This document shows positions 1 to 64,000 of a DNA stretch of 64,000 bases, piece by piece. The notes beneath the pieces are model-generated. The model saw only the letters and a program-made list of their open reading frames with translations, made no database searches and was not told the origin of the DNA. Within the stretch, counting starts at the first letter, position 1; each line of letters starts with the position of its first letter. Made by a program: the position numbers and the translations under genes. Source of the DNA: an uncultured cyanobacterium (lineage in GTDB: Bacteria; Cyanobacteriota; Cyanobacteriia; CAKZMO01); the NCBI GenBank assembly GCA_963719515.1, contig CAVRCJ010000010.1, positions 768,001-832,000 on the forward strand, in the 5' to 3' direction.

Positions 1-1087
1 CCACATGCTTCCAGAGAATGCCGAAGTCCTCCTCATGCAGGCAGACGGCGTTTTCGATGCTGGCTACGTCGCCTTTGGAGGTGGCCAAAAAGGCGTCGAA
101 GTAGTGAATTTCGCCCAGACAGTCGCAGCCTAGCGTTAAGGAGTTGGCCAGCGAGCCGACGCCGTACTCCCCCACGTCAAAGGCATTTTTGCGGTAGTGG
201 TGAGACCGGGGGTCGCCGTAGGGCACGGTCATTTCAGCCAGAGAAGCCCGGTAAATTACGGGACGCTCCTCCCCTTGGTCATTGTAGGTGATGGTATAGA
301 GCACCAGCCCTTCTCTGGGGGTAAAGGCGACTCTCATCTTCCACTTTTGCCAGCTGATTTCGTGGCCGTTGACCGTAAAGCTCGGCCCTTCCGGCTGCAC
401 AATTTCTAGGGGCTTGATGTCCTGGCGGTAGTTCTTGACGTATTCGGTAGAGTAGTTGCCGTCTTTGGGCGGCAGGGGCACCACGCCGTGGTCCTCCACG
501 CGCACCAGCTCCATTTTGTTGAGGTCCACTACCGGAATCACCCCTTCAATGGGACGGGCGTAGCCGTTGTCGGTGGGGTTAGCCCTCACCCAGCACAGGG
601 CCCGCGAGAGCCTTACGCCTTTCTCGTCTGCGATGCCGTAGTTGCCCGCCGACCAGGAGTCTACCATCACTAGACTGGGGTCAGTAATGCCGCGCTTAGC
701 GATCGCCGCCTGAAAGTCGGGGTCTGCCTTAACGGCCTCTTCGCACGCCAAGAATTCATCCAGCATGATGGGGGGCTGCACGCCCGGAATGTGCTCCCAG
801 CGGGTGACGGTGCGGCTGGCTAGGTCTATATCGGCTTCGTAGGTTTTGGCCGTGCTGCTGTCCAGGAGAATGAGGAAAGCTGACCGCTTCACGGCATCAC
901 CCGGCGTAAAGGCGAGTACAGCGTCTTTAGCGGGTTCTTTGAGGGTGACGGTGGCGAAGCGGAAGCTGCCGCCGAGGGGTTTGGCCTCGCGGAGAGCGGC
1001 GACGGCGGTTTCGATTTCCGCTGGGGTTAGGGGATCTAGAGGGTGGGCGATCGTTTGGGTTTGGACTCGTTCTTGAGCAATAGTCAT
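1..1087 (-). CDS. tynA: Copper-containing primary amine oxidase, N-terminal ~362 aa (continues past the left edge)
   Basis: Absent from the ORF track. Manual translation from ATG 1087 gives MTIAQERVQTQTIAHPLDPLTPAEI...DNGYARPIEG...WQKW...FTPREGLVL...SLAEMTVPYGDP...KNAFDVGEYG...LGCDCLG...LHEEDFGILWKH, open to base 1. These are hallmark Cu/TPQ amine oxidase motifs. Confidence 0.93.
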   Translation of the reverse strand, partial: MTIAQERVQTQTIAHPLDPLTPAEIETAVAALREAKPLGGSFRFATVTLKEPAKDAVLAFTPGDAVKRSAFLILLDSSTAKTYEADIDLASRTVTRWEHIPGVQPPIMLDEFLACEEAVKADPDFQAAIAKRGITDPSLVMVDSWSAGNYGIADEKGVRLSRALCWVRANPTDNGYARPIEGVIPVVDLNKMELVRVEDHGVVPLPPKDGNYSTEYVKNYRQDIKPLEIVQPEGPSFTVNGHEISWQKWKMRVAFTPREGLVLYTITYNDQGEERPVIYRASLAEMTVPYGDPRSHHYRKNAFDVGEYGVGSLANSLTLGCDCLGEIHYFDAFLATSKGDVASIENAVCLHEEDFGILWKHV

Positions 1088-1132
1088 GGGTAGAGTTCTT
1101 TAGACTTCTTGGGCAGTGGTTAAAGGGCTGAA

Positions 1133-1519
1133 GGCCCCCTCCGCCGCTAGTTCTGGGGGGCTAGGCTATGCGTTTGAAGCGATCGCTGTCATTGATTTTG
1201 AGAAGATCTAGCGTCACTAGCTCCCCCAAGAATTGGGGGCTGGGGGGCCTTTTCAAGGGGTAGAACATTCAGAGAATCACAAGGCATAAATTTTAGTGAC
1301 CAGTAACGCACCGACTGGGGTTGATGGAACCTGGCTGCTTGGGGGCCTATCCCCCAAACCCCCTTGGCTGGGGGACGAGTTGCCTCCCTCAGCGGCCTCC
1401 TACAAACGGCGGTGTCTGTGAGACGGTTTAAATGTAGGGTGGGTTGATGAGGGAAGCCCACCCTTTCTCGCAGGCGCATCGGTTTCAGTAGGGTGGATTA
1501 ACGTAAGGGAGCCTACCCT
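1133..1519. repeat. Cluster of palindromic repeats: a CCCCCAAGAATTGGGGG-type inverted pair (~1133-1160 and ~1221-1248), a ~75-bp dispersed repeat (1333-1406) and two GTAGGGTGG REP-like units
   Basis: Imperfect palindromes read directly. The 1333-1406 unit recurs at 49656-49730 and, inverted, at 49904-49984. Confidence 0.7.
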
Positions 1520-1539
1520 TTATTGCGATCGCGTCACGC

Positions 1540-2973
1540 TTACGTCACGCTTACGGCCAGCGGCTTAGCTGCCTCAACCGTCAATTCCTCATCACCGAGC
1601 TCAGACAACAGCTGCTCCGCCAGCTTACGCTTGCCCTCAGCATCCAGCTTCTTCACCTCGTTGTGCAGCACCCGCTCATTCACCGACTGATTCCAGTAGT
1701 CTAGGACATCAAACCCCAGCAGCGCCGACTTGCCCACAAACTGCCGCAGCACTTCGTTTGTCGGCCCCATTACCCAGCCTGCTTTGCCGTCCCGCAGGTA
1801 GCGCTCCACCTCCATATCTTTCTTAAAGCCCGAGCCGCCGCAGGCGTGGAGCATCTTGTCGCAGACGTGGGCCACGTTCTTGGCCGCCGCAAACTTGATC
1901 TGCCAATACCAATGCAGGTAGGCCGAGCGCGGTAGGGCCGTCAAATCATCATGAATGGTCCAGTCACAGTCTTTTGTGAGCTGGTCCATCAGCTGCCCCA
2001 TCGAAAAGGTGTACATGCGGCAGGCGCTGGTGTCTATTACCCCTTCGCCAAAGTAGTCCTGAATAGTGGGGTAGTCGGCCACCCGCATCCCTACGTCAGC
2101 GTGTTTTTTGCGGGTGACGTGCTTTTTGGCGATATCCATCGCGCCTAGAGCAATGCCGTTCCAGCAGGCAGAGGAGCACAGCAGGAAAAACGGATCGACA
2201 ATCTCATCGTTGGAGGCGACGCCGTCGCCCTTGGTGCCCACCATCCGCTGCGTGGGAATATCTACCCCATCCACCAGCAGCGTCCCCGACTGGTTGCCCC
2301 GCAGGCCCATGGCGTCCCACTTGTGGGGCTCGGCCTGCACCTCGTCGCGATAGATCAAAAAGCAGGACAAATCAGAAAAGTCCCCGGCAAAGTCGGGGCT
2401 GCTAGTCTGCACAATATACCAATCGGCAAAACCCGCCGAGGTGGTCCAGGAGGCCCGCTTCGAGACGCGCCAGCCGTCGTCAGTAGCTTCGGCTTTGGAG
2501 GAAACGGGGTACCAAAAGTGGGAGCCGGTTTCGGGGTCGGAGTAGGACAGGGTGCCAATGAAGACGTCTTGGTCTAGCCGCCTCAGCAGCTCCTGAATCT
2601 CTGGGTTCTGATGCGCCCGAAACAGGGCGGCGGCGACGGCCCCGAGGTGCATGGTGTAACACATGGCCGTGCTGGGGCAGCCGTAGCGGGCGATAGTTTC
2701 TACGACCATGGCGGCACAAACGTGGTTTTCCCCCAGACCGCCCCACGTCTTAGGAACAAGCAGCCCCAGCAGCCCTAAGGACGCCAGCGCCTCAAAGTTT
2801 TCGCGCGGGTAGATGAGGTTGCGGTCTGAGGCGATCGCATTGGGCCGCAGTACGGTGGCGCATAGGTCAATCAGCTGCTGTTGGAGCTGCTGCTGCTCGG
2901 GGGTGAGCAACCACTGGGGGTCAAAGTCGTCGCTGAGGCCGGTGAAAGGTTCGCCGTTCCAGGTTTTTGCCAT
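1540..2973 (-). CDS. Acyl-CoA dehydrogenase-fold flavoprotein
   Basis: 477 aa with ACAD-family motifs (SYSDPETGS, W.T, WDAMGLRGNQSG, CGGSGF, ERYLRD). Confidence 0.88.
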   Translation of the reverse strand: MAKTWNGEPFTGLSDDFDPQWLLTPEQQQLQQQLIDLCATVLRPNAIASDRNLIYPRENFEALASLGLLGLLVPKTWGGLGENHVCAAMVVETIARYGCPSTAMCYTMHLGAVAAALFRAHQNPEIQELLRRLDQDVFIGTLSYSDPETGSHFWYPVSSKAEATDDGWRVSKRASWTTSAGFADWYIVQTSSPDFAGDFSDLSCFLIYRDEVQAEPHKWDAMGLRGNQSGTLLVDGVDIPTQRMVGTKGDGVASNDEIVDPFFLLCSSACWNGIALGAMDIAKKHVTRKKHADVGMRVADYPTIQDYFGEGVIDTSACRMYTFSMGQLMDQLTKDCDWTIHDDLTALPRSAYLHWYWQIKFAAAKNVAHVCDKMLHACGGSGFKKDMEVERYLRDGKAGWVMGPTNEVLRQFVGKSALLGFDVLDYWNQSVNERVLHNEVKKLDAEGKRKLAEQLLSELGDEELTVEAAKPLAVSVT

Positions 2974-3012
2974 GGGTTAAATCATTAATTGGGGTGGAAA
3001 TATAGGGGCAAA

Positions 3013-3909
3013 TCAGGCGGCGATCGCCGATTTTGCCAGCGGGTCAGCGCAGTAGTCGGCTAGGAAAGGCGTCCGGTAGCCGTCCTCCTGCCACAGGATC
3101 GGGAAAAAGCTCTCATCCATCGCCGTGTCCCCCACCCGCTTGTAGCGGCCATAGATGTAGCCCGCCGGGTTCGTCGGGTGAAATCGCGCCACCGACGGCA
3201 GCGTATGCAGGCCAATGCTGTGGAAGCAACCCTCAGTGCGCGTTGTTGGACATAGCCCGTGCCAGGTCCGTCCGTGGTGGAAGGCGCAGCCCCCCGCCGG
3301 AACATCTACCACCACCACCTCAGGTTCCGCGACCCCGGCCTGCTCAGCCGCTTGCAGCATCGCCCAGCGGTAGTCTTTAGTGGGCGCGTGGAACTCTCCC
3401 GCCACGTCGATTAGCGGCCATTTGTGGGATCCCTTCGCATAAATCAGCGTCCCGTCTGCCGCCGTTGCGTTGTCCAGCGCTACCCAGCAGGTCATCATCG
3501 CGGCGGGGTCGAGGTAGTCCACATAGGCCCCGTCCTGATGCATGGCGATCGCCTTCGCTTGGGGGGGCTTTACCCAAAGGCTGTCCTGCCCGATGCGCGC
3601 GCCGCTCCACCCTGCAAGGGCAGCCGTCAAGCGGCCAATTTCGGAGGAGAGCACCAGGCTGGCCACCGTGCGATCGCTCTTCCAGCCGTTGCAGATTTCT
3701 CGGGTGACGTCGGGGAGGCTCAGGCCAGGCCGCCAGTGCCACTCGTCGGGGTAAACGCCGGTCTCGAAGTCGCCATGAAACATGGGTCCCAGGCGGCTAG
3801 CGAGCTGCTGGGCAAACTCTGAAGGTAGGAAATTCTCTACGATCAAAAATCCGTCAGTTTGAAACTGGTGGATTTGTTCTCTAGATAGGGTTATGGGCTG
3901 GTAGTCCAT
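3013..3909 (-). CDS. Phytanoyl-CoA dioxygenase (PhyH) family Fe(II)/2-oxoglutarate oxygenase
   Basis: 298 aa with FQTDGFL, HQD (HxD), CWVALD, GSHKW and a distal His in RTWHG. Confidence 0.9.
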   Translation of the reverse strand: MDYQPITLSREQIHQFQTDGFLIVENFLPSEFAQQLASRLGPMFHGDFETGVYPDEWHWRPGLSLPDVTREICNGWKSDRTVASLVLSSEIGRLTAALAGWSGARIGQDSLWVKPPQAKAIAMHQDGAYVDYLDPAAMMTCWVALDNATAADGTLIYAKGSHKWPLIDVAGEFHAPTKDYRWAMLQAAEQAGVAEPEVVVVDVPAGGCAFHHGRTWHGLCPTTRTEGCFHSIGLHTLPSVARFHPTNPAGYIYGRYKRVGDTAMDESFFPILWQEDGYRTPFLADYCADPLAKSAIAA

Positions 3910-3996
3910 GCAGAAAACGCCTTACCGAAAGGGAGTTTGATAGGGGCTGGCTAGATAGACCAGTTGACAAACTCAGCTTGTCCATCTCTACTTGTC

Positions 3997-4037
3997 ATAA
4001 TAAGTTCGCGCCTCAAACAAACAGTAGCCCCGACTAC
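3997..4037 (-). promoter_or_regulatory. Probable NtcA-activated promoter of the phyH-ACAD-amine oxidase unit
   Basis: GTA-GCCCCGAC-TAC (GTA-N8-TAC) at 4024-4037. A TATTAT -10 lies on the minus strand at 4002-3997, 21 nt away, close to the canonical ~22. Confidence 0.7.
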
Positions 4038-4076
4038 CGTTGTAAAACTCCGTCATAAAACTGAACCTGGCTTACC

Positions 4077-4809
4077 ATGACCCAATCTTCCACCATCCCT
4101 GCCCTGCCGCTCGTTCAATCCGGCCACCTCCATATCGCCGCCAGCGATTTCGACGCGCGCCCCATGAGCTACGTCTCTGACAGCACTCGCAGCGGTTATG
4201 AGCCTGAGCTAGCCCGCATTCTGTGCGATCGCCTCGGACTCGCCCCCACCTGGCACAATTTGCCGATGGAGGAGTTTTACACCTGCTTTGAGACAGGCCG
4301 CTACGACGCGGTGTGGTTTAACCAGGCCGTTACCCCGGAACGCCAGCAGAAAGGTCGCGTTTACCCAGCCTTACGGCCTGTTTGATGAGGCCGTATTGGT
4401 TCAGCAGGGCAGCGGCATCGCCTCCCCAGAAGATCTGCGCGGCAAGCGGGTGGGCGGACTAGCCGACAGCACCAATATCGCTCTGGTGGAGGGCTTTCCA
4501 GAGGCGATCGCCGTCCCGTACCCCGGCAGCGATAAGGTGCTGCCCGAGATGCTGGAAGCGCTGCGCAAGGGGGAGATTGACGCCCTGATTGACGACGAGC
4601 TGGTGCTGGTGGTGGCTGCGGAGGAAGACCCAACCCTACAGCTGGCGTTCACGCTGCCGACCCGAGTACCCTTCGCTATTGCGGTTTCCCCCGATAAGCC
4701 AGAACTGCTGGCAGCGCTAAATGGGGCGATCGCTGAGATGCTGGCAGACGGTGCCCTGCAGCAGCTGTGGAGCAAGTGGATTCCCTGGAAACCATTTCCG
4801 CTTGAATAG
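4077..4809 (+). pseudogene. Family 3 (polar amino acid type) solute-binding protein split by a one-base frameshift near 4350-4354
   Basis: ORFs 4077-4385 and 4288-4809 join into one 243-aa SBP (...VTPERQQK/VAFTQPYG...) if one base of CAGAAAGGTC is removed. This may be a real lesion or a sequencing error. Confidence 0.8.
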
Positions 4810-4820
4810 TAGTCCTATCT

Positions 4821-4845
4821 GTAGGGTGGGCATTGCCTACCCTAC
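4821..4845 (+). repeat. GTAG-type REP palindrome
   Basis: GTAGGGTGGGCATTGCCTACCCTAC just after the SBP stop codon. Confidence 0.7.
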
Positions 4846-4875
4846 GCAGCTCGAATAGAGTATTTGGTCCATAAG

Positions 4876-4889
4876 GTAATCCGCGATAC
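4876..4889 (+). promoter_or_regulatory. NtcA-type box upstream of the GS-like gene
   Basis: GTA-ATCCGCGA-TAC ends 61 nt before ATG 4951. The matching -10 is only TTTACT (imperfect). Confidence 0.65.
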
Positions 4890-4950
4890 AAACTCGTCAT
4901 AACGAGTTCGCTTTACTGGGGCCAACGTTTCAACCACTGGAGCCCGAGCA

Positions 4951-6462
4951 ATGACTGGAGTGATAGCCCGAGCAGCAACAGCCGATCCCAGCACGACGGA
5001 TCTCCATGCCTACGTCAATGCAGAAGGGCGGAGCGACTTAGTTGCCCAGGTGCGATCCAAAATCCGCGAGCTGGGCATTCAGTACATCTACTACCAATTC
5101 GTCTCGGTGACCGGGCGCATCGTCGGCAAGGGCATTCCCGCCGACCATTGGGAGACCACGGCAGAAAACGGCTTTCAGCTGGTCTACGGCGCAACGGTGA
5201 ATCTAGCCATCAATCGCCACCGCAACTACATGGGCTACGGGCCAGAGGCGGCAGAGCTGGTGGCCATCCCGGACCCGGAAACCTTTTGCCAGCTGCCCTG
5301 GGACAAGCGCGTGGCGCGGGTCTACTGCGTCTGCTTTCGCAACCGCGAGGAAGTGGAGGAGGCTGGGGCGTTTCTCACCGCCGACTGCCGGGGTAACCTG
5401 AAGCGCATCCACGCTGACTTTCAGGCCACCCACGGTTTGCATCTGCGCCACGGCTGCGAGCCGGAGATGATGTGGCTCAAGAAAGGGCCGGACGGTAAGC
5501 CTAACGGCGGTGTTACCAAGCCCAACTGCTACCACATCGACCAGTTTGAAGAGCTGCGCCCTGTCTTCCTACGGGTGATTGAGTACAGCCGCGCTATGGG
5601 CCTGGACATGATTCAGGGGGATCATGAAGATGCGCCGGGTCAGCTCGAGCTGAACTTCATGTATGACGATGCCCTGCGCACCTGCGATCGCCTCACCACC
5701 TACCGGCAGATCTGCGCCCAGGTAGCCCGCGAGTTCGATCTGATTGCCTGCTTCATGTCCAAGCCGTTCTTGGGAGTGTCGGCCTCAGGCTGTCACCACA
5801 ACCTGTCGCTTTGGGACGGCGGCAGCGACAAAGCAAACACCTTTGATCTTGAAACCCTACCGGGAATGGAGGAGAATTTCACCTACCGCAAGGGCGGAGA
5901 AAACACCTTCATGCCCGTGGAGGGAGAATCTCGTCGCATTCCGGGGCCGGTGGGCCTCAAGTGCATTGGCGGCGTGATTGAGCATTTAGGAGCCTTGACG
6001 GCGATCGGCTGCTCCACGGTGAACTCCTACCGCCGTCTGTGGGATGCGGGCTTTTGGGCTCCGGTTTATTCCGACTGGGGCTACCAAAATCGCACCTGCG
6101 GGCTGCGGGTATCCGCGCCGGGGCGGTTTGAGTATCGGGCGGTAGATTCGATGGTGAACCCCTACCTGATGGCGGGGGCGCTGCTGAAGGCCTTTGACGA
6201 TGGCCTCACCCGAAATCTCGACCCCGGCGAGCCGGAGCAGCGCAACATCTATGAGGCAATGGAAACCGGCAAGCAGGTGACGAAACTGCCCATGTGCCTG
6301 GGAGAAGCGGTAGACCGGCTCGCAGAAGATGAGGTGATCAAGTCGGCAATGCCGGGGGATATGCACCGGCTTTACGACGAGTATAAGCGGGATGAGTGGG
6401 AGCGCTTTTTGGCGACCACCAGCAACTGGGACAGTGAGGAGTACATGGACTGCCTGCCGTAG
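4951..6462 (+). CDS. Glutamine synthetase-like gamma-glutamyl-amine ligase
   Basis: 503 aa with GCEPE, DHEDAPGQLE, SGCHHNLS, NRT and FEYR...NPY. The flap reads GFWAP (Trp) instead of the GFEAP of true GS. Confidence 0.88.
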   Translation: MTGVIARAATADPSTTDLHAYVNAEGRSDLVAQVRSKIRELGIQYIYYQFVSVTGRIVGKGIPADHWETTAENGFQLVYGATVNLAINRHRNYMGYGPEAAELVAIPDPETFCQLPWDKRVARVYCVCFRNREEVEEAGAFLTADCRGNLKRIHADFQATHGLHLRHGCEPEMMWLKKGPDGKPNGGVTKPNCYHIDQFEELRPVFLRVIEYSRAMGLDMIQGDHEDAPGQLELNFMYDDALRTCDRLTTYRQICAQVAREFDLIACFMSKPFLGVSASGCHHNLSLWDGGSDKANTFDLETLPGMEENFTYRKGGENTFMPVEGESRRIPGPVGLKCIGGVIEHLGALTAIGCSTVNSYRRLWDAGFWAPVYSDWGYQNRTCGLRVSAPGRFEYRAVDSMVNPYLMAGALLKAFDDGLTRNLDPGEPEQRNIYEAMETGKQVTKLPMCLGEAVDRLAEDEVIKSAMPGDMHRLYDEYKRDEWERFLATTSNWDSEEYMDCLP

Positions 6463-6557
6463 CCTAAACGCCCAACCCTAGACGCCTGCCTCTAACCGCC
6501 CAATATAGCCTGCACGCCTGCAGCCACCTGAGAAACAATCAATTGGAAAAGTCTTCG

Positions 6558-7961
6558 ATGATAACAACTAAATTTGACGTCAGATCCCACGGACTGCGCT
6601 TGGTCAGCGCTAGCAGTCTGGTGCTGGGAATCTTGGCCCCCTCACCCAAGGCGATCGCGGTAGAGTGCGGCCCTTCCCCAGAATCGCCCCAGTCTCATAT
6701 GCTGCCAGTCAATGCCGACACCGTGCATTGGGGATACTTCAGTCAGACTTTAGACCCGCAGCTGGTGATTCACTCCGGCGATACGGTGACGGTAGACACC
6801 TTGACCCACCACGCCAATGACGCCCCAGAGCTGATGGTGACCGGCGATCTAGGGGCAGAGAGCGTCTACGCCTGGACGGAAGACTTCAAGGGCGTCGATC
6901 GTCGGGGGGCGGGATCGGTAGACCCAGAGGTGTATGAAAACGGGGCTGGACAAGGCTTCGGGGTGCATATTCTCACCGGGCCGATTTACGTCTGTGGGGC
7001 TGAGCCTGGCGACGTCATCGAAGTGGAAATTCTTGAGGTGACGCCCCGTCCCAGCGCTAATCCAGAGTATGACGGACGCACCTTTGGCAGTAATGCAGCC
7101 GCCTGGTGGGGGTTTCACTATAGCGACCTCATCGAAGAGCCCAGCGATCGCGAAGTCATCACGATTTACGAACTCGACGCCACGGGAGAGCAGGACTACG
7201 CTACCGCTCTATTCAACTTCCAGTGGACTCCGCAAACCGATCCGTTTGGCGTGGTTCACCCCACCATCGATTACCCTGGTGTACCGGTGGACCCCGAGAC
7301 CGTGACCCGGAATTACGATGTGCTGGAAGGTATTGAAGTGCCGGTTCGACCGCACTTTGGCGTCATTGGCCTCGCCCCTAGTGAAGCTGACATTGTAGAT
7401 TCCGTGCCGCCTAGCTACTTTGGCGGTAATATTGACAACTGGCGCATTGGCGCTGGCGCCACGATGTACTACCCCGTAGCGGTCGCTGGTGGACTGCTGT
7501 CCCTAGGGGATCCCCATGCTGCCCAAGGGGATTCAGAGCTAGCGGGCACCGCCATCGAGACCTCCCTGACGGGAACGATTCGGGTCCATGTCCATCGCCA
7601 AGACGAGCTGCCCGGTACGGTGCTAGAAGGCCTTTACTATCCCCTGCTGGAAACAGAAACTGAGTATGTGGTCCACGGGTTTAGCTACGCCAACTACCTG
7701 GAAGAATTAGGGGAAACGGCGCAGCAAGACATCTACAATAACTCCTCCATCGATGAGGCAATGCGGGACGCCTTCCGCAAGCTGCGCCATTTTCTCATGA
7801 CGACTCAGGGGCTCAGTGAGGATGAGGCGATTACGCTGATGTCCGTGGCCGCTGACTTTGGCATTACGCAGGTGGTGGACGGCAACTGGGGCGTCCACGG
7901 CATTCTCGAAAAAGAGGTGCTTGTGCCTTCGCCTGAAGCGCTGCCGGATGCGACGGAGTAA
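6558..7961 (+). CDS. Acetamidase/formamidase (FmdA/AmdA) family protein with a predicted signal peptide
   Basis: VHWGYF, HILTGPIYVCGAEPGD, GGNIDN, GDPHAAQGDSE and TAIET motifs. The hydrophobic N-terminus ends in AIA. Confidence 0.88.
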   Translation: MITTKFDVRSHGLRLVSASSLVLGILAPSPKAIAVECGPSPESPQSHMLPVNADTVHWGYFSQTLDPQLVIHSGDTVTVDTLTHHANDAPELMVTGDLGAESVYAWTEDFKGVDRRGAGSVDPEVYENGAGQGFGVHILTGPIYVCGAEPGDVIEVEILEVTPRPSANPEYDGRTFGSNAAAWWGFHYSDLIEEPSDREVITIYELDATGEQDYATALFNFQWTPQTDPFGVVHPTIDYPGVPVDPETVTRNYDVLEGIEVPVRPHFGVIGLAPSEADIVDSVPPSYFGGNIDNWRIGAGATMYYPVAVAGGLLSLGDPHAAQGDSELAGTAIETSLTGTIRVHVHRQDELPGTVLEGLYYPLLETETEYVVHGFSYANYLEELGETAQQDIYNNSSIDEAMRDAFRKLRHFLMTTQGLSEDEAITLMSVAADFGITQVVDGNWGVHGILEKEVLVPSPEALPDATE

Positions 7962-8009
7962 TCAGGCTGGCAACAAAAGACGGCGGTAGGGTCTTGAGAT
8001 TCCAAAGGA

Positions 8010-8837
8010 TCAGTCCGTAACCGCCGTCACCACCTCATGAAAACCATCCCCCTCAGAGGCCTGCGTCACCGCGCGGGGATGATGGGATAGCCGGGACCAG
8101 TAATGCTCGATGTTGGCCACCCCCACCGAGCGCGGGAACTGCGAGGGATTAAATAAGCTCTCGTCGTTGGGGCTATCGCCGACGGTCAGCACCGAGTCGC
8201 GCTCTAGATGCGGGTAGGTTTCCCGCAGTACCCAAGCCACTGCGTTCGCCTTAGTTTGGTCTAACGCCGACAGGTGGCACTGCACCGTACTGTAGGTAAA
8301 TCCCCAGCCCGCCGCCCGGCAGCGATCGCCTATCAGCTGCAGTTCCTCTGCCGTCAAGCCCGCCACGTCAAACGTCCAGTCCGTCAACCGAAATGCGTTG
8401 TCCGTGGACTCTTTTATCTGCGGAACGTCGCTCTTGAGGCTTTCAAACAACTGCCTGAGCGCCTGCCGATGGGCGACTAGGTTTGCCAACAGCACAGGGT
8501 CTAGAAGCTGATAGTCCCCGTCACGGGAGCAGAATACGCCGCCGTTCTCCGCGATCGCCCCCGCCACGGGAAAGTAGTGGGCGAAAGCGCTCACCCAGCC
8601 TGCCGAGCGCCCCGTCACCAAAATCACCTCAACGTCGGCCTGCTGCAGGCGCGTCAAATCCTGCAGCAGCTGCGGGGTCATCTGTCCGTCCCGCGTCAGG
8701 GTGCCATCGACATCAGTGGCGATTAGGCGAATGGCGCTCAGGTCTTGGCTTGATAGGGGCTGAGGTAGAGGCATGAGGTTACGGGAAACAGCGTTATCGG
8801 GCAGCGTCATAGGAAAAGTGTATAGGCTGAGAGTCAC
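8010..8837 (-). CDS. HAD-superfamily hydrolase, subfamily IIB (start uncertain)
   Basis: DVDGTLT, VTGRS, AENGG and VGDSPNDE motifs. Confidence 0.88.
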   Translation of the reverse strand: MTLSLYTFPMTLPDNAVSRNLMPLPQPLSSQDLSAIRLIATDVDGTLTRDGQMTPQLLQDLTRLQQADVEVILVTGRSAGWVSAFAHYFPVAGAIAENGGVFCSRDGDYQLLDPVLLANLVAHRQALRQLFESLKSDVPQIKESTDNAFRLTDWTFDVAGLTAEELQLIGDRCRAAGWGFTYSTVQCHLSALDQTKANAVAWVLRETYPHLERDSVLTVGDSPNDESLFNPSQFPRSVGVANIEHYWSRLSHHPRAVTQASEGDGFHEVVTAVTD

Positions 8838-9004
8838 AGCGTTGCGTAGGAGCCGTGCACTGAGGCTCTATGCTCTGTGCAATGTATGCAATGCCCAGAC
8901 TGTCATAGCGGCTGCAGGGTTTGGGCGGAGCGCTGATAGCAATTATGGCAATTGTCTCGGTCATCAAGGCAGAAACGGGATGGGGATGGACTTGGCGAGG
9001 CCGA

Positions 9005-10306
9005 TCACGTGAATACTCCCGACGTTCTTCCTGCGGAAGCGCTTTGCGAACATCCTACGGATAGAGCGCGGGCTTCATCGGTCACCCGATGAGTTTCCTG
9101 CTTCTGGGCCAGTTGGCTAGATATGGCTTCCCACATCCCCGCTACCTCGACTCCACAGGCAATTTGAATACCCGAAATTCCACGGGCGTTGATGACTTGA
9201 GCAGCGGCAATATCTCTCGGCTTGAGCGACCCACATTCATGACACCGATGAACGCGATCGCCCAACGATTTTTTGACCACAGCGCCGCAGTCTGGGCACT
9301 CCTGAGAAGTACCATAAGCGTCAACCTTGCCGTAATAGACGCCGCGCTTGAAGCACACCCACGGCAAGACCTGGTTTATGAACTGCCCCAAGCCAGCATC
9401 AAGAGTGTGTTTACCCAGCATCCCTTTCGCCATGATGCGAAAGTCAAGGTCTTCTACGAAGATGATCTGGGCCTGGTCACACAGCTTGTGGGCCAGCTTG
9501 AATTGCCAGTCAAGGCGGCAAGCTGCTATCTGCTCATGTACCCGTCCAATTCTTCCAATCAGCTTGGCGCGGTTATTCGAGCGCCGCTGCTTATTCTTCA
9601 GTCTGCGTTGCAGCAATTTAAGCTTGCGTTGCAGCTCACCAAAAAAGCGCGGGCGCTCTACCTGCAAGCCGTTGGAAGTGGACAGGAAATACTCGAGCCC
9701 GACGTCAATGCCGATGCTATGCCCAGCGGGAACGACATCAGGCACATTGACATCGGCTTGAATGCATAGGGTAGCGTACCACCCTGAATGCTTTTTGATT
9801 ATGCGCACCGTCTTTACTTTGAATCCATCAGGGATAGGGCGGTGCAGAACGATGCCCATCGTGCCCAGCTTAGGCAACTTGATTTGGCTACCCGTCACCG
9901 GGTTTTCCTTGAACTGCGGAAAGAGGAACGAGCGGTACTGCCCAAACTTCTTGAAGCGCGGGAAACCGTGGCCTCTCTCCTTCCTCGCAGCAAATGCTGC
10001 CTCTACCCTGCGAATAGGCTCTTGAAGCACCTGAGACTGCACGTCCTTCAGGTGAGGAAATATCTTCTTAGCCGCAGTCAGCGCATTTTGCTGTTTGTAG
10101 TAGTCAGGATATGGCGCGTCCGCCGCAATGATGTACTCCGATTGAAGCGAGCAGGCATTAGCCGCACAGCTTCTCGACTTTATCCAATCCTTGCGTTTGC
10201 GCAGCGCATAGTTGTAGACGCCACGACAGGTCTCAAGCCAACAGACCATACGGGCTTCCTGCTCAACAGACGGATAAATTCTGTAGGAGTAGTTCAAGGT
10301 CAACAC
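9005..10306 (-). CDS. tnpB: RNA-guided endonuclease TnpB (IS200/IS605 family)
   Basis: 433 aa with N-terminal YRIYP, RuvC-I GIDVG, RuvC-II VEDL, zinc finger CPDC/CHEC and RuvC-III RDIAAA. The D-E-D triad is intact. Confidence 0.95.
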   Translation of the reverse strand: MLTLNYSYRIYPSVEQEARMVCWLETCRGVYNYALRKRKDWIKSRSCAANACSLQSEYIIAADAPYPDYYKQQNALTAAKKIFPHLKDVQSQVLQEPIRRVEAAFAARKERGHGFPRFKKFGQYRSFLFPQFKENPVTGSQIKLPKLGTMGIVLHRPIPDGFKVKTVRIIKKHSGWYATLCIQADVNVPDVVPAGHSIGIDVGLEYFLSTSNGLQVERPRFFGELQRKLKLLQRRLKNKQRRSNNRAKLIGRIGRVHEQIAACRLDWQFKLAHKLCDQAQIIFVEDLDFRIMAKGMLGKHTLDAGLGQFINQVLPWVCFKRGVYYGKVDAYGTSQECPDCGAVVKKSLGDRVHRCHECGSLKPRDIAAAQVINARGISGIQIACGVEVAGMWEAISSQLAQKQETHRVTDEARALSVGCSQSASAGRTSGVFT

Positions 10307-10427
10307 ACTTCGATTATAGCATCCTTAAGGAGTAGTGCGCCGCTCCTTAATTGTTCGCCTGAGGCTCACGCGCTTTTCATCCCGACGCTGATGCTGCGCA
10401 TACAGCGCGGGACTTCCCGTCTAATAG
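9009..10427 (-). mobile_element. Non-autonomous, TnpB-only IS200/IS605 element (IS1341-like)
   Basis: Left-end hairpin (minus strand TAGACGGGAAGTCCCGCGCTGTATGCGCAGCATCAGCGTCGGGA) preceded by TTTAA-N4. The right-end hairpin GAAGCCCGCGCT...CGTCGGGAG ends in TTCAC at 9013-9009. No tnpA is present. The left boundary is uncertain by a few nt. Confidence 0.85.
10313..10321 (-). promoter_or_regulatory. Extended -10 promoter of tnpB
   Basis: TGCTATAAT on the minus strand, ending 6 nt before the GTG start. Confidence 0.7.
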
Positions 10428-10564
10428 TTAAAGTCCATATGCGGCGCTAATTGAATGTGATGGCCGATTACTCTTCAACCGTCTCCATCAGTTTCATCAA
10501 CATCTCAAAAGGGCAGACGCGCTTTGACGGCTGCGGTGACAAAAACGAACGCAATTGGCCTCGT

Positions 10565-10795
10565 CTAGGTGCAACCTATCGCTGCAGCGGGGCGATCGCT
10601 CAGGGCCTCCGCGAGAGTCAGGGCTTCTTGATAGCAGCAGGATGCATTCTGGACTTGACCCAAATTCCAATAGCAATTCCCCAGAAGCTGGAACATCTGC
10701 TGCTCACCCCAAAAATCTCCGAGCACGGTCCACAGCGATAGCGCTGATTCTAGGTAGGGCTCTGACATCGCTATCAGTTTTTTGCATAAGATCAC
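10565..10795 (-). pseudogene. Fragment of a TPR-repeat protein
   Basis: 76-aa ORF with one TPR-like segment (LLGNCYWNLGQVQNASCCYQEALTLAEAL) and no further context. Confidence 0.4.
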
Positions 10796-10818
10796 TGCTG
10801 ACCTACTGCAATGGGAAG

Positions 10819-10873
10819 TGGAAGATAGGAGATTCTTTGGCGTAGCCTTTCCGTAAGGAAATACTCCTGACCT
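10819..10873 (-). repeat. Degenerate copy of the tRNA-Ala 3' end with a hairpin insertion in the T-loop
   Basis: TGGAAGATAGGAGATTC-[27 nt]-ACTCCTGACCT compared with the tRNA sequence TGGAGAATAGGAGATTC-GA-ACTCCTGACCT (plus strand). Confidence 0.8.
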
Positions 10874-10887
10874 GGTATGGTGCGGGA

Positions 10888-10960
10888 TGGAGAATAGGAG
10901 ATTCGAACTCCTGACCTCTGCGGTGCGATCGCAGCACTCTACCAGCTGAGCTAATTCCCC
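10888..10960 (-). tRNA. trnA: tRNA-Ala (anticodon CGC)
   Basis: GGGGAATTAGCTCAGCTGGTAGAGTGCTGCGATCGCACCGCAGAGGTCAGGAGTTCGAATCTCCTATTCTCCA: 73 nt, cloverleaf, G3-U70 pair, anticodon arm CTGCG-ATCGCAC-CGCAG. Confidence 0.97.
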
Positions 10961-11200
10961 ACGCTATACAGGCGATCTTACCGCAGTCTCTGCGATGCGA
11001 CCGACCTTCGGTAACCCTTCGGGAACGCAGCACTCTACCAGCTGAGCTAATTCCCCACGCTATACAGGCGATCTTACCGCAGTCTCTGCGATGCGACCGA
11101 CCTTCGGTAACCCTTCGGGAACGCAGCACTCTACCAGCTGAGCTAATTCCCCATGCTATACAAGCGATCTTACCGCAGTCTCTGCGATGCGACCGACCTT
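10930..11200 (-). repeat. Tandem repeat with 96-bp period: three 79-bp units (tRNA leader plus first 31 nt of tRNA) and two identical 17-bp linkers
   Basis: Units at 10930-11008, 11026-11104 and 11122-11200; the last differs at 2 positions. Linker CGGTAACCCTTCGGGAA at 11009-11025 and 11105-11121. Confidence 0.97.
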
Positions 11201-11230
11201 TGACTAGCCCCTTATTAACGGATTCGACGT

Positions 11231-13132
11231 CTAAGGCTGGTTCTTCGAGGCTCCTCGCCGCCGAAGCTTGAAAAACCCCAAAGACAAAAAGCTAGGCGGA
11301 AACACCATCAGCAGCGGCAGACTCTTCGACAAATTTTCAAAAGTCGAGGCATAGCGCTGCTGGTACTTAGGCTTGCGGGGCTTCGCCAGAGTTGAGGCCA
11401 CCACCTGCTCAAAGGGCACCGCCCCCATGCGCAGCCAGGTTTTCAAGCTGGGCGGCAAATCCTGCACTAGCCGCGTCCGAACGCTATTCGTAGACCAAGA
11501 CTGCACATAGCCTGCAGAGAGAAATGGGCTGTAGAGGTCTGCTTCCGAGGTTTGCTGTTTGATAAACGAAAGGCTGAGACTGCGCACTAGGTTTCGCAGC
11601 GGCTCGGTCTCGCTCCAGCGTCGCTCCCTCAAAAAGCTGCTTTGGGCGAGAGCGTGGTTGAGGTTGCGGGGGTCACCCATGCTCAGGTGGGTCGCGCCAA
11701 TTGCAGTGACCAAATAGCGAGACTCAGACTGCAGCATTGTATAGGGCAGCAGCTGCTGAGAGACGGCGGGGGTAACGGGGTCTTCGCTCGCCGATAGCAC
11801 CAGCGTTGGTACTTTGACCTTCGCCAGCCCACTCTCCCCGAAGATGCGGCCCATCAGAGGGTTGAGGGCAATCACTTGGGTAATCCGCTCGTCGTAGACG
11901 GCAGGAATATCCTTGGGCAAATCCAACGCGCTGCACTGCAGCCAATCCCCTGGGGAGAGGCCCAGGAGACTGCGGCCCTGACAAAACTCAGTAAGGCCCT
12001 CTAAGTCTAGGGTGGCGCCAGCCAGGGCTAAGGCCGTGTAGCCCCCCAAGGAATGGCCAATGACCGTCACCTGCTCCGTATTAATTTGACGGTGTAGCAG
12101 CGTGGAGTATTTATTGAGCCGCGTCAGTTCGTCTAGTAGAAAGCTAACGTCTCGCGGGCGCTCTACAAATTCTTGCACCGGCAGCAGGTCATTCAAACCC
12201 CCTTCACCCAGATCCCCGACAGCTACACGAGAAAGCCAGGTAATGCTGCTGCCAGGGTGCTCCAGCGCCGCCACCGTCAGCCCGTGGGAAGCCAAATGCT
12301 GAGCCAAGTAGCTGAGAAATCGGCGGTCAGCCCCAAAGCCGTGGGAGATAATCACCAAAGGACCGTTGCGTTGACGACTCCAATACAGATCCACCGGGAT
12401 GGAGCGACTCCGATCGCGATCGCGAAAGGTGAGGGACTGCTGTCGTACTTGGGCGTACCCGGCTTCGGAAGGGTCGAAAGGAATAGCTAGAGCGGGGGCC
12501 TCCACCGTCAGCTCTTTTTCTAGTAACCCATTGAGGGCATGGCTTTGCCAGTGGGGGATATTGAGCTGCGACGCTAGGGCGATCGCCGCCGTGACGCTCA
12601 CGGTGACGTCGCGCTCGGGGTAGGTCTTGAGAAGCGTCAGTAAATTGAGCCCCTGCGTGTGAGTGATCGTTTGGTGAAACGCCGACTCGATTTCCTCGGG
12701 AGTACTATCGGGCAGCGCCATCAGCAGCCCCTCCATGAGCTGCTGCCCTGAAGCAGAATTGAGGAGGTCTTCTGTGAGAGTTTCGCTAGCGCTGGGGTTG
12801 AGGAGTACCGAGGAGGTAAGGGCGAGGCGCAGGCTCTCGGTGAGCAAGGGGCGATAGAGCATCAAGGAGGGAGAGACGGTGCCGCTGTAGGCGAACTTCT
12901 CCAGGTCAGCAACGTTCACCGACTGCTCAACTGGCCCTAAGCGAAGGTGAAGCCGCTCGGCTGCGATCGCCGGAGAAGATCCTGCGAAGCTACCGATAGC
13001 GGCGACAGCTAGTCCCCAGGCGATCGCAGGGGGGCAGCGGGCGGCGTTAAATTGAGCGCAGGCCCGAGCCCAGTGGCCTCGGACAAACGGGGCAAAATCA
13101 AAAGAGGTCGATGGCACGGCAATAGGCTGCAT
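11231..13132 (-). CDS. DUF1400 plus alpha/beta hydrolase
   Basis: N-terminal AAERLHLRLGP-type domain, ISHGFG, HPGS, nucleophile elbow GHSLGG and GATH. Confidence 0.88.
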   Translation of the reverse strand: MQPIAVPSTSFDFAPFVRGHWARACAQFNAARCPPAIAWGLAVAAIGSFAGSSPAIAAERLHLRLGPVEQSVNVADLEKFAYSGTVSPSLMLYRPLLTESLRLALTSSVLLNPSASETLTEDLLNSASGQQLMEGLLMALPDSTPEEIESAFHQTITHTQGLNLLTLLKTYPERDVTVSVTAAIALASQLNIPHWQSHALNGLLEKELTVEAPALAIPFDPSEAGYAQVRQQSLTFRDRDRSRSIPVDLYWSRQRNGPLVIISHGFGADRRFLSYLAQHLASHGLTVAALEHPGSSITWLSRVAVGDLGEGGLNDLLPVQEFVERPRDVSFLLDELTRLNKYSTLLHRQINTEQVTVIGHSLGGYTALALAGATLDLEGLTEFCQGRSLLGLSPGDWLQCSALDLPKDIPAVYDERITQVIALNPLMGRIFGESGLAKVKVPTLVLSASEDPVTPAVSQQLLPYTMLQSESRYLVTAIGATHLSMGDPRNLNHALAQSSFLRERRWSETEPLRNLVRSLSLSFIKQQTSEADLYSPFLSAGYVQSWSTNSVRTRLVQDLPPSLKTWLRMGAVPFEQVVASTLAKPRKPKYQQRYASTFENLSKSLPLLMVFPPSFLSLGFFKLRRRGASKNQP

Positions 13133-13428
13133 CAGCTAGAAGGCTGGCTGAGGGCATTTTGTGACAAAGTCCGGCTCAGCTCAGGGGGGTTACGGCAACC
13201 TCCACGTCTCTATTCATCCGCCGCACTTAGGCGTCAACGACTTTACCAAAACTAAAGATTTGAGACACCAAATTTTGAACGCTGGTAACAGCATCGATGA
13301 GGAGTCTTAAACGCCGCATCCCTTCCCCTAAGCTATCGCACCCGTTGAGGGAATTGAGCTTAGATGAAGACATCTAGACATTTGGCCTATGGCTCGTCCA
13401 CCGCCTTGAAAATTAAAGCGGGAGAGCC

Positions 13429-14268
13429 TTAAGGAGAGATTCGCCGGTAGCGGGCCTGAACCAGCATGTGAATCCCGTAAGCAAGCATGCCAAACGCGAT
13501 AATGCCCATTAACACAGCGCCAAAGGGTTGCTGCTGTATAGCCTGCATCGCTCCTGCCGTCGTCTTGGCCTGACTCGCATCAGACGAGCGCGCCGCTTGG
13601 GCGAAGAAGTATCCGACAATAACTGAAACGATTCCCTTGCAGATCAGACCGAACCGACCAATGCGGACAGCCCAGGTTTGTTCGGTCTGGCTCATCTCAG
13701 CAAGCTTGAGCTTTTTGCGAAACTTGATTTTGACGCCCCGATAGATACAGTAAAAGCCGTAGGCCGCCGCGCCGGCAGCGACCAGCCCGACTAGCCAGCG
13801 GCCAAAGGGCTGGGAAAGCAAGGTCGCAGTTTGCTCGCCAGACCCACCGCCAGACCCGCTGCCGCTAGAAGACGACCCGCCGCCAAACACAATGCGAAAT
13901 GCGGCGAAGGCCAAGCTGCCGTAGATGAGGCCGCTGACAGCGTAGGACAGGCGACGGACGATGTTTTTGGCACCGTCTTCGTCGTGCTCAGGGTCGTAAA
14001 TCGCGGCCACAAAACGCCAAACCACATAGCCTACCAGCCCGACTGCAACCAAAAAGAGAAGTATTTTCCCGAAGGGCTGATTGGCAATGGTCTGAAATGC
14101 GCCTTTCGAGCCGGTGACTTTACCACCCCAGTTAAAGGCGGCTTGAATAGCCAGTATTCCTACCAGGGCATAGATAACGCCCTTAGCTGCGTACCCGAAG
14201 CGAGCCAGAGCCTCGATCCATTCGGACGTGTCGTCAGGGCTAGCGGACCTAAATGATCGATTACTCAT
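13429..14268 (-). CDS. DUF1206 family membrane protein
   Basis: Three repeats of the ARFGYAAKG...QPFG type with paired TM helices. Confidence 0.85.
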   Translation of the reverse strand: MSNRSFRSASPDDTSEWIEALARFGYAAKGVIYALVGILAIQAAFNWGGKVTGSKGAFQTIANQPFGKILLFLVAVGLVGYVVWRFVAAIYDPEHDEDGAKNIVRRLSYAVSGLIYGSLAFAAFRIVFGGGSSSSGSGSGGGSGEQTATLLSQPFGRWLVGLVAAGAAAYGFYCIYRGVKIKFRKKLKLAEMSQTEQTWAVRIGRFGLICKGIVSVIVGYFFAQAARSSDASQAKTTAGAMQAIQQQPFGAVLMGIIAFGMLAYGIHMLVQARYRRISP

Positions 14269-14391
14269 GATTACCTTAAAGGGTGAATCCCTCACGGAAT
14301 TGAACATCCGGTGGGTTACGGGGGGTCACCCTATTTAAGATTTAGTTCCCGTAACTTTTCATCTATCCGTTGTTAGAAGGAGCAAATGTTC

Positions 14392-14811
14392 TTAGTCCTC
14401 GTCCTCATCTTCGTCCTCGTCTTCCTCACCCTCGACGCGATCGCGGTATTCATCCGCCGTCAGGCCGTCATCAAGTTCTGAGGGATCGGTGATCTTCACT
14501 TTCACCATCCATCCAGCTTCGTAGGCATCGTCAGACAAACGCTCTGGCGCTTCGATCAGAGCATCGTTGCGCTCTACAACGGCTCCGCTTACCGGTGAAA
14601 CCAGGTCTTCCACTGCTTTCACCGACTCTACCGTGCCAAAAGTCTCGCCCTTGCCGACGGCATCGCCCACCTCGGGAAGCTCTAAAAAAACGATATCCCC
14701 CAGCTCATCTATCGCAAAGGCGGAGATGCCCAGGGTGACCACGTCTCCCACAAGTTCTGCATATTCATGGGAGTCAAAATAGGTCAAGTGGTCAGGGTAG
14801 TCTAGGGCCAT
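14392..14811 (-). CDS. gcvH: Glycine cleavage system H protein
   Basis: SHEY, LGDIVFLELP and lipoyl-Lys motif VESVKA. Confidence 0.97.
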   Translation of the reverse strand: MALDYPDHLTYFDSHEYAELVGDVVTLGISAFAIDELGDIVFLELPEVGDAVGKGETFGTVESVKAVEDLVSPVSGAVVERNDALIEAPERLSDDAYEAGWMVKVKITDPSELDDGLTADEYRDRVEGEEDEDEDEDED

Positions 14812-14954
14812 GGTTTACCTCAAATCACCATCAACGAAAGGGTACGCGGAAATCACCTGTCACCCTCTACTCATAACTTCAAACTTGCCAGGACACAAGT
14901 GGAACGTAAACCGCTTCAATCTGGCTGCACCGGCTCTTGAGTCAAGCAACAGGG

Positions 14955-16031
14955 CTAGCGTCGCCGGTAAAAGGGCCGCTTCACAACCTTAGCGGGGTAA
15001 GCTGTGCCGCGAATATCCACCTCAAGGGTCTGTCCCGGCTTGGCCAGCGGCGTTTTTACGTAGGCCAAAGCCACTGGATAGCCCAGAGTGGGCGCGAGGG
15101 TGCCGCTCGTTATGGTACCCACCGAATCTCCCTGATGCTGCACGCCGTAGTCATGCCGCGCTATATTCCGGCCTTCCATCTGCAGCCCCACAAGCTTTCG
15201 CTCTAGCCCATAAACCTGTTGCTCTAGCACCGATCGCCCTATAAAGTCTCCTTTGCGCTCCAGGTGGACGAGCCAGCCCAAGCCTGCTTCTAGAGGGGTG
15301 GTCGTTTCGTCGATGTCTTGGCCGTAAAGCGCCATCGCCGCCTCTAGCCGCAGGGTGTCCCGCGCCCCGAGGCCACAGGGGCTGACGCCCGCCTCCATCA
15401 GCGATCGCCATAGGCCACTTGCCGCTTCCGGGGCCACCATAATCTCGAAGCCATCTTCTCCGGTATAGCCCGTCCGAGCGATAAAGGCGGGCTGTCCGCA
15501 CAGCGTAATTTCGGCATGCTGAAAGCGCCCTAGTTCAGAGAGGACATGGGCGGTCAGCGGCTGAAGCTTGCTTTCAGCTTCGGGCCCCTGGAGCGCTAGC
15601 AGCGCCTGCCCCGAAAGGTTTTCCACCTGCTGCTCGTCGCCGAGGTGCTGCTGTAGCCAGTCCAAATCTTTCGCGGTCGTGGCGGCGTTGGCGATAATTA
15701 TCGCCTGCTCTTGTCCCCTGTCGTCTGCCTGCCGGTAAATAATCAGATCGTCTAAGATACCTGCTGTCTCGTTGAGCAGTACGGTGTACTGAGCACCGCC
15801 GGGGGCTAGGTCGCTCAAGTCAGTAGGCACGAGGGTTTGGAGGGCAGCGAAAAGCTGGGAGCCCTGGAGGCGAAACGTTCCCATATGGGAAATGTCAAAC
15901 AGCCCGGCCCGCTGACGCACTGCTGCGTGCTCTGCGCGGATGCCCTCGAACTGAACGGGCATCTCCCAGCCTGCGAACGGCGTCAGCCGAGCTTGACGGT
16001 GGTAGAGAGAATGGAGAGGGGTATATTGCAT
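14955..16031 (-). CDS. gcvT: Glycine cleavage system aminomethyltransferase T
   Basis: TPL, FAGWEMPVQF, FDISHMG, RTGYTGEDGFE and GLGARDTLRLEA. Confidence 0.97.
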   Translation of the reverse strand: MQYTPLHSLYHRQARLTPFAGWEMPVQFEGIRAEHAAVRQRAGLFDISHMGTFRLQGSQLFAALQTLVPTDLSDLAPGGAQYTVLLNETAGILDDLIIYRQADDRGQEQAIIIANAATTAKDLDWLQQHLGDEQQVENLSGQALLALQGPEAESKLQPLTAHVLSELGRFQHAEITLCGQPAFIARTGYTGEDGFEIMVAPEAASGLWRSLMEAGVSPCGLGARDTLRLEAAMALYGQDIDETTTPLEAGLGWLVHLERKGDFIGRSVLEQQVYGLERKLVGLQMEGRNIARHDYGVQHQGDSVGTITSGTLAPTLGYPVALAYVKTPLAKPGQTLEVDIRGTAYPAKVVKRPFYRRR

Positions 16032-16219
16032 ATTGTGCTGATTTTTTGTGCCAATCTGAGCGGCCGATGGGCAGAGTTACTCGTGAGTGTCCATCCTAAA
16101 GGAACTTGAGGGGTGGATTTGCTACTGTATATTGAGCTACGATCGCGCATTGCTTGGGACGGGCCTTCGGTCTCCCAGCTGGGGCTTGCTATTTGAACGA
16201 GCAGAAAGGAATTCGGCCT

Positions 16220-18073
16220 GTGAACTATCGAATGCTGATATCAAGTGGACTGGGGATACTAGGGGCGCTTTTGATGTCGGCCCCGGCCCTAGCGGCGCGT
16301 CTGGAATTTTGGCGCTTTGATGTGTCAGAAAACCAGCTTACATTTACAACTGACGAAACCGTTCGGCCTCGGGCGCAGATGCTGCGAAATCCGACCCGAA
16401 TCTTAATTGACCTACCAGGAACCACCCTAGTCGATACGGAACGGCTGTCTCAGGCGGTGGGTAGCGCTGTGCGCAATGTCCGCGTCGATCAGCTCGACCC
16501 CCAGGTGACCCGGCTCACCATTGAGTACGGCGCAGGCTACCAGGTCGATCCACAACAGGTGCGGGTTCAGGGCGTAACGCCCACCCAGTGGCGGGTGAGA
16601 CTCCCTGAGGCTCAGCTCGTCGGCTCATCGTCCCCTCAGCCTCCGGCACGTCCTCCGGCATCGCGGCCTTCCGCCGTTCCCCCCGCGCCCCAACCCTCAC
16701 CCGTTGCCCAGCAGCCGACCCCACCTCCCGCCACCGGGGCCACCCAGATCACCGAGCTGGTGGTCACCCCCGACGGCTTTTTCCTACGCACTCAGGGGCC
16801 AGCGCCCGAAATCACGGCTCGGAAGCGCCGTCGCCGCCGTCGCCGCGATCGCCGCCGTCTGGTGTTCACGATTGAGAACGCTGCGCTCTCTCCAGAGCTG
16901 CTCGGCGAGCGGACCTTAGATCGCTACGGCGTCGAGACGATTGAATTTGAGCAGGACGACGAGACCCCGTCTAATGTGACAATGACCCTCAACTTTGAGG
17001 AGGACAATCAAACGTGGCGGGCCAGCGCTAGCAACCTAGGGGGCATCGTGCTGATTCCCACGAGGGGAGTAGACGGCCCGGCGGCCCCGATCACGCCCCC
17101 TGTGGCAGAGTCTACGGACCCCACGGTGGTATCGGGGCTACGGCTCGACAGCAGCGGACTTGCCGTTGTGGCCAACCGGCCCCTCCAAGGGGCGATCGCC
17201 GGATGGGAGCGCAGCAGCGTCGACTACCGCATTATCATCCCCGATGCCCGTCTCGACCCCAACGCGGTGACGCAGCTGCCGCCCAACCCTCTATTTGCCC
17301 GCGCTGAGCTGCAGCAGGATGGAAGCCAAGTGATTGTCTCCTTGTTGCCCGCTCTTGGTACCCAGCTCCAGACCATTCAGCCCGTCGACCAGGGTCTGCA
17401 GGTGGGCTTTGAGTCTTCTCGGGCCGTGGCGCTGCCGCCCAACTCTGGGGCACCCCCGACGTCTCAGCCGCTTCCCCCCTTGTCTCAGCCGCTTCCCCCT
17501 ATCTCGCTCCCCCAGATTCCCAATGGTCGCATCGTGGTTGTCATCGACCCTGGCCACGGTGGGTTCGACCCCGGAGCCGTCGGCATTGGAGGTTTGCAGG
17601 AGAAGAATATCGTCTTGCCGGTTTCCATTCAGGTGGCCCAAATTTTGGAACAGCAGGGCGTCAGCACTATCATGACGCGCCGGGACGACCGGGAGATTGA
17701 TTTAGAGCCACGGGTTCAAATTGCCGAGCGGGCCAATGCTACGCTATTTGTGAGCATTCACGCCAACGCGATTAGCCTGAGCCGCCCCGACGTCAACGGT
17801 ATCGAGACTTACTACACCTCTGGCGAAGGGCAGCGATTTGCCCAAGTGATTCACCGCAATCTTCTCCAGGCCACCGGGGGCCCTGACCGAGGAGTGCGTC
17901 AGGCGCGATTTTACGTTTTGCGCAACACCTCCATGCCAGCGGTGCTCGTTGAGACGGGGTTTGTCACCGGAGCGCAAGATGCCCCTCGGCTAGCCGACCC
18001 GGCCTATCAAACCCGCCTTGCCCAAGGAATCGCAAACGGCATTCTGCAATATATCCAACAAAATTTCCGATGA
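16220..18073 (+). CDS. amiC: N-acetylmuramoyl-L-alanine amidase with AMIN domains
   Basis: Signal peptide (ALA), NPTRILIDLPG AMIN motif, and C-terminal IDPGHGG / FVSIHAN / LVETGF. A GTG start after AAGGA was chosen. Confidence 0.92.
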   Translation: MNYRMLISSGLGILGALLMSAPALAARLEFWRFDVSENQLTFTTDETVRPRAQMLRNPTRILIDLPGTTLVDTERLSQAVGSAVRNVRVDQLDPQVTRLTIEYGAGYQVDPQQVRVQGVTPTQWRVRLPEAQLVGSSSPQPPARPPASRPSAVPPAPQPSPVAQQPTPPPATGATQITELVVTPDGFFLRTQGPAPEITARKRRRRRRRDRRRLVFTIENAALSPELLGERTLDRYGVETIEFEQDDETPSNVTMTLNFEEDNQTWRASASNLGGIVLIPTRGVDGPAAPITPPVAESTDPTVVSGLRLDSSGLAVVANRPLQGAIAGWERSSVDYRIIIPDARLDPNAVTQLPPNPLFARAELQQDGSQVIVSLLPALGTQLQTIQPVDQGLQVGFESSRAVALPPNSGAPPTSQPLPPLSQPLPPISLPQIPNGRIVVVIDPGHGGFDPGAVGIGGLQEKNIVLPVSIQVAQILEQQGVSTIMTRRDDREIDLEPRVQIAERANATLFVSIHANAISLSRPDVNGIETYYTSGEGQRFAQVIHRNLLQATGGPDRGVRQARFYVLRNTSMPAVLVETGFVTGAQDAPRLADPAYQTRLAQGIANGILQYIQQNFR

Positions 18074-18894
18074 CCTATACCTCCAAAGCTGCCAGTAATG
18101 CCAGTGCCGCCAGCCCCAGCGAGCAGGAATGGTGGGTGCAGCGCTGGGTCGACTTGCTCAACGCCTACCGCTTTAAAAAGCGCTTAGAGCGAGGCCGACT
18201 CTACGCTCGCGAAGGCAATATCCTCAGCATGGAGTTTCGGGGCTCGAAGGTGCATGCGGTGGTTCAAGGAACCGCGCCAGAACCCTACGAGTTGACGATC
18301 TCCATTGAGTCGTTTAGTCAAGACGACTGGCGCTACGTGGTCAACTCTATGGCGCAAAAGGCGGTGTATTCGGCCAAGCTGCTGGCGGGCACTATGCCAG
18401 ACGACATCGAGGGGGTTTTCACCAGCAACGGTCTCAGCCTATTTCCTTTTTCCCTATCGGACGTGCGATCGCGCTGCAGCTGCCCCGATCCTAAAAATCC
18501 CTGCAAACACATTGCGGCGGTGTACTACCAGCTCGGAGATAGCTTTCGCGAAGATCCCTTTATTTTGTTCCAGCTGAGGGGACGCACCAAACACGAAATT
18601 TTGCAGGCGCTGCGGGAAAAGCGCAGCGGACCGACGACAGCTCAAGCCAAAACTGCTATCGAGGAGAAAGACGCTAGCCGCCTCGATTTGACCCAATATT
18701 GGGCCTACGGGGAAACCTTAGACCCCTCTTTGGTGGTCATTACGCCAGCGAGCGGGCAAACGGTGCTGGATGTGCTGGGCAAGCTCCCCCTCTCTTCTAA
18801 CGATGCTCAAACGGTGCGTCAGCACCTAGATACGCTCTATCAGGCCGTGTCTCAGACCGCCATGATGGAAGCGCTGGGCGGCGGTAATCGATAG
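18070..18894 (+). CDS. SWIM zinc finger protein
   Basis: RLERGRLYAREG, CSCPD...CKH and DPFILFQLRG. Overlaps the amiC stop (ATGA). Confidence 0.9.
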   Translation: MTYTSKAASNASAASPSEQEWWVQRWVDLLNAYRFKKRLERGRLYAREGNILSMEFRGSKVHAVVQGTAPEPYELTISIESFSQDDWRYVVNSMAQKAVYSAKLLAGTMPDDIEGVFTSNGLSLFPFSLSDVRSRCSCPDPKNPCKHIAAVYYQLGDSFREDPFILFQLRGRTKHEILQALREKRSGPTTAQAKTAIEEKDASRLDLTQYWAYGETLDPSLVVITPASGQTVLDVLGKLPLSSNDAQTVRQHLDTLYQAVSQTAMMEALGGGNR

Positions 18895-18907
18895 CAGCTC
18901 AGGCTTC

Positions 18908-19210
18908 CTACAGCCCCCGCATCGCCATAGTCAGTAGCCCTTGCTGCCCCAGCAAAAGCTCTCGCAGCAGGCTGACAACGCCAGCCCAGATGATGGGGGT
19001 AATGTCGACTCCGCCTATGGGAGAGATAACCTTGCGTAAGGGCACAAGAAACGGCTCTGTGGGCCAAGCTACCAGATTAAAGGGGAGCTTGTTCAAATCC
19101 GCTTCGGGGTACCAGGTCAAGATGGTGCGCAGGATGAAGAGCAGCGTCATTAGGGCGAGCACTACCCCCAACGCTCCAGCGGCAATGGGAAGAAACGAGT
19201 AAGATGACAT
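18908..19210 (-). CDS. YggT/YlmG family membrane protein
   Basis: LTWYP, TEPFL.PLR and GGVDITPI. Confidence 0.9.
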   Translation of the reverse strand: MSSYSFLPIAAGALGVVLALMTLLFILRTILTWYPEADLNKLPFNLVAWPTEPFLVPLRKVISPIGGVDITPIIWAGVVSLLRELLLGQQGLLTMAMRGL

Positions 19211-19433
19211 AACCTATGGTTGGGAAACACAAAGGTTATTTTAGCTAATTCGTGAAGGTCCCGCGATGAGCGTCGAGAGCATTCACCGCCGATCCCAATG
19301 CTCAGCCCAATGAGTAAGGGCACAGAGCTTTCCGCCGGCTTAGGGCGAATGTGGCCTGGGCTTCTCAAGAGACAGCTGAAACGGTACTATGATTAGGATT
19401 CACGTAAACTTTTAATTCTGGAGTTGGAGCCGT

Positions 19434-19553
19434 ATGACCCCGTCTTTGGCAAACTTCCTCTACAGCCTCTTGGCCGGCGCCATTATTCTGGTGATCCCCG
19501 CCACAATCGCGCTGCTCTTCATCAGCCAAAAAGATAAAGTTAAGCGCCAGTAG
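19434..19553 (+). CDS. psbX: Photosystem II protein X
   Basis: Absent from the ORF track (39 aa): [39 protein letters not shown]. Confidence 0.96.
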
Positions 19554-19779
19554 GTGCTGAGTGCGCCTAATCGTAGGTCAGCAGCATCTTTACAATCGCA
19601 ACCCTATCGGCTTGACTGCTTCAATGTCGACGGCTTTCGATAGACATAATTAGCGTCAGAGGTGCAAATCTTTCCCGCTGGGCTTGGAGTTCTATCTCCA
19701 GACTCGTTACTATAGACGTACGTCATCACGTCGGCACGAGTTAGGTCGGCATAGTCCAAACTGGCAGAATGGAGAAGCC

Positions 19780-20769
19780 ATGATCAATATCGGGGGAGGT
19801 CCCGCGTTTATTCTTGGGGTTGCGATGATTTTGGCTGGGGTAGCGCTGTATGCCATGCGCTCGCTGCGGCCAGAGCTATCGCGAGATCACGATATTTTCT
19901 TTGCTGCGATCGCGCTAACAAGCGGAGCCATTTTGATGTGGCAAGGCTGGCGCCTCGACCCATTTTTGTTTTTGGGCTATCTCTGTGCAGCCGGATCGGC
20001 AGCTTTCTTCGGGGTCGAGAATATTCGACTACGGGGCATTACGACCGAGCAGGCCAAGCGCAATACGCCTATCACTGACAAAGGCCGTGCAGTGAGCCGG
20101 CAGTACGACTACGAGCCTCAAGATTACGACTACGACCAGGACGACTATCGACCTGAGCGAGGGTTGCCGTCTCGGGAAGACCGCGCTGAGCGTCAAATTC
20201 GGGCGACCCGCGATGGTCGTCAGGGCTATGGGGGAGACGAGCGTCGCCGCCTGCGTCGTCGCGATGAGGCTCCCCGCAGCGCTTCCTACGACGATGAGCG
20301 CTACGCCAGCGCTCGATATGCTCCCGACAGCCGAGGGCGCGATCGCTACGACGATGAGCGCTACGCGCCGGTAGACGATGTACCGCCGTCCCGCAAGCGA
20401 CGCCTGCCCCGTACCGGTCGCGGCGCTGAGCGACCGGCAGTCCGAGACGATTGGGACACTCCTGACGCTGCAGCGCGCTCGGGCCAAGGTCCTGTGTTGA
20501 CGTCTCGTCCCCCGGCTCCCTCTCGCGACTTCGACGACATCCCGCCTTTGCCAAAAGTCGATCGCGATGGTTCGGGTCAGGGCCCTTCCAAACGGACCGG
20601 CTTAGAGGGACGGCGGCCTCTAAACGTCAAGCCCGCCCCTACAGGCTACGGCACTCCCTATAGCGACGATCCTCCAGCTTCGTCAGACTACGCCGACTAC
20701 CGCCCCATCGACGATGACCATCCCGCTGATGTCGAAGACGACAACAGCGATTACCAGCAGCCGTACTAA
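19780..20769 (+). CDS. ycf66: Ycf66 family protein
   Basis: RPELSRDHDIFF and QGWRLDP, then a long low-complexity R/D/Y tail. Lies downstream of psbX. Confidence 0.92.
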   Translation: MINIGGGPAFILGVAMILAGVALYAMRSLRPELSRDHDIFFAAIALTSGAILMWQGWRLDPFLFLGYLCAAGSAAFFGVENIRLRGITTEQAKRNTPITDKGRAVSRQYDYEPQDYDYDQDDYRPERGLPSREDRAERQIRATRDGRQGYGGDERRRLRRRDEAPRSASYDDERYASARYAPDSRGRDRYDDERYAPVDDVPPSRKRRLPRTGRGAERPAVRDDWDTPDAAARSGQGPVLTSRPPAPSRDFDDIPPLPKVDRDGSGQGPSKRTGLEGRRPLNVKPAPTGYGTPYSDDPPASSDYADYRPIDDDHPADVEDDNSDYQQPY

Positions 20770-20773
20770 GCCG

Positions 20774-21442
20774 ATGCGGCCCGCTATCCTATTTGATCTA
20801 GATGGTACGCTGACGAACACCGATCCGATTCACTATGCCGTCTGGAAGGATAGTCTTCAGCCCTACGACATCGCCCTCAATCGCTCTTTTTACGAGGCTA
20901 AGTTTAGCGGGCGACTGAACGTAGATATCATTGGGGATATTTTGCCTCAGCTTTCGGCAGAGGAAGGAAGGCAGCTTAGCGACCGCAAAGAGTCCTCGTT
21001 TCGGGATCGGGCGGCAGATGAGCTAGTGCCCTTGGCGGGGTTGCTCGATTTGCTGCACTGGACTGAGGAAAACGGCGTTCGTCGGGGTATTGTCACCAAT
21101 GCGCCAGCAGCCAACGCCAACTTTACAATCGAGGCGCTAGGTCTACGCGCTTGGTTTCCAGAAGTTGTCATTAGCGAGCGGCTCAAAGCGGGCAAGCCCC
21201 ACCCCCTTCCCTACCTCACAGGGCTGGCTCGCCTCGGCGTGACCGCAGCGGAAACCCTTGTCTTTGAAGACTCGGTCTCGGGCGTGCGGTCGGCTGTAGG
21301 CGCGGGCATTTTCACCGTAGGCATTACCTCCACCCATGGATCAGGCGCGCTCAAAGACGCCGGAGCCCAGCAAACTATCTCTGATTTTGCCGACGCTGCA
21401 CTTACCGCGACGCTTGCCAACCTAACCTCCGGTAGGTTATGA
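20774..21442 (+). CDS. HAD-IA family phosphatase
   Basis: FDLDGTL, VTNA, GKPHPLPY and FEDS.SG. Confidence 0.9.
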   Translation: MRPAILFDLDGTLTNTDPIHYAVWKDSLQPYDIALNRSFYEAKFSGRLNVDIIGDILPQLSAEEGRQLSDRKESSFRDRAADELVPLAGLLDLLHWTEENGVRRGIVTNAPAANANFTIEALGLRAWFPEVVISERLKAGKPHPLPYLTGLARLGVTAAETLVFEDSVSGVRSAVGAGIFTVGITSTHGSGALKDAGAQQTISDFADAALTATLANLTSGRL

Positions 21443-21472
21443 CAGAGGCGCGCTGCCTCTGTCTTTTGACGG

Positions 21473-22099
21473 GTGAACAATCGGCAGAGCTATGGCCGAA
21501 TCAGTACAACTTTAGTGATCACCCTGGCTATGACTTTAATGCGTCGAGCAGGAGCTGCTTTGCTCTCCGTAGGAGCCGTTTTGCTAATGGGCGATCGCGT
21601 TCATGCGCAAGAGCGGCAGGGCTGCTTTATGGTCAATCCGTTCAACCAGCTGATTGACCTGACAGAAATTTGTCCCGTACAGACCTCGGACAGCGTCAGT
21701 GAAGCCGTGGGTGAGCCGACCCTGGGCACCGGAGACATCCAGGTCACCCTGCGCTGGAGCTCAACAGACGACTTGGATTTGGCGGTGATTGATCCTAGCG
21801 GTAACGAAGTCAATTTTCTCAACCCCAGCATTCCATCTGGGGGACAGCTGGACGTTGACGCCAACGCAGGCTGCCTTGGAAGCCTAACTCAAACTCCGGT
21901 GGAAAACGTGTTTTGGCCCCCAAGCGAGGCCCCTGCTGGCAACTACAGCATCGCGGTGAGGCTATTCGAGCGCTGCGGCTCTAGCGCAGAGGCAATTCCG
22001 TTTGAGGCCACGCTACTCGTACAGGGGGCATCCGAATCGCTTTCCGGTAGCGTCAGCGATGCGAATCCTATCGCAGAATTCTCTTTCTCGGTTCCTTAG
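21473..22099 (+). CDS. Exported protein with a YfaP/DUF2135-like domain (start uncertain)
   Basis: Signal-like N-terminus; GDIQVTLRW...DLDL.V.DP.G...GGQLDVD...VENVFW. Confidence 0.7.
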   Translation: MNNRQSYGRISTTLVITLAMTLMRRAGAALLSVGAVLLMGDRVHAQERQGCFMVNPFNQLIDLTEICPVQTSDSVSEAVGEPTLGTGDIQVTLRWSSTDDLDLAVIDPSGNEVNFLNPSIPSGGQLDVDANAGCLGSLTQTPVENVFWPPSEAPAGNYSIAVRLFERCGSSAEAIPFEATLLVQGASESLSGSVSDANPIAEFSFSVP

Positions 22100-22259
22100 G
22101 GGAAGGCCAACAGAACAGTGCACTGAATTTATAGGGTCTAGCCGATTGACCCGCTCGAAGAAACATGGCGATCGCTGTCAAATAAGTGGCATCCCGTGTA
22201 TCTTTAGTTTAATGATGTAACTTTGCTAGTAATTTCAAACTGAACTTGGGGATCTGTCC

Positions 22260-23162
22260 ATGCGCCAGGCACAACTTATTTCCATCGCAGCTGTCGCTGT
22301 CCTTGGGCTAGCGGGCTGTGATTCCTTGCGAGGAGGGGGTTCCGGGGGGCAAGACGATGGTGACGATGTCGACGTTACGGTTCAGGTCGAAGGCGACGAG
22401 GTGGCAGAGGGTGAGATAGAAGGTGAGGTGAACCCAGACGGCACGTCAGCCGACGGCGAATCGACCGAAGTTGGCAATCTCTCTAGCGATCCAAATGCCG
22501 AAGGCGATGCGCCGGTCGGGGCCGTTCCCTTAGATCTGATCACTTCTACCAATCCTAATACTCGAGCGCAGCAGGTTCAGCGCGATCGCCCCGATCCCTT
22601 CGGGCTTCTGCCCGCAACGCCGACGGTTGAGATTCCCGTCGCGGCTGCCCCAGCAGAGCGCGCTCGGCCCCAGACTTCTGGTTCTGCCGCTGGTAGCACC
22701 CCAGGGGGAAGTGGCTCAAGCACGCAAGCGCGGGCAGGCTCCGGCGCAAGCGGCAGCTCCAGCAGCGGTTCCAGCAGCGCTACCAGATCCAGCAGCGCGG
22801 CGAGTGGCTCTGGTAGCGCTTCAGATGACTCCGGCAGCGCTTCGGCGGCTCCGGCGATTCCACTCCCGCCCCCGACCACAATAGCCCGAGCCGTCGAGGT
22901 GTCTGGCGTCGTACAGATCGGCTCGGTCCCCTACGCCATTGTGCGAGCGCCCAATGAGCCGACAAGCCGCTACGTTCGGGCAGGGCAAAGTTTGTCGAAC
23001 GGCACGGTGTTGGTCAAGCGAATTGATAGTTCTCCGGGGCTAGAGCCCGTGGTGGTGCTAGAGCAAAACGGGGTTGAGGTTGTCCGCAATATAGACGGCG
23101 GTAGCGTTCCCTCTGACGATACGACCGAGACGGCGAGCACAGCGGACGCCTCGCTCAGCTAA
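22260..23162 (+). CDS. Lipoprotein, possibly PilP-like
   Basis: Lipobox LAGC, RPDPF motif, Ser/Gly linker and a C-terminal beta domain (VSGVVQIG...AIV...RYVRAGQ). The PilP likeness is inferred. Confidence 0.65.
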   Translation: MRQAQLISIAAVAVLGLAGCDSLRGGGSGGQDDGDDVDVTVQVEGDEVAEGEIEGEVNPDGTSADGESTEVGNLSSDPNAEGDAPVGAVPLDLITSTNPNTRAQQVQRDRPDPFGLLPATPTVEIPVAAAPAERARPQTSGSAAGSTPGGSGSSTQARAGSGASGSSSSGSSSATRSSSAASGSGSASDDSGSASAAPAIPLPPPTTIARAVEVSGVVQIGSVPYAIVRAPNEPTSRYVRAGQSLSNGTVLVKRIDSSPGLEPVVVLEQNGVEVVRNIDGGSVPSDDTTETASTADASLS

Positions 23163-23175
23163 ATCGCTGTTTTAG

Positions 23176-23567
23176 CGACTAGACGGGAAGCCCCGCGCTC
23201 TACCCGTCAGGGTGAGCGTCGGGATGAGAGTCGCGCTAGCCGAAGTGCGCCCGCAAAATGATGCACAGCGGATAGTGCGCTCAGCGCTGAGGCTAGCAGT
23301 TGGTATGATAGAGATAGCAAGGTGATACACCCCGCAAAGAGTGTGACGGGCCCGTAGGCGAAAGCTGCAAGTCACCCGTTCCTCAGTTTGCAAATGTATC
23401 TGCGACACATAGTGCGTATCCTCCCTCGCGGAGATGAAAATTCAAAACTCTGCCGTGGGGCATCAGGCGGAGTATAAACCTATCTCAGGATATGTCTCGG
23501 CAATAGCTGGGAGTCACTGAGGAAGCCCGCGCTGTACAGCTTGCTGTCAGCGTCGGGAGGATGTCAC
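23176..23567 (+). mobile_element. Protein-free IS200/IS605 mini-element (PATE-like)
   Basis: The left end TAGACGGGAAGCCCCGCGCTCTACCCGTCAGGGTGAGCGTCGGGATGA and right end GAAGCCCGCGCTGTACAGCTTGCTGTCAGCGTCGGGAGGATGTCAC match the two ends of the tnpB element, with compensatory stem changes. No credible ORF lies inside. Confidence 0.85.
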
Positions 23568-23586
23568 AGGCCCGACAGGATGTCGG
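23316..23586 (+). ncRNA. Putative omega/reRNA-like structured RNA (scaffold plus flanking guide); boundaries approximate
   Basis: Extended -10 TGGTATGAT at 23301-23309, a 9-bp long-range stem TTCCTCAGT/ACTGAGGAA, a GAAA-capped hairpin, and an end at the IS right end. Confidence 0.6.
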
Positions 23587-23652
23587 TGACAAAACTGGGC
23601 AGGGCGTCTTTGACCGCTTCGGACTGCTGCCTGTACCTAAGCTGTAGCGCCC

Positions 23653-24495
23653 GTGCCTGAACTCCCTGAAGTCGAAACCGTTTGCCGTGGACTCAATCGA
23701 GTTACCCTCCAACAGGCTGTTGTTGGGGGAGAGGTTTTGCTACCCCGAAGTATTGCTTATCCGAACGCCGCCGACTTTGTGCCGAGCCTAATGGGCTGCT
23801 GCTTTACCCAGTGGCAGCGGCGCGGAAAGTACTTGTTAGTCGGCCTTATGAAGGATGATGCTTCCGCGGGATGGCTAGGGGCACATTTGCGGATGACAGG
23901 TCAGCTTTTGTGGGTAGACCCTGAGGAAGCCCTGACGTCTCACTGCCGCGTCCGGATACTGTTCGCCTCGGGCCGAGAGCTTCGGTTTGTCGACCAGCGA
24001 ACCTTTGGGCAGATGTGGCGAGTGCCTGCCCAACAGAATCCACAGGAGGTGATCACGGCGCTACAGCGTCTCGGACCAGAACCCCTATCCAGCGAGTTTT
24101 CCCCGAGCTACCTCAAGGCGGCGCTAAAGAGTCGGCGGCGGCCCGTGAAGTCGGCGCTGCTTGACCAAAAACTGATCGCAGGCATCGGCAATATTTATGC
24201 CGACGAGGCGCTGTTTTTGAGCCACATCCGACCAACAACAGGGTGCGATCGCCTCACGTCCAAACAGTTTGCCCAACTGCACCAGCAGATCGTTACCGTG
24301 TTGACCCGCAGCATAGAGGCGGGAGGGACAACTTTCAGCGATTTTCGCGACGTCCACGGCGTCAACGGCAACTATGGTCAAATCGCTTGGGTTTACGGGC
24401 GGGAAGGAGAAAAGTGCCGTCTGTGTAGCGACCCTATTCAACGCCTCAAGCTGGTGGGACGTTCCACCTTTTTTTGCGCTCGCTGTCAGGCGTGA
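23653..24495 (+). CDS. mutM: Formamidopyrimidine-DNA glycosylase
   Basis: MPELPEVETV, RRGKYL, HLRMTG, GIGNIYADE and a C4 zinc finger. Confidence 0.97.
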   Translation: MPELPEVETVCRGLNRVTLQQAVVGGEVLLPRSIAYPNAADFVPSLMGCCFTQWQRRGKYLLVGLMKDDASAGWLGAHLRMTGQLLWVDPEEALTSHCRVRILFASGRELRFVDQRTFGQMWRVPAQQNPQEVITALQRLGPEPLSSEFSPSYLKAALKSRRRPVKSALLDQKLIAGIGNIYADEALFLSHIRPTTGCDRLTSKQFAQLHQQIVTVLTRSIEAGGTTFSDFRDVHGVNGNYGQIAWVYGREGEKCRLCSDPIQRLKLVGRSTFFCARCQA

Positions 24496-24606
24496 TCCTG
24501 CTGACAAGAGTGGTTACCCAGTCCGGGGTAGCTCGCCGCGATCGCGCGCCGTAAAATGTCAGCAGGTCCAACACATTCCCTTTTAACGTTTCTATGAGTA
24601 CCTTCC

Positions 24607-24957
24607 ATGAGTGACACCGGCGACACTATTTTCGGCAAAATCATCCGCCGGGAGATTCCGGCAGACATTGTTTACGAGGATGACCTAGCTCTGGCGTTCA
24701 GGGACATCGCTCCCCAAGCGCCAACCCATATTCTAGTAATTCCTAAAAAGCCGTTGCCCAGCCTGGCCGACGCGACCCCCGAAGACCACGCTTTGATGGG
24801 GCATCTGCTGCTGACGGCTCAGCGCGTTGCCTCGGAGGCCGGCTTGGCCAATGGCTACCGCGTGGTAATCAATACTGCGGCTGACGGGGGGCAAACCGTA
24901 GACCACCTCCATCTTCACGTTTTGGGGGGGCGATCGCTGAGCTGGCCCCCTGGTTGA
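24607..24957 (+). CDS. Histidine triad nucleotide-binding protein
   Basis: [18 protein letters not shown] and HLHLH. Confidence 0.95.
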
Positions 24958-24985
24958 TAGGCCAGCAGGCTTTGCTCACCCAGAC

Positions 24986-25468
24986 TTAGATCGGGGAATT
25001 GATCAGGCCTGGATGGTCTTTAGGGCGAGGGCCAGGGGCAGGCCAGTCGAAGCGGCAGTCTTCCGGCTTGATGGGCAGATCGTTGATGCTGGCTTCGCGC
25101 CGCCGCATGAGGCCAGCCTCGTCAAACTCCCAGTTTTCATTGCCGTAGGCCCGGTACCACTGACCCGCATCGTCATGCCACTCGTACTGAAACCGCACGG
25201 CGATGCGGTTTTCGCTAAAGGCCCACATCTCTTTCACCAAGCGGTAGTCCAGCTCTTTGTCCCACTTGCGCCGTAGAAACGCTCTGATGGTCTCTCGGCC
25301 TTGAAAGACCTCGGCTCGGTTGCGCCAGTGGCTGTCTTCGGTGTAGGCCAGGGCAACCCGGTCGGGGTCACGGCTGTTCCAGGCGTCTTCCGCCATGCGG
25401 ACTTTGGCGATCGCAATGTCGCGGTCGAAGGGGGGAACTAATGCTGCCACGGTTTGAGTCTCCTGCAA
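24986..25468 (-). CDS. DUF1348 / SnoaL-like (NTF2 fold) protein
   Basis: [35 protein letters not shown] and RREASIND. Confidence 0.9.
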
Positions 25469-25489
25469 CGTTTGGAAAATCGGTTAGAC

Positions 25490-25523
25490 AAAAGGAAAGG
25501 CCGTCAACAGTGCGTCAACAGCC
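25490..25523 (-). terminator. Possible intrinsic terminator after hupE
   Basis: Minus strand GGCTGTTGAC-GCACT-GTTGACGGCC followed by TTTCCTTTT; the stem has several G-U pairs. Confidence 0.45.
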
Positions 25524-25547
25524 CAAACAACCCAGGTTCAAATCTGA

Positions 25548-26204
25548 TTAGCCTAAGACAACGCCGGATAGGAAGGCGGCGCCGATGCCCGCTAGGGCGA
25601 AGCCTGCAAAGCGGAGGCTGAGGGCGTGCTTACCGGAGGTCAAACGGCTAGCTATCTGGTAAGTCCCGAGGGCGATCGCCAGCTGAACCGCCGCGAAGCC
25701 CAGTAGATAGGCCAGCAGGGGCGTCATTTCAGCGCCGACCACGGCTTCTCCATAGGCGTAGCCGTGGAATACCCCGGCAAGGGCGGCCAGTGCCGCGACG
25801 ACGCTTGTTTGAGGCCGATTCTTCAGCGCTAGGATGCCGCCAAACAGCAGCACCGAGGCCGAAATCGTAAGCTCAGGGGCGGGTAAATTCGTTCCTATCA
25901 GATGCAGCCCGGTGCCGGCGAGGGAAGCTAGCACAAATCCAATGGGAATCGCTAGTCCTCTACCCACCGCCGCCGCTAGCAGCCCAGAGGCAACCACAAA
26001 CGCCAGGTGGTCTAGCCCAATGACGGGATGTCCCATCCCCGACAGGAAACCCTCTATCGCGCTAGAGGGCGTCTGACCGCCAAAGGGGTGGTGCGCTAGG
26101 GCGGGGGTGGCAAACAGAAGTCCAGCGGCGGCAACTAGGCCAACGCCGCCAACGCGGGCAGCCATCGGTCCTAGCTTTTGATCAGTCAATCGCAAACGTA
26201 ACAT
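25548..26204 (-). CDS. HupE/UreJ family Ni/Co transporter
   Basis: Signal ALA-HH, SGMGHPVIGLDHL and FHGYAYG. Confidence 0.92.
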   Translation of the reverse strand: MLRLRLTDQKLGPMAARVGGVGLVAAAGLLFATPALAHHPFGGQTPSSAIEGFLSGMGHPVIGLDHLAFVVASGLLAAAVGRGLAIPIGFVLASLAGTGLHLIGTNLPAPELTISASVLLFGGILALKNRPQTSVVAALAALAGVFHGYAYGEAVVGAEMTPLLAYLLGFAAVQLAIALGTYQIASRLTSGKHALSLRFAGFALAGIGAAFLSGVVLG

Positions 26205-26253
26205 GGGCGTCCTCTCAGCAGATGAATGGAAACAGCGATTCGGTCCTTGTGGA

Positions 26254-26694
26254 TTACCACTTCTTATAGGGCAAGAATTTACCACACATAATGATCTTGA
26301 CGCGATCGCCTTTGGGATCTTCCTCTCGCTCCACGTCGACAGAGAAGTCGATGGCGCTCATAATGCCGTCGCCAAATTTCTCGTGGACGACGGCTTTGAT
26401 GGGCATGCCATAGACCTGCATGATTTCGTAGAAGCGGTAGATCAGCGGGTCGGTAGGGATGACGGGGTCCAAGGAGCCCTTCATGGGGCACTCGGTGAGC
26501 GGCTCGATTAGCGAGGCATCCGCGCCGATGGCTTCGACGATTTTGGTGGCTTCTTCCTGTGAGGCACTGGCCTGGCGGTAGACGACGGAGGCAATCCAGA
26601 CTTCGTCGCAGCCCACTTTGGCTTCGAGGTCGGCAAAGGTAACTCCGGCGGCTTTCTTAGCGGCTAGGAGCTTTTCGGTGACGTCTGATGGCAT
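26254..26694 (-). CDS. cynS: Cyanase (cyanate hydratase)
   Basis: [24 protein letters not shown] and GKFLPY. Confidence 0.97.
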
Positions 26695-26776
26695 AGGTTT
26701 AATCCTCACTTTTGATGGTCTAGATTCGATAAAACTTGTGTGCAGGAACACGACTGCTGTCGAGTTGAGCGGAGGG

Positions 26777-26825
26777 ATCCCCCACCGCCCCCCTTAATAA
26801 GGGGGGTGCCGGAGGCGGGGGGATT
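26777..26825. repeat. Cyanobacterial intergenic palindrome of the CCCCCTTAATAAGGGGGG type
   Basis: ATCCCCCACCGCCCCCCTTAATAAGGGGGGTGCCGGAGGCGGGGGGAT between cynD and cynS. Confidence 0.6.
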
Positions 26826-26874
26826 ACAAGACGGACAAGGAATAATTCACAGAATCGTATAGGTCCCGCGACGA

Positions 26875-27771
26875 TCACCCCCGCCCAACGCGAGCCGCCT
26901 CCACCGCCCTCGTCTCCCGGAACAGGTGACTCTCCATCTCCGCCCTCAGCCCGTCATAGGCCGGGTGCTGCTTAATGCTCTCGCGATCGCGGGGTCTGGG
27001 GAAAGGCACCTCTAGGATTTCATCCACCCGCGCCGCCGGTCCCCGGGTCATCATCACGATCCGGTCCGACAGCAGCAGGGCCTCGTCGATGCTGTGGGTA
27101 ATCATGATTACGGTTTTGCGCTGCTGTTCCCAGATGCGCTCGATTTCCTCCTGCAGAAATCCCCGGGTCAGGGCGTCCAGCGCCCCAAAGGGCTCATCCA
27201 TCAGCAAGATCTGCGGGTCGATGGCCAGGGCGCGGGCAATGCCCACCCGCTGCCGCATGCCGCCAGATAGCTCGTGGGGGTGCTTGCGCTCGGCCCCTTC
27301 TAGGCCCACCAGCTGGATATTTTCCTTAATCAGCCGCTTCATGCCCTTGCCTGACAGCTTGGGGTGCACCGTCTCCACCGCAAAGCGGATATTTTCCTCT
27401 ACCGTCATCCAGGGCATGAGAGCATAGTTTTGAAACACCATGCCCCGATCAGGGCCAGGGCCGGTGATGGGAGTGCCGTTGAACAGAATTTCGCCGCTGG
27501 TGATGGGCATCAGCCCCGCGACCATGCTCAGCAGCGTCGACTTACCGCAGCCCGAAGGACCAATAATGGTCACAAAGGTGTTGGGCTCGATCTCCATACT
27601 GATGTCTTCGATGGCGGTGAAGTCGCGGCTCGACTTGCCGGAGAGCTTATCTAAAAAGCCACGCTTACCGGTGAAGGTTTTCGTCACGCTGCGGATGGAG
27701 AGCTGAGACGATGGGTTTTGCTCAAAGGCTTGGTCAGTGGAAGTGACGCCATTCATGGATGCTAAATTCAC
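26875..27771 (-). CDS. cynD: Cyanate ABC transporter ATPase (NrtD-like)
   Basis: GPSGCGKS, VFQNYAL, LSGGMRQR and MDEPFGALD. The GTG start overlaps the cynB stop (alternative ATG at 27756). Confidence 0.9.
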   Translation of the reverse strand: MNLASMNGVTSTDQAFEQNPSSQLSIRSVTKTFTGKRGFLDKLSGKSSRDFTAIEDISMEIEPNTFVTIIGPSGCGKSTLLSMVAGLMPITSGEILFNGTPITGPGPDRGMVFQNYALMPWMTVEENIRFAVETVHPKLSGKGMKRLIKENIQLVGLEGAERKHPHELSGGMRQRVGIARALAIDPQILLMDEPFGALDALTRGFLQEEIERIWEQQRKTVIMITHSIDEALLLSDRIVMMTRGPAARVDEILEVPFPRPRDRESIKQHPAYDGLRAEMESHLFRETRAVEAARVGRG

Positions 27772-28601
27772 GAGTTCCGACCAAACGCAACAACTTTTTC
27801 CAACACGGCAAAGAGGGTGTCTAAAATCAGTCCAACTAGACCAATGATGAAGATTGCCACCAGAATATTGGGGACAGAGAGGTTGTTCCACTCGTTCCAA
27901 ATAAAGTAGCCTAACCCCGTACCCAGAAGCATTTCCGCCGCCACAATCACCAGCCAGGCAATGCCCATGCTGATGCGCAGGCCCGACACGATACTGGGCA
28001 GGGCAGCCGGGATAATTACCTTGAAGATAGTGCGCAGGCGAGAGGCTCCTAAGGTGTTGGCGACATCTAGGTAGTCCTTGTCCACATTGGCCACGCCGAA
28101 GGCGGTGTTGATCAAAGTGGGCCAAATACTAGAGATGAAGATGATAAATACCCCGGTTTGCTCTGAGTCCCGCAGGATGTACAGACCTAACGGGAGCCAC
28201 GCCAGGGGAGAAACCGGCTTCAGCAGCTGGATATAGGGGTTGAACCCTTTCCGGGCAACGGGGGACATGCCGATCAAAATACCGAGGGGAACCGCTACGA
28301 CTGAGGCCAAGATGTAGCCGATCGCCACCCGCCGCAGACTAATCAACAGATTCCAGCCAATGCCCAAGTCGTTGGGACCGTTGTCGAAAAAGGGATGGGT
28401 AATCCACCACCAAAACTCCTTGAGGGTTTCGCTAGCGGTGGGCATCCCCTTGGAGAACCAGCCTGAGCGGGCCCCAATCTCCCAAAATCCCAAGAAGAGG
28501 ACCAGCGATAGGACGAATAGCCCAGCGGCCTTAACGTTTTCGTTGAGCCAGGGAGACTCGCCCTTTTCTTTGGTTAGCGGCGCTGCGCTTGTGACTGCCA
28601 T
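27768..28601 (-). CDS. cynB: Cyanate ABC transporter permease (NrtB-like)
   Basis: PFFDNGPNDLGIGW, LKPVSPLAW and WLVIVAAEML; in an operon with cynS. Confidence 0.9.
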   Translation of the reverse strand: MAVTSAAPLTKEKGESPWLNENVKAAGLFVLSLVLFLGFWEIGARSGWFSKGMPTASETLKEFWWWITHPFFDNGPNDLGIGWNLLISLRRVAIGYILASVVAVPLGILIGMSPVARKGFNPYIQLLKPVSPLAWLPLGLYILRDSEQTGVFIIFISSIWPTLINTAFGVANVDKDYLDVANTLGASRLRTIFKVIIPAALPSIVSGLRISMGIAWLVIVAAEMLLGTGLGYFIWNEWNNLSVPNILVAIFIIGLVGLILDTLFAVLEKVVAFGRNS

Positions 28602-28610
28602 ATTGACTCC

Positions 28611-30260
28611 CTACACGCCGTACTCTTCAATTTGCTTATCGACATACTCGCCCGGCGTCTCGGGGTCGAAGGTGTCAAATTTGAGGTCTTCGCTGCGGTA
28701 GATCTCGTCGGGCGGGGTTTGGCCCAGCTCTTCGGCTAGCTCGCGGGCGATGTCCGTCAAGAAGATCTCTTGCCCCACCTCGTCGTAGCCCTTCTCGGGA
28801 ATAATCTCCTCTGACTTGCCGTCCCCCTGCAGGTCCCAGCGGACGAGCTGCGAGGAAATCCAGTTGGCGAAGCTCTGCCAGGGGTAGGGGTCGAAGTCGA
28901 TGCGGTCAGGCACCTCTAAGGTGTTGCCCTGGCCGTCGTCGAAGTTGCCGGTGAGCACCGCTTCTACGACTTCCACAGGCTGGTTCAAAAAGGCCCGCTC
29001 GGAGATCGCCTTGGCAATCTCGGGTCGGTTAGCCGGGTCGCGGGCGTAGCCTGCCGCCTCGATGATGGACTTGTTCAGCGCCCTAAAGGTGTTGGGGTTG
29101 TCGCTGATCCACTGGTCGCTGGCGGCAAAGGCGCAGCAGGGGTGTCCTGGCCACAGTTCCTTGGTAATTAGGTGGATAAAGCCTTCGCCTTCGTACACGG
29201 CTCGCTGGTTGAAGGGGTCGGGCATCAGGTAGGCGTCGATGTCTCCGGCGACCATCTGAGCGATACTGTCCGGCGGCGGCACGGGACGAATCTGCACGTC
29301 CACGTCGGGGTCCAGGCCGCCTGTCGCTAGGTAGTAGCGCAGCAGCAGGTTGTGCATGGAGTAGGGGAAGGGCACGCCCATGACAAAGCCCTTGAAGTCG
29401 GCGGGCCCGTTCACCTTACCCTTGTGGCGGTTGGCGACGGTGATCGCCTGGCCGTTGATGTTTTCGATACTGGCCAGCTTGACGCCAAAGGCGGCAGAAC
29501 CCAGGCCTAGGGTCATGGCGATGGGCATGGGGGCGAGCATATGGTAGGCGTCCAGCTCCCCAGCGATCGCCGAATCTCGCACCGCGCCCCAGCTGGGCAT
29601 CTTCACCACCTCGGCGTTGAAGCCGTACTTTTTGTAGAAGCCCAAAGGCTCAGACATAATGATCGGCGTAGCGCAGGTGATGGGAATAAAGCCAATCCGC
29701 AGGTCGGTTTTCTCTAGATCCCCGGTGGAAACCGGGTCGCCGCCCACCTCCGCCGCCGGGTCTTCGCTACCGCCGCCGCAGCTTGCCAAGCTCACCAGCG
29801 CCGCCCCTACCGCTAGGTTACGCAGAAACTCACGCCGGGTGTGCTGGCCGTTGCGGATGGAGTCGGCAAAGAACAGACCGGCCTGGGGTCCAAAGGAGGC
29901 GGCAAAGGCGTTCTCCAACCCGCCTGCCTGCTTACAGAGGTCTAAAATCAGCTTCTCGCGCTTGGGGCTGCCCCGGCCCACGGTTTTGAGGAACAGCGCC
30001 TTGCGCAGCTCATAGGTGTTGACGGTGTCGGCGGCGCGCAGCTGGTTGTCCTTGTACAGCCCCATCTTCACCAAGTCATCCACCATGTCCACCGGGTCTT
30101 GGGGCATGGTCTGCATGAACTCCCAGTGGTCGCGGGTGAAGTGGGTGCCACCACAGATGACGCACTTGAGCTGCAGGTCGGAAAGCTCACCGCGATCGCA
30201 GTCGAGATTCTCCCACCGCTGCGCTGACTTGGCCGTAAAATCTGTTGCTGTAAAAACCAT
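28611..30260 (-). CDS. cynA: Cyanate ABC transporter substrate-binding protein (NrtA/CmpA family) with a long N-terminal extension
   Basis: GFIPITCATP, ENINGQA, PFPYSMHNLLLRY, PVPPP and HPCC, plus an internal RREFL...LASC signal. Confidence 0.9.
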   Translation of the reverse strand: MVFTATDFTAKSAQRWENLDCDRGELSDLQLKCVICGGTHFTRDHWEFMQTMPQDPVDMVDDLVKMGLYKDNQLRAADTVNTYELRKALFLKTVGRGSPKREKLILDLCKQAGGLENAFAASFGPQAGLFFADSIRNGQHTRREFLRNLAVGAALVSLASCGGGSEDPAAEVGGDPVSTGDLEKTDLRIGFIPITCATPIIMSEPLGFYKKYGFNAEVVKMPSWGAVRDSAIAGELDAYHMLAPMPIAMTLGLGSAAFGVKLASIENINGQAITVANRHKGKVNGPADFKGFVMGVPFPYSMHNLLLRYYLATGGLDPDVDVQIRPVPPPDSIAQMVAGDIDAYLMPDPFNQRAVYEGEGFIHLITKELWPGHPCCAFAASDQWISDNPNTFRALNKSIIEAAGYARDPANRPEIAKAISERAFLNQPVEVVEAVLTGNFDDGQGNTLEVPDRIDFDPYPWQSFANWISSQLVRWDLQGDGKSEEIIPEKGYDEVGQEIFLTDIARELAEELGQTPPDEIYRSEDLKFDTFDPETPGEYVDKQIEEYGV

Positions 30261-30537
30261 AGTTTCTGTTACCTGTAGCAAGTGTCCTGATGCCTGTAGG
30301 ACATCTGCGCGTCCTATCGCCTACGTAATCTAAATGCTCTAAATCTATAAATGTTGGTCTAAGCGGTAGCACCAACGCAATCGGCCCGCTGTGCAAGCCT
30401 GACTCTGCCGATAGCCTTCGAGCTAGTAAGCGTATTGCTCTGTAAGTTACCAAAGATCAGAGAATGCTGCATTGGATCATTTTTAGAATCTGAATGGGAC
30501 TTTCTTTGGCAGTTGTTTTTTCGGGCAAAATCGAGGG

Positions 30538-31341
30538 CTAATTCGTTAACTTTGCTACAGATTCCTGCCGCCACGCCTGGGGAGAGACGCCGTGGAACTT
30601 ACGAAACTGCCGCGTAAAGTATCCAGCGTCGGTGTAGCCCGAGGACTCGGCCACCTGCCGGATGCTCTGGGCCGTCTCAATCAGTAGGCTTCTCGCCTGA
30701 GCCATGCGCCGCTCAATAATCCAGCGCTTCACGGTGCAGCCCGTGTGGGCCTGCACCAGGCTGGTGAGGTAGGCCGGAGAATAGCCTGCGTCCTGGGCCA
30801 CGTCGCTGAGATGGATAGGCTGGCGGTAGTGGCTTTCGATGAAGCGGAACACGGTGGCTAACTTGGGACAGTCTGGGAAAATGGCGCTGGGCTGGGGCGG
30901 CTTAGCTCGTTTGTCATTTCTCTCGGGGCGGCTGGCGATCGCCCCCGGCCCGTGGTAAAAGCGAGAGAGCTCTTCCCGGCGCTTCAGCCGGACGCTGATG
31001 GTGGTCAAGAACTGCTCTATCGTGCAGGGCTTAGTGAGGTAGTCATCGGCCCCCAATTCCATACCCCGCCGCAAATCCGCCATGGTCACCTTGGCGGTCA
31101 AGAAAATCAGCGGAATCGCCGCCGTGGTTGGGGAGCGGCGCAGCGCCGAGAGCACCGAGTAGCCATCGATGTCGGGCATCATAATGTCGCAGACTACCAG
31201 GTCAGGGCGCTGGGATTGGGCGATCGCCACCCCTTCACCGCCGTTGCTGGCCCCTAAAGCCTGAAAGCCCTCAAGCTTTAGGCACTTCAGGAAGATACTG
31301 CGGGTTTGAGCCTCATCTTCGATGACTAAGACTGTCTTCAT
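30538..31341 (-). CDS. Response regulator with a C-terminal AraC HTH
   Basis: Receiver IEDE / CDIMMP / FLTAK / YLTKP; AraC motifs YSPAYL, RMAQAR and GY....YF.RQFRK.HGVSP. Confidence 0.93.
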   Translation of the reverse strand: MKTVLVIEDEAQTRSIFLKCLKLEGFQALGASNGGEGVAIAQSQRPDLVVCDIMMPDIDGYSVLSALRRSPTTAAIPLIFLTAKVTMADLRRGMELGADDYLTKPCTIEQFLTTISVRLKRREELSRFYHGPGAIASRPERNDKRAKPPQPSAIFPDCPKLATVFRFIESHYRQPIHLSDVAQDAGYSPAYLTSLVQAHTGCTVKRWIIERRMAQARSLLIETAQSIRQVAESSGYTDAGYFTRQFRKFHGVSPQAWRQESVAKLTN

Positions 31342-31542
31342 GGGATAGAGAACTGCTGCAAAGTTGGGGGATTGGGATTAGGGATGGGGGCTGAATTGTA
31401 AGCGGGACGATGATAGGCGTTTTGTTTGGTCAAATAGGGACTATCCTGGCGACTTAGCCCTGCCTCTCTACCTTTAGTAGTTGCTAAAGGGTATTTTTGT
31501 GGTGTAGTTCAATACTGTTTCTGTAGTCTATAGGCGCAGCGA

Positions 31543-32748
31543 ATGGCGCACAGCCCAGCCCCATCACAGTCGCCCGACCAAGCCCTAGAACAGCTGCGGC
31601 GGCAGCACCAGCTCATTCTCAACGCCGTTGGGGAAGGGGTCTACGGGTTAGACCTTGAGGGCAACGTCACCTTCGTCAACCCGGCGGCGGCGGCGATGAT
31701 CGACTGGCCGATGGACGAGCTGATTGGCAAGTCCATGCACAAAGTGCTGCACCATTCCCACGACGACAGCACCCCCTACCCCCGAGAGGACTGCCCCATT
31801 TACGCGGCGTTTCAGGACGGCAGTGTACGCCGGGTGACGGACGAAGTGTTTTGGCGCAAGGACGGCACTAGCTTTCCGGTGGAGTATATCAGCACACCGA
31901 TGCACGACGAGGTGGGACAGCTGATTGGCGCGGTGGTCACCTTTCGGGATATCACTCAGCGGCGCTGGGCCGAGCGGGTGCGGCAGCGGGCCAACGAAGA
32001 GCTAGAGCTAAAGGTGAAAGAGCGGACGGCGCGGCTGCAGCAGGCCAACCAAAAGCTGCAAGAGCTGAGCGAGACGCGATCGCGCTTTGTCTCCATGGTG
32101 TGTCACGAGTTTCGCAATCCGCTCAACACGATTGCCCTATCGACCTCTTCCCTGAACCGCTACGACGCCCAGCTCAGCCCCCAGGACAAAGCCGATTACT
32201 TACTCAAGATCAGCGCCAGCGTCGAGCGCATGACCCAGATGATCGACGACATTTTGACCATCGGCAAAATTGAGGCCAACCGCCTGGCGGTCAGCCCGCA
32301 GCCCACAGAGCTAGTTGCATTTTGTCAAACTCTGCTGATGGAGCGAGAATGCCGCCGGCCCGAAAACCCCGTTCAGTTTTCCTGCCGCAGCCGCCAGCTC
32401 GTGGCTTGTGTGGACGAGCGCCTGCTGTGGTCCGTGTTGACCAACCTGATTTCCAACGCCATCCGCTACACGCCGCCCGAAAAGGCGATCGCCCTCAAGC
32501 TAGCCAGGCGGCAGCAGCGGCTGATTATCCAGGTAAAAGACGAGGGCATTGGCATTCCCCTAGGCGATCGCCGCCACCTGTTCGAGCCCTTCCACCGGGG
32601 CCGTAACGTCAGCAATGTTCCCGGAACGGGGTTGGGGCTGAGCATTGTGAAGCAGTTTGTGGATCTGATGCAGGGCACGGTGGAGGTGACGAGCAGGGTA
32701 GGACACAGCACGACGTTTACGGTGCGCTTGCCTGCATTAGGGCGCTAA
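31543..32748 (+). CDS. Soluble PAS-domain sensor histidine kinase
   Basis: PAS (EGVYGLD...FVNPAA...FWRKDG), H-box HEFRNPL, NLISNA, D.GIGI and GTGLGL; no TM segment. Confidence 0.93.
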   Translation: MAHSPAPSQSPDQALEQLRRQHQLILNAVGEGVYGLDLEGNVTFVNPAAAAMIDWPMDELIGKSMHKVLHHSHDDSTPYPREDCPIYAAFQDGSVRRVTDEVFWRKDGTSFPVEYISTPMHDEVGQLIGAVVTFRDITQRRWAERVRQRANEELELKVKERTARLQQANQKLQELSETRSRFVSMVCHEFRNPLNTIALSTSSLNRYDAQLSPQDKADYLLKISASVERMTQMIDDILTIGKIEANRLAVSPQPTELVAFCQTLLMERECRRPENPVQFSCRSRQLVACVDERLLWSVLTNLISNAIRYTPPEKAIALKLARRQQRLIIQVKDEGIGIPLGDRRHLFEPFHRGRNVSNVPGTGLGLSIVKQFVDLMQGTVEVTSRVGHSTTFTVRLPALGR

Positions 32749-32752
32749 CGCC

Positions 32753-32962
32753 CTAGCCTTCAGAGGCCCGGGGCGCAGACTCAAACCCTAGCTCGTTGTG
32801 CATGCCGGTGCAGAAGGGCTGCTTGGTTGAGGCCCCGCAGCGGCAAAGGGCAATGGTCGCCTGATCTGACGGAAAGCTGTTGCCTTCAGCATCAACCAAA
32901 TCGACGTCACCCTTGATGAGGAAGGGGCCATTGTCGCGGACGGTAACGGTTACATCAGCCAT
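32753..32962 (-). CDS. CDGSH-type iron-sulfur protein
   Basis: DNGPF and LCRCGASTKQPFCTGMH (3 Cys, 1 His). Confidence 0.9.
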   Translation of the reverse strand: MADVTVTVRDNGPFLIKGDVDLVDAEGNSFPSDQATIALCRCGASTKQPFCTGMHNELGFESAPRASEG

Positions 32963-33147
32963 CTTGATTCATCTCCTGCTGGAATGTAGTCTGTGGGCTA
33001 TAGCGAACTCATCAATCTTGTATCATCAGCACCTGCTCTGTCTATCAGCAATTTGCCCTTTGATGGACTTGCCCAGAGGTCTGGAAGTCCAGAATCTAGA
33101 GTTCAGCGCCCTGCCAAACACAGGCCATCTTCGAGGTGAGTTAATCC

Positions 33148-33417
33148 ATGAGTTTATTTAAGCAGCGGCCCGCCGCCAGCCCCGAAAAGCTTCGACAGCT
33201 CAAGACTTGGGTCTATGAGGCGTTGGACCTACCCACCGACGTGCCTGTTTCCATCAGCCAGCTGCAGTGCCACGAGCCGGGCTGTCCCCCCATTGAGACC
33301 GTCATCGCCGTAATGAGCCAGCTTCCTCAAACCTACAAAATTCACGCGGCTGTGGAGGCGATCGCCAAATCCGATGTAGAACAGGCGGTGAAGGCGAAGC
33401 CAACCGAAGCGAGCTAA
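33148..33417 (+). CDS. Small hypothetical protein with a CxEPGCPPxET motif
   Basis: 89 aa, GAGG RBS-like sequence upstream, LQCHEPGCPPIETVI. Confidence 0.75.
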   Translation: MSLFKQRPAASPEKLRQLKTWVYEALDLPTDVPVSISQLQCHEPGCPPIETVIAVMSQLPQTYKIHAAVEAIAKSDVEQAVKAKPTEAS

Positions 33418-33925
33418 ATAGAGCGATCGCAGCAGGATCGGCGTATTCTCCCCAGCTACCTGCGACGCAATATCGGGCCCAAGCTTTGGAAAAGTCTCTA
33501 ACACCTGCCCAATAGGCCGCATTGATGGCGCTTGGAGCAGTGGTTTGATGGCGCTTCTGCGTCGCTTCTAGAGACCAAAGGTCCAGGGATCTTTTGCACC
33601 AAGGGCATCCTCTAATCTGGCGGGCGAGCCTAACCGCTGTGTCTCCAGGGCGTCCACAGGATTTTTGATGGCCGCAGCGATCGCCCTACCTTTGGGAGAT
33701 GAAACCCTCACTTAAAGTGCTCAGGTTCCCGAGAGCGGCTGCTCGCCCTACTGTAGTATCCCAGCGGGAAGCAGCTGGCGCCGTCTGTGATGTAGAGCGC
33801 GCCGTCTATCTAGGCCCTACGCGGCGAATGTGCCTCGCAGAATACAGACATTGTGCTCAATGTCCTAGAAATTGATATACGATTATTGACACCTGTCGAC
33901 AGTCACCTCTACAGGTAAGCTGCCT

Positions 33926-36900
33926 ATGAAAATTCTCCACGGCACCTGGATCCCCCAGGCAACTGAAGACTTTGTTCAATCAGGGGCCTTCTACCTATGG
34001 ATTGAGACGGAAGCTAAAAGCCGTCGACGGCGGTCGAGCCGTTACCACCCTCGTCACCTATTTGCGCCCGACCTTGCCTCTGCCCTGACCGAAGAGCTGG
34101 GCTTTAAGCTGCCCTTCAGCCGCAAACCCGCAGATGTCAGCTTCCCCAAGCACTTTTTGCTGCCCACCCACGACGGCCAGCCGCTGCCGTCGCTAGAGAT
34201 GTCGCGCTACCTAGAAGCCGAAAGCCCGGATGCGTTTACCTGGCAGTTCTGGGAGATAGACTGCTACCCTTTGCCAGACATCACCGAAATTGTCAGCGTC
34301 CTCAACGACCTTCACTTCATTACCCTCTACAACCTCGCCGACCTGCAGCTCGGCGCTGACCTGCTGTTTTGGTATCACTACACCCAAGCCGTCAAGCAGG
34401 TCATTTTGCGAGACCAGTACATCCCGTCGTTGAAGTACCGCAGCTTGTCAAAAGCTGCGGAAAGCAAGACGGGCAGCCAGCGCAAATCCACCCGGTCGAA
34501 GATCGCCAAGCGCACCAGCACGCGGGCCCAGTCCACCGCCCGCAGGTCCGGTTCGTTCGAGATCTATCCGGCATGGGATATCGTGGGCGATCGCTACGAA
34601 GCTGATCTCGAAACCTACGCCGACTGTATGCCCCTACTCTGCGCCGCCGCATTCGGCGAACCGCCAGAGACGCCTGGCTTCTACGATCGCCCCACCCTGC
34701 TGCGCCACTTTTCAGAATGCTGGGTCAGCGAGCTGGTGCGCTCTACGCCCCTCCCTCAGACGTACCTCAAAACTCTCGATCACTCTTTAGTGGAAGACTG
34801 CCTCACCCACTCCCCCGAATATTCCCTAGGCGGCTCCAGCAGCGCCCTAGAGCGCTACCAGCAGTGGAGCAGCTGGCGCTCTAGCATCAGTCGCTCTGAA
34901 ACCGCCGCGCCGTTCCACCTCTATTTCCGGCTGGTGGAGCCGGGAGAGCCCGAAGATCCCTGGCTGATTCAGTTCCAGGTGGCCCCCAAACACGACCCCT
35001 CCCTAAGAATTTCCCTGCTGGATTTTTGGCGGCTGGGTCAGGAGCACTCGCAGGCGCTTCGCAAGCAGTTTGGCGATGACTTTGAGCAGCATTTGCTCAT
35101 CAGTCTGGGCTATGCGGCCCGCATTTACCCCAAGTTTTGGGTAGGTCTGGAGACGGACCAGCCCGTGGGCATCTTTGTAGACTTGGATACGGCGTTTGAC
35201 TTCCTTAAGGAGTCGGCCTGGGTTTTAGAAGACGCCGGCTACAAAGTTATCGTGCCCGCCTGGTGGACGCCCAAGGGCAGGCAGCGGGCCAAGGTGCGTC
35301 TCAACGCCAAAGGAACATCCTCAGGCAGCAATAAGGCTAAGAGCTACTTCTCCCTGGAAACCCTGGTGGAATACCAGTACAACCTCTCCATTGGCGACCA
35401 GGCCGTGAGCGAGCAGGAGTGGCAGCAGCTCGTAGGCACCAAATCATCGCTGGTGAAGTTTCGCGGCCAGTGGATGGAGCTGGACCGCGACAAAATGAAG
35501 CAGATGCTGGAGTTTTGGAAGCAGCAGCAGGCGGAGAACCCCCAGATGAGCCTGCTGGAATTTATGAAGCTGACGGCGGACGAGGGCGACGAGCTGGAGG
35601 TAGACTTCGAGCGGGACGGCACCCTGGCGGCCATGATGTCCCAGCTTAACGACAAAAGCCGCCTAGAGCCCACGGACGACCCTGACCAGCTCCAGGGCAC
35701 CCTGCGGGATTATCAAAAGCGGGGCCTGTCCTGGCTCCATTACCTAGAGCGGCTGGGGCTCAACGGCTGCCTGGCGGACGACATGGGCCTGGGCAAGACC
35801 GTGCAGGTGATCGCCCGTCTCATTCAAGAGCGAGAAATGGCCGCCGAGCTAGATCAGCGGGTAGCCCCCACTCTGCTCATTGCCCCCACCTCCGTCGTTG
35901 GCAACTGGTATCACGAGCTGGCCAAGTTCGCGCCGCACCTGAGCGTGGGGGTGCACCACGGGGGCGATCGCATCAAGGAGACAAAGGACTTCAAGGCGAT
36001 GTGCCGCACCCATGACGTGGTGATTACCTCCTTCACCCTGGCCCGTAAAGACGCCACGCTGCTGGAGAAGGTGACCTGGCACCGGGTGGTGCTGGACGAG
36101 GCGCAAAACATCAAAAACCCGAAGACGGCCCAAACCAAGGCCATTCTCAAGCTCAACGCCAACCACCGCCTGGCCCTGACGGGAACCCCGGTAGAAAACC
36201 GTCTGCTGGACCTCTGGTCTATCTTCAACTTTTTGAACCCCGGCTATCTGGGCACCCAAACCCAGTTTCGTAAGCAGTTCGAGGTGCCGATTCAAAAAGA
36301 CAATAACCCCACCCGCTCCGCCACCCTTAAAAAGCTAGTAGAGCCTTTCATTCTGCGGCGGGTGAAGACAGACGAATCGATTATCAAAGACCTGCCGGAC
36401 AAGATGGAGCAAAAGCTGTTTTGCAACCTCACTAAAGAGCAGGCCTCTCTCTACGAAGCGGTGCTCAAGGACGTCACCGAACAGCTCAACAAGGCCGACG
36501 GCATCCAGCGTAAGGGCATCATCTTGGCCACCCTGATGAAGCTCAAGCAAATCTGCAACCACCCCCGCCAGTTTCTCCAGGACGAGAGCGAGTTTACGGG
36601 CGATCGCTCCCACAAGCTCAGCCGCCTGTTGGAGATGCTGGACGAGGTGATTCAGGAGGGGGAAAGTGCCCTGGTATTCAGCCAGTTTCGAGAAATTGGC
36701 GACGCTCTAGAAAGCCACCTGCGCCACAACCACTACAACACCTACTACATTCACGGGGGCACTACCCGCAAAAAACGGGAGCAGATGATTGGCGAATTCC
36801 AAGACCCGGATACCGCCCCCTCTATCTTCGTGCTCTCCCTGAAAGCGGCAGGCGTGGGCATCACCCTCACTAAAGCCAACCACGTGTTCCACTTCGACCG

Positions 36901-37150
36901 CTGGTGGAACCCCGCCGTGGAAGATCAGGCCACCGACCGGGCCTTCCGCATTGGCCAGAAGAAGAACGTTTTTGTCCATAAGTTTGTGGCCATGGGGACG
37001 CTGGAAGAGCGTATTGACCAGATGATCGAGGATAAGAAAAAGCTGGCGGGGGCAATTGTGGGAGCGGATGAGTCCTGGCTGACAGAGCTGGATAATGACT
37101 CTTTTAAGAAACTGATCGCGCTCAACAAAAGCGCTATTTTGGACGAGTAA
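33926..37150 (+). CDS. SNF2-family helicase/ATPase
   Basis: 1074 aa with LRDYQ, LADDMGLGKT, DEAQNIKN, LTGTPVEN, FILRR and WWNPAVEDQATDRAFRIGQ. Confidence 0.95.
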   Translation: MKILHGTWIPQATEDFVQSGAFYLWIETEAKSRRRRSSRYHPRHLFAPDLASALTEELGFKLPFSRKPADVSFPKHFLLPTHDGQPLPSLEMSRYLEAESPDAFTWQFWEIDCYPLPDITEIVSVLNDLHFITLYNLADLQLGADLLFWYHYTQAVKQVILRDQYIPSLKYRSLSKAAESKTGSQRKSTRSKIAKRTSTRAQSTARRSGSFEIYPAWDIVGDRYEADLETYADCMPLLCAAAFGEPPETPGFYDRPTLLRHFSECWVSELVRSTPLPQTYLKTLDHSLVEDCLTHSPEYSLGGSSSALERYQQWSSWRSSISRSETAAPFHLYFRLVEPGEPEDPWLIQFQVAPKHDPSLRISLLDFWRLGQEHSQALRKQFGDDFEQHLLISLGYAARIYPKFWVGLETDQPVGIFVDLDTAFDFLKESAWVLEDAGYKVIVPAWWTPKGRQRAKVRLNAKGTSSGSNKAKSYFSLETLVEYQYNLSIGDQAVSEQEWQQLVGTKSSLVKFRGQWMELDRDKMKQMLEFWKQQQAENPQMSLLEFMKLTADEGDELEVDFERDGTLAAMMSQLNDKSRLEPTDDPDQLQGTLRDYQKRGLSWLHYLERLGLNGCLADDMGLGKTVQVIARLIQEREMAAELDQRVAPTLLIAPTSVVGNWYHELAKFAPHLSVGVHHGGDRIKETKDFKAMCRTHDVVITSFTLARKDATLLEKVTWHRVVLDEAQNIKNPKTAQTKAILKLNANHRLALTGTPVENRLLDLWSIFNFLNPGYLGTQTQFRKQFEVPIQKDNNPTRSATLKKLVEPFILRRVKTDESIIKDLPDKMEQKLFCNLTKEQASLYEAVLKDVTEQLNKADGIQRKGIILATLMKLKQICNHPRQFLQDESEFTGDRSHKLSRLLEMLDEVIQEGESALVFSQFREIGDALESHLRHNHYNTYYIHGGTTRKKREQMIGEFQDPDTAPSIFVLSLKAAGVGITLTKANHVFHFDRWWNPAVEDQATDRAFRIGQKKNVFVHKFVAMGTLEERIDQMIEDKKKLAGAIVGADESWLTELDNDSFKKLIALNKSAILDE

Positions 37151-37152
37151 TT

Positions 37153-37983
37153 ATGGCTCAAAAAACGCGCACCTGGTGGGGACAAGAATTTATGTCGGCC
37201 ATCGAACAGCTCGCCGACTCCGGGCGGCTGAGCCGGGGCCGATCCTATTCAAGCCCCCACCGCATCAAGCACATCGAGATCGATGGCAACTTCATCAACG
37301 CCCATATCAGGGGCAACGCCAACGCATACTTCGGGGTGTACGAAGAGCCGACCTACATCACCACAATAGAGTTTGAGCCCATCAGCCGCGCTAAATGGAC
37401 GGCGGCGATCGCCCTTATGGCCTCTAAAGCGGGCACCATCTCTCGCCTGCTGCTGGGAGAAATTCCCGACAACATCGAGGCGAGCTTCACCACCCTAGAC
37501 CTACACCTGTTGCCTGCCAGCCGCCGGGACTTTAGGACCAGCTGCTCCTGTCCCGACTTCAGCAACCCCTGTAAGCATGTCGCCGGAGTTTTCTACTACA
37601 TCGCCGCTCAGCTGGATCGCGACCCCTTTTTGCTCTTTGAGCTGCGGGGACTGCCTCGGGAAGACCTGAAGACGGAGCTGGCTAAAACGCCGCTGGGACA
37701 GGCGCTGTCCACTAGTGCGCCCGCAGAAGCGCCGCCTGTCCCCAGTGAGCATTACTACACGGCCCCCACAGCCGCACCGCTAGAAGTCAGCCTTAAGTCA
37801 TTCTGGCAGGGAGAAAAGCCGCTACCCCAAACGATTGAGGCCGTGTCGCCGTCGGCAGTGTCGGCTATTTTGGTCAAAAAGCAGGGAGATTTTCCGGCCT
37901 TTTGGCACCGCGACAATTCGTTTGTTGAGGCGATGGAAAGGCTGTACGAATACGTGAAGAGCAAAAATCAGAAGAAGCTTTAG
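37153..37983 (+). CDS. SWIM zinc finger protein (SNF2 partner)
   Basis: TWWGQ, RLSRGRSY, CSCPD..NPCKH and DPFLLFELRG; starts 2 nt after the SNF2 stop. Confidence 0.92.
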   Translation: MAQKTRTWWGQEFMSAIEQLADSGRLSRGRSYSSPHRIKHIEIDGNFINAHIRGNANAYFGVYEEPTYITTIEFEPISRAKWTAAIALMASKAGTISRLLLGEIPDNIEASFTTLDLHLLPASRRDFRTSCSCPDFSNPCKHVAGVFYYIAAQLDRDPFLLFELRGLPREDLKTELAKTPLGQALSTSAPAEAPPVPSEHYYTAPTAAPLEVSLKSFWQGEKPLPQTIEAVSPSAVSAILVKKQGDFPAFWHRDNSFVEAMERLYEYVKSKNQKKL

Positions 37984-38240
37984 GCATTTCGCGCGCCCAA
38001 AGCATCCTCCATCACCGCCGGCAGCATAAACTCGGTTGTCAGATCACTAGAGACCCGAGGCGTGCAGACGCCGTTGATGCAAACAAACTCGCTGAGTGCG
38101 GCGACTTGAGACGGCAGCTCTCTCACCTTGAAGATATACTCGCCGTAGTCCGCCATGTCGTCCAGGCCCATCGACGTCAGGGTGACTTCAAAGAAGAGCC
38201 ATATTGCTGTTTTTAAGAATACAGATGGCATAGCTAACAT
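37980..38240 (-). CDS. Small hypothetical protein
   Basis: 86 aa with a hydrophobic N-terminus and W...E..L...GLDD.ADY.EY pattern; AT-rich upstream region. Confidence 0.55.
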   Translation of the reverse strand: MLAMPSVFLKTAIWLFFEVTLTSMGLDDMADYGEYIFKVRELPSQVAALSEFVCINGVCTPRVSSDLTTEFMLPAVMEDALGARNA

Positions 38241-38554
38241 AGGAGAAACACCCTCGGCACCTCTGTATCTACATCAGCAGCGCGAGAATTTGATGCCCGG
38301 TGCCCGTAGATCAAAGAAATCTAAACAATACTTAATATATATAACTATACAACATAGCCACCATAACGTGTATTTATATGAACCTACCTCGGGTGGCAAT
38401 AACCGCCCTTACCGCCCCTCGTAGGCTTAGCGGCGATGGCGGCTCCTCCCGCTAAGCGCCGCAGGTCTCGCAGCCTGGCGTAGCCCTCCCTTTGACAACA
38501 AGCTTTTTTAGGCCGTTGAGCCTACAGTTAGTAGTTAGTCCACAAAAGCCGCCG

Positions 38555-38986
38555 ATGAATGAATCCGCATCCTCTGCCGCCAGTCCCCAAGACGCCAAAG
38601 CCCCCGCCTGGAACGGGCGATCGCTAGCAGAATGGGTGACCCTGAGCGTAGCGACCCTAGTGCTGTTCGGCCTCATCGGCCTTGTGCTCTACGACTGGCA
38701 GGTGAACCAAAAGCGCCCCCCGGCCTTTCGCGTTGAAGTGACCGAATCGGCCCGCGTCACTGACGGCCACTACTACGTGCCGTTTTCAATTGTCAATACG
38801 GGGGGACGCATTGCCCGCACGGTGCAGGTGACGGCAGAGCTGCAGCTTGACGAGGCCACGGAGACGGGTGAGCAGCAAATTGACTTCTTATCGGGCAGCG
38901 AGCGCAAGCGCGGTAGCTTTGTCTTCAACCACAACCCCCAAGACGGGGCGCTCATGATTCGGGTTGCGAGCTACCGACTGCCGTGA
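38555..38986 (+). CDS. TIGR02588-like membrane-anchored protein
   Basis: RSLAEWVT, one TM helix, YYVPF...NTGG..A, and EQQIDFL...GSFVF..NP. Confidence 0.75.
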   Translation: MNESASSAASPQDAKAPAWNGRSLAEWVTLSVATLVLFGLIGLVLYDWQVNQKRPPAFRVEVTESARVTDGHYYVPFSIVNTGGRIARTVQVTAELQLDEATETGEQQIDFLSGSERKRGSFVFNHNPQDGALMIRVASYRLP

Positions 38987-39963
38987 CCCTCAAAGTCATC
39001 CTCGACACTGACCCCGGCGGCGACGACAGCGTAGCGATTCTGTGGCTTCAAAGCCTGGCGCAGCAGGGGCTGCTGGAGCTGGTGGCGGTGACTGCCGCCG
39101 ACGGTAATGTGGCGGCCAAACAGACCTTTGCCAATGCCTGCAGGCTGCTGCATCTGGTGGGAGCAGTGGTGCCGGTGGGAATGGGCGTTGCCGTGGCGAG
39201 CGCCCAGGATGCCTCCCACATCCACGGCTCTGACGGCATGGGCAACCTCTCTACCACCCTCCCGCCACCGAACCCTCCCGTAGACCCAGCGATCGCCCCC
39301 ACCTCCGGCGATTTGCTTATCGAGCTGCTGACCGCGCAGCCTCACGAGCTTTCTATCGTGGCCATCGGCCCCTTGACTAACCTGGCCGCTGCTGAGGAAA
39401 AGCGTCCCGGCGTTCTGTCGCTGGCCAAAGAAGTCGTCATCATGGGCGGCGCGATCGCCTACCCCGGCAACGCGACGCCCCACGCTGAATTCAATATCTG
39501 GTTTAACCCCACGGCGGCGGCGACGGTGCTGGCCAGCCGCGCTGACCTGGTGCTCATCCCTCTAGGGGTCACCAGTCAGCTGCAGTTCACGCAAGCCATG
39601 GCCCAAGAAGTCTATCAGAGCAGTCTTCCTACCCAAGGCAAACCGCTGGCGATCGCTCAGTTTCTCCTGGCCCTATGCGAGTTTATGGCCACCACCGCCC
39701 GAGGCTACCGCGAGACTGACGGCAGCGCGTTTTTGGTCCATGACGCGGCCACGCTGGCCTATTTGGTCTACCCGCAGCTGTTGACGTTTCGGCGGGCTCA
39801 CGTCACCGTTGAGACCCAGGGCAGGCTTACCCAAGGGCAGACCCTACTAGACGCCCGGCCCGGCCCCAAGCGGCCCGCCAATGCCTGGGTGGCAACCGAA
39901 GTGCAGGTTTCAGAGTTCTTCGCCTGCTTGCTCCACGATCTTAAGTCTCTGGTGCAGGCCTAA
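38983..39963 (+). CDS. Inosine/uridine-preferring nucleoside hydrolase
   Basis: DTDPGGDD, HG.DG, GPLTNLA, AEFNI and HD. Confidence 0.93.
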   Translation: MTLKVILDTDPGGDDSVAILWLQSLAQQGLLELVAVTAADGNVAAKQTFANACRLLHLVGAVVPVGMGVAVASAQDASHIHGSDGMGNLSTTLPPPNPPVDPAIAPTSGDLLIELLTAQPHELSIVAIGPLTNLAAAEEKRPGVLSLAKEVVIMGGAIAYPGNATPHAEFNIWFNPTAAATVLASRADLVLIPLGVTSQLQFTQAMAQEVYQSSLPTQGKPLAIAQFLLALCEFMATTARGYRETDGSAFLVHDAATLAYLVYPQLLTFRRAHVTVETQGRLTQGQTLLDARPGPKRPANAWVATEVQVSEFFACLLHDLKSLVQA

Positions 39964-39972
39964 CTCTGGGCG

Positions 39973-41292
39973 CTATAGAACCAGCTGATCGACATACTCG
40001 TCGCGGCGAGCCTCTAGGTCAACCGCCAGACAGTACGTTCCGTCTTCCTGCTTAATCAAAACGCCAATGTCAACATATCGGCTCAGCGCCTGCTTCAGCT
40101 GAGCATTGGTGAGGTCGAGCCGTCCGTCTTTTTTGGCCTGCCGCACGTAGCTAAAAATCGTGAGAAATCGACCGTAGTTTCGCCCCGGCTCAACCTCCTG
40201 AAAAGACTTGTAGACCTGCTCTAGAACGATAAGCCACTTGTCGCGGTCAAACTCTCCGGGGCTATCGCCGCTAAATTCCGACTCTACCTCCGGATCCTCG
40301 TCGGGTAAAAACAGCTCCTTAAATTCCCGTAGAGTTTGTACGGTCACCTGGCCATCGGCTTCAGCCTTGGCGATAAAGGCGCTGAAATTGTCGAAGCTCA
40401 TGCTCTCGTGGCGAATAGACTGAAACCCACTGTAGGCGAACTCAGGATTTGCCCGCATGAGTAGGTCAATGGAGCCAAAACGAGTGCTTTTTCCTTGACT
40501 GCGGGCCTCGTCTATGGACTGAGTTAAGCAGGCGATCGCATTTGGGTAGCTGATGTCTTGGCCGACGCTCGCGCTCAGCTTATCTTTAGCCGCGACGTAA
40601 CGACTGTCCGCCGACAGATTCTCTAAATCGATAAACTCATCGGCGCTCAAGAGCAGCTGTTCGCTGGCGGTTTCGGTACGGCCAATTAGGGTAACGCGCT
40701 TGCGCAGCGTCCTTAGGGCGTTGACCAACGGCACAAAGTCGCGGTCGGCGGTGACGATAATAAATTGCTCAATGTTGGGGTAGTGATGGGCCGTGTTGAG
40801 GCAGTCTACCGTCAGCTTAATGTCGACGCTGTTTTCCTTACCCGTCGAGACATGGATGGGCTCAAATCCAAGACTGTACAGGGCCTGTACCAAGGGCTCT
40901 CGCTCCCGTCGCCAGTTAGCGTACACCATCTTAAAGCGGGTATGCCCTTTGTTTTCTGAGTAGTTCACCAGCGACTCGGCCAGGGGTGCTTTCACCCCGC
41001 GAGCCGCCACCTTGACGTTTTCGTAATCCCAAAACACGGCAATTTCGTCAGAGGCTTCGGGCGCAGGGAGAGCCGTTGGGATGGGGAGAGCCGTTGGGGG
41101 GAGGCTGGCCGACTCGGCTTGACTCTGGGTCTGAGCGACCAGTCCGCCGGCGTAGGCTGCAGACATGGCCACCGTTCCAGTGAACAGCGATCGCCTTACA
41201 TCCCGCTCGGCGAGCCAGCTAATTCCTGCTACTAGCCCAAACGCGATCGCTCCAAAACCAACCAAAACTCCAGCTTTTGTCATGCCAAACAC
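39973..41292 (-). CDS. NYN (LabA/DUF88, PIN-like) domain protein with N-terminal membrane segments
   Basis: FWDYEN, GKENSVDI and TADRDF; two hydrophobic N-terminal stretches. Confidence 0.85.
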   Translation of the reverse strand: MFGMTKAGVLVGFGAIAFGLVAGISWLAERDVRRSLFTGTVAMSAAYAGGLVAQTQSQAESASLPPTALPIPTALPAPEASDEIAVFWDYENVKVAARGVKAPLAESLVNYSENKGHTRFKMVYANWRREREPLVQALYSLGFEPIHVSTGKENSVDIKLTVDCLNTAHHYPNIEQFIIVTADRDFVPLVNALRTLRKRVTLIGRTETASEQLLLSADEFIDLENLSADSRYVAAKDKLSASVGQDISYPNAIACLTQSIDEARSQGKSTRFGSIDLLMRANPEFAYSGFQSIRHESMSFDNFSAFIAKAEADGQVTVQTLREFKELFLPDEDPEVESEFSGDSPGEFDRDKWLIVLEQVYKSFQEVEPGRNYGRFLTIFSYVRQAKKDGRLDLTNAQLKQALSRYVDIGVLIKQEDGTYCLAVDLEARRDEYVDQLVL

Positions 41293-41542
41293 CAGCCGTA
41301 AGGATGTCTTGTGTCCAGTCTACGCTCGCGCTCATCGGTTCTCCACTTTTTTATTCTTTAATCAGCCAATCGTCCGTCTGTTGAGATAACCCCGGTCAGA
41401 GGCGCTGCTGGAGAAACGATATCAACACAGCCCCTACGTCATATGGCGCTTGCGAAATAACAGAGACTTCGATACAAGTAGAAGCAGCGTCATAATATGT
41501 AAACTTTTATAACGTAGCGATCGTTACAGCAAAGGAGAAGCG

Positions 41543-43021
41543 ATGTACATCATTCAGATTGCCTCTGAATGCGCCCCTGTGATTAAGGCAGGCGGCCTTG
41601 GCGATGTGGTTTACGGGCTGAGCCGCGAATTGACGACGCGGGGACATTCCGTCGAGCTAATTTTGCCCAAGTATGACTGCATGCGCTACGACCATCTGTG
41701 GGGCATGCACGAGGCCTACGAAGGGTTAGAAGTACCCTGGTACGACAGCACGATTCCCTGCACGGTTTACTGCGGCTGGGTGCATGGGCGGCAGTGCTTC
41801 TTCATTGAGCCTCATTCAAGCGATCGCTTCTTTGACCGGGGCTGCTACTACGGCTGCGACGACGACCCCATGCGCTTTGCCTTCTTCAGTAAAGCGGCGC
41901 TGCAGTTTATGCAGCAGAGCAACAAAAAACCCGACGTTATTCACTGCCACGACTGGCAGACGGGCCTGCTGCCTGTGATGCTGTTCGAGATGTATCAGTA
42001 TCACGGCATGGCCTACCAGCGAGTCTGCTACACCATCCACAACTTCAAGCATCAGGGCATTGCGGGCGATGAAGTGCTCTGGGCTACCGGGCTCAACCGA
42101 CCCGACTACTACTTTAATCAAGACCGCCTGCAGGATCACTCAAACCCCTTCGCCATTAACTGTATGAAGGGGGGGATTGTCTATTCCAACGCCGTCACCA
42201 CCGTCTCCCCACAGCACGGCTGGGAAGCCCGCCACACCGACATCGGTTCTGGTCTAGGCCATACCCTATATCTTCATCAAGACAAGTTTCAGGGCGTGCT
42301 CAATGGCGTCGACTACAATATCTGGAACCCAGAAGTCGACGCCTACATCCCCCAGCATTACAGCGCTGAGACGTTTGAGCTGAAGCAGGTCAACAAGAAG
42401 GCGCTACAAAAACGGCTGCTGCTCCAAGAAGCGGATAAGCCTTTGGTGGCCTTCATCGGTCGTCTAGACCAGCAAAAGGGGGTCCATCTGGTTCACCATG
42501 CGATGTACTACGCTCTCGGGCAAGGCGCGCAGTTTGTGCTGCTGGGATCGGCGACAGGCGCTGAGATCAACGACAAGTTCCAGCACGAGAAGGCGTTCCT
42601 CAACGACAACCCGGATGCACACCTAGAGCTAGCCTTCGATGAGGAGCTCTCCCACCTTATCTACGCCGGAGCGGACCTGATGGTGGTGCCCAGCAACTTT
42701 GAACCCTGCGGCCTTACCCAGCTGATCAGCCTCAAATACGGCACGGTGCCGGTGGTTCGCGCTGTGGGCGGTCTAGTGGATACGGTGTTTGACTACGACT
42801 ACAACGACGGGGTACCCCCTGAGAAGCGCAACGGCTTTGTGTTCCACCAGCAGGACAACTACGCCCTGGAGTCGGCGTTAGATCGGGCGCTACAGCTGGG
42901 GTACAACAACCCTGATAAGTTTCGGGATTTAGCGGTGCAGGGGATGGACTACGACTTTTCGTGGAATCTGCCGGGCGGAGAGTACGAGAAGATTTACGAG
43001 AAGATTCGCCAACCCTGGTAG
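41543..43021 (+). CDS. glgA: Glycogen synthase
   Basis: KAGGLGDV, IHCHDWQ, YTIHN, GRLDQQKG and EPCGLTQL. Confidence 0.97.
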   Translation: MYIIQIASECAPVIKAGGLGDVVYGLSRELTTRGHSVELILPKYDCMRYDHLWGMHEAYEGLEVPWYDSTIPCTVYCGWVHGRQCFFIEPHSSDRFFDRGCYYGCDDDPMRFAFFSKAALQFMQQSNKKPDVIHCHDWQTGLLPVMLFEMYQYHGMAYQRVCYTIHNFKHQGIAGDEVLWATGLNRPDYYFNQDRLQDHSNPFAINCMKGGIVYSNAVTTVSPQHGWEARHTDIGSGLGHTLYLHQDKFQGVLNGVDYNIWNPEVDAYIPQHYSAETFELKQVNKKALQKRLLLQEADKPLVAFIGRLDQQKGVHLVHHAMYYALGQGAQFVLLGSATGAEINDKFQHEKAFLNDNPDAHLELAFDEELSHLIYAGADLMVVPSNFEPCGLTQLISLKYGTVPVVRAVGGLVDTVFDYDYNDGVPPEKRNGFVFHQQDNYALESALDRALQLGYNNPDKFRDLAVQGMDYDFSWNLPGGEYEKIYEKIRQPW

Positions 43022-43100
43022 GCGAACGTTGTCCAGTAGCCCGCAGGTCGCCTGCGAGCAATGCTGAAGCACCGCCGACAAAAATAATAGTCTCATCCAC

Positions 43101-45158
43101 TTAAAATGATGAAAGAGGAATGATTGCCGTCTCACTCATCTCACTTGCCCCTAAAGAAGGCGATCGCTCCAGCAGCCTATTGTGCCTCACTCCCAGCTGC
43201 GCCACCGGAATCGTAATCACTATCCGCGTCCCGCGCCCCGGCTCCGAAAAGCACTCAATTACGCCACCGTGGCGCTTAACAATAATTTCCTGACTAATAG
43301 ATAGCCCCAGCCCCACCCCCCGGCCAGCAGGCTTAGTGGTAAAGAATGGGTCAAACAGTCGCTGGCGCACCTGCGGCTCAATGCCAGGGCCGCTATCAGT
43401 CACCGTCACAGCGACCCGTTCCCCACGCTGTTCAGTAGTGACAATAATTACGCTGGGGGAGACTTTCACCGTTCGGCTTTGCTCATTCAGCGCATCTAAA
43501 GCGTTGGCCACGATATTGATAAATACCTGATTGAGCAGCCTAGGGTAGCATTCCACCAGCGGTAGATGTCCGTATCGCTTCACAACTTGGACCGTCTCCC
43601 CCGACTGCAGCCACAGGCGATGCTGCAGCATCAGCAGCGTACTGTCCAGGCAGTCGTGGATGTCGACGTGCTTGAGATCGGCCTCGTCTAGACGGGAAAA
43701 CTTTTGCAGCGATCGCATGATGTGGTGGATACGTTCCGCCCCAGTTTGAATCGACTGCAGCACCTTGGGCAAATCGCTTTCCAAAAAGTTTAGCTCAGCG
43801 GCGTTGAGAGCCTCTTGCAGCTCAGAGCTGGGAGAAGGGACTTCAGCTTGATAGGCCCACAGCAAATCAAACAGCGTCTGCGTGTAGTCCTTGACGTAGC
43901 TAATGTTGCCGTAGATAAAGCCAACAGGGTTGTTAATTTCGTGGGCCACCCCCGCCACCAGCTGCCCCAGACTGGACATCGTTTCAGACTGCACCAGCTT
44001 CATCTGTGCCCGGTTCAGCGCCTCAATCGTATCCGTCAACTCCTGGGTTCGTTGGGAGACCCGGCGCTCTAGGCCGTCGCGGGACTCTGTGAGCTGATCG
44101 GTGTATTGATTGACCCAGGCCACAAGCTGTTCTACAGACCGAGCCAAGGATCCCACCTCGTCTTCGCCATAGAGAGGACTGCTGTAGTAGTGACCTGAGC
44201 CAAAGCCGTTGGCGTCAAAGCTGCCCGAGCGAAAATCTCCAGATTCGACAATTCCTTTGGTCGCTTGGGTAAGGTGCTCAATGGGTTGAGCAATATTGCG
44301 GCTGATGCGATGGATCAACCCGGCAGCCACCAAGGCAGAGAGCAGCATGCTGCCCAAAATAATCGCCAGCTGCAGCCGTTGAGCGGCTACCAGATCGGCC
44401 TGGGCGAGCTTCTTTTCCTCTCCGGCTGCATCTAGCAAAAGCTTTGAGCGTTCTGACAGCCGCTCGAACTCGATGAGTATTTGCCGGGCTTCGCCGCTGG
44501 TCATTGCGGTCAGCAATCCCTGGCGAGCTTCGAAAGGGGTCTGCTCCCCCAAGCGCATCCGGTATATTTCATCCCAGGCGACCTGTACGGACTGAGCGTA
44601 GGCCCGAGTAACGGTGGTGTAGCTGTGCCCCAAACTAACGTAGTCTGTCCCGCTGCTGGGAGCGGCTGTCAACGGCTCAAACTGAGTTAGCTCATCGGCC
44701 AACGCCAAAACTCGCGCTACAGACGCCTCAAACCCAGATTCGTCCGTCGGCCAGCCCGCTTCGTCAAGGGACAATAGCAGCCGCTGGGGATGGGAGCGCA
44801 TGTCTAAAAGCTCTCGGTCAAGCTGGTAGAGCGTCGTCAGATGACGCTCGGCAAGCCCAAACTGACGACTCGCCGCCTGCCCTTGCCAATGGGCCACCCC
44901 CAAGCCTAAGCAGGTGCCCGAGATGGCTACCCCAAGGCTCAAGGCGTAGCCGTAGCTAATCTTCTTTGAAATCTTTAGGTTCCGGACCCGGTGGCGTAGC
45001 CACAGCCTGCTGCGCTGAAGGCTCTTGCACGGCACCGTGAACGCGCCGGACTTACTGTCCGATGTAAGTGCTTTTTTGAGCACTTTGAGCAGGGTGGCTT
45101 TGATCAACTGCTTGAGAGGCCTTAGCGTACTGGGAGAATCGTCATCCGCTACGAGCAC
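43101..45158 (-). CDS. Membrane sensor histidine kinase with a HAMP domain (start uncertain)
   Basis: Two TM segments, HAMP (PIEHL...DEVGSL), AHEINNP, QVFINIVANA, DPFFTTK and G.GLGL. Confidence 0.9.
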   Translation of the reverse strand: MLVADDDSPSTLRPLKQLIKATLLKVLKKALTSDSKSGAFTVPCKSLQRSRLWLRHRVRNLKISKKISYGYALSLGVAISGTCLGLGVAHWQGQAASRQFGLAERHLTTLYQLDRELLDMRSHPQRLLLSLDEAGWPTDESGFEASVARVLALADELTQFEPLTAAPSSGTDYVSLGHSYTTVTRAYAQSVQVAWDEIYRMRLGEQTPFEARQGLLTAMTSGEARQILIEFERLSERSKLLLDAAGEEKKLAQADLVAAQRLQLAIILGSMLLSALVAAGLIHRISRNIAQPIEHLTQATKGIVESGDFRSGSFDANGFGSGHYYSSPLYGEDEVGSLARSVEQLVAWVNQYTDQLTESRDGLERRVSQRTQELTDTIEALNRAQMKLVQSETMSSLGQLVAGVAHEINNPVGFIYGNISYVKDYTQTLFDLLWAYQAEVPSPSSELQEALNAAELNFLESDLPKVLQSIQTGAERIHHIMRSLQKFSRLDEADLKHVDIHDCLDSTLLMLQHRLWLQSGETVQVVKRYGHLPLVECYPRLLNQVFINIVANALDALNEQSRTVKVSPSVIIVTTEQRGERVAVTVTDSGPGIEPQVRQRLFDPFFTTKPAGRGVGLGLSISQEIIVKRHGGVIECFSEPGRGTRIVITIPVAQLGVRHNRLLERSPSLGASEMSETAIIPLSSF

Positions 45159-45507
45159 AAGACTAGGGCAAGCTTTCAGCGCCGGGCGCTAGGACAGCGT
45201 TGGCCAGGGCAAATTTGCCTTTTGTGAGCGTTTCACTTGTGAGCGTTTGGATAGAATGCTTCGATCTGGGCCAGACACACCCCTATTGATCGTTACTATA
45301 TCACTGAGTCCTCTGCTATCTAGCGGCGTATTGCGAGTCACTCCCGTTCAGGGCAGTTTGACCCGGTTTAAACCTGCCTCAGGATAACTTTTGCTGGAAT
45401 GAAAGACCCGAAACCCTATCACGGAGCTTAAACTTTTTAGGAGAATCTCAGCCCTCACTTATGTTGGAGAGGTATTACCGAGACAGCTCTCTATAGGCTT
45501 CTTCTCT

Positions 45508-47220
45508 ATGCACGCCATACTGCGCCAGATTCAAACTGCGTTAAGGCGACTGGCTCTCATTGGAGCGACGGCCACCGCCATTGGCGTGACGCTAGCCCCA
45601 ATCGCCGAGGCCGCCCGCGACATCCGCGTTCGCTACGGTCCCATTGAGCTCACGGTGACGATCGCCTCCATCGAGGCCTACATTGAAGACGGCACCGTCC
45701 GCCCCGACTTGGCAGCCTACATCAACCGCCTCACGCCGGAACAGCGTGCAAACGTCAAACAGCTGCTGCAGTCTGCAGTTGACACTGAACAGGTGGCGAT
45801 CGCCAACTTTTTGTATACCCGCCAGGGAGAAGCCGTCCTGAGGCGGGTCGGCGACGTAGTGCGGACCCAGTCCAATCCGGGGTTTTACGCCCTGCGGGCC
45901 GGCCTAATTTTGGCGGCAGGAGAGCCGGGGGGACTGACGCCCCTCGGCTTTTTGAAGCGGTTCCCCACCGACAGTTTGGTGGTCGACATAGAGCGGGGGC
46001 TAGCTGTATTTCGAGGGTTTCAGCAGCTAGTGGGGGCTACCGCAACTGCTGTAGAGCGGGTAGCGGTGCTGTCGGAGCGGGCGGCAGGCGGCAGTGCGGC
46101 GATCGCCAACCCCAACGAGCCCCGGCGGCGGGGAACCTTCGAATGGCAACAGAGCACTTTTGAGGTGTTCGCTCGGCAGCGGCAGCAGCAGCGGCGCTTT
46201 TTAGTCGACCTCTACCTCCCCAATCGCGCCAATGCTCCGGTGGTTGTCATCTCCCACGGCCTGGGCTCCAACCGCGACAGTTTCCGCTACTTAGCCGAGC
46301 ACTTGGCCTCTCGGGGCTACGCCGTTGCAGCCCCAGACCACCCCGGCAGCGATGCCAGCTACATCGAGGCTTTGCTGGAGGGAACCGCCAGCCAAGTCAC
46401 CGAACCCGAGGAGTTTGCCGATCGCCCGCTAGATGTCTCAGCGCTGCTCAATTCCTTGGAGCAACAGGTCGAGGCGGGCGACATTCCCCCCATTGCCCTC
46501 GACCAAGTGGGCATCGTCGGTCAGTCGTTCGGCGGCTACACGGCCTTGGCCCTAGCGGGAGCGACGATCAATTTCTCAGAACTTGAAACCGACTGCGGCG
46601 AGGACAGCGTCCGAGATACCCTCAACCTATCGCTGCTGCTGCAGTGCCGCGCCCTAGAGCTGCGAGACGACGAAGCTCAGATGGAGCGATCGCTGCGAGA
46701 CGACCGAGTGAAGGCCGCGATCGCCATCAACCCCATTGGCAGCAGCGTGTTTGGTCAGCGCGGCGTACAGGAAATCGATGTTCCCACCATGGTGGTGTCC
46801 GGCAGCAATGATTTTGTTGCCCCAACCTTATTTGAGCAGCTGATTCCCTTTACCTGGCTAGAGACCGAGAGCAAATACCTGGTGCTGCTAGAAAACGGAA
46901 CCCACTTTTCCGTGATTGGCGACAGCTCTGAGGGCACCGGCCTTATCGCCCTACCCGCTGAGATTCTTGGCCCTGAGCCCGCTGTAGCCCAGGACTACAC
47001 GAAAACCCTAAGCCTCGCTTTCTTTGAGGCCCACCTGCGCAACGAACCCGCCTATCTTCCCTATCTCTCCGCCGCCTATGCGGAAGAGTTGGGCCGCGCC
47101 CCTATCCCGCTGCGCCTGGTAAAATCTCTAGACGATGAGCAGATGGTCCAACTCGACGGCCCCGCTGACAGGGCGACAGCTGAGGCAGCGCCATTCCTAT
47201 CGGCATCACCCTCCCACTAG
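45508..47220 (+). CDS. DUF1400 plus alpha/beta hydrolase (paralog of 11231-13132)
   Basis: ISHGLG, HPGS, GQSFGG and GTHFS. Confidence 0.88.
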   Translation: MHAILRQIQTALRRLALIGATATAIGVTLAPIAEAARDIRVRYGPIELTVTIASIEAYIEDGTVRPDLAAYINRLTPEQRANVKQLLQSAVDTEQVAIANFLYTRQGEAVLRRVGDVVRTQSNPGFYALRAGLILAAGEPGGLTPLGFLKRFPTDSLVVDIERGLAVFRGFQQLVGATATAVERVAVLSERAAGGSAAIANPNEPRRRGTFEWQQSTFEVFARQRQQQRRFLVDLYLPNRANAPVVVISHGLGSNRDSFRYLAEHLASRGYAVAAPDHPGSDASYIEALLEGTASQVTEPEEFADRPLDVSALLNSLEQQVEAGDIPPIALDQVGIVGQSFGGYTALALAGATINFSELETDCGEDSVRDTLNLSLLLQCRALELRDDEAQMERSLRDDRVKAAIAINPIGSSVFGQRGVQEIDVPTMVVSGSNDFVAPTLFEQLIPFTWLETESKYLVLLENGTHFSVIGDSSEGTGLIALPAEILGPEPAVAQDYTKTLSLAFFEAHLRNEPAYLPYLSAAYAEELGRAPIPLRLVKSLDDEQMVQLDGPADRATAEAAPFLSASPSH

Positions 47221-47238
47221 CGATATACTGGCACCCCT

Positions 47239-48144
47239 TTGAACGGATTTCTCAACCTCAATAAACCAGCGGGCCTTACCTCCCACGACTGCGTTGCCCG
47301 CGTGCGGCGACGTTTGGGGCTAAAACGGGTGGGTCACGGCGGCACCCTTGATCCAGCGGCGACGGGGGTATTGCCCATCGCGGTAGGCCGGGCAACGCGG
47401 CTGCTGCAGTTTTTGCCTGAGGCCAAAGCCTACCGGGCTACGGTGCGCTTTGGGATGCGGACCGACACCGATGATTTAGAGGGGGAGGTGCTGATGGCGG
47501 TAGCGGCCCCCCAGCTGACCCTAGAGGCCGTCGCTGCCCATCTGGTCGCCTTCCAGGGCACCCTCCAGCAAATTCCCCCCAAGTACAGCGCCATCCAGGT
47601 CGGCGGTCAGCGACTGTATGATTTGGCGCGGGCGGGAAAGCCTGTGGAGGTGCCGGTGCGTACCGTAGAGGTATACAGCAGCAAAATTTTGGGCTGGACC
47701 CCCGGCGACTTTCCAGAGCTGGGGGTAGAGATCGCCTGCGGTAGCGGCACCTACATCCGGGCGATCGCGCGGGACTTAGGGGAAGTGCTGGGGGTGGGGG
47801 GCACCCTAGCGGCGCTGGAGCGCACCGAAAGCGGTGGATTCAGCATCGCCGACAGTATTACTCTAGAGGCGGTCACGCCTGACGCCCTAGTCTCTCCTGC
47901 GATCGCCCTAGCCCAGCTGCCTAAAGTTGAACTCGATCCCGCTCAGGCCACAGACTGGCTCCACGGGCGACCCGTCGTGATTCAAGGGCGGACTCAACCG
48001 GGCTATGCCCAGGTCAGCCTGGAAGGCCAGTTTCTGGGCGTCGCGCAGCTTAGCGCCCAAGAAGGCGGCTCAGGCGACGCAGGCGACGAGCGGCGGCTAC
48101 GGCCCAAGGTCGTCTGGCCCCTCGAGGCCACGAGTGAACAATGA
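47239..48144 (+). CDS. truB: tRNA pseudouridine(55) synthase
   Basis: KP.GLTSHD, GHGGTLDP.ATGVL, PPKYSA and CGSGTYIR. Confidence 0.97.
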   Translation: MNGFLNLNKPAGLTSHDCVARVRRRLGLKRVGHGGTLDPAATGVLPIAVGRATRLLQFLPEAKAYRATVRFGMRTDTDDLEGEVLMAVAAPQLTLEAVAAHLVAFQGTLQQIPPKYSAIQVGGQRLYDLARAGKPVEVPVRTVEVYSSKILGWTPGDFPELGVEIACGSGTYIRAIARDLGEVLGVGGTLAALERTESGGFSIADSITLEAVTPDALVSPAIALAQLPKVELDPAQATDWLHGRPVVIQGRTQPGYAQVSLEGQFLGVAQLSAQEGGSGDAGDERRLRPKVVWPLEATSEQ

Positions 48145-48244
48145 ATACACCTTGGGTCAACTTCGCAAAAGCTTTTGTAAAATAGGCGTCTAAGCCAACA
48201 GCACAAAGCTACCTGCCCTCTCACATAGACCTAATAAAGCGCAC

Positions 48245-49648
48245 ATGAGTCAAAGAACGCTGTTCGACAAAGTTTGGGACTTGCATACTGTCAGCACCTT
48301 GCCTTCAGGCCAAACTCAGCTCTTCATCGGCCTCCATCTCATCCATGAGGTCACCAGCCCCCAAGCCTTTGCCATGCTGCGCGAGCGGGATCTGCCCGTC
48401 ATGTTTCCCCAGCGCACCGTCGCCACCGTCGACCACATCGTCCCCACGGAAAATCAGGCGCGCCCCTTTGTAGATGGGCTCGCTGAGCAGATGATCCAGC
48501 AGCTAGAGACGAACTGCAGGGACAACGACATCCGCTTCTACAATATTGGCTCCGGCAATCAGGGCATCGTCCATGTGATCGCACCCGAGCAGGGGCTAAC
48601 CCAGCCGGGGATGACCATCGCCTGCGGCGACAGCCACACCTCTACCCACGGCGCTTTTGGGGCGATCGCCTTTGGCATCGGCACCAGCCAGGTGCGCGAC
48701 GTGCTGGCCTCTCAAACTCTGGCCTTAGCAAAGCTAAAAGTGCGCCGCATCGAAGTAAACGGCGACCTGCTTCCCGGTGTCTACGCCAAAGACGTCATCC
48801 TCCACATCATCCGCACCCTGGGGGTCAAAGGCGGCGTCGGCTACGCCTACGAATTTGCCGGCACCACCTTCGACGCCATGACCATGGAAGAGCGGATGAC
48901 CGTGTGCAATATGTCCATTGAGGGGGGCGCTCGCTGCGGCTACGTCAACCCCGACGACACGACGTTTGACTACCTCAAGGGCCGTGACTTCGTCCCCTCC
49001 GGCGACGACTGGGGAGAAGCCGTCACCTGGTGGCTCAGCCTCGCCAGCGATGCCGACGCCGAGTACGACGATGTGGTGGTCTTCGACGCCAAAGACATCG
49101 AGCCCACCGTGACCTGGGGCATCACCCCGGGCCAGGGCATCCAGGTGAGCGAGGCCATCCCCGTCGCCGAGTCCCTGCCCGAAGGCGATCGCTTCATCGC
49201 TGAGGAAGCCTACAGCTATATGGACCTCGCCCCCGGTATGCCCATCAAAGGCACTAAGGTAGACGTCTGCTTCATCGGCAGCTGCACCAACGGTCGCATC
49301 AGCGACCTGCGGGAGGCGGCAAGAGTTGCCCAGGGCCGAAAAGTGGTCGACGGCGTTAAAGCATTCGTGGTGCCGGGTTCTGAACGGGTGAAGCAGCAGG
49401 CCGAAGCCGAAGGACTAGACCAGGTCTTCGAGGCGGCGGGCTTCGAGTGGCGGCAGGCGGGCTGCTCCATGTGCTTGGCCATGAACCCCGACAAGCTTCA
49501 GGGCCGACAAATCAGCGCCTCCTCATCAAACCGCAACTTCAAGGGCCGCCAAGGGTCGTCGTCAGGCCGTACCCTGCTGATGAGCCCGGCGATGGTGGCA
49601 GCAGCGGCGGTGACGGGCAGCGTAACCGACGTGAGGGAGCTGTTGTAA
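48245..49648 (+). CDS. leuC: 3-isopropylmalate dehydratase large subunit
   Basis: [36 protein letters not shown] and NRNFKGRQG. Confidence 0.98.
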
Positions 49649-49655
49649 TTTCGAC

Positions 49656-49984
49656 GGCTGCTTGGGGCTTGGCCCCCAACCCCCCTTTGCTGGAGGACGA
49701 GATGCCTCCCCCAGCGGCCCCCTGCATAAAGTAGTGCCTGTGAGTAGCTTTCAGCTCAGCTGCGGTGGCGGTACGCTTCTACTTGAGCCGTACCGCTACC
49801 GCAACAGGCCGACCAGGGCGGCACTACCGTTGGACATGGCGCTATGTCCACACCCCACCAGATACCCAAAACCAACACACAACACACAAATCCGGAACCC
49901 CGTTGTGCAGGGGTGGTCTGGGGGGAGCGCACCCGCTCCCCCCAGCGGGGGTTTGGGGGCAAGCCGCCCCCAAGGCAACCGGTT
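49656..49984. repeat. Inverted pair of a ~75-80 bp dispersed repeat enclosing further hairpins (MITE/BIME-like)
   Basis: 49656-49730 and the reverse complement of 49904-49984 align with each other and with 1333-1406; internal 14-bp stem at 49762-49802. Confidence 0.7.
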
Positions 49985-50124
49985 CGCGCCACCATCAAAA
50001 CCTCGCGCAATCGCCTGAACAAAAAATCACCACGCGATAAAGGCTTCGCACTCGCTGCGCGAGCGCTCCACAACCCAATTGACAGGGCAAACACCATATA
50101 CCCCACATCCAAAACCCCAAACTA

Positions 50125-50715
50125 ATGACAAAAATCCAAACCATCACCGGCCCCGCCCTCCCCCTCCGCGGCAACGACATCGACACCGATCGCATCATCC
50201 CCGCCCGCTTCCTCAAGTCCATCACCTTCGACGGCCTCGGTAGCCACGCCTTCGAAGACGACCGTCAGCAGCTCCAAGGCGATCACCCCCTCGACCTCCC
50301 CCAATACCAATCCGCCCGCATCCTCGTCGTCAACCGCAACTTCGGCTGCGGCTCCTCCCGCGAGCATGCGCCCCAAGCACTCGCCCGCTGGGGTATCCAA
50401 GCCCTTGTTGGCGAGAGCTTCGCCGAGATCTTCTTCGGCAACTGCGTTGCCATGGGCGTTCCCTGTGTTGTCGCTGAGGGCGACGCAGTGAAGCAGCTGC
50501 AGGATTCAGTCGAAGCCAATCCCGTTCTAAAAGTTGAGGTTGACCTCAACGCCATGGAAGTGCGCTACGGCAAAAACGCTATGGCCATCACCATGGGCGA
50601 CGGTCCCCGACAGATGTTTCTCGCGGGCACCTGGGATGCCTGCGGGCAGCTAGTGGCCCAGGCGCAAGGCATTCAGGCTACAGCAGCGCGACTGCCCTAC
50701 GTCGCCTGGGGCTAA
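50125..50715 (+). CDS. leuD: 3-isopropylmalate dehydratase small subunit
   Basis: [23 protein letters not shown] and [10 protein letters not shown]. Confidence 0.98.
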
Positions 50716-50740
50716 ACTTAAAGGCCTAGCAAAAGCAGCT

Positions 50741-51337
50741 TTAGGACCGCTGCCGTCGCCACTGGTAGCGGTTCCAGTCGTAAATACCTTGAATCTGATA
50801 CTCCATACCGTTCTGAAACCGAACGATAGCGCTGGAGATACAGTCGCCCTCCGAAAGGCTAACCACGCGGCAGGGTACCCACTCCCGCTGGCACGGCCCT
50901 TCCTCCTGCACCCACTCCCAAAGGCCGTTGGAAACCTCAATGCGATCGCCCACCTGCAGCGGCAGCTGACTGTCATCCAAATAGGGGGCTAGGTGCTGCG
51001 GCTCTACTCGGTCTAGCCACTGCAGCCCGTAGCGATCGCGGATAAACTGTACGCTACCCGAATCGCGACCGCCCAGCCAGTCGTTGAGAAGCAAAACTTT
51101 CCACGACGTTGACTGAACCTGAGCAGCTTGAATGTAGCGCATCAGCTGCTCGCGCTCCTCAGGCGTCAACTCGCCTAGAGGGTTGGCACCATCATCGGAC
51201 CTGTCGCCGGCTCCAATCAAGCGCTGAGGGACAACCTGACGGAGGATTTGCTGCTGAGCTTCGCTCAGGGCATAGCCAAGGCTACGACACTGCTCGAACG
51301 CAGCTTGGAGGGCGTTATCAATCTCAGACTGACTCAT
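50741..51337 (-). CDS. Conserved hypothetical protein
   Basis: 198-aa ORF with protein-like composition (NPL.EL, LLNDWL, NGLWEWVQ, DWNR) filling the gap between genes. Confidence 0.75.
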   Translation of the reverse strand: MSQSEIDNALQAAFEQCRSLGYALSEAQQQILRQVVPQRLIGAGDRSDDGANPLGELTPEEREQLMRYIQAAQVQSTSWKVLLLNDWLGGRDSGSVQFIRDRYGLQWLDRVEPQHLAPYLDDSQLPLQVGDRIEVSNGLWEWVQEEGPCQREWVPCRVVSLSEGDCISSAIVRFQNGMEYQIQGIYDWNRYQWRRQRS

Positions 51338-51564
51338 ACACAGTACTGAAGCGCCTCAAGGGAAATTTTGCATATTGTATTGTACCAAACCCGCTTTTGC
51401 CCAAGCCCCCTTTGCAGCATAGGCCCGCAGACTGCAGAGGGCTTTCCCTCAAATTTGGCGATCGCCGCTAGCGCTGTCAGGATAGACTCCCTTAATATGG
51501 TGACAGTCGGCGATCGCACTAGACGTCGTACGTCACCCCAAGCTGTCTACGAGCAATAACGTCC

Positions 51565-52041
51565 ATGGCTGAAGAAGACAAAAAGACCAATGACAAAGCG
51601 GCTGAGAAATCGGACAGCCCACCTGCCGACAAAAAGCCCGCTGCCAAAGCCGCTGCCAAGAAAAAGAAAGAGAAAGTTGAAGACAAACCCTTCAACGAAT
51701 TCATGACGCAGCACTTTGTGCCCAATCTAGAGGAGACGCTGAAGAACCAAAACATCAGCGACCTCGACCTGACCTTTGAGCAGTCCCCCATCCCCATTGA
51801 AGGGTTCGGCAGCGAGACCTACTGGCAGGTCGCGGGCCGCTGGGGTGACGGACGTCAGTTCCGGCTAATCTTTCAAAAGGAAGACATCACCGGCCCTAAG
51901 TTCTACACAGCCGCTAACGTCGGGTCAAGTCCAACGACGCTAGAATCCTTCATGATTGACGAGCGCCGCGTGACGCTAGACCTGATGGTGTTTTACGTGG
52001 TGCAGCGCCTCAACGGGCAAAAATGGCTGAGCGGCAACTAG
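51565..52041 (+). CDS. DUF2996 family protein (NdhV-like)
   Basis: K/A-rich N-terminus, EDKPF.EF, ESFMIDER and QRLNGQKWL. Confidence 0.88.
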   Translation: MAEEDKKTNDKAAEKSDSPPADKKPAAKAAAKKKKEKVEDKPFNEFMTQHFVPNLEETLKNQNISDLDLTFEQSPIPIEGFGSETYWQVAGRWGDGRQFRLIFQKEDITGPKFYTAANVGSSPTTLESFMIDERRVTLDLMVFYVVQRLNGQKWLSGN

Positions 52042-52137
52042 GCTAAACGGTAACCCACCGGGCGAGCGCCGCGTCACCTAACCCTGACACTCCCACAGGG
52101 ACAGGCAACACGGCACAGACAACATGGAGCCGGTGCC

Positions 52138-53367
52138 TTATTCAGCGCTGATGAGAGCGAGAGCCGTACCCTGGTAGTAATGGCCCAGGATGCTGTCATA
52201 GCTGTAGCCCTGATCCGCTAGGCCCCGCGCGCCCCACTGGCTGAGGCCGACCCCGTGACCAAAGCCACGGCCGCTAAAGGTAAACGACGTTGGAGCGGAC
52301 GCAAAACCGCCCGCGCTCGCCACGCGGCCCATCTGGGGCTGTACCGCGAACAGCGTGCTGCGCAGACCCAGCAGCGATCGCAGCTGACTGCCTTTCATCG
52401 TTCTCTCGCCTGCGTCTCCTACAATTTGCACCGACGCCACCCGGCCCTGCGGGGTTACGCGCTCTGGGGCGATGGACAAGATGTTGCCTACCCCGGTCAG
52501 CTTAGCCTTGAGGTCAGCGGCTGAAACTCGCTCACTCCATTGAAAAACCGGCGCATTTTGATCAAAATCGGCCACACCGCGCAGGTAGGGGATGGCGCTA
52601 GACCAAATATCCTCAACGTTTTCCGTATGGCCGCCGGAGGAAGAGTGGAATACGGCCTCAATAATTTGGCCGTTGTGGGTGAGCACCTGACCCTCGGTGG
52701 CGGTCACGGCGGCAACGGTTGAGGGTTCTTCCTGCGATAGGCCTTTGTAGACCTGCCAGGCTGCCGTATCGCCCACGTCGAAGACGGGATTGCCCCGGTT
52801 CTCCCGCTGGTAGAGCGCGTAGGAGCGGGCCGCCACCGACTGGGCTTCAAGAGCGGCTGCAGGCCAGCTCGTGGGCATTTCGCTGGCCACAACGCTGTAG
52901 AGATACTCTTCTAAATCAACGTGGTTGATGGCGGTCAGGCCCTCTGCGGTGGCCACCACCTGGGTGCGGCCCCGGTACCAGCTGTCGCCGATGTAAACCA
53001 GGCCCTCTTCAGCTTCAGGCTCAATCCAAAACGAGTCATCTTCCCAAGAGTGAATGGCAATTTCGTCGCCTTCAGCTTTGGCAATAACTGCGCCACCGGC
53101 GGGGATACGGGCGATCGCCTCCCCCTCGCCGTCCAAGAGCAGCGCCCGGGTCGAGCTTCCGACCATCACCGAGGGGACCTGCTCTTCAATCGCAACGCGG
53201 ATCTCGACGTCAGCCTGGGCGGGGTCGGCCTTTGCCGCCGCACCGGTAACCATGGCAAGGGCAACTAGCACAAAAGACCACTTGGACCGCAGCCGGAGGC
53301 TAGAGGGCGAGGGCAGAGCTTGCCAAAGGCGTTGGAGCGGCTGAGTGGTGGGGTGGGGTGCAGTCAT
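52138..53367 (-). CDS. SpoIID/LytB domain protein
   Basis: EEYLYSVVASEMP, AQSVAARSYA, FHSSSGGHTE and G.GHGVGLSQWGA. Confidence 0.93.
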   Translation of the reverse strand: MTAPHPTTQPLQRLWQALPSPSSLRLRSKWSFVLVALAMVTGAAAKADPAQADVEIRVAIEEQVPSVMVGSSTRALLLDGEGEAIARIPAGGAVIAKAEGDEIAIHSWEDDSFWIEPEAEEGLVYIGDSWYRGRTQVVATAEGLTAINHVDLEEYLYSVVASEMPTSWPAAALEAQSVAARSYALYQRENRGNPVFDVGDTAAWQVYKGLSQEEPSTVAAVTATEGQVLTHNGQIIEAVFHSSSGGHTENVEDIWSSAIPYLRGVADFDQNAPVFQWSERVSAADLKAKLTGVGNILSIAPERVTPQGRVASVQIVGDAGERTMKGSQLRSLLGLRSTLFAVQPQMGRVASAGGFASAPTSFTFSGRGFGHGVGLSQWGARGLADQGYSYDSILGHYYQGTALALISAE

Positions 53368-53798
53368 AGGAGGAACTCCTCAGGTTGGATGAACGGTAGA
53401 CGGGTTAATGCTTGGAGGGATTAAAGTTGTGGAGCCGTACCAAAAACTGCGGTCCTTCAACTGTTCGCAATTCTATCGACTAGCCTAGGTAACGTCACGC
53501 CAGCACCGTTCAGCTAATAAAATCGGTACAGCGCTTTAAAGCTACGCCAAACTTACCCAGAGTGAGCAGAGGAGCGATCACCTCCATAGGCAGTAGGCCA
53601 TTGAGCGATCGCCACCCAGTAAACTCTAGCCCTACGCTTCTCCATCTTTGGGGTTCTTCACTTGTGACGATTCTTCATCAGGACGAACTTGATATCCTAG
53701 TAAGGAGCATGGTCAAAGTTGAAGCGGGTGGACGGCATCGCTTGCTTATGGCTATCGCCCGAGTCCGTATGGCTTTTGCCGTGGAGTGAATTAAGATC

Positions 53799-54752
53799 TT
53801 GCAAATTACGTTTCTTGGCACCAGCTCTGGGGTTCCGACGCGATCGCGCAACGTCTCAAGCATTGCTCTCCGGCTGCCGCAGCGCTCTGAGGTGTGGCTG
53901 TTTGACTGCGGAGAAGGCACCCAGCACCAGCTGCTGCGAAGCGACGTACGCCTCAGCCAAATCCGGCGCATTTTTGTCACCCACATGCACGGCGATCATA
54001 TCTACGGCCTTATGGGGCTGTTGGCCAGCTGCGGTCTGGCGGGCAACCCCAGCCGCATTGATATCTACGGTCCTCCCCGGCTAGAGGAGTTCCTCAAGGC
54101 CGCAAATCGCTGCTCAGAGGTGCGCTACTCCTACCCCGTCAGCGTCCACACCGTCAGCGAAGGTCTTGTGGTCAACGAAGACGGCTACACCGTCCACTGC
54201 CGCCCCCTGACCCACCGCCTGCCCGCCTTTGGCTACCGCGTGGCCGAGAGCGATCGCACCGGCACCTTTGACGTAGAGCGGGCCAAAGCCCTAGGCATCC
54301 CTTCCGGCCCGCTCTACGGCCAGCTCAAAAAAGGCAAGGTGGTCACCCTCGATGACGGTCGCCGCGTCAGCGGCGCGGACCTGTGCGGCCCCACGGAAAT
54401 TGGCCGTAAGTTCGTTTACTGCACCGACACGATCTACTGCGACAATGCTGTGGCGCTGGCCCGTGACGCCGATGTGCTGGTCCATGAGGCGACCTTCGCC
54501 CACCAGGATGCGGAGATGGCCTACCAGCGGCTGCATTCCACTTCCACCATGGCGGCCCAAGTCGCGTTGACGGCCCAGGCAAAGCAGCTGATCATGACCC
54601 ACTTCAGCCCCCGCTATGCCCCCGGCAATGCTATTCAGCTCGACGATTTGCTGCAGGAGGCGCGGGCGATTTTCCCGAGTACCAAGATGGCGCGCGACTT
54701 TATGACCTACGACATCCCTCGACGACGGGACAAAGCGCTGGTGTCGTTGTAA
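53799..54752 (+). CDS. rnz: Ribonuclease Z
   Basis: [32 protein letters not shown] and HFSPRY. Confidence 0.97.
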
Positions 54753-54826
54753 TGTTCTCCGCAACTTAGACCGAAATTTGTCGGACTGCGGTTGATGTTA
54801 GGAAATCCAACGAATCCATTGCTAGC

Positions 54827-54857
54827 GTTGGGTTACGCTGACGCTAACCCAACCTAC
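54827..54857 (-). repeat. GTAG-type REP palindrome
   Basis: Minus strand GTAGGTTGGGTTAGCGTCAGCGTAACCCAAC. Confidence 0.7.
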
Positions 54858-54963
54858 GACAACCCTAATCTTGACGCTTGACGCAGTAATAGAACCTACA
54901 TTTGCCAGATTCAGAGGGCCGTGATCCCCTAGAATCAAGCCTGTGTATCCTTTCATCTAATTT

Positions 54964-55926
54964 ATGCGCCCGCTGTCTCCCCCTCAGACGCCACCTCCCG
55001 TCAAAAAACTATCGCCTGCGATCTGGTCTCGATCGCTATGGCGCTTCTCCCGACCCCACACCATTTTTGGTACGACTCTCAGCGTCTTCAGCCTGGTTGT
55101 TCTCGCGATCGCTACGCAAGCTGATACAGTGCCCCCGGCGGCCTACGCCATAGGCCTAGCGCTGGGAGCATTGCTTACCTGTCTGTGCGGCAACGTCTAT
55201 ATCGTCGGCCTCAACCAAATCGAAGACGTCGAGATTGACCGCATCAATAAGCCTCACCTGCCCATCGCAGCGGGTCTGTTTTCCCGGCGGCAGGGCTGGT
55301 GGATCGTGGGGCTGTGCGGGGTCACAGCGCTGGTGAGTTCCCTGCTGCAGGGGCGTTTTTTGGCGGCGACGGTGTGGTCGAGTCTGCTCATCGGGACGCT
55401 CTACTCCCTGCCTCCTGTGAGGCTGAAGCGCTTTCCCTTTTGGGCCTCGGTGTGCATCTTCACGGTGCGGGGAGTGATCGTTAACCTGGGGCTGTTTCTG
55501 CACTTCACCGATCGCCTCGGACAGGCGACCGTTACTCCCGCAGTGTGGGTGCTGACGGCGTTTGTACTGGTGTTCACCTTCGCCATCGCTATTCTCAAAG
55601 ACATCCCCGACATTGAGGGCGATCGCTGCTACCACATCCGCACGTTTACGGTGCAGCTAGGGGCGCGCCCCGTATTCCACCTTGCCCTCTGGACCCTGAC
55701 ACTGTGCTACGGCGGCATGATAGCGGCGGCGCTGCTGCTCCCTTCAATTCAGGCGGGCCTCATTGTGGTCACTCATCTACTAGCGCTGGGGGCCATTTGG
55801 GCCTACGGCCAGCGGGTCACCCTAACTGAGAAACGCTCCATCGCTCGATTCTACCAATTTGTGTGGCGGCTGTTTTTCCTGGAATACGTTCTATTCCCGG
55901 TAGCCTGTCTGCTGGCGCTGCCATGA
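54964..55926 (+). CDS. hpt: Homogentisate phytyltransferase (UbiA family, tocopherol synthesis)
   Basis: FSRPHT, GLNQIED.EIDRINKP.LP, KDIPDIEGD and FYQFVW.LFF.EY. Confidence 0.93.
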   Translation: MRPLSPPQTPPPVKKLSPAIWSRSLWRFSRPHTIFGTTLSVFSLVVLAIATQADTVPPAAYAIGLALGALLTCLCGNVYIVGLNQIEDVEIDRINKPHLPIAAGLFSRRQGWWIVGLCGVTALVSSLLQGRFLAATVWSSLLIGTLYSLPPVRLKRFPFWASVCIFTVRGVIVNLGLFLHFTDRLGQATVTPAVWVLTAFVLVFTFAIAILKDIPDIEGDRCYHIRTFTVQLGARPVFHLALWTLTLCYGGMIAAALLLPSIQAGLIVVTHLLALGAIWAYGQRVTLTEKRSIARFYQFVWRLFFLEYVLFPVACLLALP

Positions 55927-57458
55927 GCAGTCCATCCGAGCCCGCTGGCACCATTTACCTCCTGGGGGCAGGCCCCGGCGGTCTGCAGTACCTCACCCTG
56001 CAGGCCCACGGCATTCTTCAACAGGCGGATGCTCTCGTATATGATGCCCTGGTAGACGAGGCGCTGCTGAGCGTCATTCCCGCCGACTGCGATCGCCACT
56101 GCGTCGGCAAGCGCGGCGGACAGCCCAGCGCCCGCCAGCCGGAAATCAACCAGCTTTTGGTGACCCTGGCGCGACAGCACAGGTGCATCGTGCGCCTCAA
56201 AAGCGGTGACCCCTTTATATTTGGCCGCAGCGCTGCCGAAATCGAGGCGCTACAGCAGGCCCGCTGTCCCTTCCAGGTGGTGCCTGGCCTTTCCTCAGCC
56301 TTAGCCGCGCCCCTACTCGCTCACATCCCCCTCACTGACCCGGTGCTCAGCTCGGGGTTCACCGTGATTACCGGCCACCAGCCCGACCAGCTCAACTGGG
56401 AGGCCCTCAGCGCCCTAGAGACCCTAGTGATTCTCATGGGCACCCGTCAGCTCGCCGCCATTGTCGAACAGCTGCAAACCCACGGGCGATCGCCCCACAC
56501 CCCAGTAGCCATCGTCCGCTGGGCAGGCCAGCCCCAGCAGCACACCTGGACTGGAACGCTGGAGACTATTCTGCGGCACACCTCTAGGCAGCAGCTCTCC
56601 CCGGCCATTATCATCATTGGGGAGGTGGTGAAGCTGCGGGACTATCTACAATCGTCGCCCACCCTATATTCCATGTCTCCGCTCCAGGGAAAAACCGTTT
56701 TAGTGACGCGCTCAGCGGGCCAGTCCGCCAAGTTCCGCGATCGCCTAGAGGCTAAGGGGGCCCGCGTGATGGAGATGCCCGCCCTCGAAATTATCGCCCC
56801 CGACAGCTGGGCTCCCCTAGATGAGGCCATCAGCCAGCTCTCTAGCTTCCACTGGCTCGTGCTCACCTCCGCCAACGGCGTCGAGTTTATGTTTGACCGG
56901 CTGCAGCACCACGGCCTCGACGCCCGCGCTTTGGGGGGTGTGAAAATTGCGGTGGTCGGACGGAAAACAGCGCAGGCGCTGCAGGAGCGGCAGATGACCC
57001 CAGACTTTGTGCCGCCTGAGTTTGTGGCAGATTCTCTTGCCGAGCATTTTCCCGGTGGGTCTGATTTGACAGGGACCCGCGTTTTGTTTCTCCGGGTGCA
57101 GTCCGGCGGGCGAGAAGCTCTGGTCAAAGACCTATCGGCCAAAGGAGCTGAGGTGGTGGAAGTGCCCGCCTACCAGTCCCGCTGCCCCAAGGCGATCGCC
57201 CCCGAGGCTGAAGCGGCCCTGCGTCAGGGAGAGATAGACGCAATCACTTTTGCCAGCTCAAAGACAGTGCGGTGTTTTCAGCAGCTGGTCGCAGCGAGAT
57301 GCCTCGCAGAGTCCCTAGAGGGGGTTCGCATCGCCTCTATTGGTCCTCAAACCTCTGAAACCTGCCGGGAGTGCTTAGGCCGCATGGATGCCGAGGCCCA
57401 AGAATACACGCTGGAGGGGCTAATACAGGCCATCGTTTCCGACCTAAAAGACCGATGA
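55923..57458 (+). CDS. cobA: Fused uroporphyrinogen-III C-methyltransferase / uroporphyrinogen-III synthase
   Basis: GAGPG, YDAL and RLKSGDPFIFGR, followed by a HemD domain (VLVTR, TSANGV, FASSKTV, IGPQT). Confidence 0.95.
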   Translation: MSSPSEPAGTIYLLGAGPGGLQYLTLQAHGILQQADALVYDALVDEALLSVIPADCDRHCVGKRGGQPSARQPEINQLLVTLARQHRCIVRLKSGDPFIFGRSAAEIEALQQARCPFQVVPGLSSALAAPLLAHIPLTDPVLSSGFTVITGHQPDQLNWEALSALETLVILMGTRQLAAIVEQLQTHGRSPHTPVAIVRWAGQPQQHTWTGTLETILRHTSRQQLSPAIIIIGEVVKLRDYLQSSPTLYSMSPLQGKTVLVTRSAGQSAKFRDRLEAKGARVMEMPALEIIAPDSWAPLDEAISQLSSFHWLVLTSANGVEFMFDRLQHHGLDARALGGVKIAVVGRKTAQALQERQMTPDFVPPEFVADSLAEHFPGGSDLTGTRVLFLRVQSGGREALVKDLSAKGAEVVEVPAYQSRCPKAIAPEAEAALRQGEIDAITFASSKTVRCFQQLVAARCLAESLEGVRIASIGPQTSETCRECLGRMDAEAQEYTLEGLIQAIVSDLKDR

Positions 57459-58042
57459 CTCAGCGCTCTGCCCCCCCGCGTATTATCGGCCTCACGGGGG
57501 GCATCGGTATGGGCAAGTCCACGGTATCGCGCTACCTGCAAGACGCCCACCAGATCCCTGTTCTCGACGCCGACGAGCTAGCGCGGGAGGCGGTCCAGCC
57601 GGGGTCTGAAGTCTTGGCGGCGATCGCCCAGCGCTACGGCAGCGTACTCAGCGCCGACGGGAGCCTAGACCGCCCTGCCCTTGCCCACATCATCTTTAAC
57701 AGCGCCGAGGAGCGTCGTTGGGTAGAGCAGCAAATTCATCCCTACGTCCGCGATCGCATGGCGCAGATGACCCAAGCTGTAGGGGGAACTGTGGTGTGGT
57801 CGGTGCCGCTACTCTTTGAAGCCAGCTTGACGTCCCAGGTGATAGACATTTGGGTGGTCTACTGCACACCAGAGCAGCAGCGGCAGCGACTGCTCCAGCG
57901 GGGGCTCTCTCTCGAGCAAACTCAGGCCCGTATTGCAGCGCAGTGGCCCATTGAACAAAAGCTTGTCTACGCAGACATACGGCTTGACAACAGTTCGACT
58001 CTAGAAGTCCTATATCGGCAGATTGACGGGGCGATCGCTTAA
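57455..58042 (+). CDS. coaE: Dephospho-CoA kinase
   Basis: IIGLTGGIGMGKSTV, DAD, LDR..L, IHP.V and PLLFE. Confidence 0.96.
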   Translation: MTQRSAPPRIIGLTGGIGMGKSTVSRYLQDAHQIPVLDADELAREAVQPGSEVLAAIAQRYGSVLSADGSLDRPALAHIIFNSAEERRWVEQQIHPYVRDRMAQMTQAVGGTVVWSVPLLFEASLTSQVIDIWVVYCTPEQQRQRLLQRGLSLEQTQARIAAQWPIEQKLVYADIRLDNSSTLEVLYRQIDGAIA

Positions 58043-58660
58043 AAACGGTCGCTCTAGATGTCAGTAAAGATAGCCAGATTGAGACGCTTTCAGGGACTGT
58101 AAATTAGATTGTGTCACTTTGGGTGGGTATCAAATCCCACGCGACTATTGAGATTTTAACAGCCGCCAGTCACAAGCGAGGCACGAATTATAACCTTAGT
58201 TCTAAAACTAGACGCGGATAGTCATAGCTTTAAGAGTCTACAGCTGTAGTAAAGTTATAACTACTGTGAAGAATTGATCTCGCTTTCTAGACTTGAAGGA
58301 ATAAAAATGCGATTCTAGAGGTGGCAACGCGAATCGAATTTCCCAAAAGCGCTAGATAACTGACGCTTTTGTGAGCGGCTAAAAGCGATTAAGCGTAGGC
58401 TCAAGGCGTCTTAGGGTGCATGCTGGCTAGAGCAGTGTAAACGTCTAGAGAAGCCATTTTATAGATCAGATCAATATAGTAAGGTGCTATTCAAAGCTGC
58501 ACTTTACTGCCGCAATGAAGTCCCAAAATACATTTTTTATTTGAGTTAGGTTTCGGCTTGGCCCAAGCTTCCTACGCTTCAAAGGTAAAAGAAAGCTCCC
58601 GTAGAATGGTAGCCTTTCCAATTTTGGCTGCCTATTTATAAAGAGACAAGGCTAGACAGC

Positions 58661-59428
58661 ATGCTAGACAAAACTAAGCCTAGACATAGGCTGAGAAATA
58701 TGTTTAACGGCCTACTTTGCGTCATAACTTCGCTGTTGCTCTGTAGCTGGATTACGGCCGCGCCAGCGTTGGCGTCAGGGCACCATTGCAGTCGCCATGG
58801 GGCGCTGATTTCGTGGAATGACTCAGGCGATCCTCCCAAGATGAGCCTTACAGTTTCCTCCGATCCCAGCGACGGCTGGAATCTGCATATTGACGCCTCT
58901 GGGTTTCGATTTGCGGCTGACCATGTCGGCCTTGACCCTGTTCCGGGGGAAGGGCACGGCCGTCTCTATATCAATGGCCGTGAAGTTTCGCGGGTCTATA
59001 GTCGTTGGCTGCATCTCCCTGATCTGCCGTCAGGAGATAGCGAAGTTGCCGTGACCCTGCACGCCAACGACTACCGCATGTATGCGGTCGATGGCCTACC
59101 ACTCCAGGCGTCGACTCGGGTGACTACGCCATCTATGCAGGTGGTTGACCTCGACTTGCAGGCTGACGACAAGAAGCACACTCCCAAAAAGATTCAGGCC
59201 AATAGGGGGGATTGGGTGGAGCTGCGCTGGCGGAGCGATCGCCCCGTGGCCCTTCATCTCCACGGCTATGACCTGGAGGAGCGCAGCGAACCTGAGCCCG
59301 ACGGTCGCCTGCGCTTTAAGGCCGATATCGAGGGGCGCTTTGCCCTAGAAAATCACGCTACAGAAAACCATGCCACAGCCGCAAACCCAGAGGAGATTGT
59401 CAGCTATGTGGAAGTCTACCCCAGCTAG
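58661..59428 (+). CDS. Exported His-rich protein with a C-terminal cupredoxin-like domain
   Basis: Signal peptide ending ALA, then GHHC..H, GWNLHI and GEGHG.LYING; C-terminal GDWVELRWRSD...LHLHGYD...GRF.LENH. Confidence 0.7.
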   Translation: MLDKTKPRHRLRNMFNGLLCVITSLLLCSWITAAPALASGHHCSRHGALISWNDSGDPPKMSLTVSSDPSDGWNLHIDASGFRFAADHVGLDPVPGEGHGRLYINGREVSRVYSRWLHLPDLPSGDSEVAVTLHANDYRMYAVDGLPLQASTRVTTPSMQVVDLDLQADDKKHTPKKIQANRGDWVELRWRSDRPVALHLHGYDLEERSEPEPDGRLRFKADIEGRFALENHATENHATAANPEEIVSYVEVYPS

Positions 59429-60869
59429 AGTTGCTGCTGCGGGCATCAGTTTTGGCCTGGGTCTGCTTGGTCTCACAGCGCCAGCCTACGCTCATGCCTT
59501 CGGCCAGCGCTACGACTTGCCCCTGCCGCTCAATCTCTATTTGGCAGGGGCGGCGATCGCCATTTTGCTGACGTTTGCGGCGGTTTCCCTATTGGCTCAA
59601 GTTATGGAGGGAGAGCCCGACTTGCCCCACCTGAAATTTAGGGTGCTAGGCCGCCTGCTGGCCAGTCCCTACCTGCGCGTTCCCCTGCGTCTGGTGGCGG
59701 TAGGGCTTTTGGGGTTGACCCTCGCCAGCGGGTTTATCGGCACCCAGCGGCCCCTGCAAAACTTTGCCCCCACGTTCGTCTGGGTGATTTTTTGGGTGGG
59801 GCTGGCTTTCGTGAGCGCTCTGGTGGGCAACGTTTGGGCGGCGCTTAACCCCTGGAGCGCCCTGTTTGAGTGGGCCGACAGCCTTTACCGCCAGCTCACC
59901 GGTCAGGAAAGCCTGTCCTGGAGTCTCCCTTACCCAGAGGCGCTAGGGGTCTGGCCTGCGGCCTTGCTGTTGCTGGGGTTTAGCTGGCTAGAGCTGGTGT
60001 GGCAACAGGCACAGATGCCCTGGAATACCGCCGGGGCAGTCCTCCTCTATTCCCTACTCACCTGGCTGGGGATGCTGGTCTACGGGCGAGCCGCCTGGCT
60101 GGCCCATGGGGAGGTGTTTTCCCTGGTGTTTGGCCTATTTTCCCGCTTTTCCCCCTGCCAAGTTGAGGTCGAAGCGGATGAGCCAGTGCTGACGGTGCGG
60201 CCCTACGGGGTGGGGTTTAGCCGCTTGACGGTGCCCGACACCTCCCAGCTGGTGTTTGTTTTGATGCTGCTGGCCATTCTGTCCTTCGATGGCTTCAAAG
60301 ACACGCCTCTGTGGCAAGCCGTGGTGGAGGTTACCTTGCCCCCCCTGCTGCCGCTGTTGGGCGATCGCGCCTACGGGGTGTTAAACACCCTGGCCCTGTT
60401 GACCGTGCCGCTGATTTTCGTGGGCATCTACTTTGGGTTCGCCACCTTGATGCAGCGGGCGGCGGGAAAGCAGACCCTCACCTGCGGCCAAACGGCTCGC
60501 ACCTTTGTGTTTACCCTGGTGCCCATTGTCATTGCCTATCACCTGGCCCACTACCTGTCATACCTGCTGGTGATTGGGCAGCAAATGATTCCCCTGGCCT
60601 CAGACCCGTTTGGGTTTGGCTGGGATCTGCTGGGCACGGCCACCTATCGCATCAGCGTCGGCCTGGTGGGGGCGCGGCTTGTGTGGCGGTTTGCCGTGGT
60701 GGCGATTGTGCTCGGTCACGTGTTTTCAGTTGTTTTGGCCCATCTGACGGCGGTTAAAACCTATCCCAGCGTTGAAATGGCGCAGCGTAGTCAGTATCCC
60801 ATGCTGGTGCTGATGGTGGGCTATACCCTGCTTAGCCTGTGGCTCTTTGCCCAGCCGATTATGGGCTGA
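59406..60869 (+). CDS. Polytopic membrane protein (FedB-like family, function unknown)
   Basis: Signal AYA-H.FGQRYDLPLP, roughly ten TM helices, LNPW, SFDGF, AYHLAHY, SDPFG.GWDL.GT, GHV..V.LAH and SQYPM. Confidence 0.75.
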   Translation: MWKSTPARVAAAGISFGLGLLGLTAPAYAHAFGQRYDLPLPLNLYLAGAAIAILLTFAAVSLLAQVMEGEPDLPHLKFRVLGRLLASPYLRVPLRLVAVGLLGLTLASGFIGTQRPLQNFAPTFVWVIFWVGLAFVSALVGNVWAALNPWSALFEWADSLYRQLTGQESLSWSLPYPEALGVWPAALLLLGFSWLELVWQQAQMPWNTAGAVLLYSLLTWLGMLVYGRAAWLAHGEVFSLVFGLFSRFSPCQVEVEADEPVLTVRPYGVGFSRLTVPDTSQLVFVLMLLAILSFDGFKDTPLWQAVVEVTLPPLLPLLGDRAYGVLNTLALLTVPLIFVGIYFGFATLMQRAAGKQTLTCGQTARTFVFTLVPIVIAYHLAHYLSYLLVIGQQMIPLASDPFGFGWDLLGTATYRISVGLVGARLVWRFAVVAIVLGHVFSVVLAHLTAVKTYPSVEMAQRSQYPMLVLMVGYTLLSLWLFAQPIMG

Positions 60870-60909
60870 GCCGTTATAGATAACTGTTTAAATTTATTAG
60901 GAAAAATCC

Positions 60910-63900
60910 ATGGAGAAGGAACGCAAGTCTCGCCGCCGGCAAGGCGCTATTCGAGGCGGGATTTTAGGACTTATCGTTATCGCCTGCATCGGTGTGCTGA
61001 CGCTGATGTTCAGCGGCGCTACCCAGGCCGGAGGTCTGTCCAACGACCAGTCCCTGCTAGAGCGCAGCATGATGGCCGCTGTCGCCAACGGGGACCAGTC
61101 CCCAGGTCAACAGTCTGATGACCCCTACAACACCCCCGCGACTCCCCTACAAAAGCGCTTTGAGCAGCAGGTCGAAGCCGAAACCGGCTTTTCGATCAAA
61201 GGGCACCAGCAGACCGAAGGTCCGATTCTGGCACAGCTTCCAGAAGCTCCTGCGATCGCCCATGAGCCGCAGCGCTGCCCCGCCAGTGCGCCGGTGAAGC
61301 AGTACGACGTGCTGGCCATCAACGTGAAGATGGTGCTCAACCGCTGGGGCGATCGCGACCCCCGGGGCCACATGTATGTGCTGCGCGATCGCGAAAATGA
61401 GGTGCGCAATCAGGAAGTGGCCTCGGAGGAGTTGCCCAACCGGCCGTTTGATCTGAGTTTGGGCCTCGGCGACGACCCGATTCAGCCCCTCACCATTCGG
61501 GCCAACGTCGGCGACTGTGTCCGGGTGAGCTTTGAAAACAAGCTGGAGAAGCCCAAAGGGAACCGCAACGGCGCGCCCGCCAGCTTCCACGTTCACGGGG
61601 CCGACTGGATTCTTGCCAGCACGGGTGAGCCCGCTCTAGCGTCCGACTCCGACGCCTATGCGCTGCCCGGCGAAACGGTGGACTACGAGTGGTACATCGA
61701 CGATCGCTACTACACCGAGAAAACGTTTCGGGTGCAGTCCCACGGACCGAAAGGGCGCTACCAAGTGAGCCACGGCCTGTTTGGCGGACTCATTGTAGAA
61801 CCTGTGGGCTCGCAGTACTTTGACCCCCGCACCGGAGAGAATCTGTGTGAGACAAAGGGCGACGCGGTTTGGTGCCGCAACTCTTGGGACGCGATGATCG
61901 ATCCGGGTGATGGTAGCTCAGACTTCCGAGAGTTTGGCATGTTCTACCACGAGATTGGCAACGCGGGCTATCTACCCCGCACCAAAGACGGGAAGCTAAA
62001 TCCGTTCATTGATGCGATCACGGAAAGCTACCAGCCCAATGGACGCGCTATCAACTACCGCAGCGAAGCCTTTTACCGCCGCTTGGGAGAGGCTGAAGTG
62101 ATGGCGAAGCTGTTTGACATTGAGCCAGACAGCCCGCTGCAGGAAGGGCCTGATCAAGCTTACGACTACCGCGATCCGGCGGCTGAGCCCGTTTGGCGCA
62201 AGATTGAGCTGGGCATCAAGGGCGATCTAAAGGGCTTTGCCGACGAGGCTGAAGCCTATGGCACCTACTCCTTTGGCGAGCCCGCTACGCCTGTCCCTCA
62301 AACCTACATCGGCGACCCAATCAAGTTCCGAATTGTGCATGGCGGCAGTGAGACCTTCCACGTGCCTCACCTGCACGGTGGCGGCATTCAGTGGCAGCGC
62401 CAGCAGGATGTGGGCAAGTCCGTGACCAATGTCGACTACACGCCGGTTGACGAGGGACTAAAAAAAGAGTTTACCAGCCGCATGCCCAGCTCCGGCAACG
62501 ACTCCCAGAGCATTGGCCCCTCGGAGACCTACGACTTTGAGGTGTCCTGCGGTAGCGGCGGCTGTCAGCAAACGGTGGGGGATTTCCTCTTTCACTGTCA
62601 CGTGGCGTCCCACTACGTCTCGGGGATGTGGCACTTCTGGCGGGTCTACAACACCCTACAGGATCAGCCCCATAAGTCCGATGGGTTGGCGGTGCTTGCG
62701 GAACTGCCCGATCGCCAGAATCGAGTCCAGTCCGCCGTCAATTCCCTGGATTTAATCGGCAAAGAGGTTGACTTTGCCGGTGAGACGCTGACGGTCGACA
62801 ACAACGCCTTGAAAACCCTGGTCGAGATGCAGCTGCCCCCGAAGGGCGAGCCCAAAACCTGGCAAGATGCCTCGGTGTTTAACTGGGACTCTGAGGAGCA
62901 GTTTGACGGCAGGCTGCTGTACAAGAATGAGCCAGAAAGCTATCACGTTTGGCAAAATTTTCAGGCTCAAGCGCCGGGCGATCGCCCCGATATTTTATTC
63001 GATCCGCTGACCGGCAAGCTGGCCTACCCGCTGCTGCGGCCCCATTTCGCCAAGCGACCGCCGTTTGCCCCCAACCACGGGCCAGCCCCCTTCCTAGAGC
63101 CCAGGGTTGCCAGCAACGGTGAGCCCGCCGAGCCTGGGACGAACGGTAAACTGAGTCTTTGTCCGGCCAATGCCCCTCGACGGGTTTATAAGGTTCACGC
63201 CATTCAAACGCCAATTCGGGTGACGGATGAGGTGGTAGACGACAAGGGCATGCTCTTCGTGGTGAAGGAGCACGAAGACCAGGTCAGGAACGAAGATTTC
63301 GAGTCTGGCAGCGTTCCCAACAGCGAAAAATCGTTCAAGGTGCCGCTGGCGATTCGGGCCAATCAGGGGGACTGCGTCGATCTGATTTTGGTTAATGAAC
63401 TTGAGCAAACGGGCGAACTGGCCGGTTTGAGTAAAACCAACATTCACATCCACTTCGTTCAGTTTGATACCCAAGCCTCTGACGGCGTAATTACCGGGTC
63501 TTCCTATGAGCAGGCCCCGCGCCCGTTCAAGGACTCTGGCATGAGCGCTGAAATCACCGGCAGTGCTTCAGCCGGAGACACGGAGCTGCAAGTCGATGAC
63601 GTTAAGCTGTTCTCCCCAGGGACCACGGTCGCGGTGGGTGTGGATCAAGACACGGACAAGTTCGAAACGGCGGCGATCGCCAGCGTCAACGCTGAAAGCA
63701 GCATCCTGACATTCAAGAACCCGCTACAGCACGACCACAGCACAAATGAGAAGGTCACCAACGAGTTTGTTCGCTATCGCTGGTACGTGGCGCGTCAAAA
63801 CGGGGCCATCTACTTCCACGACCATGTGGACGCGCTGAAGCGCTGGGGCCACGGCCTGTTTGGGGCGCTGATCGCCGAACCTCGGGGTTCCCAATGGCGG

Positions 63901-64000
63901 CATCCGAATACGGGCGAAACCTTCCCAGAGCTGCGCAGCGGCCCAATCATGGACATCCTGGTCGACCAAAATCAGGAAGTGGTGCCGGGGCTAGAGGGCA
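60910..64000 (+). CDS. Large multi-domain multicopper oxidase, MnxG-like (over 1030 aa, continues past the right edge)
   Basis: Absent from the ORF track. From ATG 60910: N-terminal TM/signal, HVHG (61588), HVPHLH (62359), HCHVASHYVSGM (62593), HIHFVQFD (63445), FHDH...HGLFG (63814), and repeated PL.IRAN.GDCV domain starts. Confidence 0.9.
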   Translation, partial: MEKERKSRRRQGAIRGGILGLIVIACIGVLTLMFSGATQAGGLSNDQSLLERSMMAAVANGDQSPGQQSDDPYNTPATPLQKRFEQQVEAETGFSIKGHQQTEGPILAQLPEAPAIAHEPQRCPASAPVKQYDVLAINVKMVLNRWGDRDPRGHMYVLRDRENEVRNQEVASEELPNRPFDLSLGLGDDPIQPLTIRANVGDCVRVSFENKLEKPKGNRNGAPASFHVHGADWILASTGEPALASDSDAYALPGETVDYEWYIDDRYYTEKTFRVQSHGPKGRYQVSHGLFGGLIVEPVGSQYFDPRTGENLCETKGDAVWCRNSWDAMIDPGDGSSDFREFGMFYHEIGNAGYLPRTKDGKLNPFIDAITESYQPNGRAINYRSEAFYRRLGEAEVMAKLFDIEPDSPLQEGPDQAYDYRDPAAEPVWRKIELGIKGDLKGFADEAEAYGTYSFGEPATPVPQTYIGDPIKFRIVHGGSETFHVPHLHGGGIQWQRQQDVGKSVTNVDYTPVDEGLKKEFTSRMPSSGNDSQSIGPSETYDFEVSCGSGGCQQTVGDFLFHCHVASHYVSGMWHFWRVYNTLQDQPHKSDGLAVLAELPDRQNRVQSAVNSLDLIGKEVDFAGETLTVDNNALKTLVEMQLPPKGEPKTWQDASVFNWDSEEQFDGRLLYKNEPESYHVWQNFQAQAPGDRPDILFDPLTGKLAYPLLRPHFAKRPPFAPNHGPAPFLEPRVASNGEPAEPGTNGKLSLCPANAPRRVYKVHAIQTPIRVTDEVVDDKGMLFVVKEHEDQVRNEDFESGSVPNSEKSFKVPLAIRANQGDCVDLILVNELEQTGELAGLSKTNIHIHFVQFDTQASDGVITGSSYEQAPRPFKDSGMSAEITGSASAGDTELQVDDVKLFSPGTTVAVGVDQDTDKFETAAIASVNAESSILTFKNPLQHDHSTNEKVTNEFVRYRWYVARQNGAIYFHDHVDALKRWGHGLFGALIAEPRGSQWRHPNTGETFPELRSGPIMDILVDQNQEVVPGLEG

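Follow-up and report, generated by a model that had tools for sequence, protein, structure and literature searches.

How the small dispersed repeats (SDRs) of cyanobacteria, at 21–27 nt the smallest mobile repeats known, change position has been an open question since 2008, and the part played by the octamer HIP1 is still debated. In the family SDR5, a structure of two hairpins is conserved over sequence, as Elhai et al. are said to have described in 2008. Elements that integrate into tRNA genes are a second point of comparison; their attB site can lie in the anticodon loop. Passages of the published work place the insertion of SDR5 between bases 3 and 4 of HIP1 (PMC4390886), give its length as 21 nt (PMC13756078) and report that SDR-like repeats were found nowhere outside the Nostocaceae (PMC5861425). 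Bertels and Rainey treat SDRs as a possible case of a REP/REPIN–RAYT system, and cyanobacterial subclass 2.4 genes are described as often having REP insertions (PMC3116915, PMC6006769).

Here we describe a locus in a window of 64,000 nucleotides from an uncultured cyanobacterium (GenBank contig CAVRCJ010000010.1; the genome is called G000 below), in which a tandem repeat stands before a tRNA-Ala(CGC) gene. Judged by its sequence, the array is a complete SDR5-type insertion in the split HIP1 of spare copies of this tRNA. The best explanation, to which we give a probability of about 0.55, is a trap and shuttle, anchored at the tRNA, for a micro-element of the SDR5 type. The tRNA-anchored, exchangeable arrays are new in that literature searches did not find them; no publication on SDR-split tRNA copies was found, and Elhai et al. 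2008 with its supplements may mention tRNA targets.

Anatomy of the array at tRNA-Ala(CGC)

The repeat occupies window positions 10930–11200 (period 96, 2.8 copies as assembled, 98% matches, score 528) directly upstream of the minus-strand tRNA-Ala(CGC) (10960–10888); the tandem duplication to which a sequence-only reading of the window had pointed is real. In this genome the array starts 30 nt past the stop codon of the upstream gene. A full unit of 96 bp consists of a 31-nt tRNA 5′ half, a 24-nt insert, a 15-nt stub and a 26-nt tail. The features are as follows.

11194..11200, minus strand: unit 0, 5′-truncated; the insert's last 7 nt, beginning right after the G of the second GAA loop
11179..11193, minus strand: unit 0 stub, decayed tRNA positions 32–46
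11153..11178, minus strand: unit 0 tail, 26 nt, including TAAGAT; 2 positions unlike the other two tails
11122..11152, minus strand: unit 1 tRNA-Ala(CGC) 5′ half, 31 nt, equal to the intact gene and ending at GCG of HIP1
11098..11121, minus strand: unit 1 insert, 24 nt, SDR5-type; TT, a 3-bp C(GAA)G hairpin and a 5-bp C(GAA)G hairpin, partly decayed
11083..11097, minus strand: unit 1 stub, HIP1 right half and tRNA positions 32–46, decayed, 12/15
11057..11082, minus strand: unit 1 tail, with the −10-like TAAGAT 14 nt ahead of the next G1
11026..11056, minus strand: unit 2 tRNA 5′ half
11002..11025, minus strand: unit 2 insert, 24 nt
10987..11001, minus strand: unit 2 stub
10961..10986, minus strand: unit 2 tail, adjoining the intact tRNA
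10888..10960, minus strand: intact tRNA-Ala(CGC), with HIP1 spanning anticodon stem and loop
10819..10884, minus strand: downstream decayed copy of the tRNA 3′ half, near-identical in G004
10837..10861, plus strand: second SDR-type insert, 25 nt, reversed, in the T-loop of the downstream copy

Examination of the units bears out that the tRNA 5′ half ends at GCG of HIP1 and is followed by a two-triloop sequence, an SDR5-type element at GCG^ATCGC. This insert, earlier put at 22 nt, is 24 nt long and ends ...GAAGGTCG (11121–11098 and 11025–11002); a dispersed element at G000:C11 ends in the same GAA–GGTCG hairpin, and 24 nt is the length of 38 of the 47 distinct anticodon-site inserts in related loci. 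What follows it had been taken for the upstream sequence restarting 48 nt before the tRNA. Instead, a decayed continuation of the tRNA follows: the stub GTCGCATCGCAGAGA matches the tRNA ATCGCACCGCAGAGG at 12 of 15 nucleotides (positions 32–46; binomial p ~ 3e-5), and the real restart is 26 nt before the tRNA. The stub still reads (A/T)TCGCACCG in relatives and (A/T/G)TCGCAC in same-genus relatives; the HIP1 right half, decayed to GTCGC in the window, is ATCGC or TTCGC in relatives. Because the tRNA continues past the insert, we conclude that HIP1 was split by a complete SDR5-type insertion, not by one aborted and then rejoined by microhomology. The proposal of an aborted insertion does not agree with the 3′ side of HIP1 being present after the insert, and the hint of target-primed insertion goes with the joint from which it was drawn. 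The motif AAGGT does begin the partial 5′-most unit, as had been noted, but it is no microhomology joint: it is seen twice because that unit is a truncated copy of the insert that starts inside the second hairpin. By eye, the truncation point matches in G004 and G003, the start being at the same loop position in G000 and G004 and about so in G003.

The tails are relevant to how the tRNA is expressed. TAAGAT is present in each unit, as predicted, and lies 14 nt before G1; a TAnnnT box is found 10–14 nt before G1 in 11 of 12 unit-free loci. Given this spacing, the tail of unit 2 is likely the promoter or leader of the intact tRNA. As to the suggestion that the units may supply extra promoters, TAAGAT has the −10-like spacing of unit-free relatives; a scan for consensus promoters and terminators returned 0 hits. 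The tail can also be read in a second way, as an antisense copy of the anticodon arm rather than a duplicated promoter or leader, and the first 15 nt of the unit 1 tail match the antisense of that arm at 13 of 15 positions. Tails of types B–D, from other genera, start with a fold-back of the stub, unlike the upstream promoter; the tails of the four unit types may have separate origins.

The host is rich in HIP1, GCGATCGC being its top palindromic octamer (~7,750 copies in 5.28 Mb). Among 45 ARAGORN calls in the genome, only tRNA-Ala(CGC) has adjacent partial copies, and it is the only credible tRNA with a HIP1, the one other match being a non-canonical call. G004 likewise has, after the gene, a decayed tRNA 3′ half with a reversed T-loop insert. 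About 500 bp downstream of the tRNA lies a TnpB-family gene (433 aa, window 9005–10306, minus strand; NF040570, 251 bits), for which no link to the array was seen. Elsewhere, at a contig end (G000:C15:164390-164431), 42 bp from the 3′ part of tRNA-Val(GAC) are copied exactly, much as the remnant of an integration site would look.

The insert family and a candidate enzyme

A search for further copies of the 22-mer in the genome, at up to 3 mismatches, returned only the two in the array; the family is visible by structure alone. A structural scan of the genome found 21 strict TT–hairpin–hairpin elements, while three controls gave 2, 1 and 0. A perfect HIP1 holds only 1 of the 21; among the rest are elements within inverted repeats and elements nested in the loop of another; together with the T-loop insert, these same-structure elements contradict the idea that the family occurs only within HIP1. 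Many of the dispersed two-hairpin inserts have a C-rich/G-rich inverted repeat, instead of a HIP1, around them and lie at its centre (G000 C5, C6, C7, C8 and C11). In seven copies of a tnpB-like gene (G000 C3, C5, C6, C10, C11, C13 and C15), the reading frame contains a common two-hairpin stretch of SDR type, apparently inserted in frame and spread together with the IS.

The expectation that structural variants would be found inside split HIP1 elsewhere proved correct, with one perfect case in this genome and, for a fixed 24-nt pattern, 26 matches in 15 of 161 genomes of the class (control 0; stems mostly paired by eye). A plain genome search for GCG-N(n)-ATCGC gave no excess at 21–24 nt, its counts tracking codon periodicity. 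The context of 21 of the 26 matches (20 loci) was inspected, and 14 of these loci are overlapped by open frames of at least 100 codons. A plasmid of Nostoc punctiforme carries four 21-nt inserts in split HIP1 with the same layout, which start like type-C units; the 21-nt form was met in this plasmid only.

The stems of the units covary. In 23 aligned units the three hairpins are 93.8% paired, and two-sided changes occur at 8 of 14 pairs, a result found in 0 of 500 shuffles, which ignore relatedness; self-correction of hairpins can mimic such covariation. Nested inserts sit after the first loop G (L058, L067 and three sites in G000). Ten distinct reversed T-loop inserts were found; a generic search for 25-nt insertions in the T-loops of other tRNAs gave 256 matches, at or below the control level.

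The one perfect HIP1 insert of the genome, a 24-nt two-hairpin element, lies in frame in a RAYT-like gene (L102; G000:C1:228238-228780, minus strand; NF047646, 61 bits, below the cut-off of 80). This gene is flanked by REP-like repeats of a sequence other than the insert's. The 8 residues of the insert are missing from its orthologue in G003 (85% identical), but the site there is no clean, empty HIP1. Another RAYT gene, this one with a full score, is present at G000:C10:121030-121550 (L103; minus strand; NF047646, 182 bits). We rejected the RAYT-like protein as an obligatory partner: of the 15 genomes with inserts, 9 yielded such a protein, as did 52 of the 146 others (p 0.09), and the query used found no relative in the remaining 6 insert-positive genomes. 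Nor did any of the 20 other split-HIP1 insert loci whose context was inspected contain an HUH-like frame.

Distribution and apparent exchange of the arrays

A search with the pattern tRNA half plus insert plus stub returned 22 loci in the genome collection, all of them cyanobacterial and 22 of 22 with the insert architecture, which was also found at 12 of 13 metagenome loci. The exception is the metagenome locus L134, where 22 nt of the anticodon region of tRNA-Ala(CGC) are simply duplicated within the gene and a hairpin insert is absent. An even sample of the phylum matched the array pattern in 3 of 401 genomes. With the same architecture in dozens of genomes, the locus is not the recent, one-off 'snapshot' for which it had been taken. 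We parsed 42 distinct upstream arrays, in three families, of 1–8 units of 67–127 bp: 28 arrays have one unit, seven have two, five have three, one has five and one has eight (the parser passed over one decayed unit, at L076, and part-deleted units). The tRNA-proximal half is identical to the adjacent tRNA in 26 of the 42, and an intact tRNA follows the last unit wherever the contig reaches. The tRNA at L057 (G483:C4:1054700-1055700) is preceded by eight tandem 104-bp units, whose variants fall into a block of six and a block of two.

The order of Nodosilinea sp. P-1105 (G428) has the tRNA pattern in 57 of 121 genomes. A strict insert-bearing copy is present in 20 of these (19 upstream, 1 downstream only); among the other 37, 33 were inspected by eye, giving 16 with decayed or part-deleted upstream units, 3 with downstream copies only, 12 with none and 2 unclear, so that 39 of 53 inspected genomes have such a copy. 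In the window's order, 4 of 4 congeners have an insert-bearing copy, three of them upstream and G003 downstream, together with a truncated upstream piece. Downstream copies are tRNAs clipped at the 5′ end; one to three of them follow each other, and most have an insert at the anticodon as well as a reversed one in the T-loop. G024 has two copies, which agree in the first insert and differ in the second, the one in the T-loop. A common sequence just after the tRNA (L031, L040, L041, L062, L068, L075 and others) in many hosts suggests an integrated element or its remnant at the 3′ end.

Units seem to have been swapped between species, as a comparison of loci indicates. Among 25 loci with a common upstream gene, types B, D and none are not clustered on a tree of that gene, which is short (520 nt; 4 of 22 inner branches strongly supported, one branch long). 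Holding the four type-D hosts (4 of 25 rows) as one clade was rejected (AU p 9.7e-6), as was holding the type-B hosts together (AU p 5.2e-6), a pattern that loss alone could explain for B; one unclear row was ungrouped in the AU test. L131 is a mixed D-B-D array and L135 holds two unit types. G411, from a third family (f20), has five D units with a 24-nt insert identical to that of L033, and its congener G035 has a bare tRNA behind the same upstream gene with no units. A mixed ancestral array sorted by loss could partly explain the non-monophyly, but hardly G411. In type B, similarity is 0.79 for inserts and 0.85 for tails, compared with 0.64 at four-fold sites and 0.73 in the promoter stretch; this fits exchange but also selection.

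Proposed mechanism, rival readings and known systems

The spare partial copies hold a complete 24-nt insert at GCG^ATCGC with no clear target duplication and with an intact gene beside them, and the unit, in 1–8 tandem copies, is decayed in some lineages and cleanly absent in close relatives. Our best reading is that the array is a selfish or neutral insertion trap, in which recombination between the invariant 31-bp halves of the tRNA both multiplies the units and exchanges them. Homologous exchange at the identical halves that bracket the units would add, remove and swap them; we infer exchange there because crossing over in the halves would always leave one whole tRNA, and because they are the only DNA at the locus that is constant across species. 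Such a length, 31 bp, is short for RecA-type exchange. The insert itself would be delivered by a putative single-strand cut-and-join enzyme, most like HUH/Y1 peel-and-paste, cutting 3′ of CG in short hairpins or palindromes (HIP1, the element's own C-GNA-G loops, the T-loop); joining 3′ of CG at hairpin tips resembles HUH/Y1 chemistry, and the same cut could explain the 5′-truncated unit 0. In the window's genus, the tail would hold the working −10 box of the tRNA, and no benefit to the host would be required. Swaps of units between species could take place by transformation, which HIP1 in homology arms raises in Synechococcus PCC 7002, according to a preprint (bioRxiv 10.1101/2024.09.10.611283).

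A different account, possible in our view but on the doubtful side, makes the unit a site-specific integrative mini-element of 67–127 nt (insert, stub, tail and new 5′ half) that is excised and joins into GCG^ATCGC of the intact tRNA, which it restores with the 5′ half it brings, units being added at the tRNA end. Every unit does end in a fresh 5′ half with the intact gene always last, mixed arrays exist, and presence and absence are clean behind the same promoter (L026 versus L079). Ordered integration would lead one to expect a polarity of decay; it is the most distal unit that has decayed furthest in 5 arrays and the reverse holds in 1, but 8 are equal and the polarity is not significant (p 0.22). 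Furthermore, wherever the contigs of genome or metagenome loci were long enough to tell, no unit lay anywhere but at the tRNA; viral contigs gave no arrays or units, and plasmids gave tRNA-length matches only, among the 20 of 88 matches listed. Many units are decayed, and no linked enzyme was found. We consider it improbable that the protein-free 67–127-bp cassette of SDR insert and half-tRNA is a mobile element of its own, one that integrates at the anticodon HIP1, rebuilds tRNA-Ala(CGC) from the 5′ half it carries, builds up arrays that are ordered and mixed, passes between families and may be a donor locus for SDR variants via transcription from the tRNA promoter.

It is unlikely that selection keeps the unit, be it as a promoter module of the tRNA or as a structured leader RNA, made up of the tRNA half and three hairpins, that RNase P would release. 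The prevalence in inspected genomes of the Nodosilinea order (39 of 53) and type-B conservation above four-fold sites would agree with it, as would the stems that stay paired where loops are no longer GNA and, in this genome, the array's place 30 nt after the upstream stop codon with TAAGAT at promoter spacing. However, decay and internal deletion are scattered through 16 of the 33 fetched genomes of that order and 12 have nothing, and the tails of types B and D have no −10-like box by eye. As RNA, 7 of 8 whole units fold no better than shuffles, with no single common fold, and the same holds for the 22-mer alone (z 0.05); Rfam matched only the tRNA (6 loci). In the RNA run X15, coverage is limited to tRNA-like parts and comes from other organisms.

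The sequence-only model, in which a break in HIP1 received new DNA that was joined through AAGGT to a point 48 nt upstream in a single recent event, is very improbable: AAGGT at the start of the partial unit speaks for it, and two identical units would imply a recent last duplication, but the tRNA sequence continues after an insert of 24 nt with its own 3′ end, and the same unit in G001, G002, G004 and other families, with the stub of the relatives, refutes it. An assembly artefact, which the identity of units 1 and 2 over 96 nt might suggest, is hardly credible, as homologous arrays occur in many assemblies and, at the level of the joints, 126-nt contigs of three runs (X1, X2 and X3, from one study, one run possibly being the source sample) span the unit joints with 1–3 differences, an X1 piece extending from one insert into the next.

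The locus is one fixed, PCR-sized target struck by many insert variants, and it offers a candidate rule for where the cut falls, namely 3′ of CG, be it in HIP1, in a GNA loop of the element itself or in the T-loop; loci with and without units form natural pairs, and cultured strains carry arrays too. The arrays stand before one tRNA-Ala gene in many filamentous cyanobacteria, where they grow, shrink and decay, a defined place to study such repeats, and they suggest that tiny cassettes can be carried from one cyanobacterial family to another by a tRNA half that does not vary.

Set beside known systems, the locus resembles tRNA-integrating elements in that the anticodon arm is where the tRNA is split and in that duplication of a part keeps one gene whole. 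In contrast to those elements, the upstream duplicated part here is the 5′ half, and the unit, below 130 bp, has no coding room and encodes nothing, no integrase being seen in it. With REP/REPIN–RAYT systems and IS200/IS605 (HUH-Y1), as the source passages describe them, the inserts have in common that they are very short, hairpin-defined and non-autonomous, with no clear target duplication; unlike in those systems, these hairpins were not found to flank any RAYT or TnpA, and the co-occurrence of a RAYT-like protein (9/15) is not obligatory. The likeness is closest to SDR5: the window insert lies precisely between the third and fourth bases of HIP1 and forms two short GNA-triloop hairpins, and here too structure is conserved over sequence, as covariation and the structural scan (21 matches versus 0–2 in controls) indicate. 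Despite these similarities, the insert is 24 nt long with a longer second stem, whereas SDR5 is given as 21 nt in the passages cited; it occurs outside the Nostocaceae, to which those passages assign SDR5; in this genome its family is not confined to HIP1 (1 perfect HIP1 among 21 strict elements); and the window inserts are parts of larger moving units, the tandem half-copies of the tRNA. Strict membership in SDR5 fails on length and HIP1-exclusivity, and we therefore class the insert, set beside SDR5 by description rather than by published consensus, as a 24-nt relative that works like SDR5.
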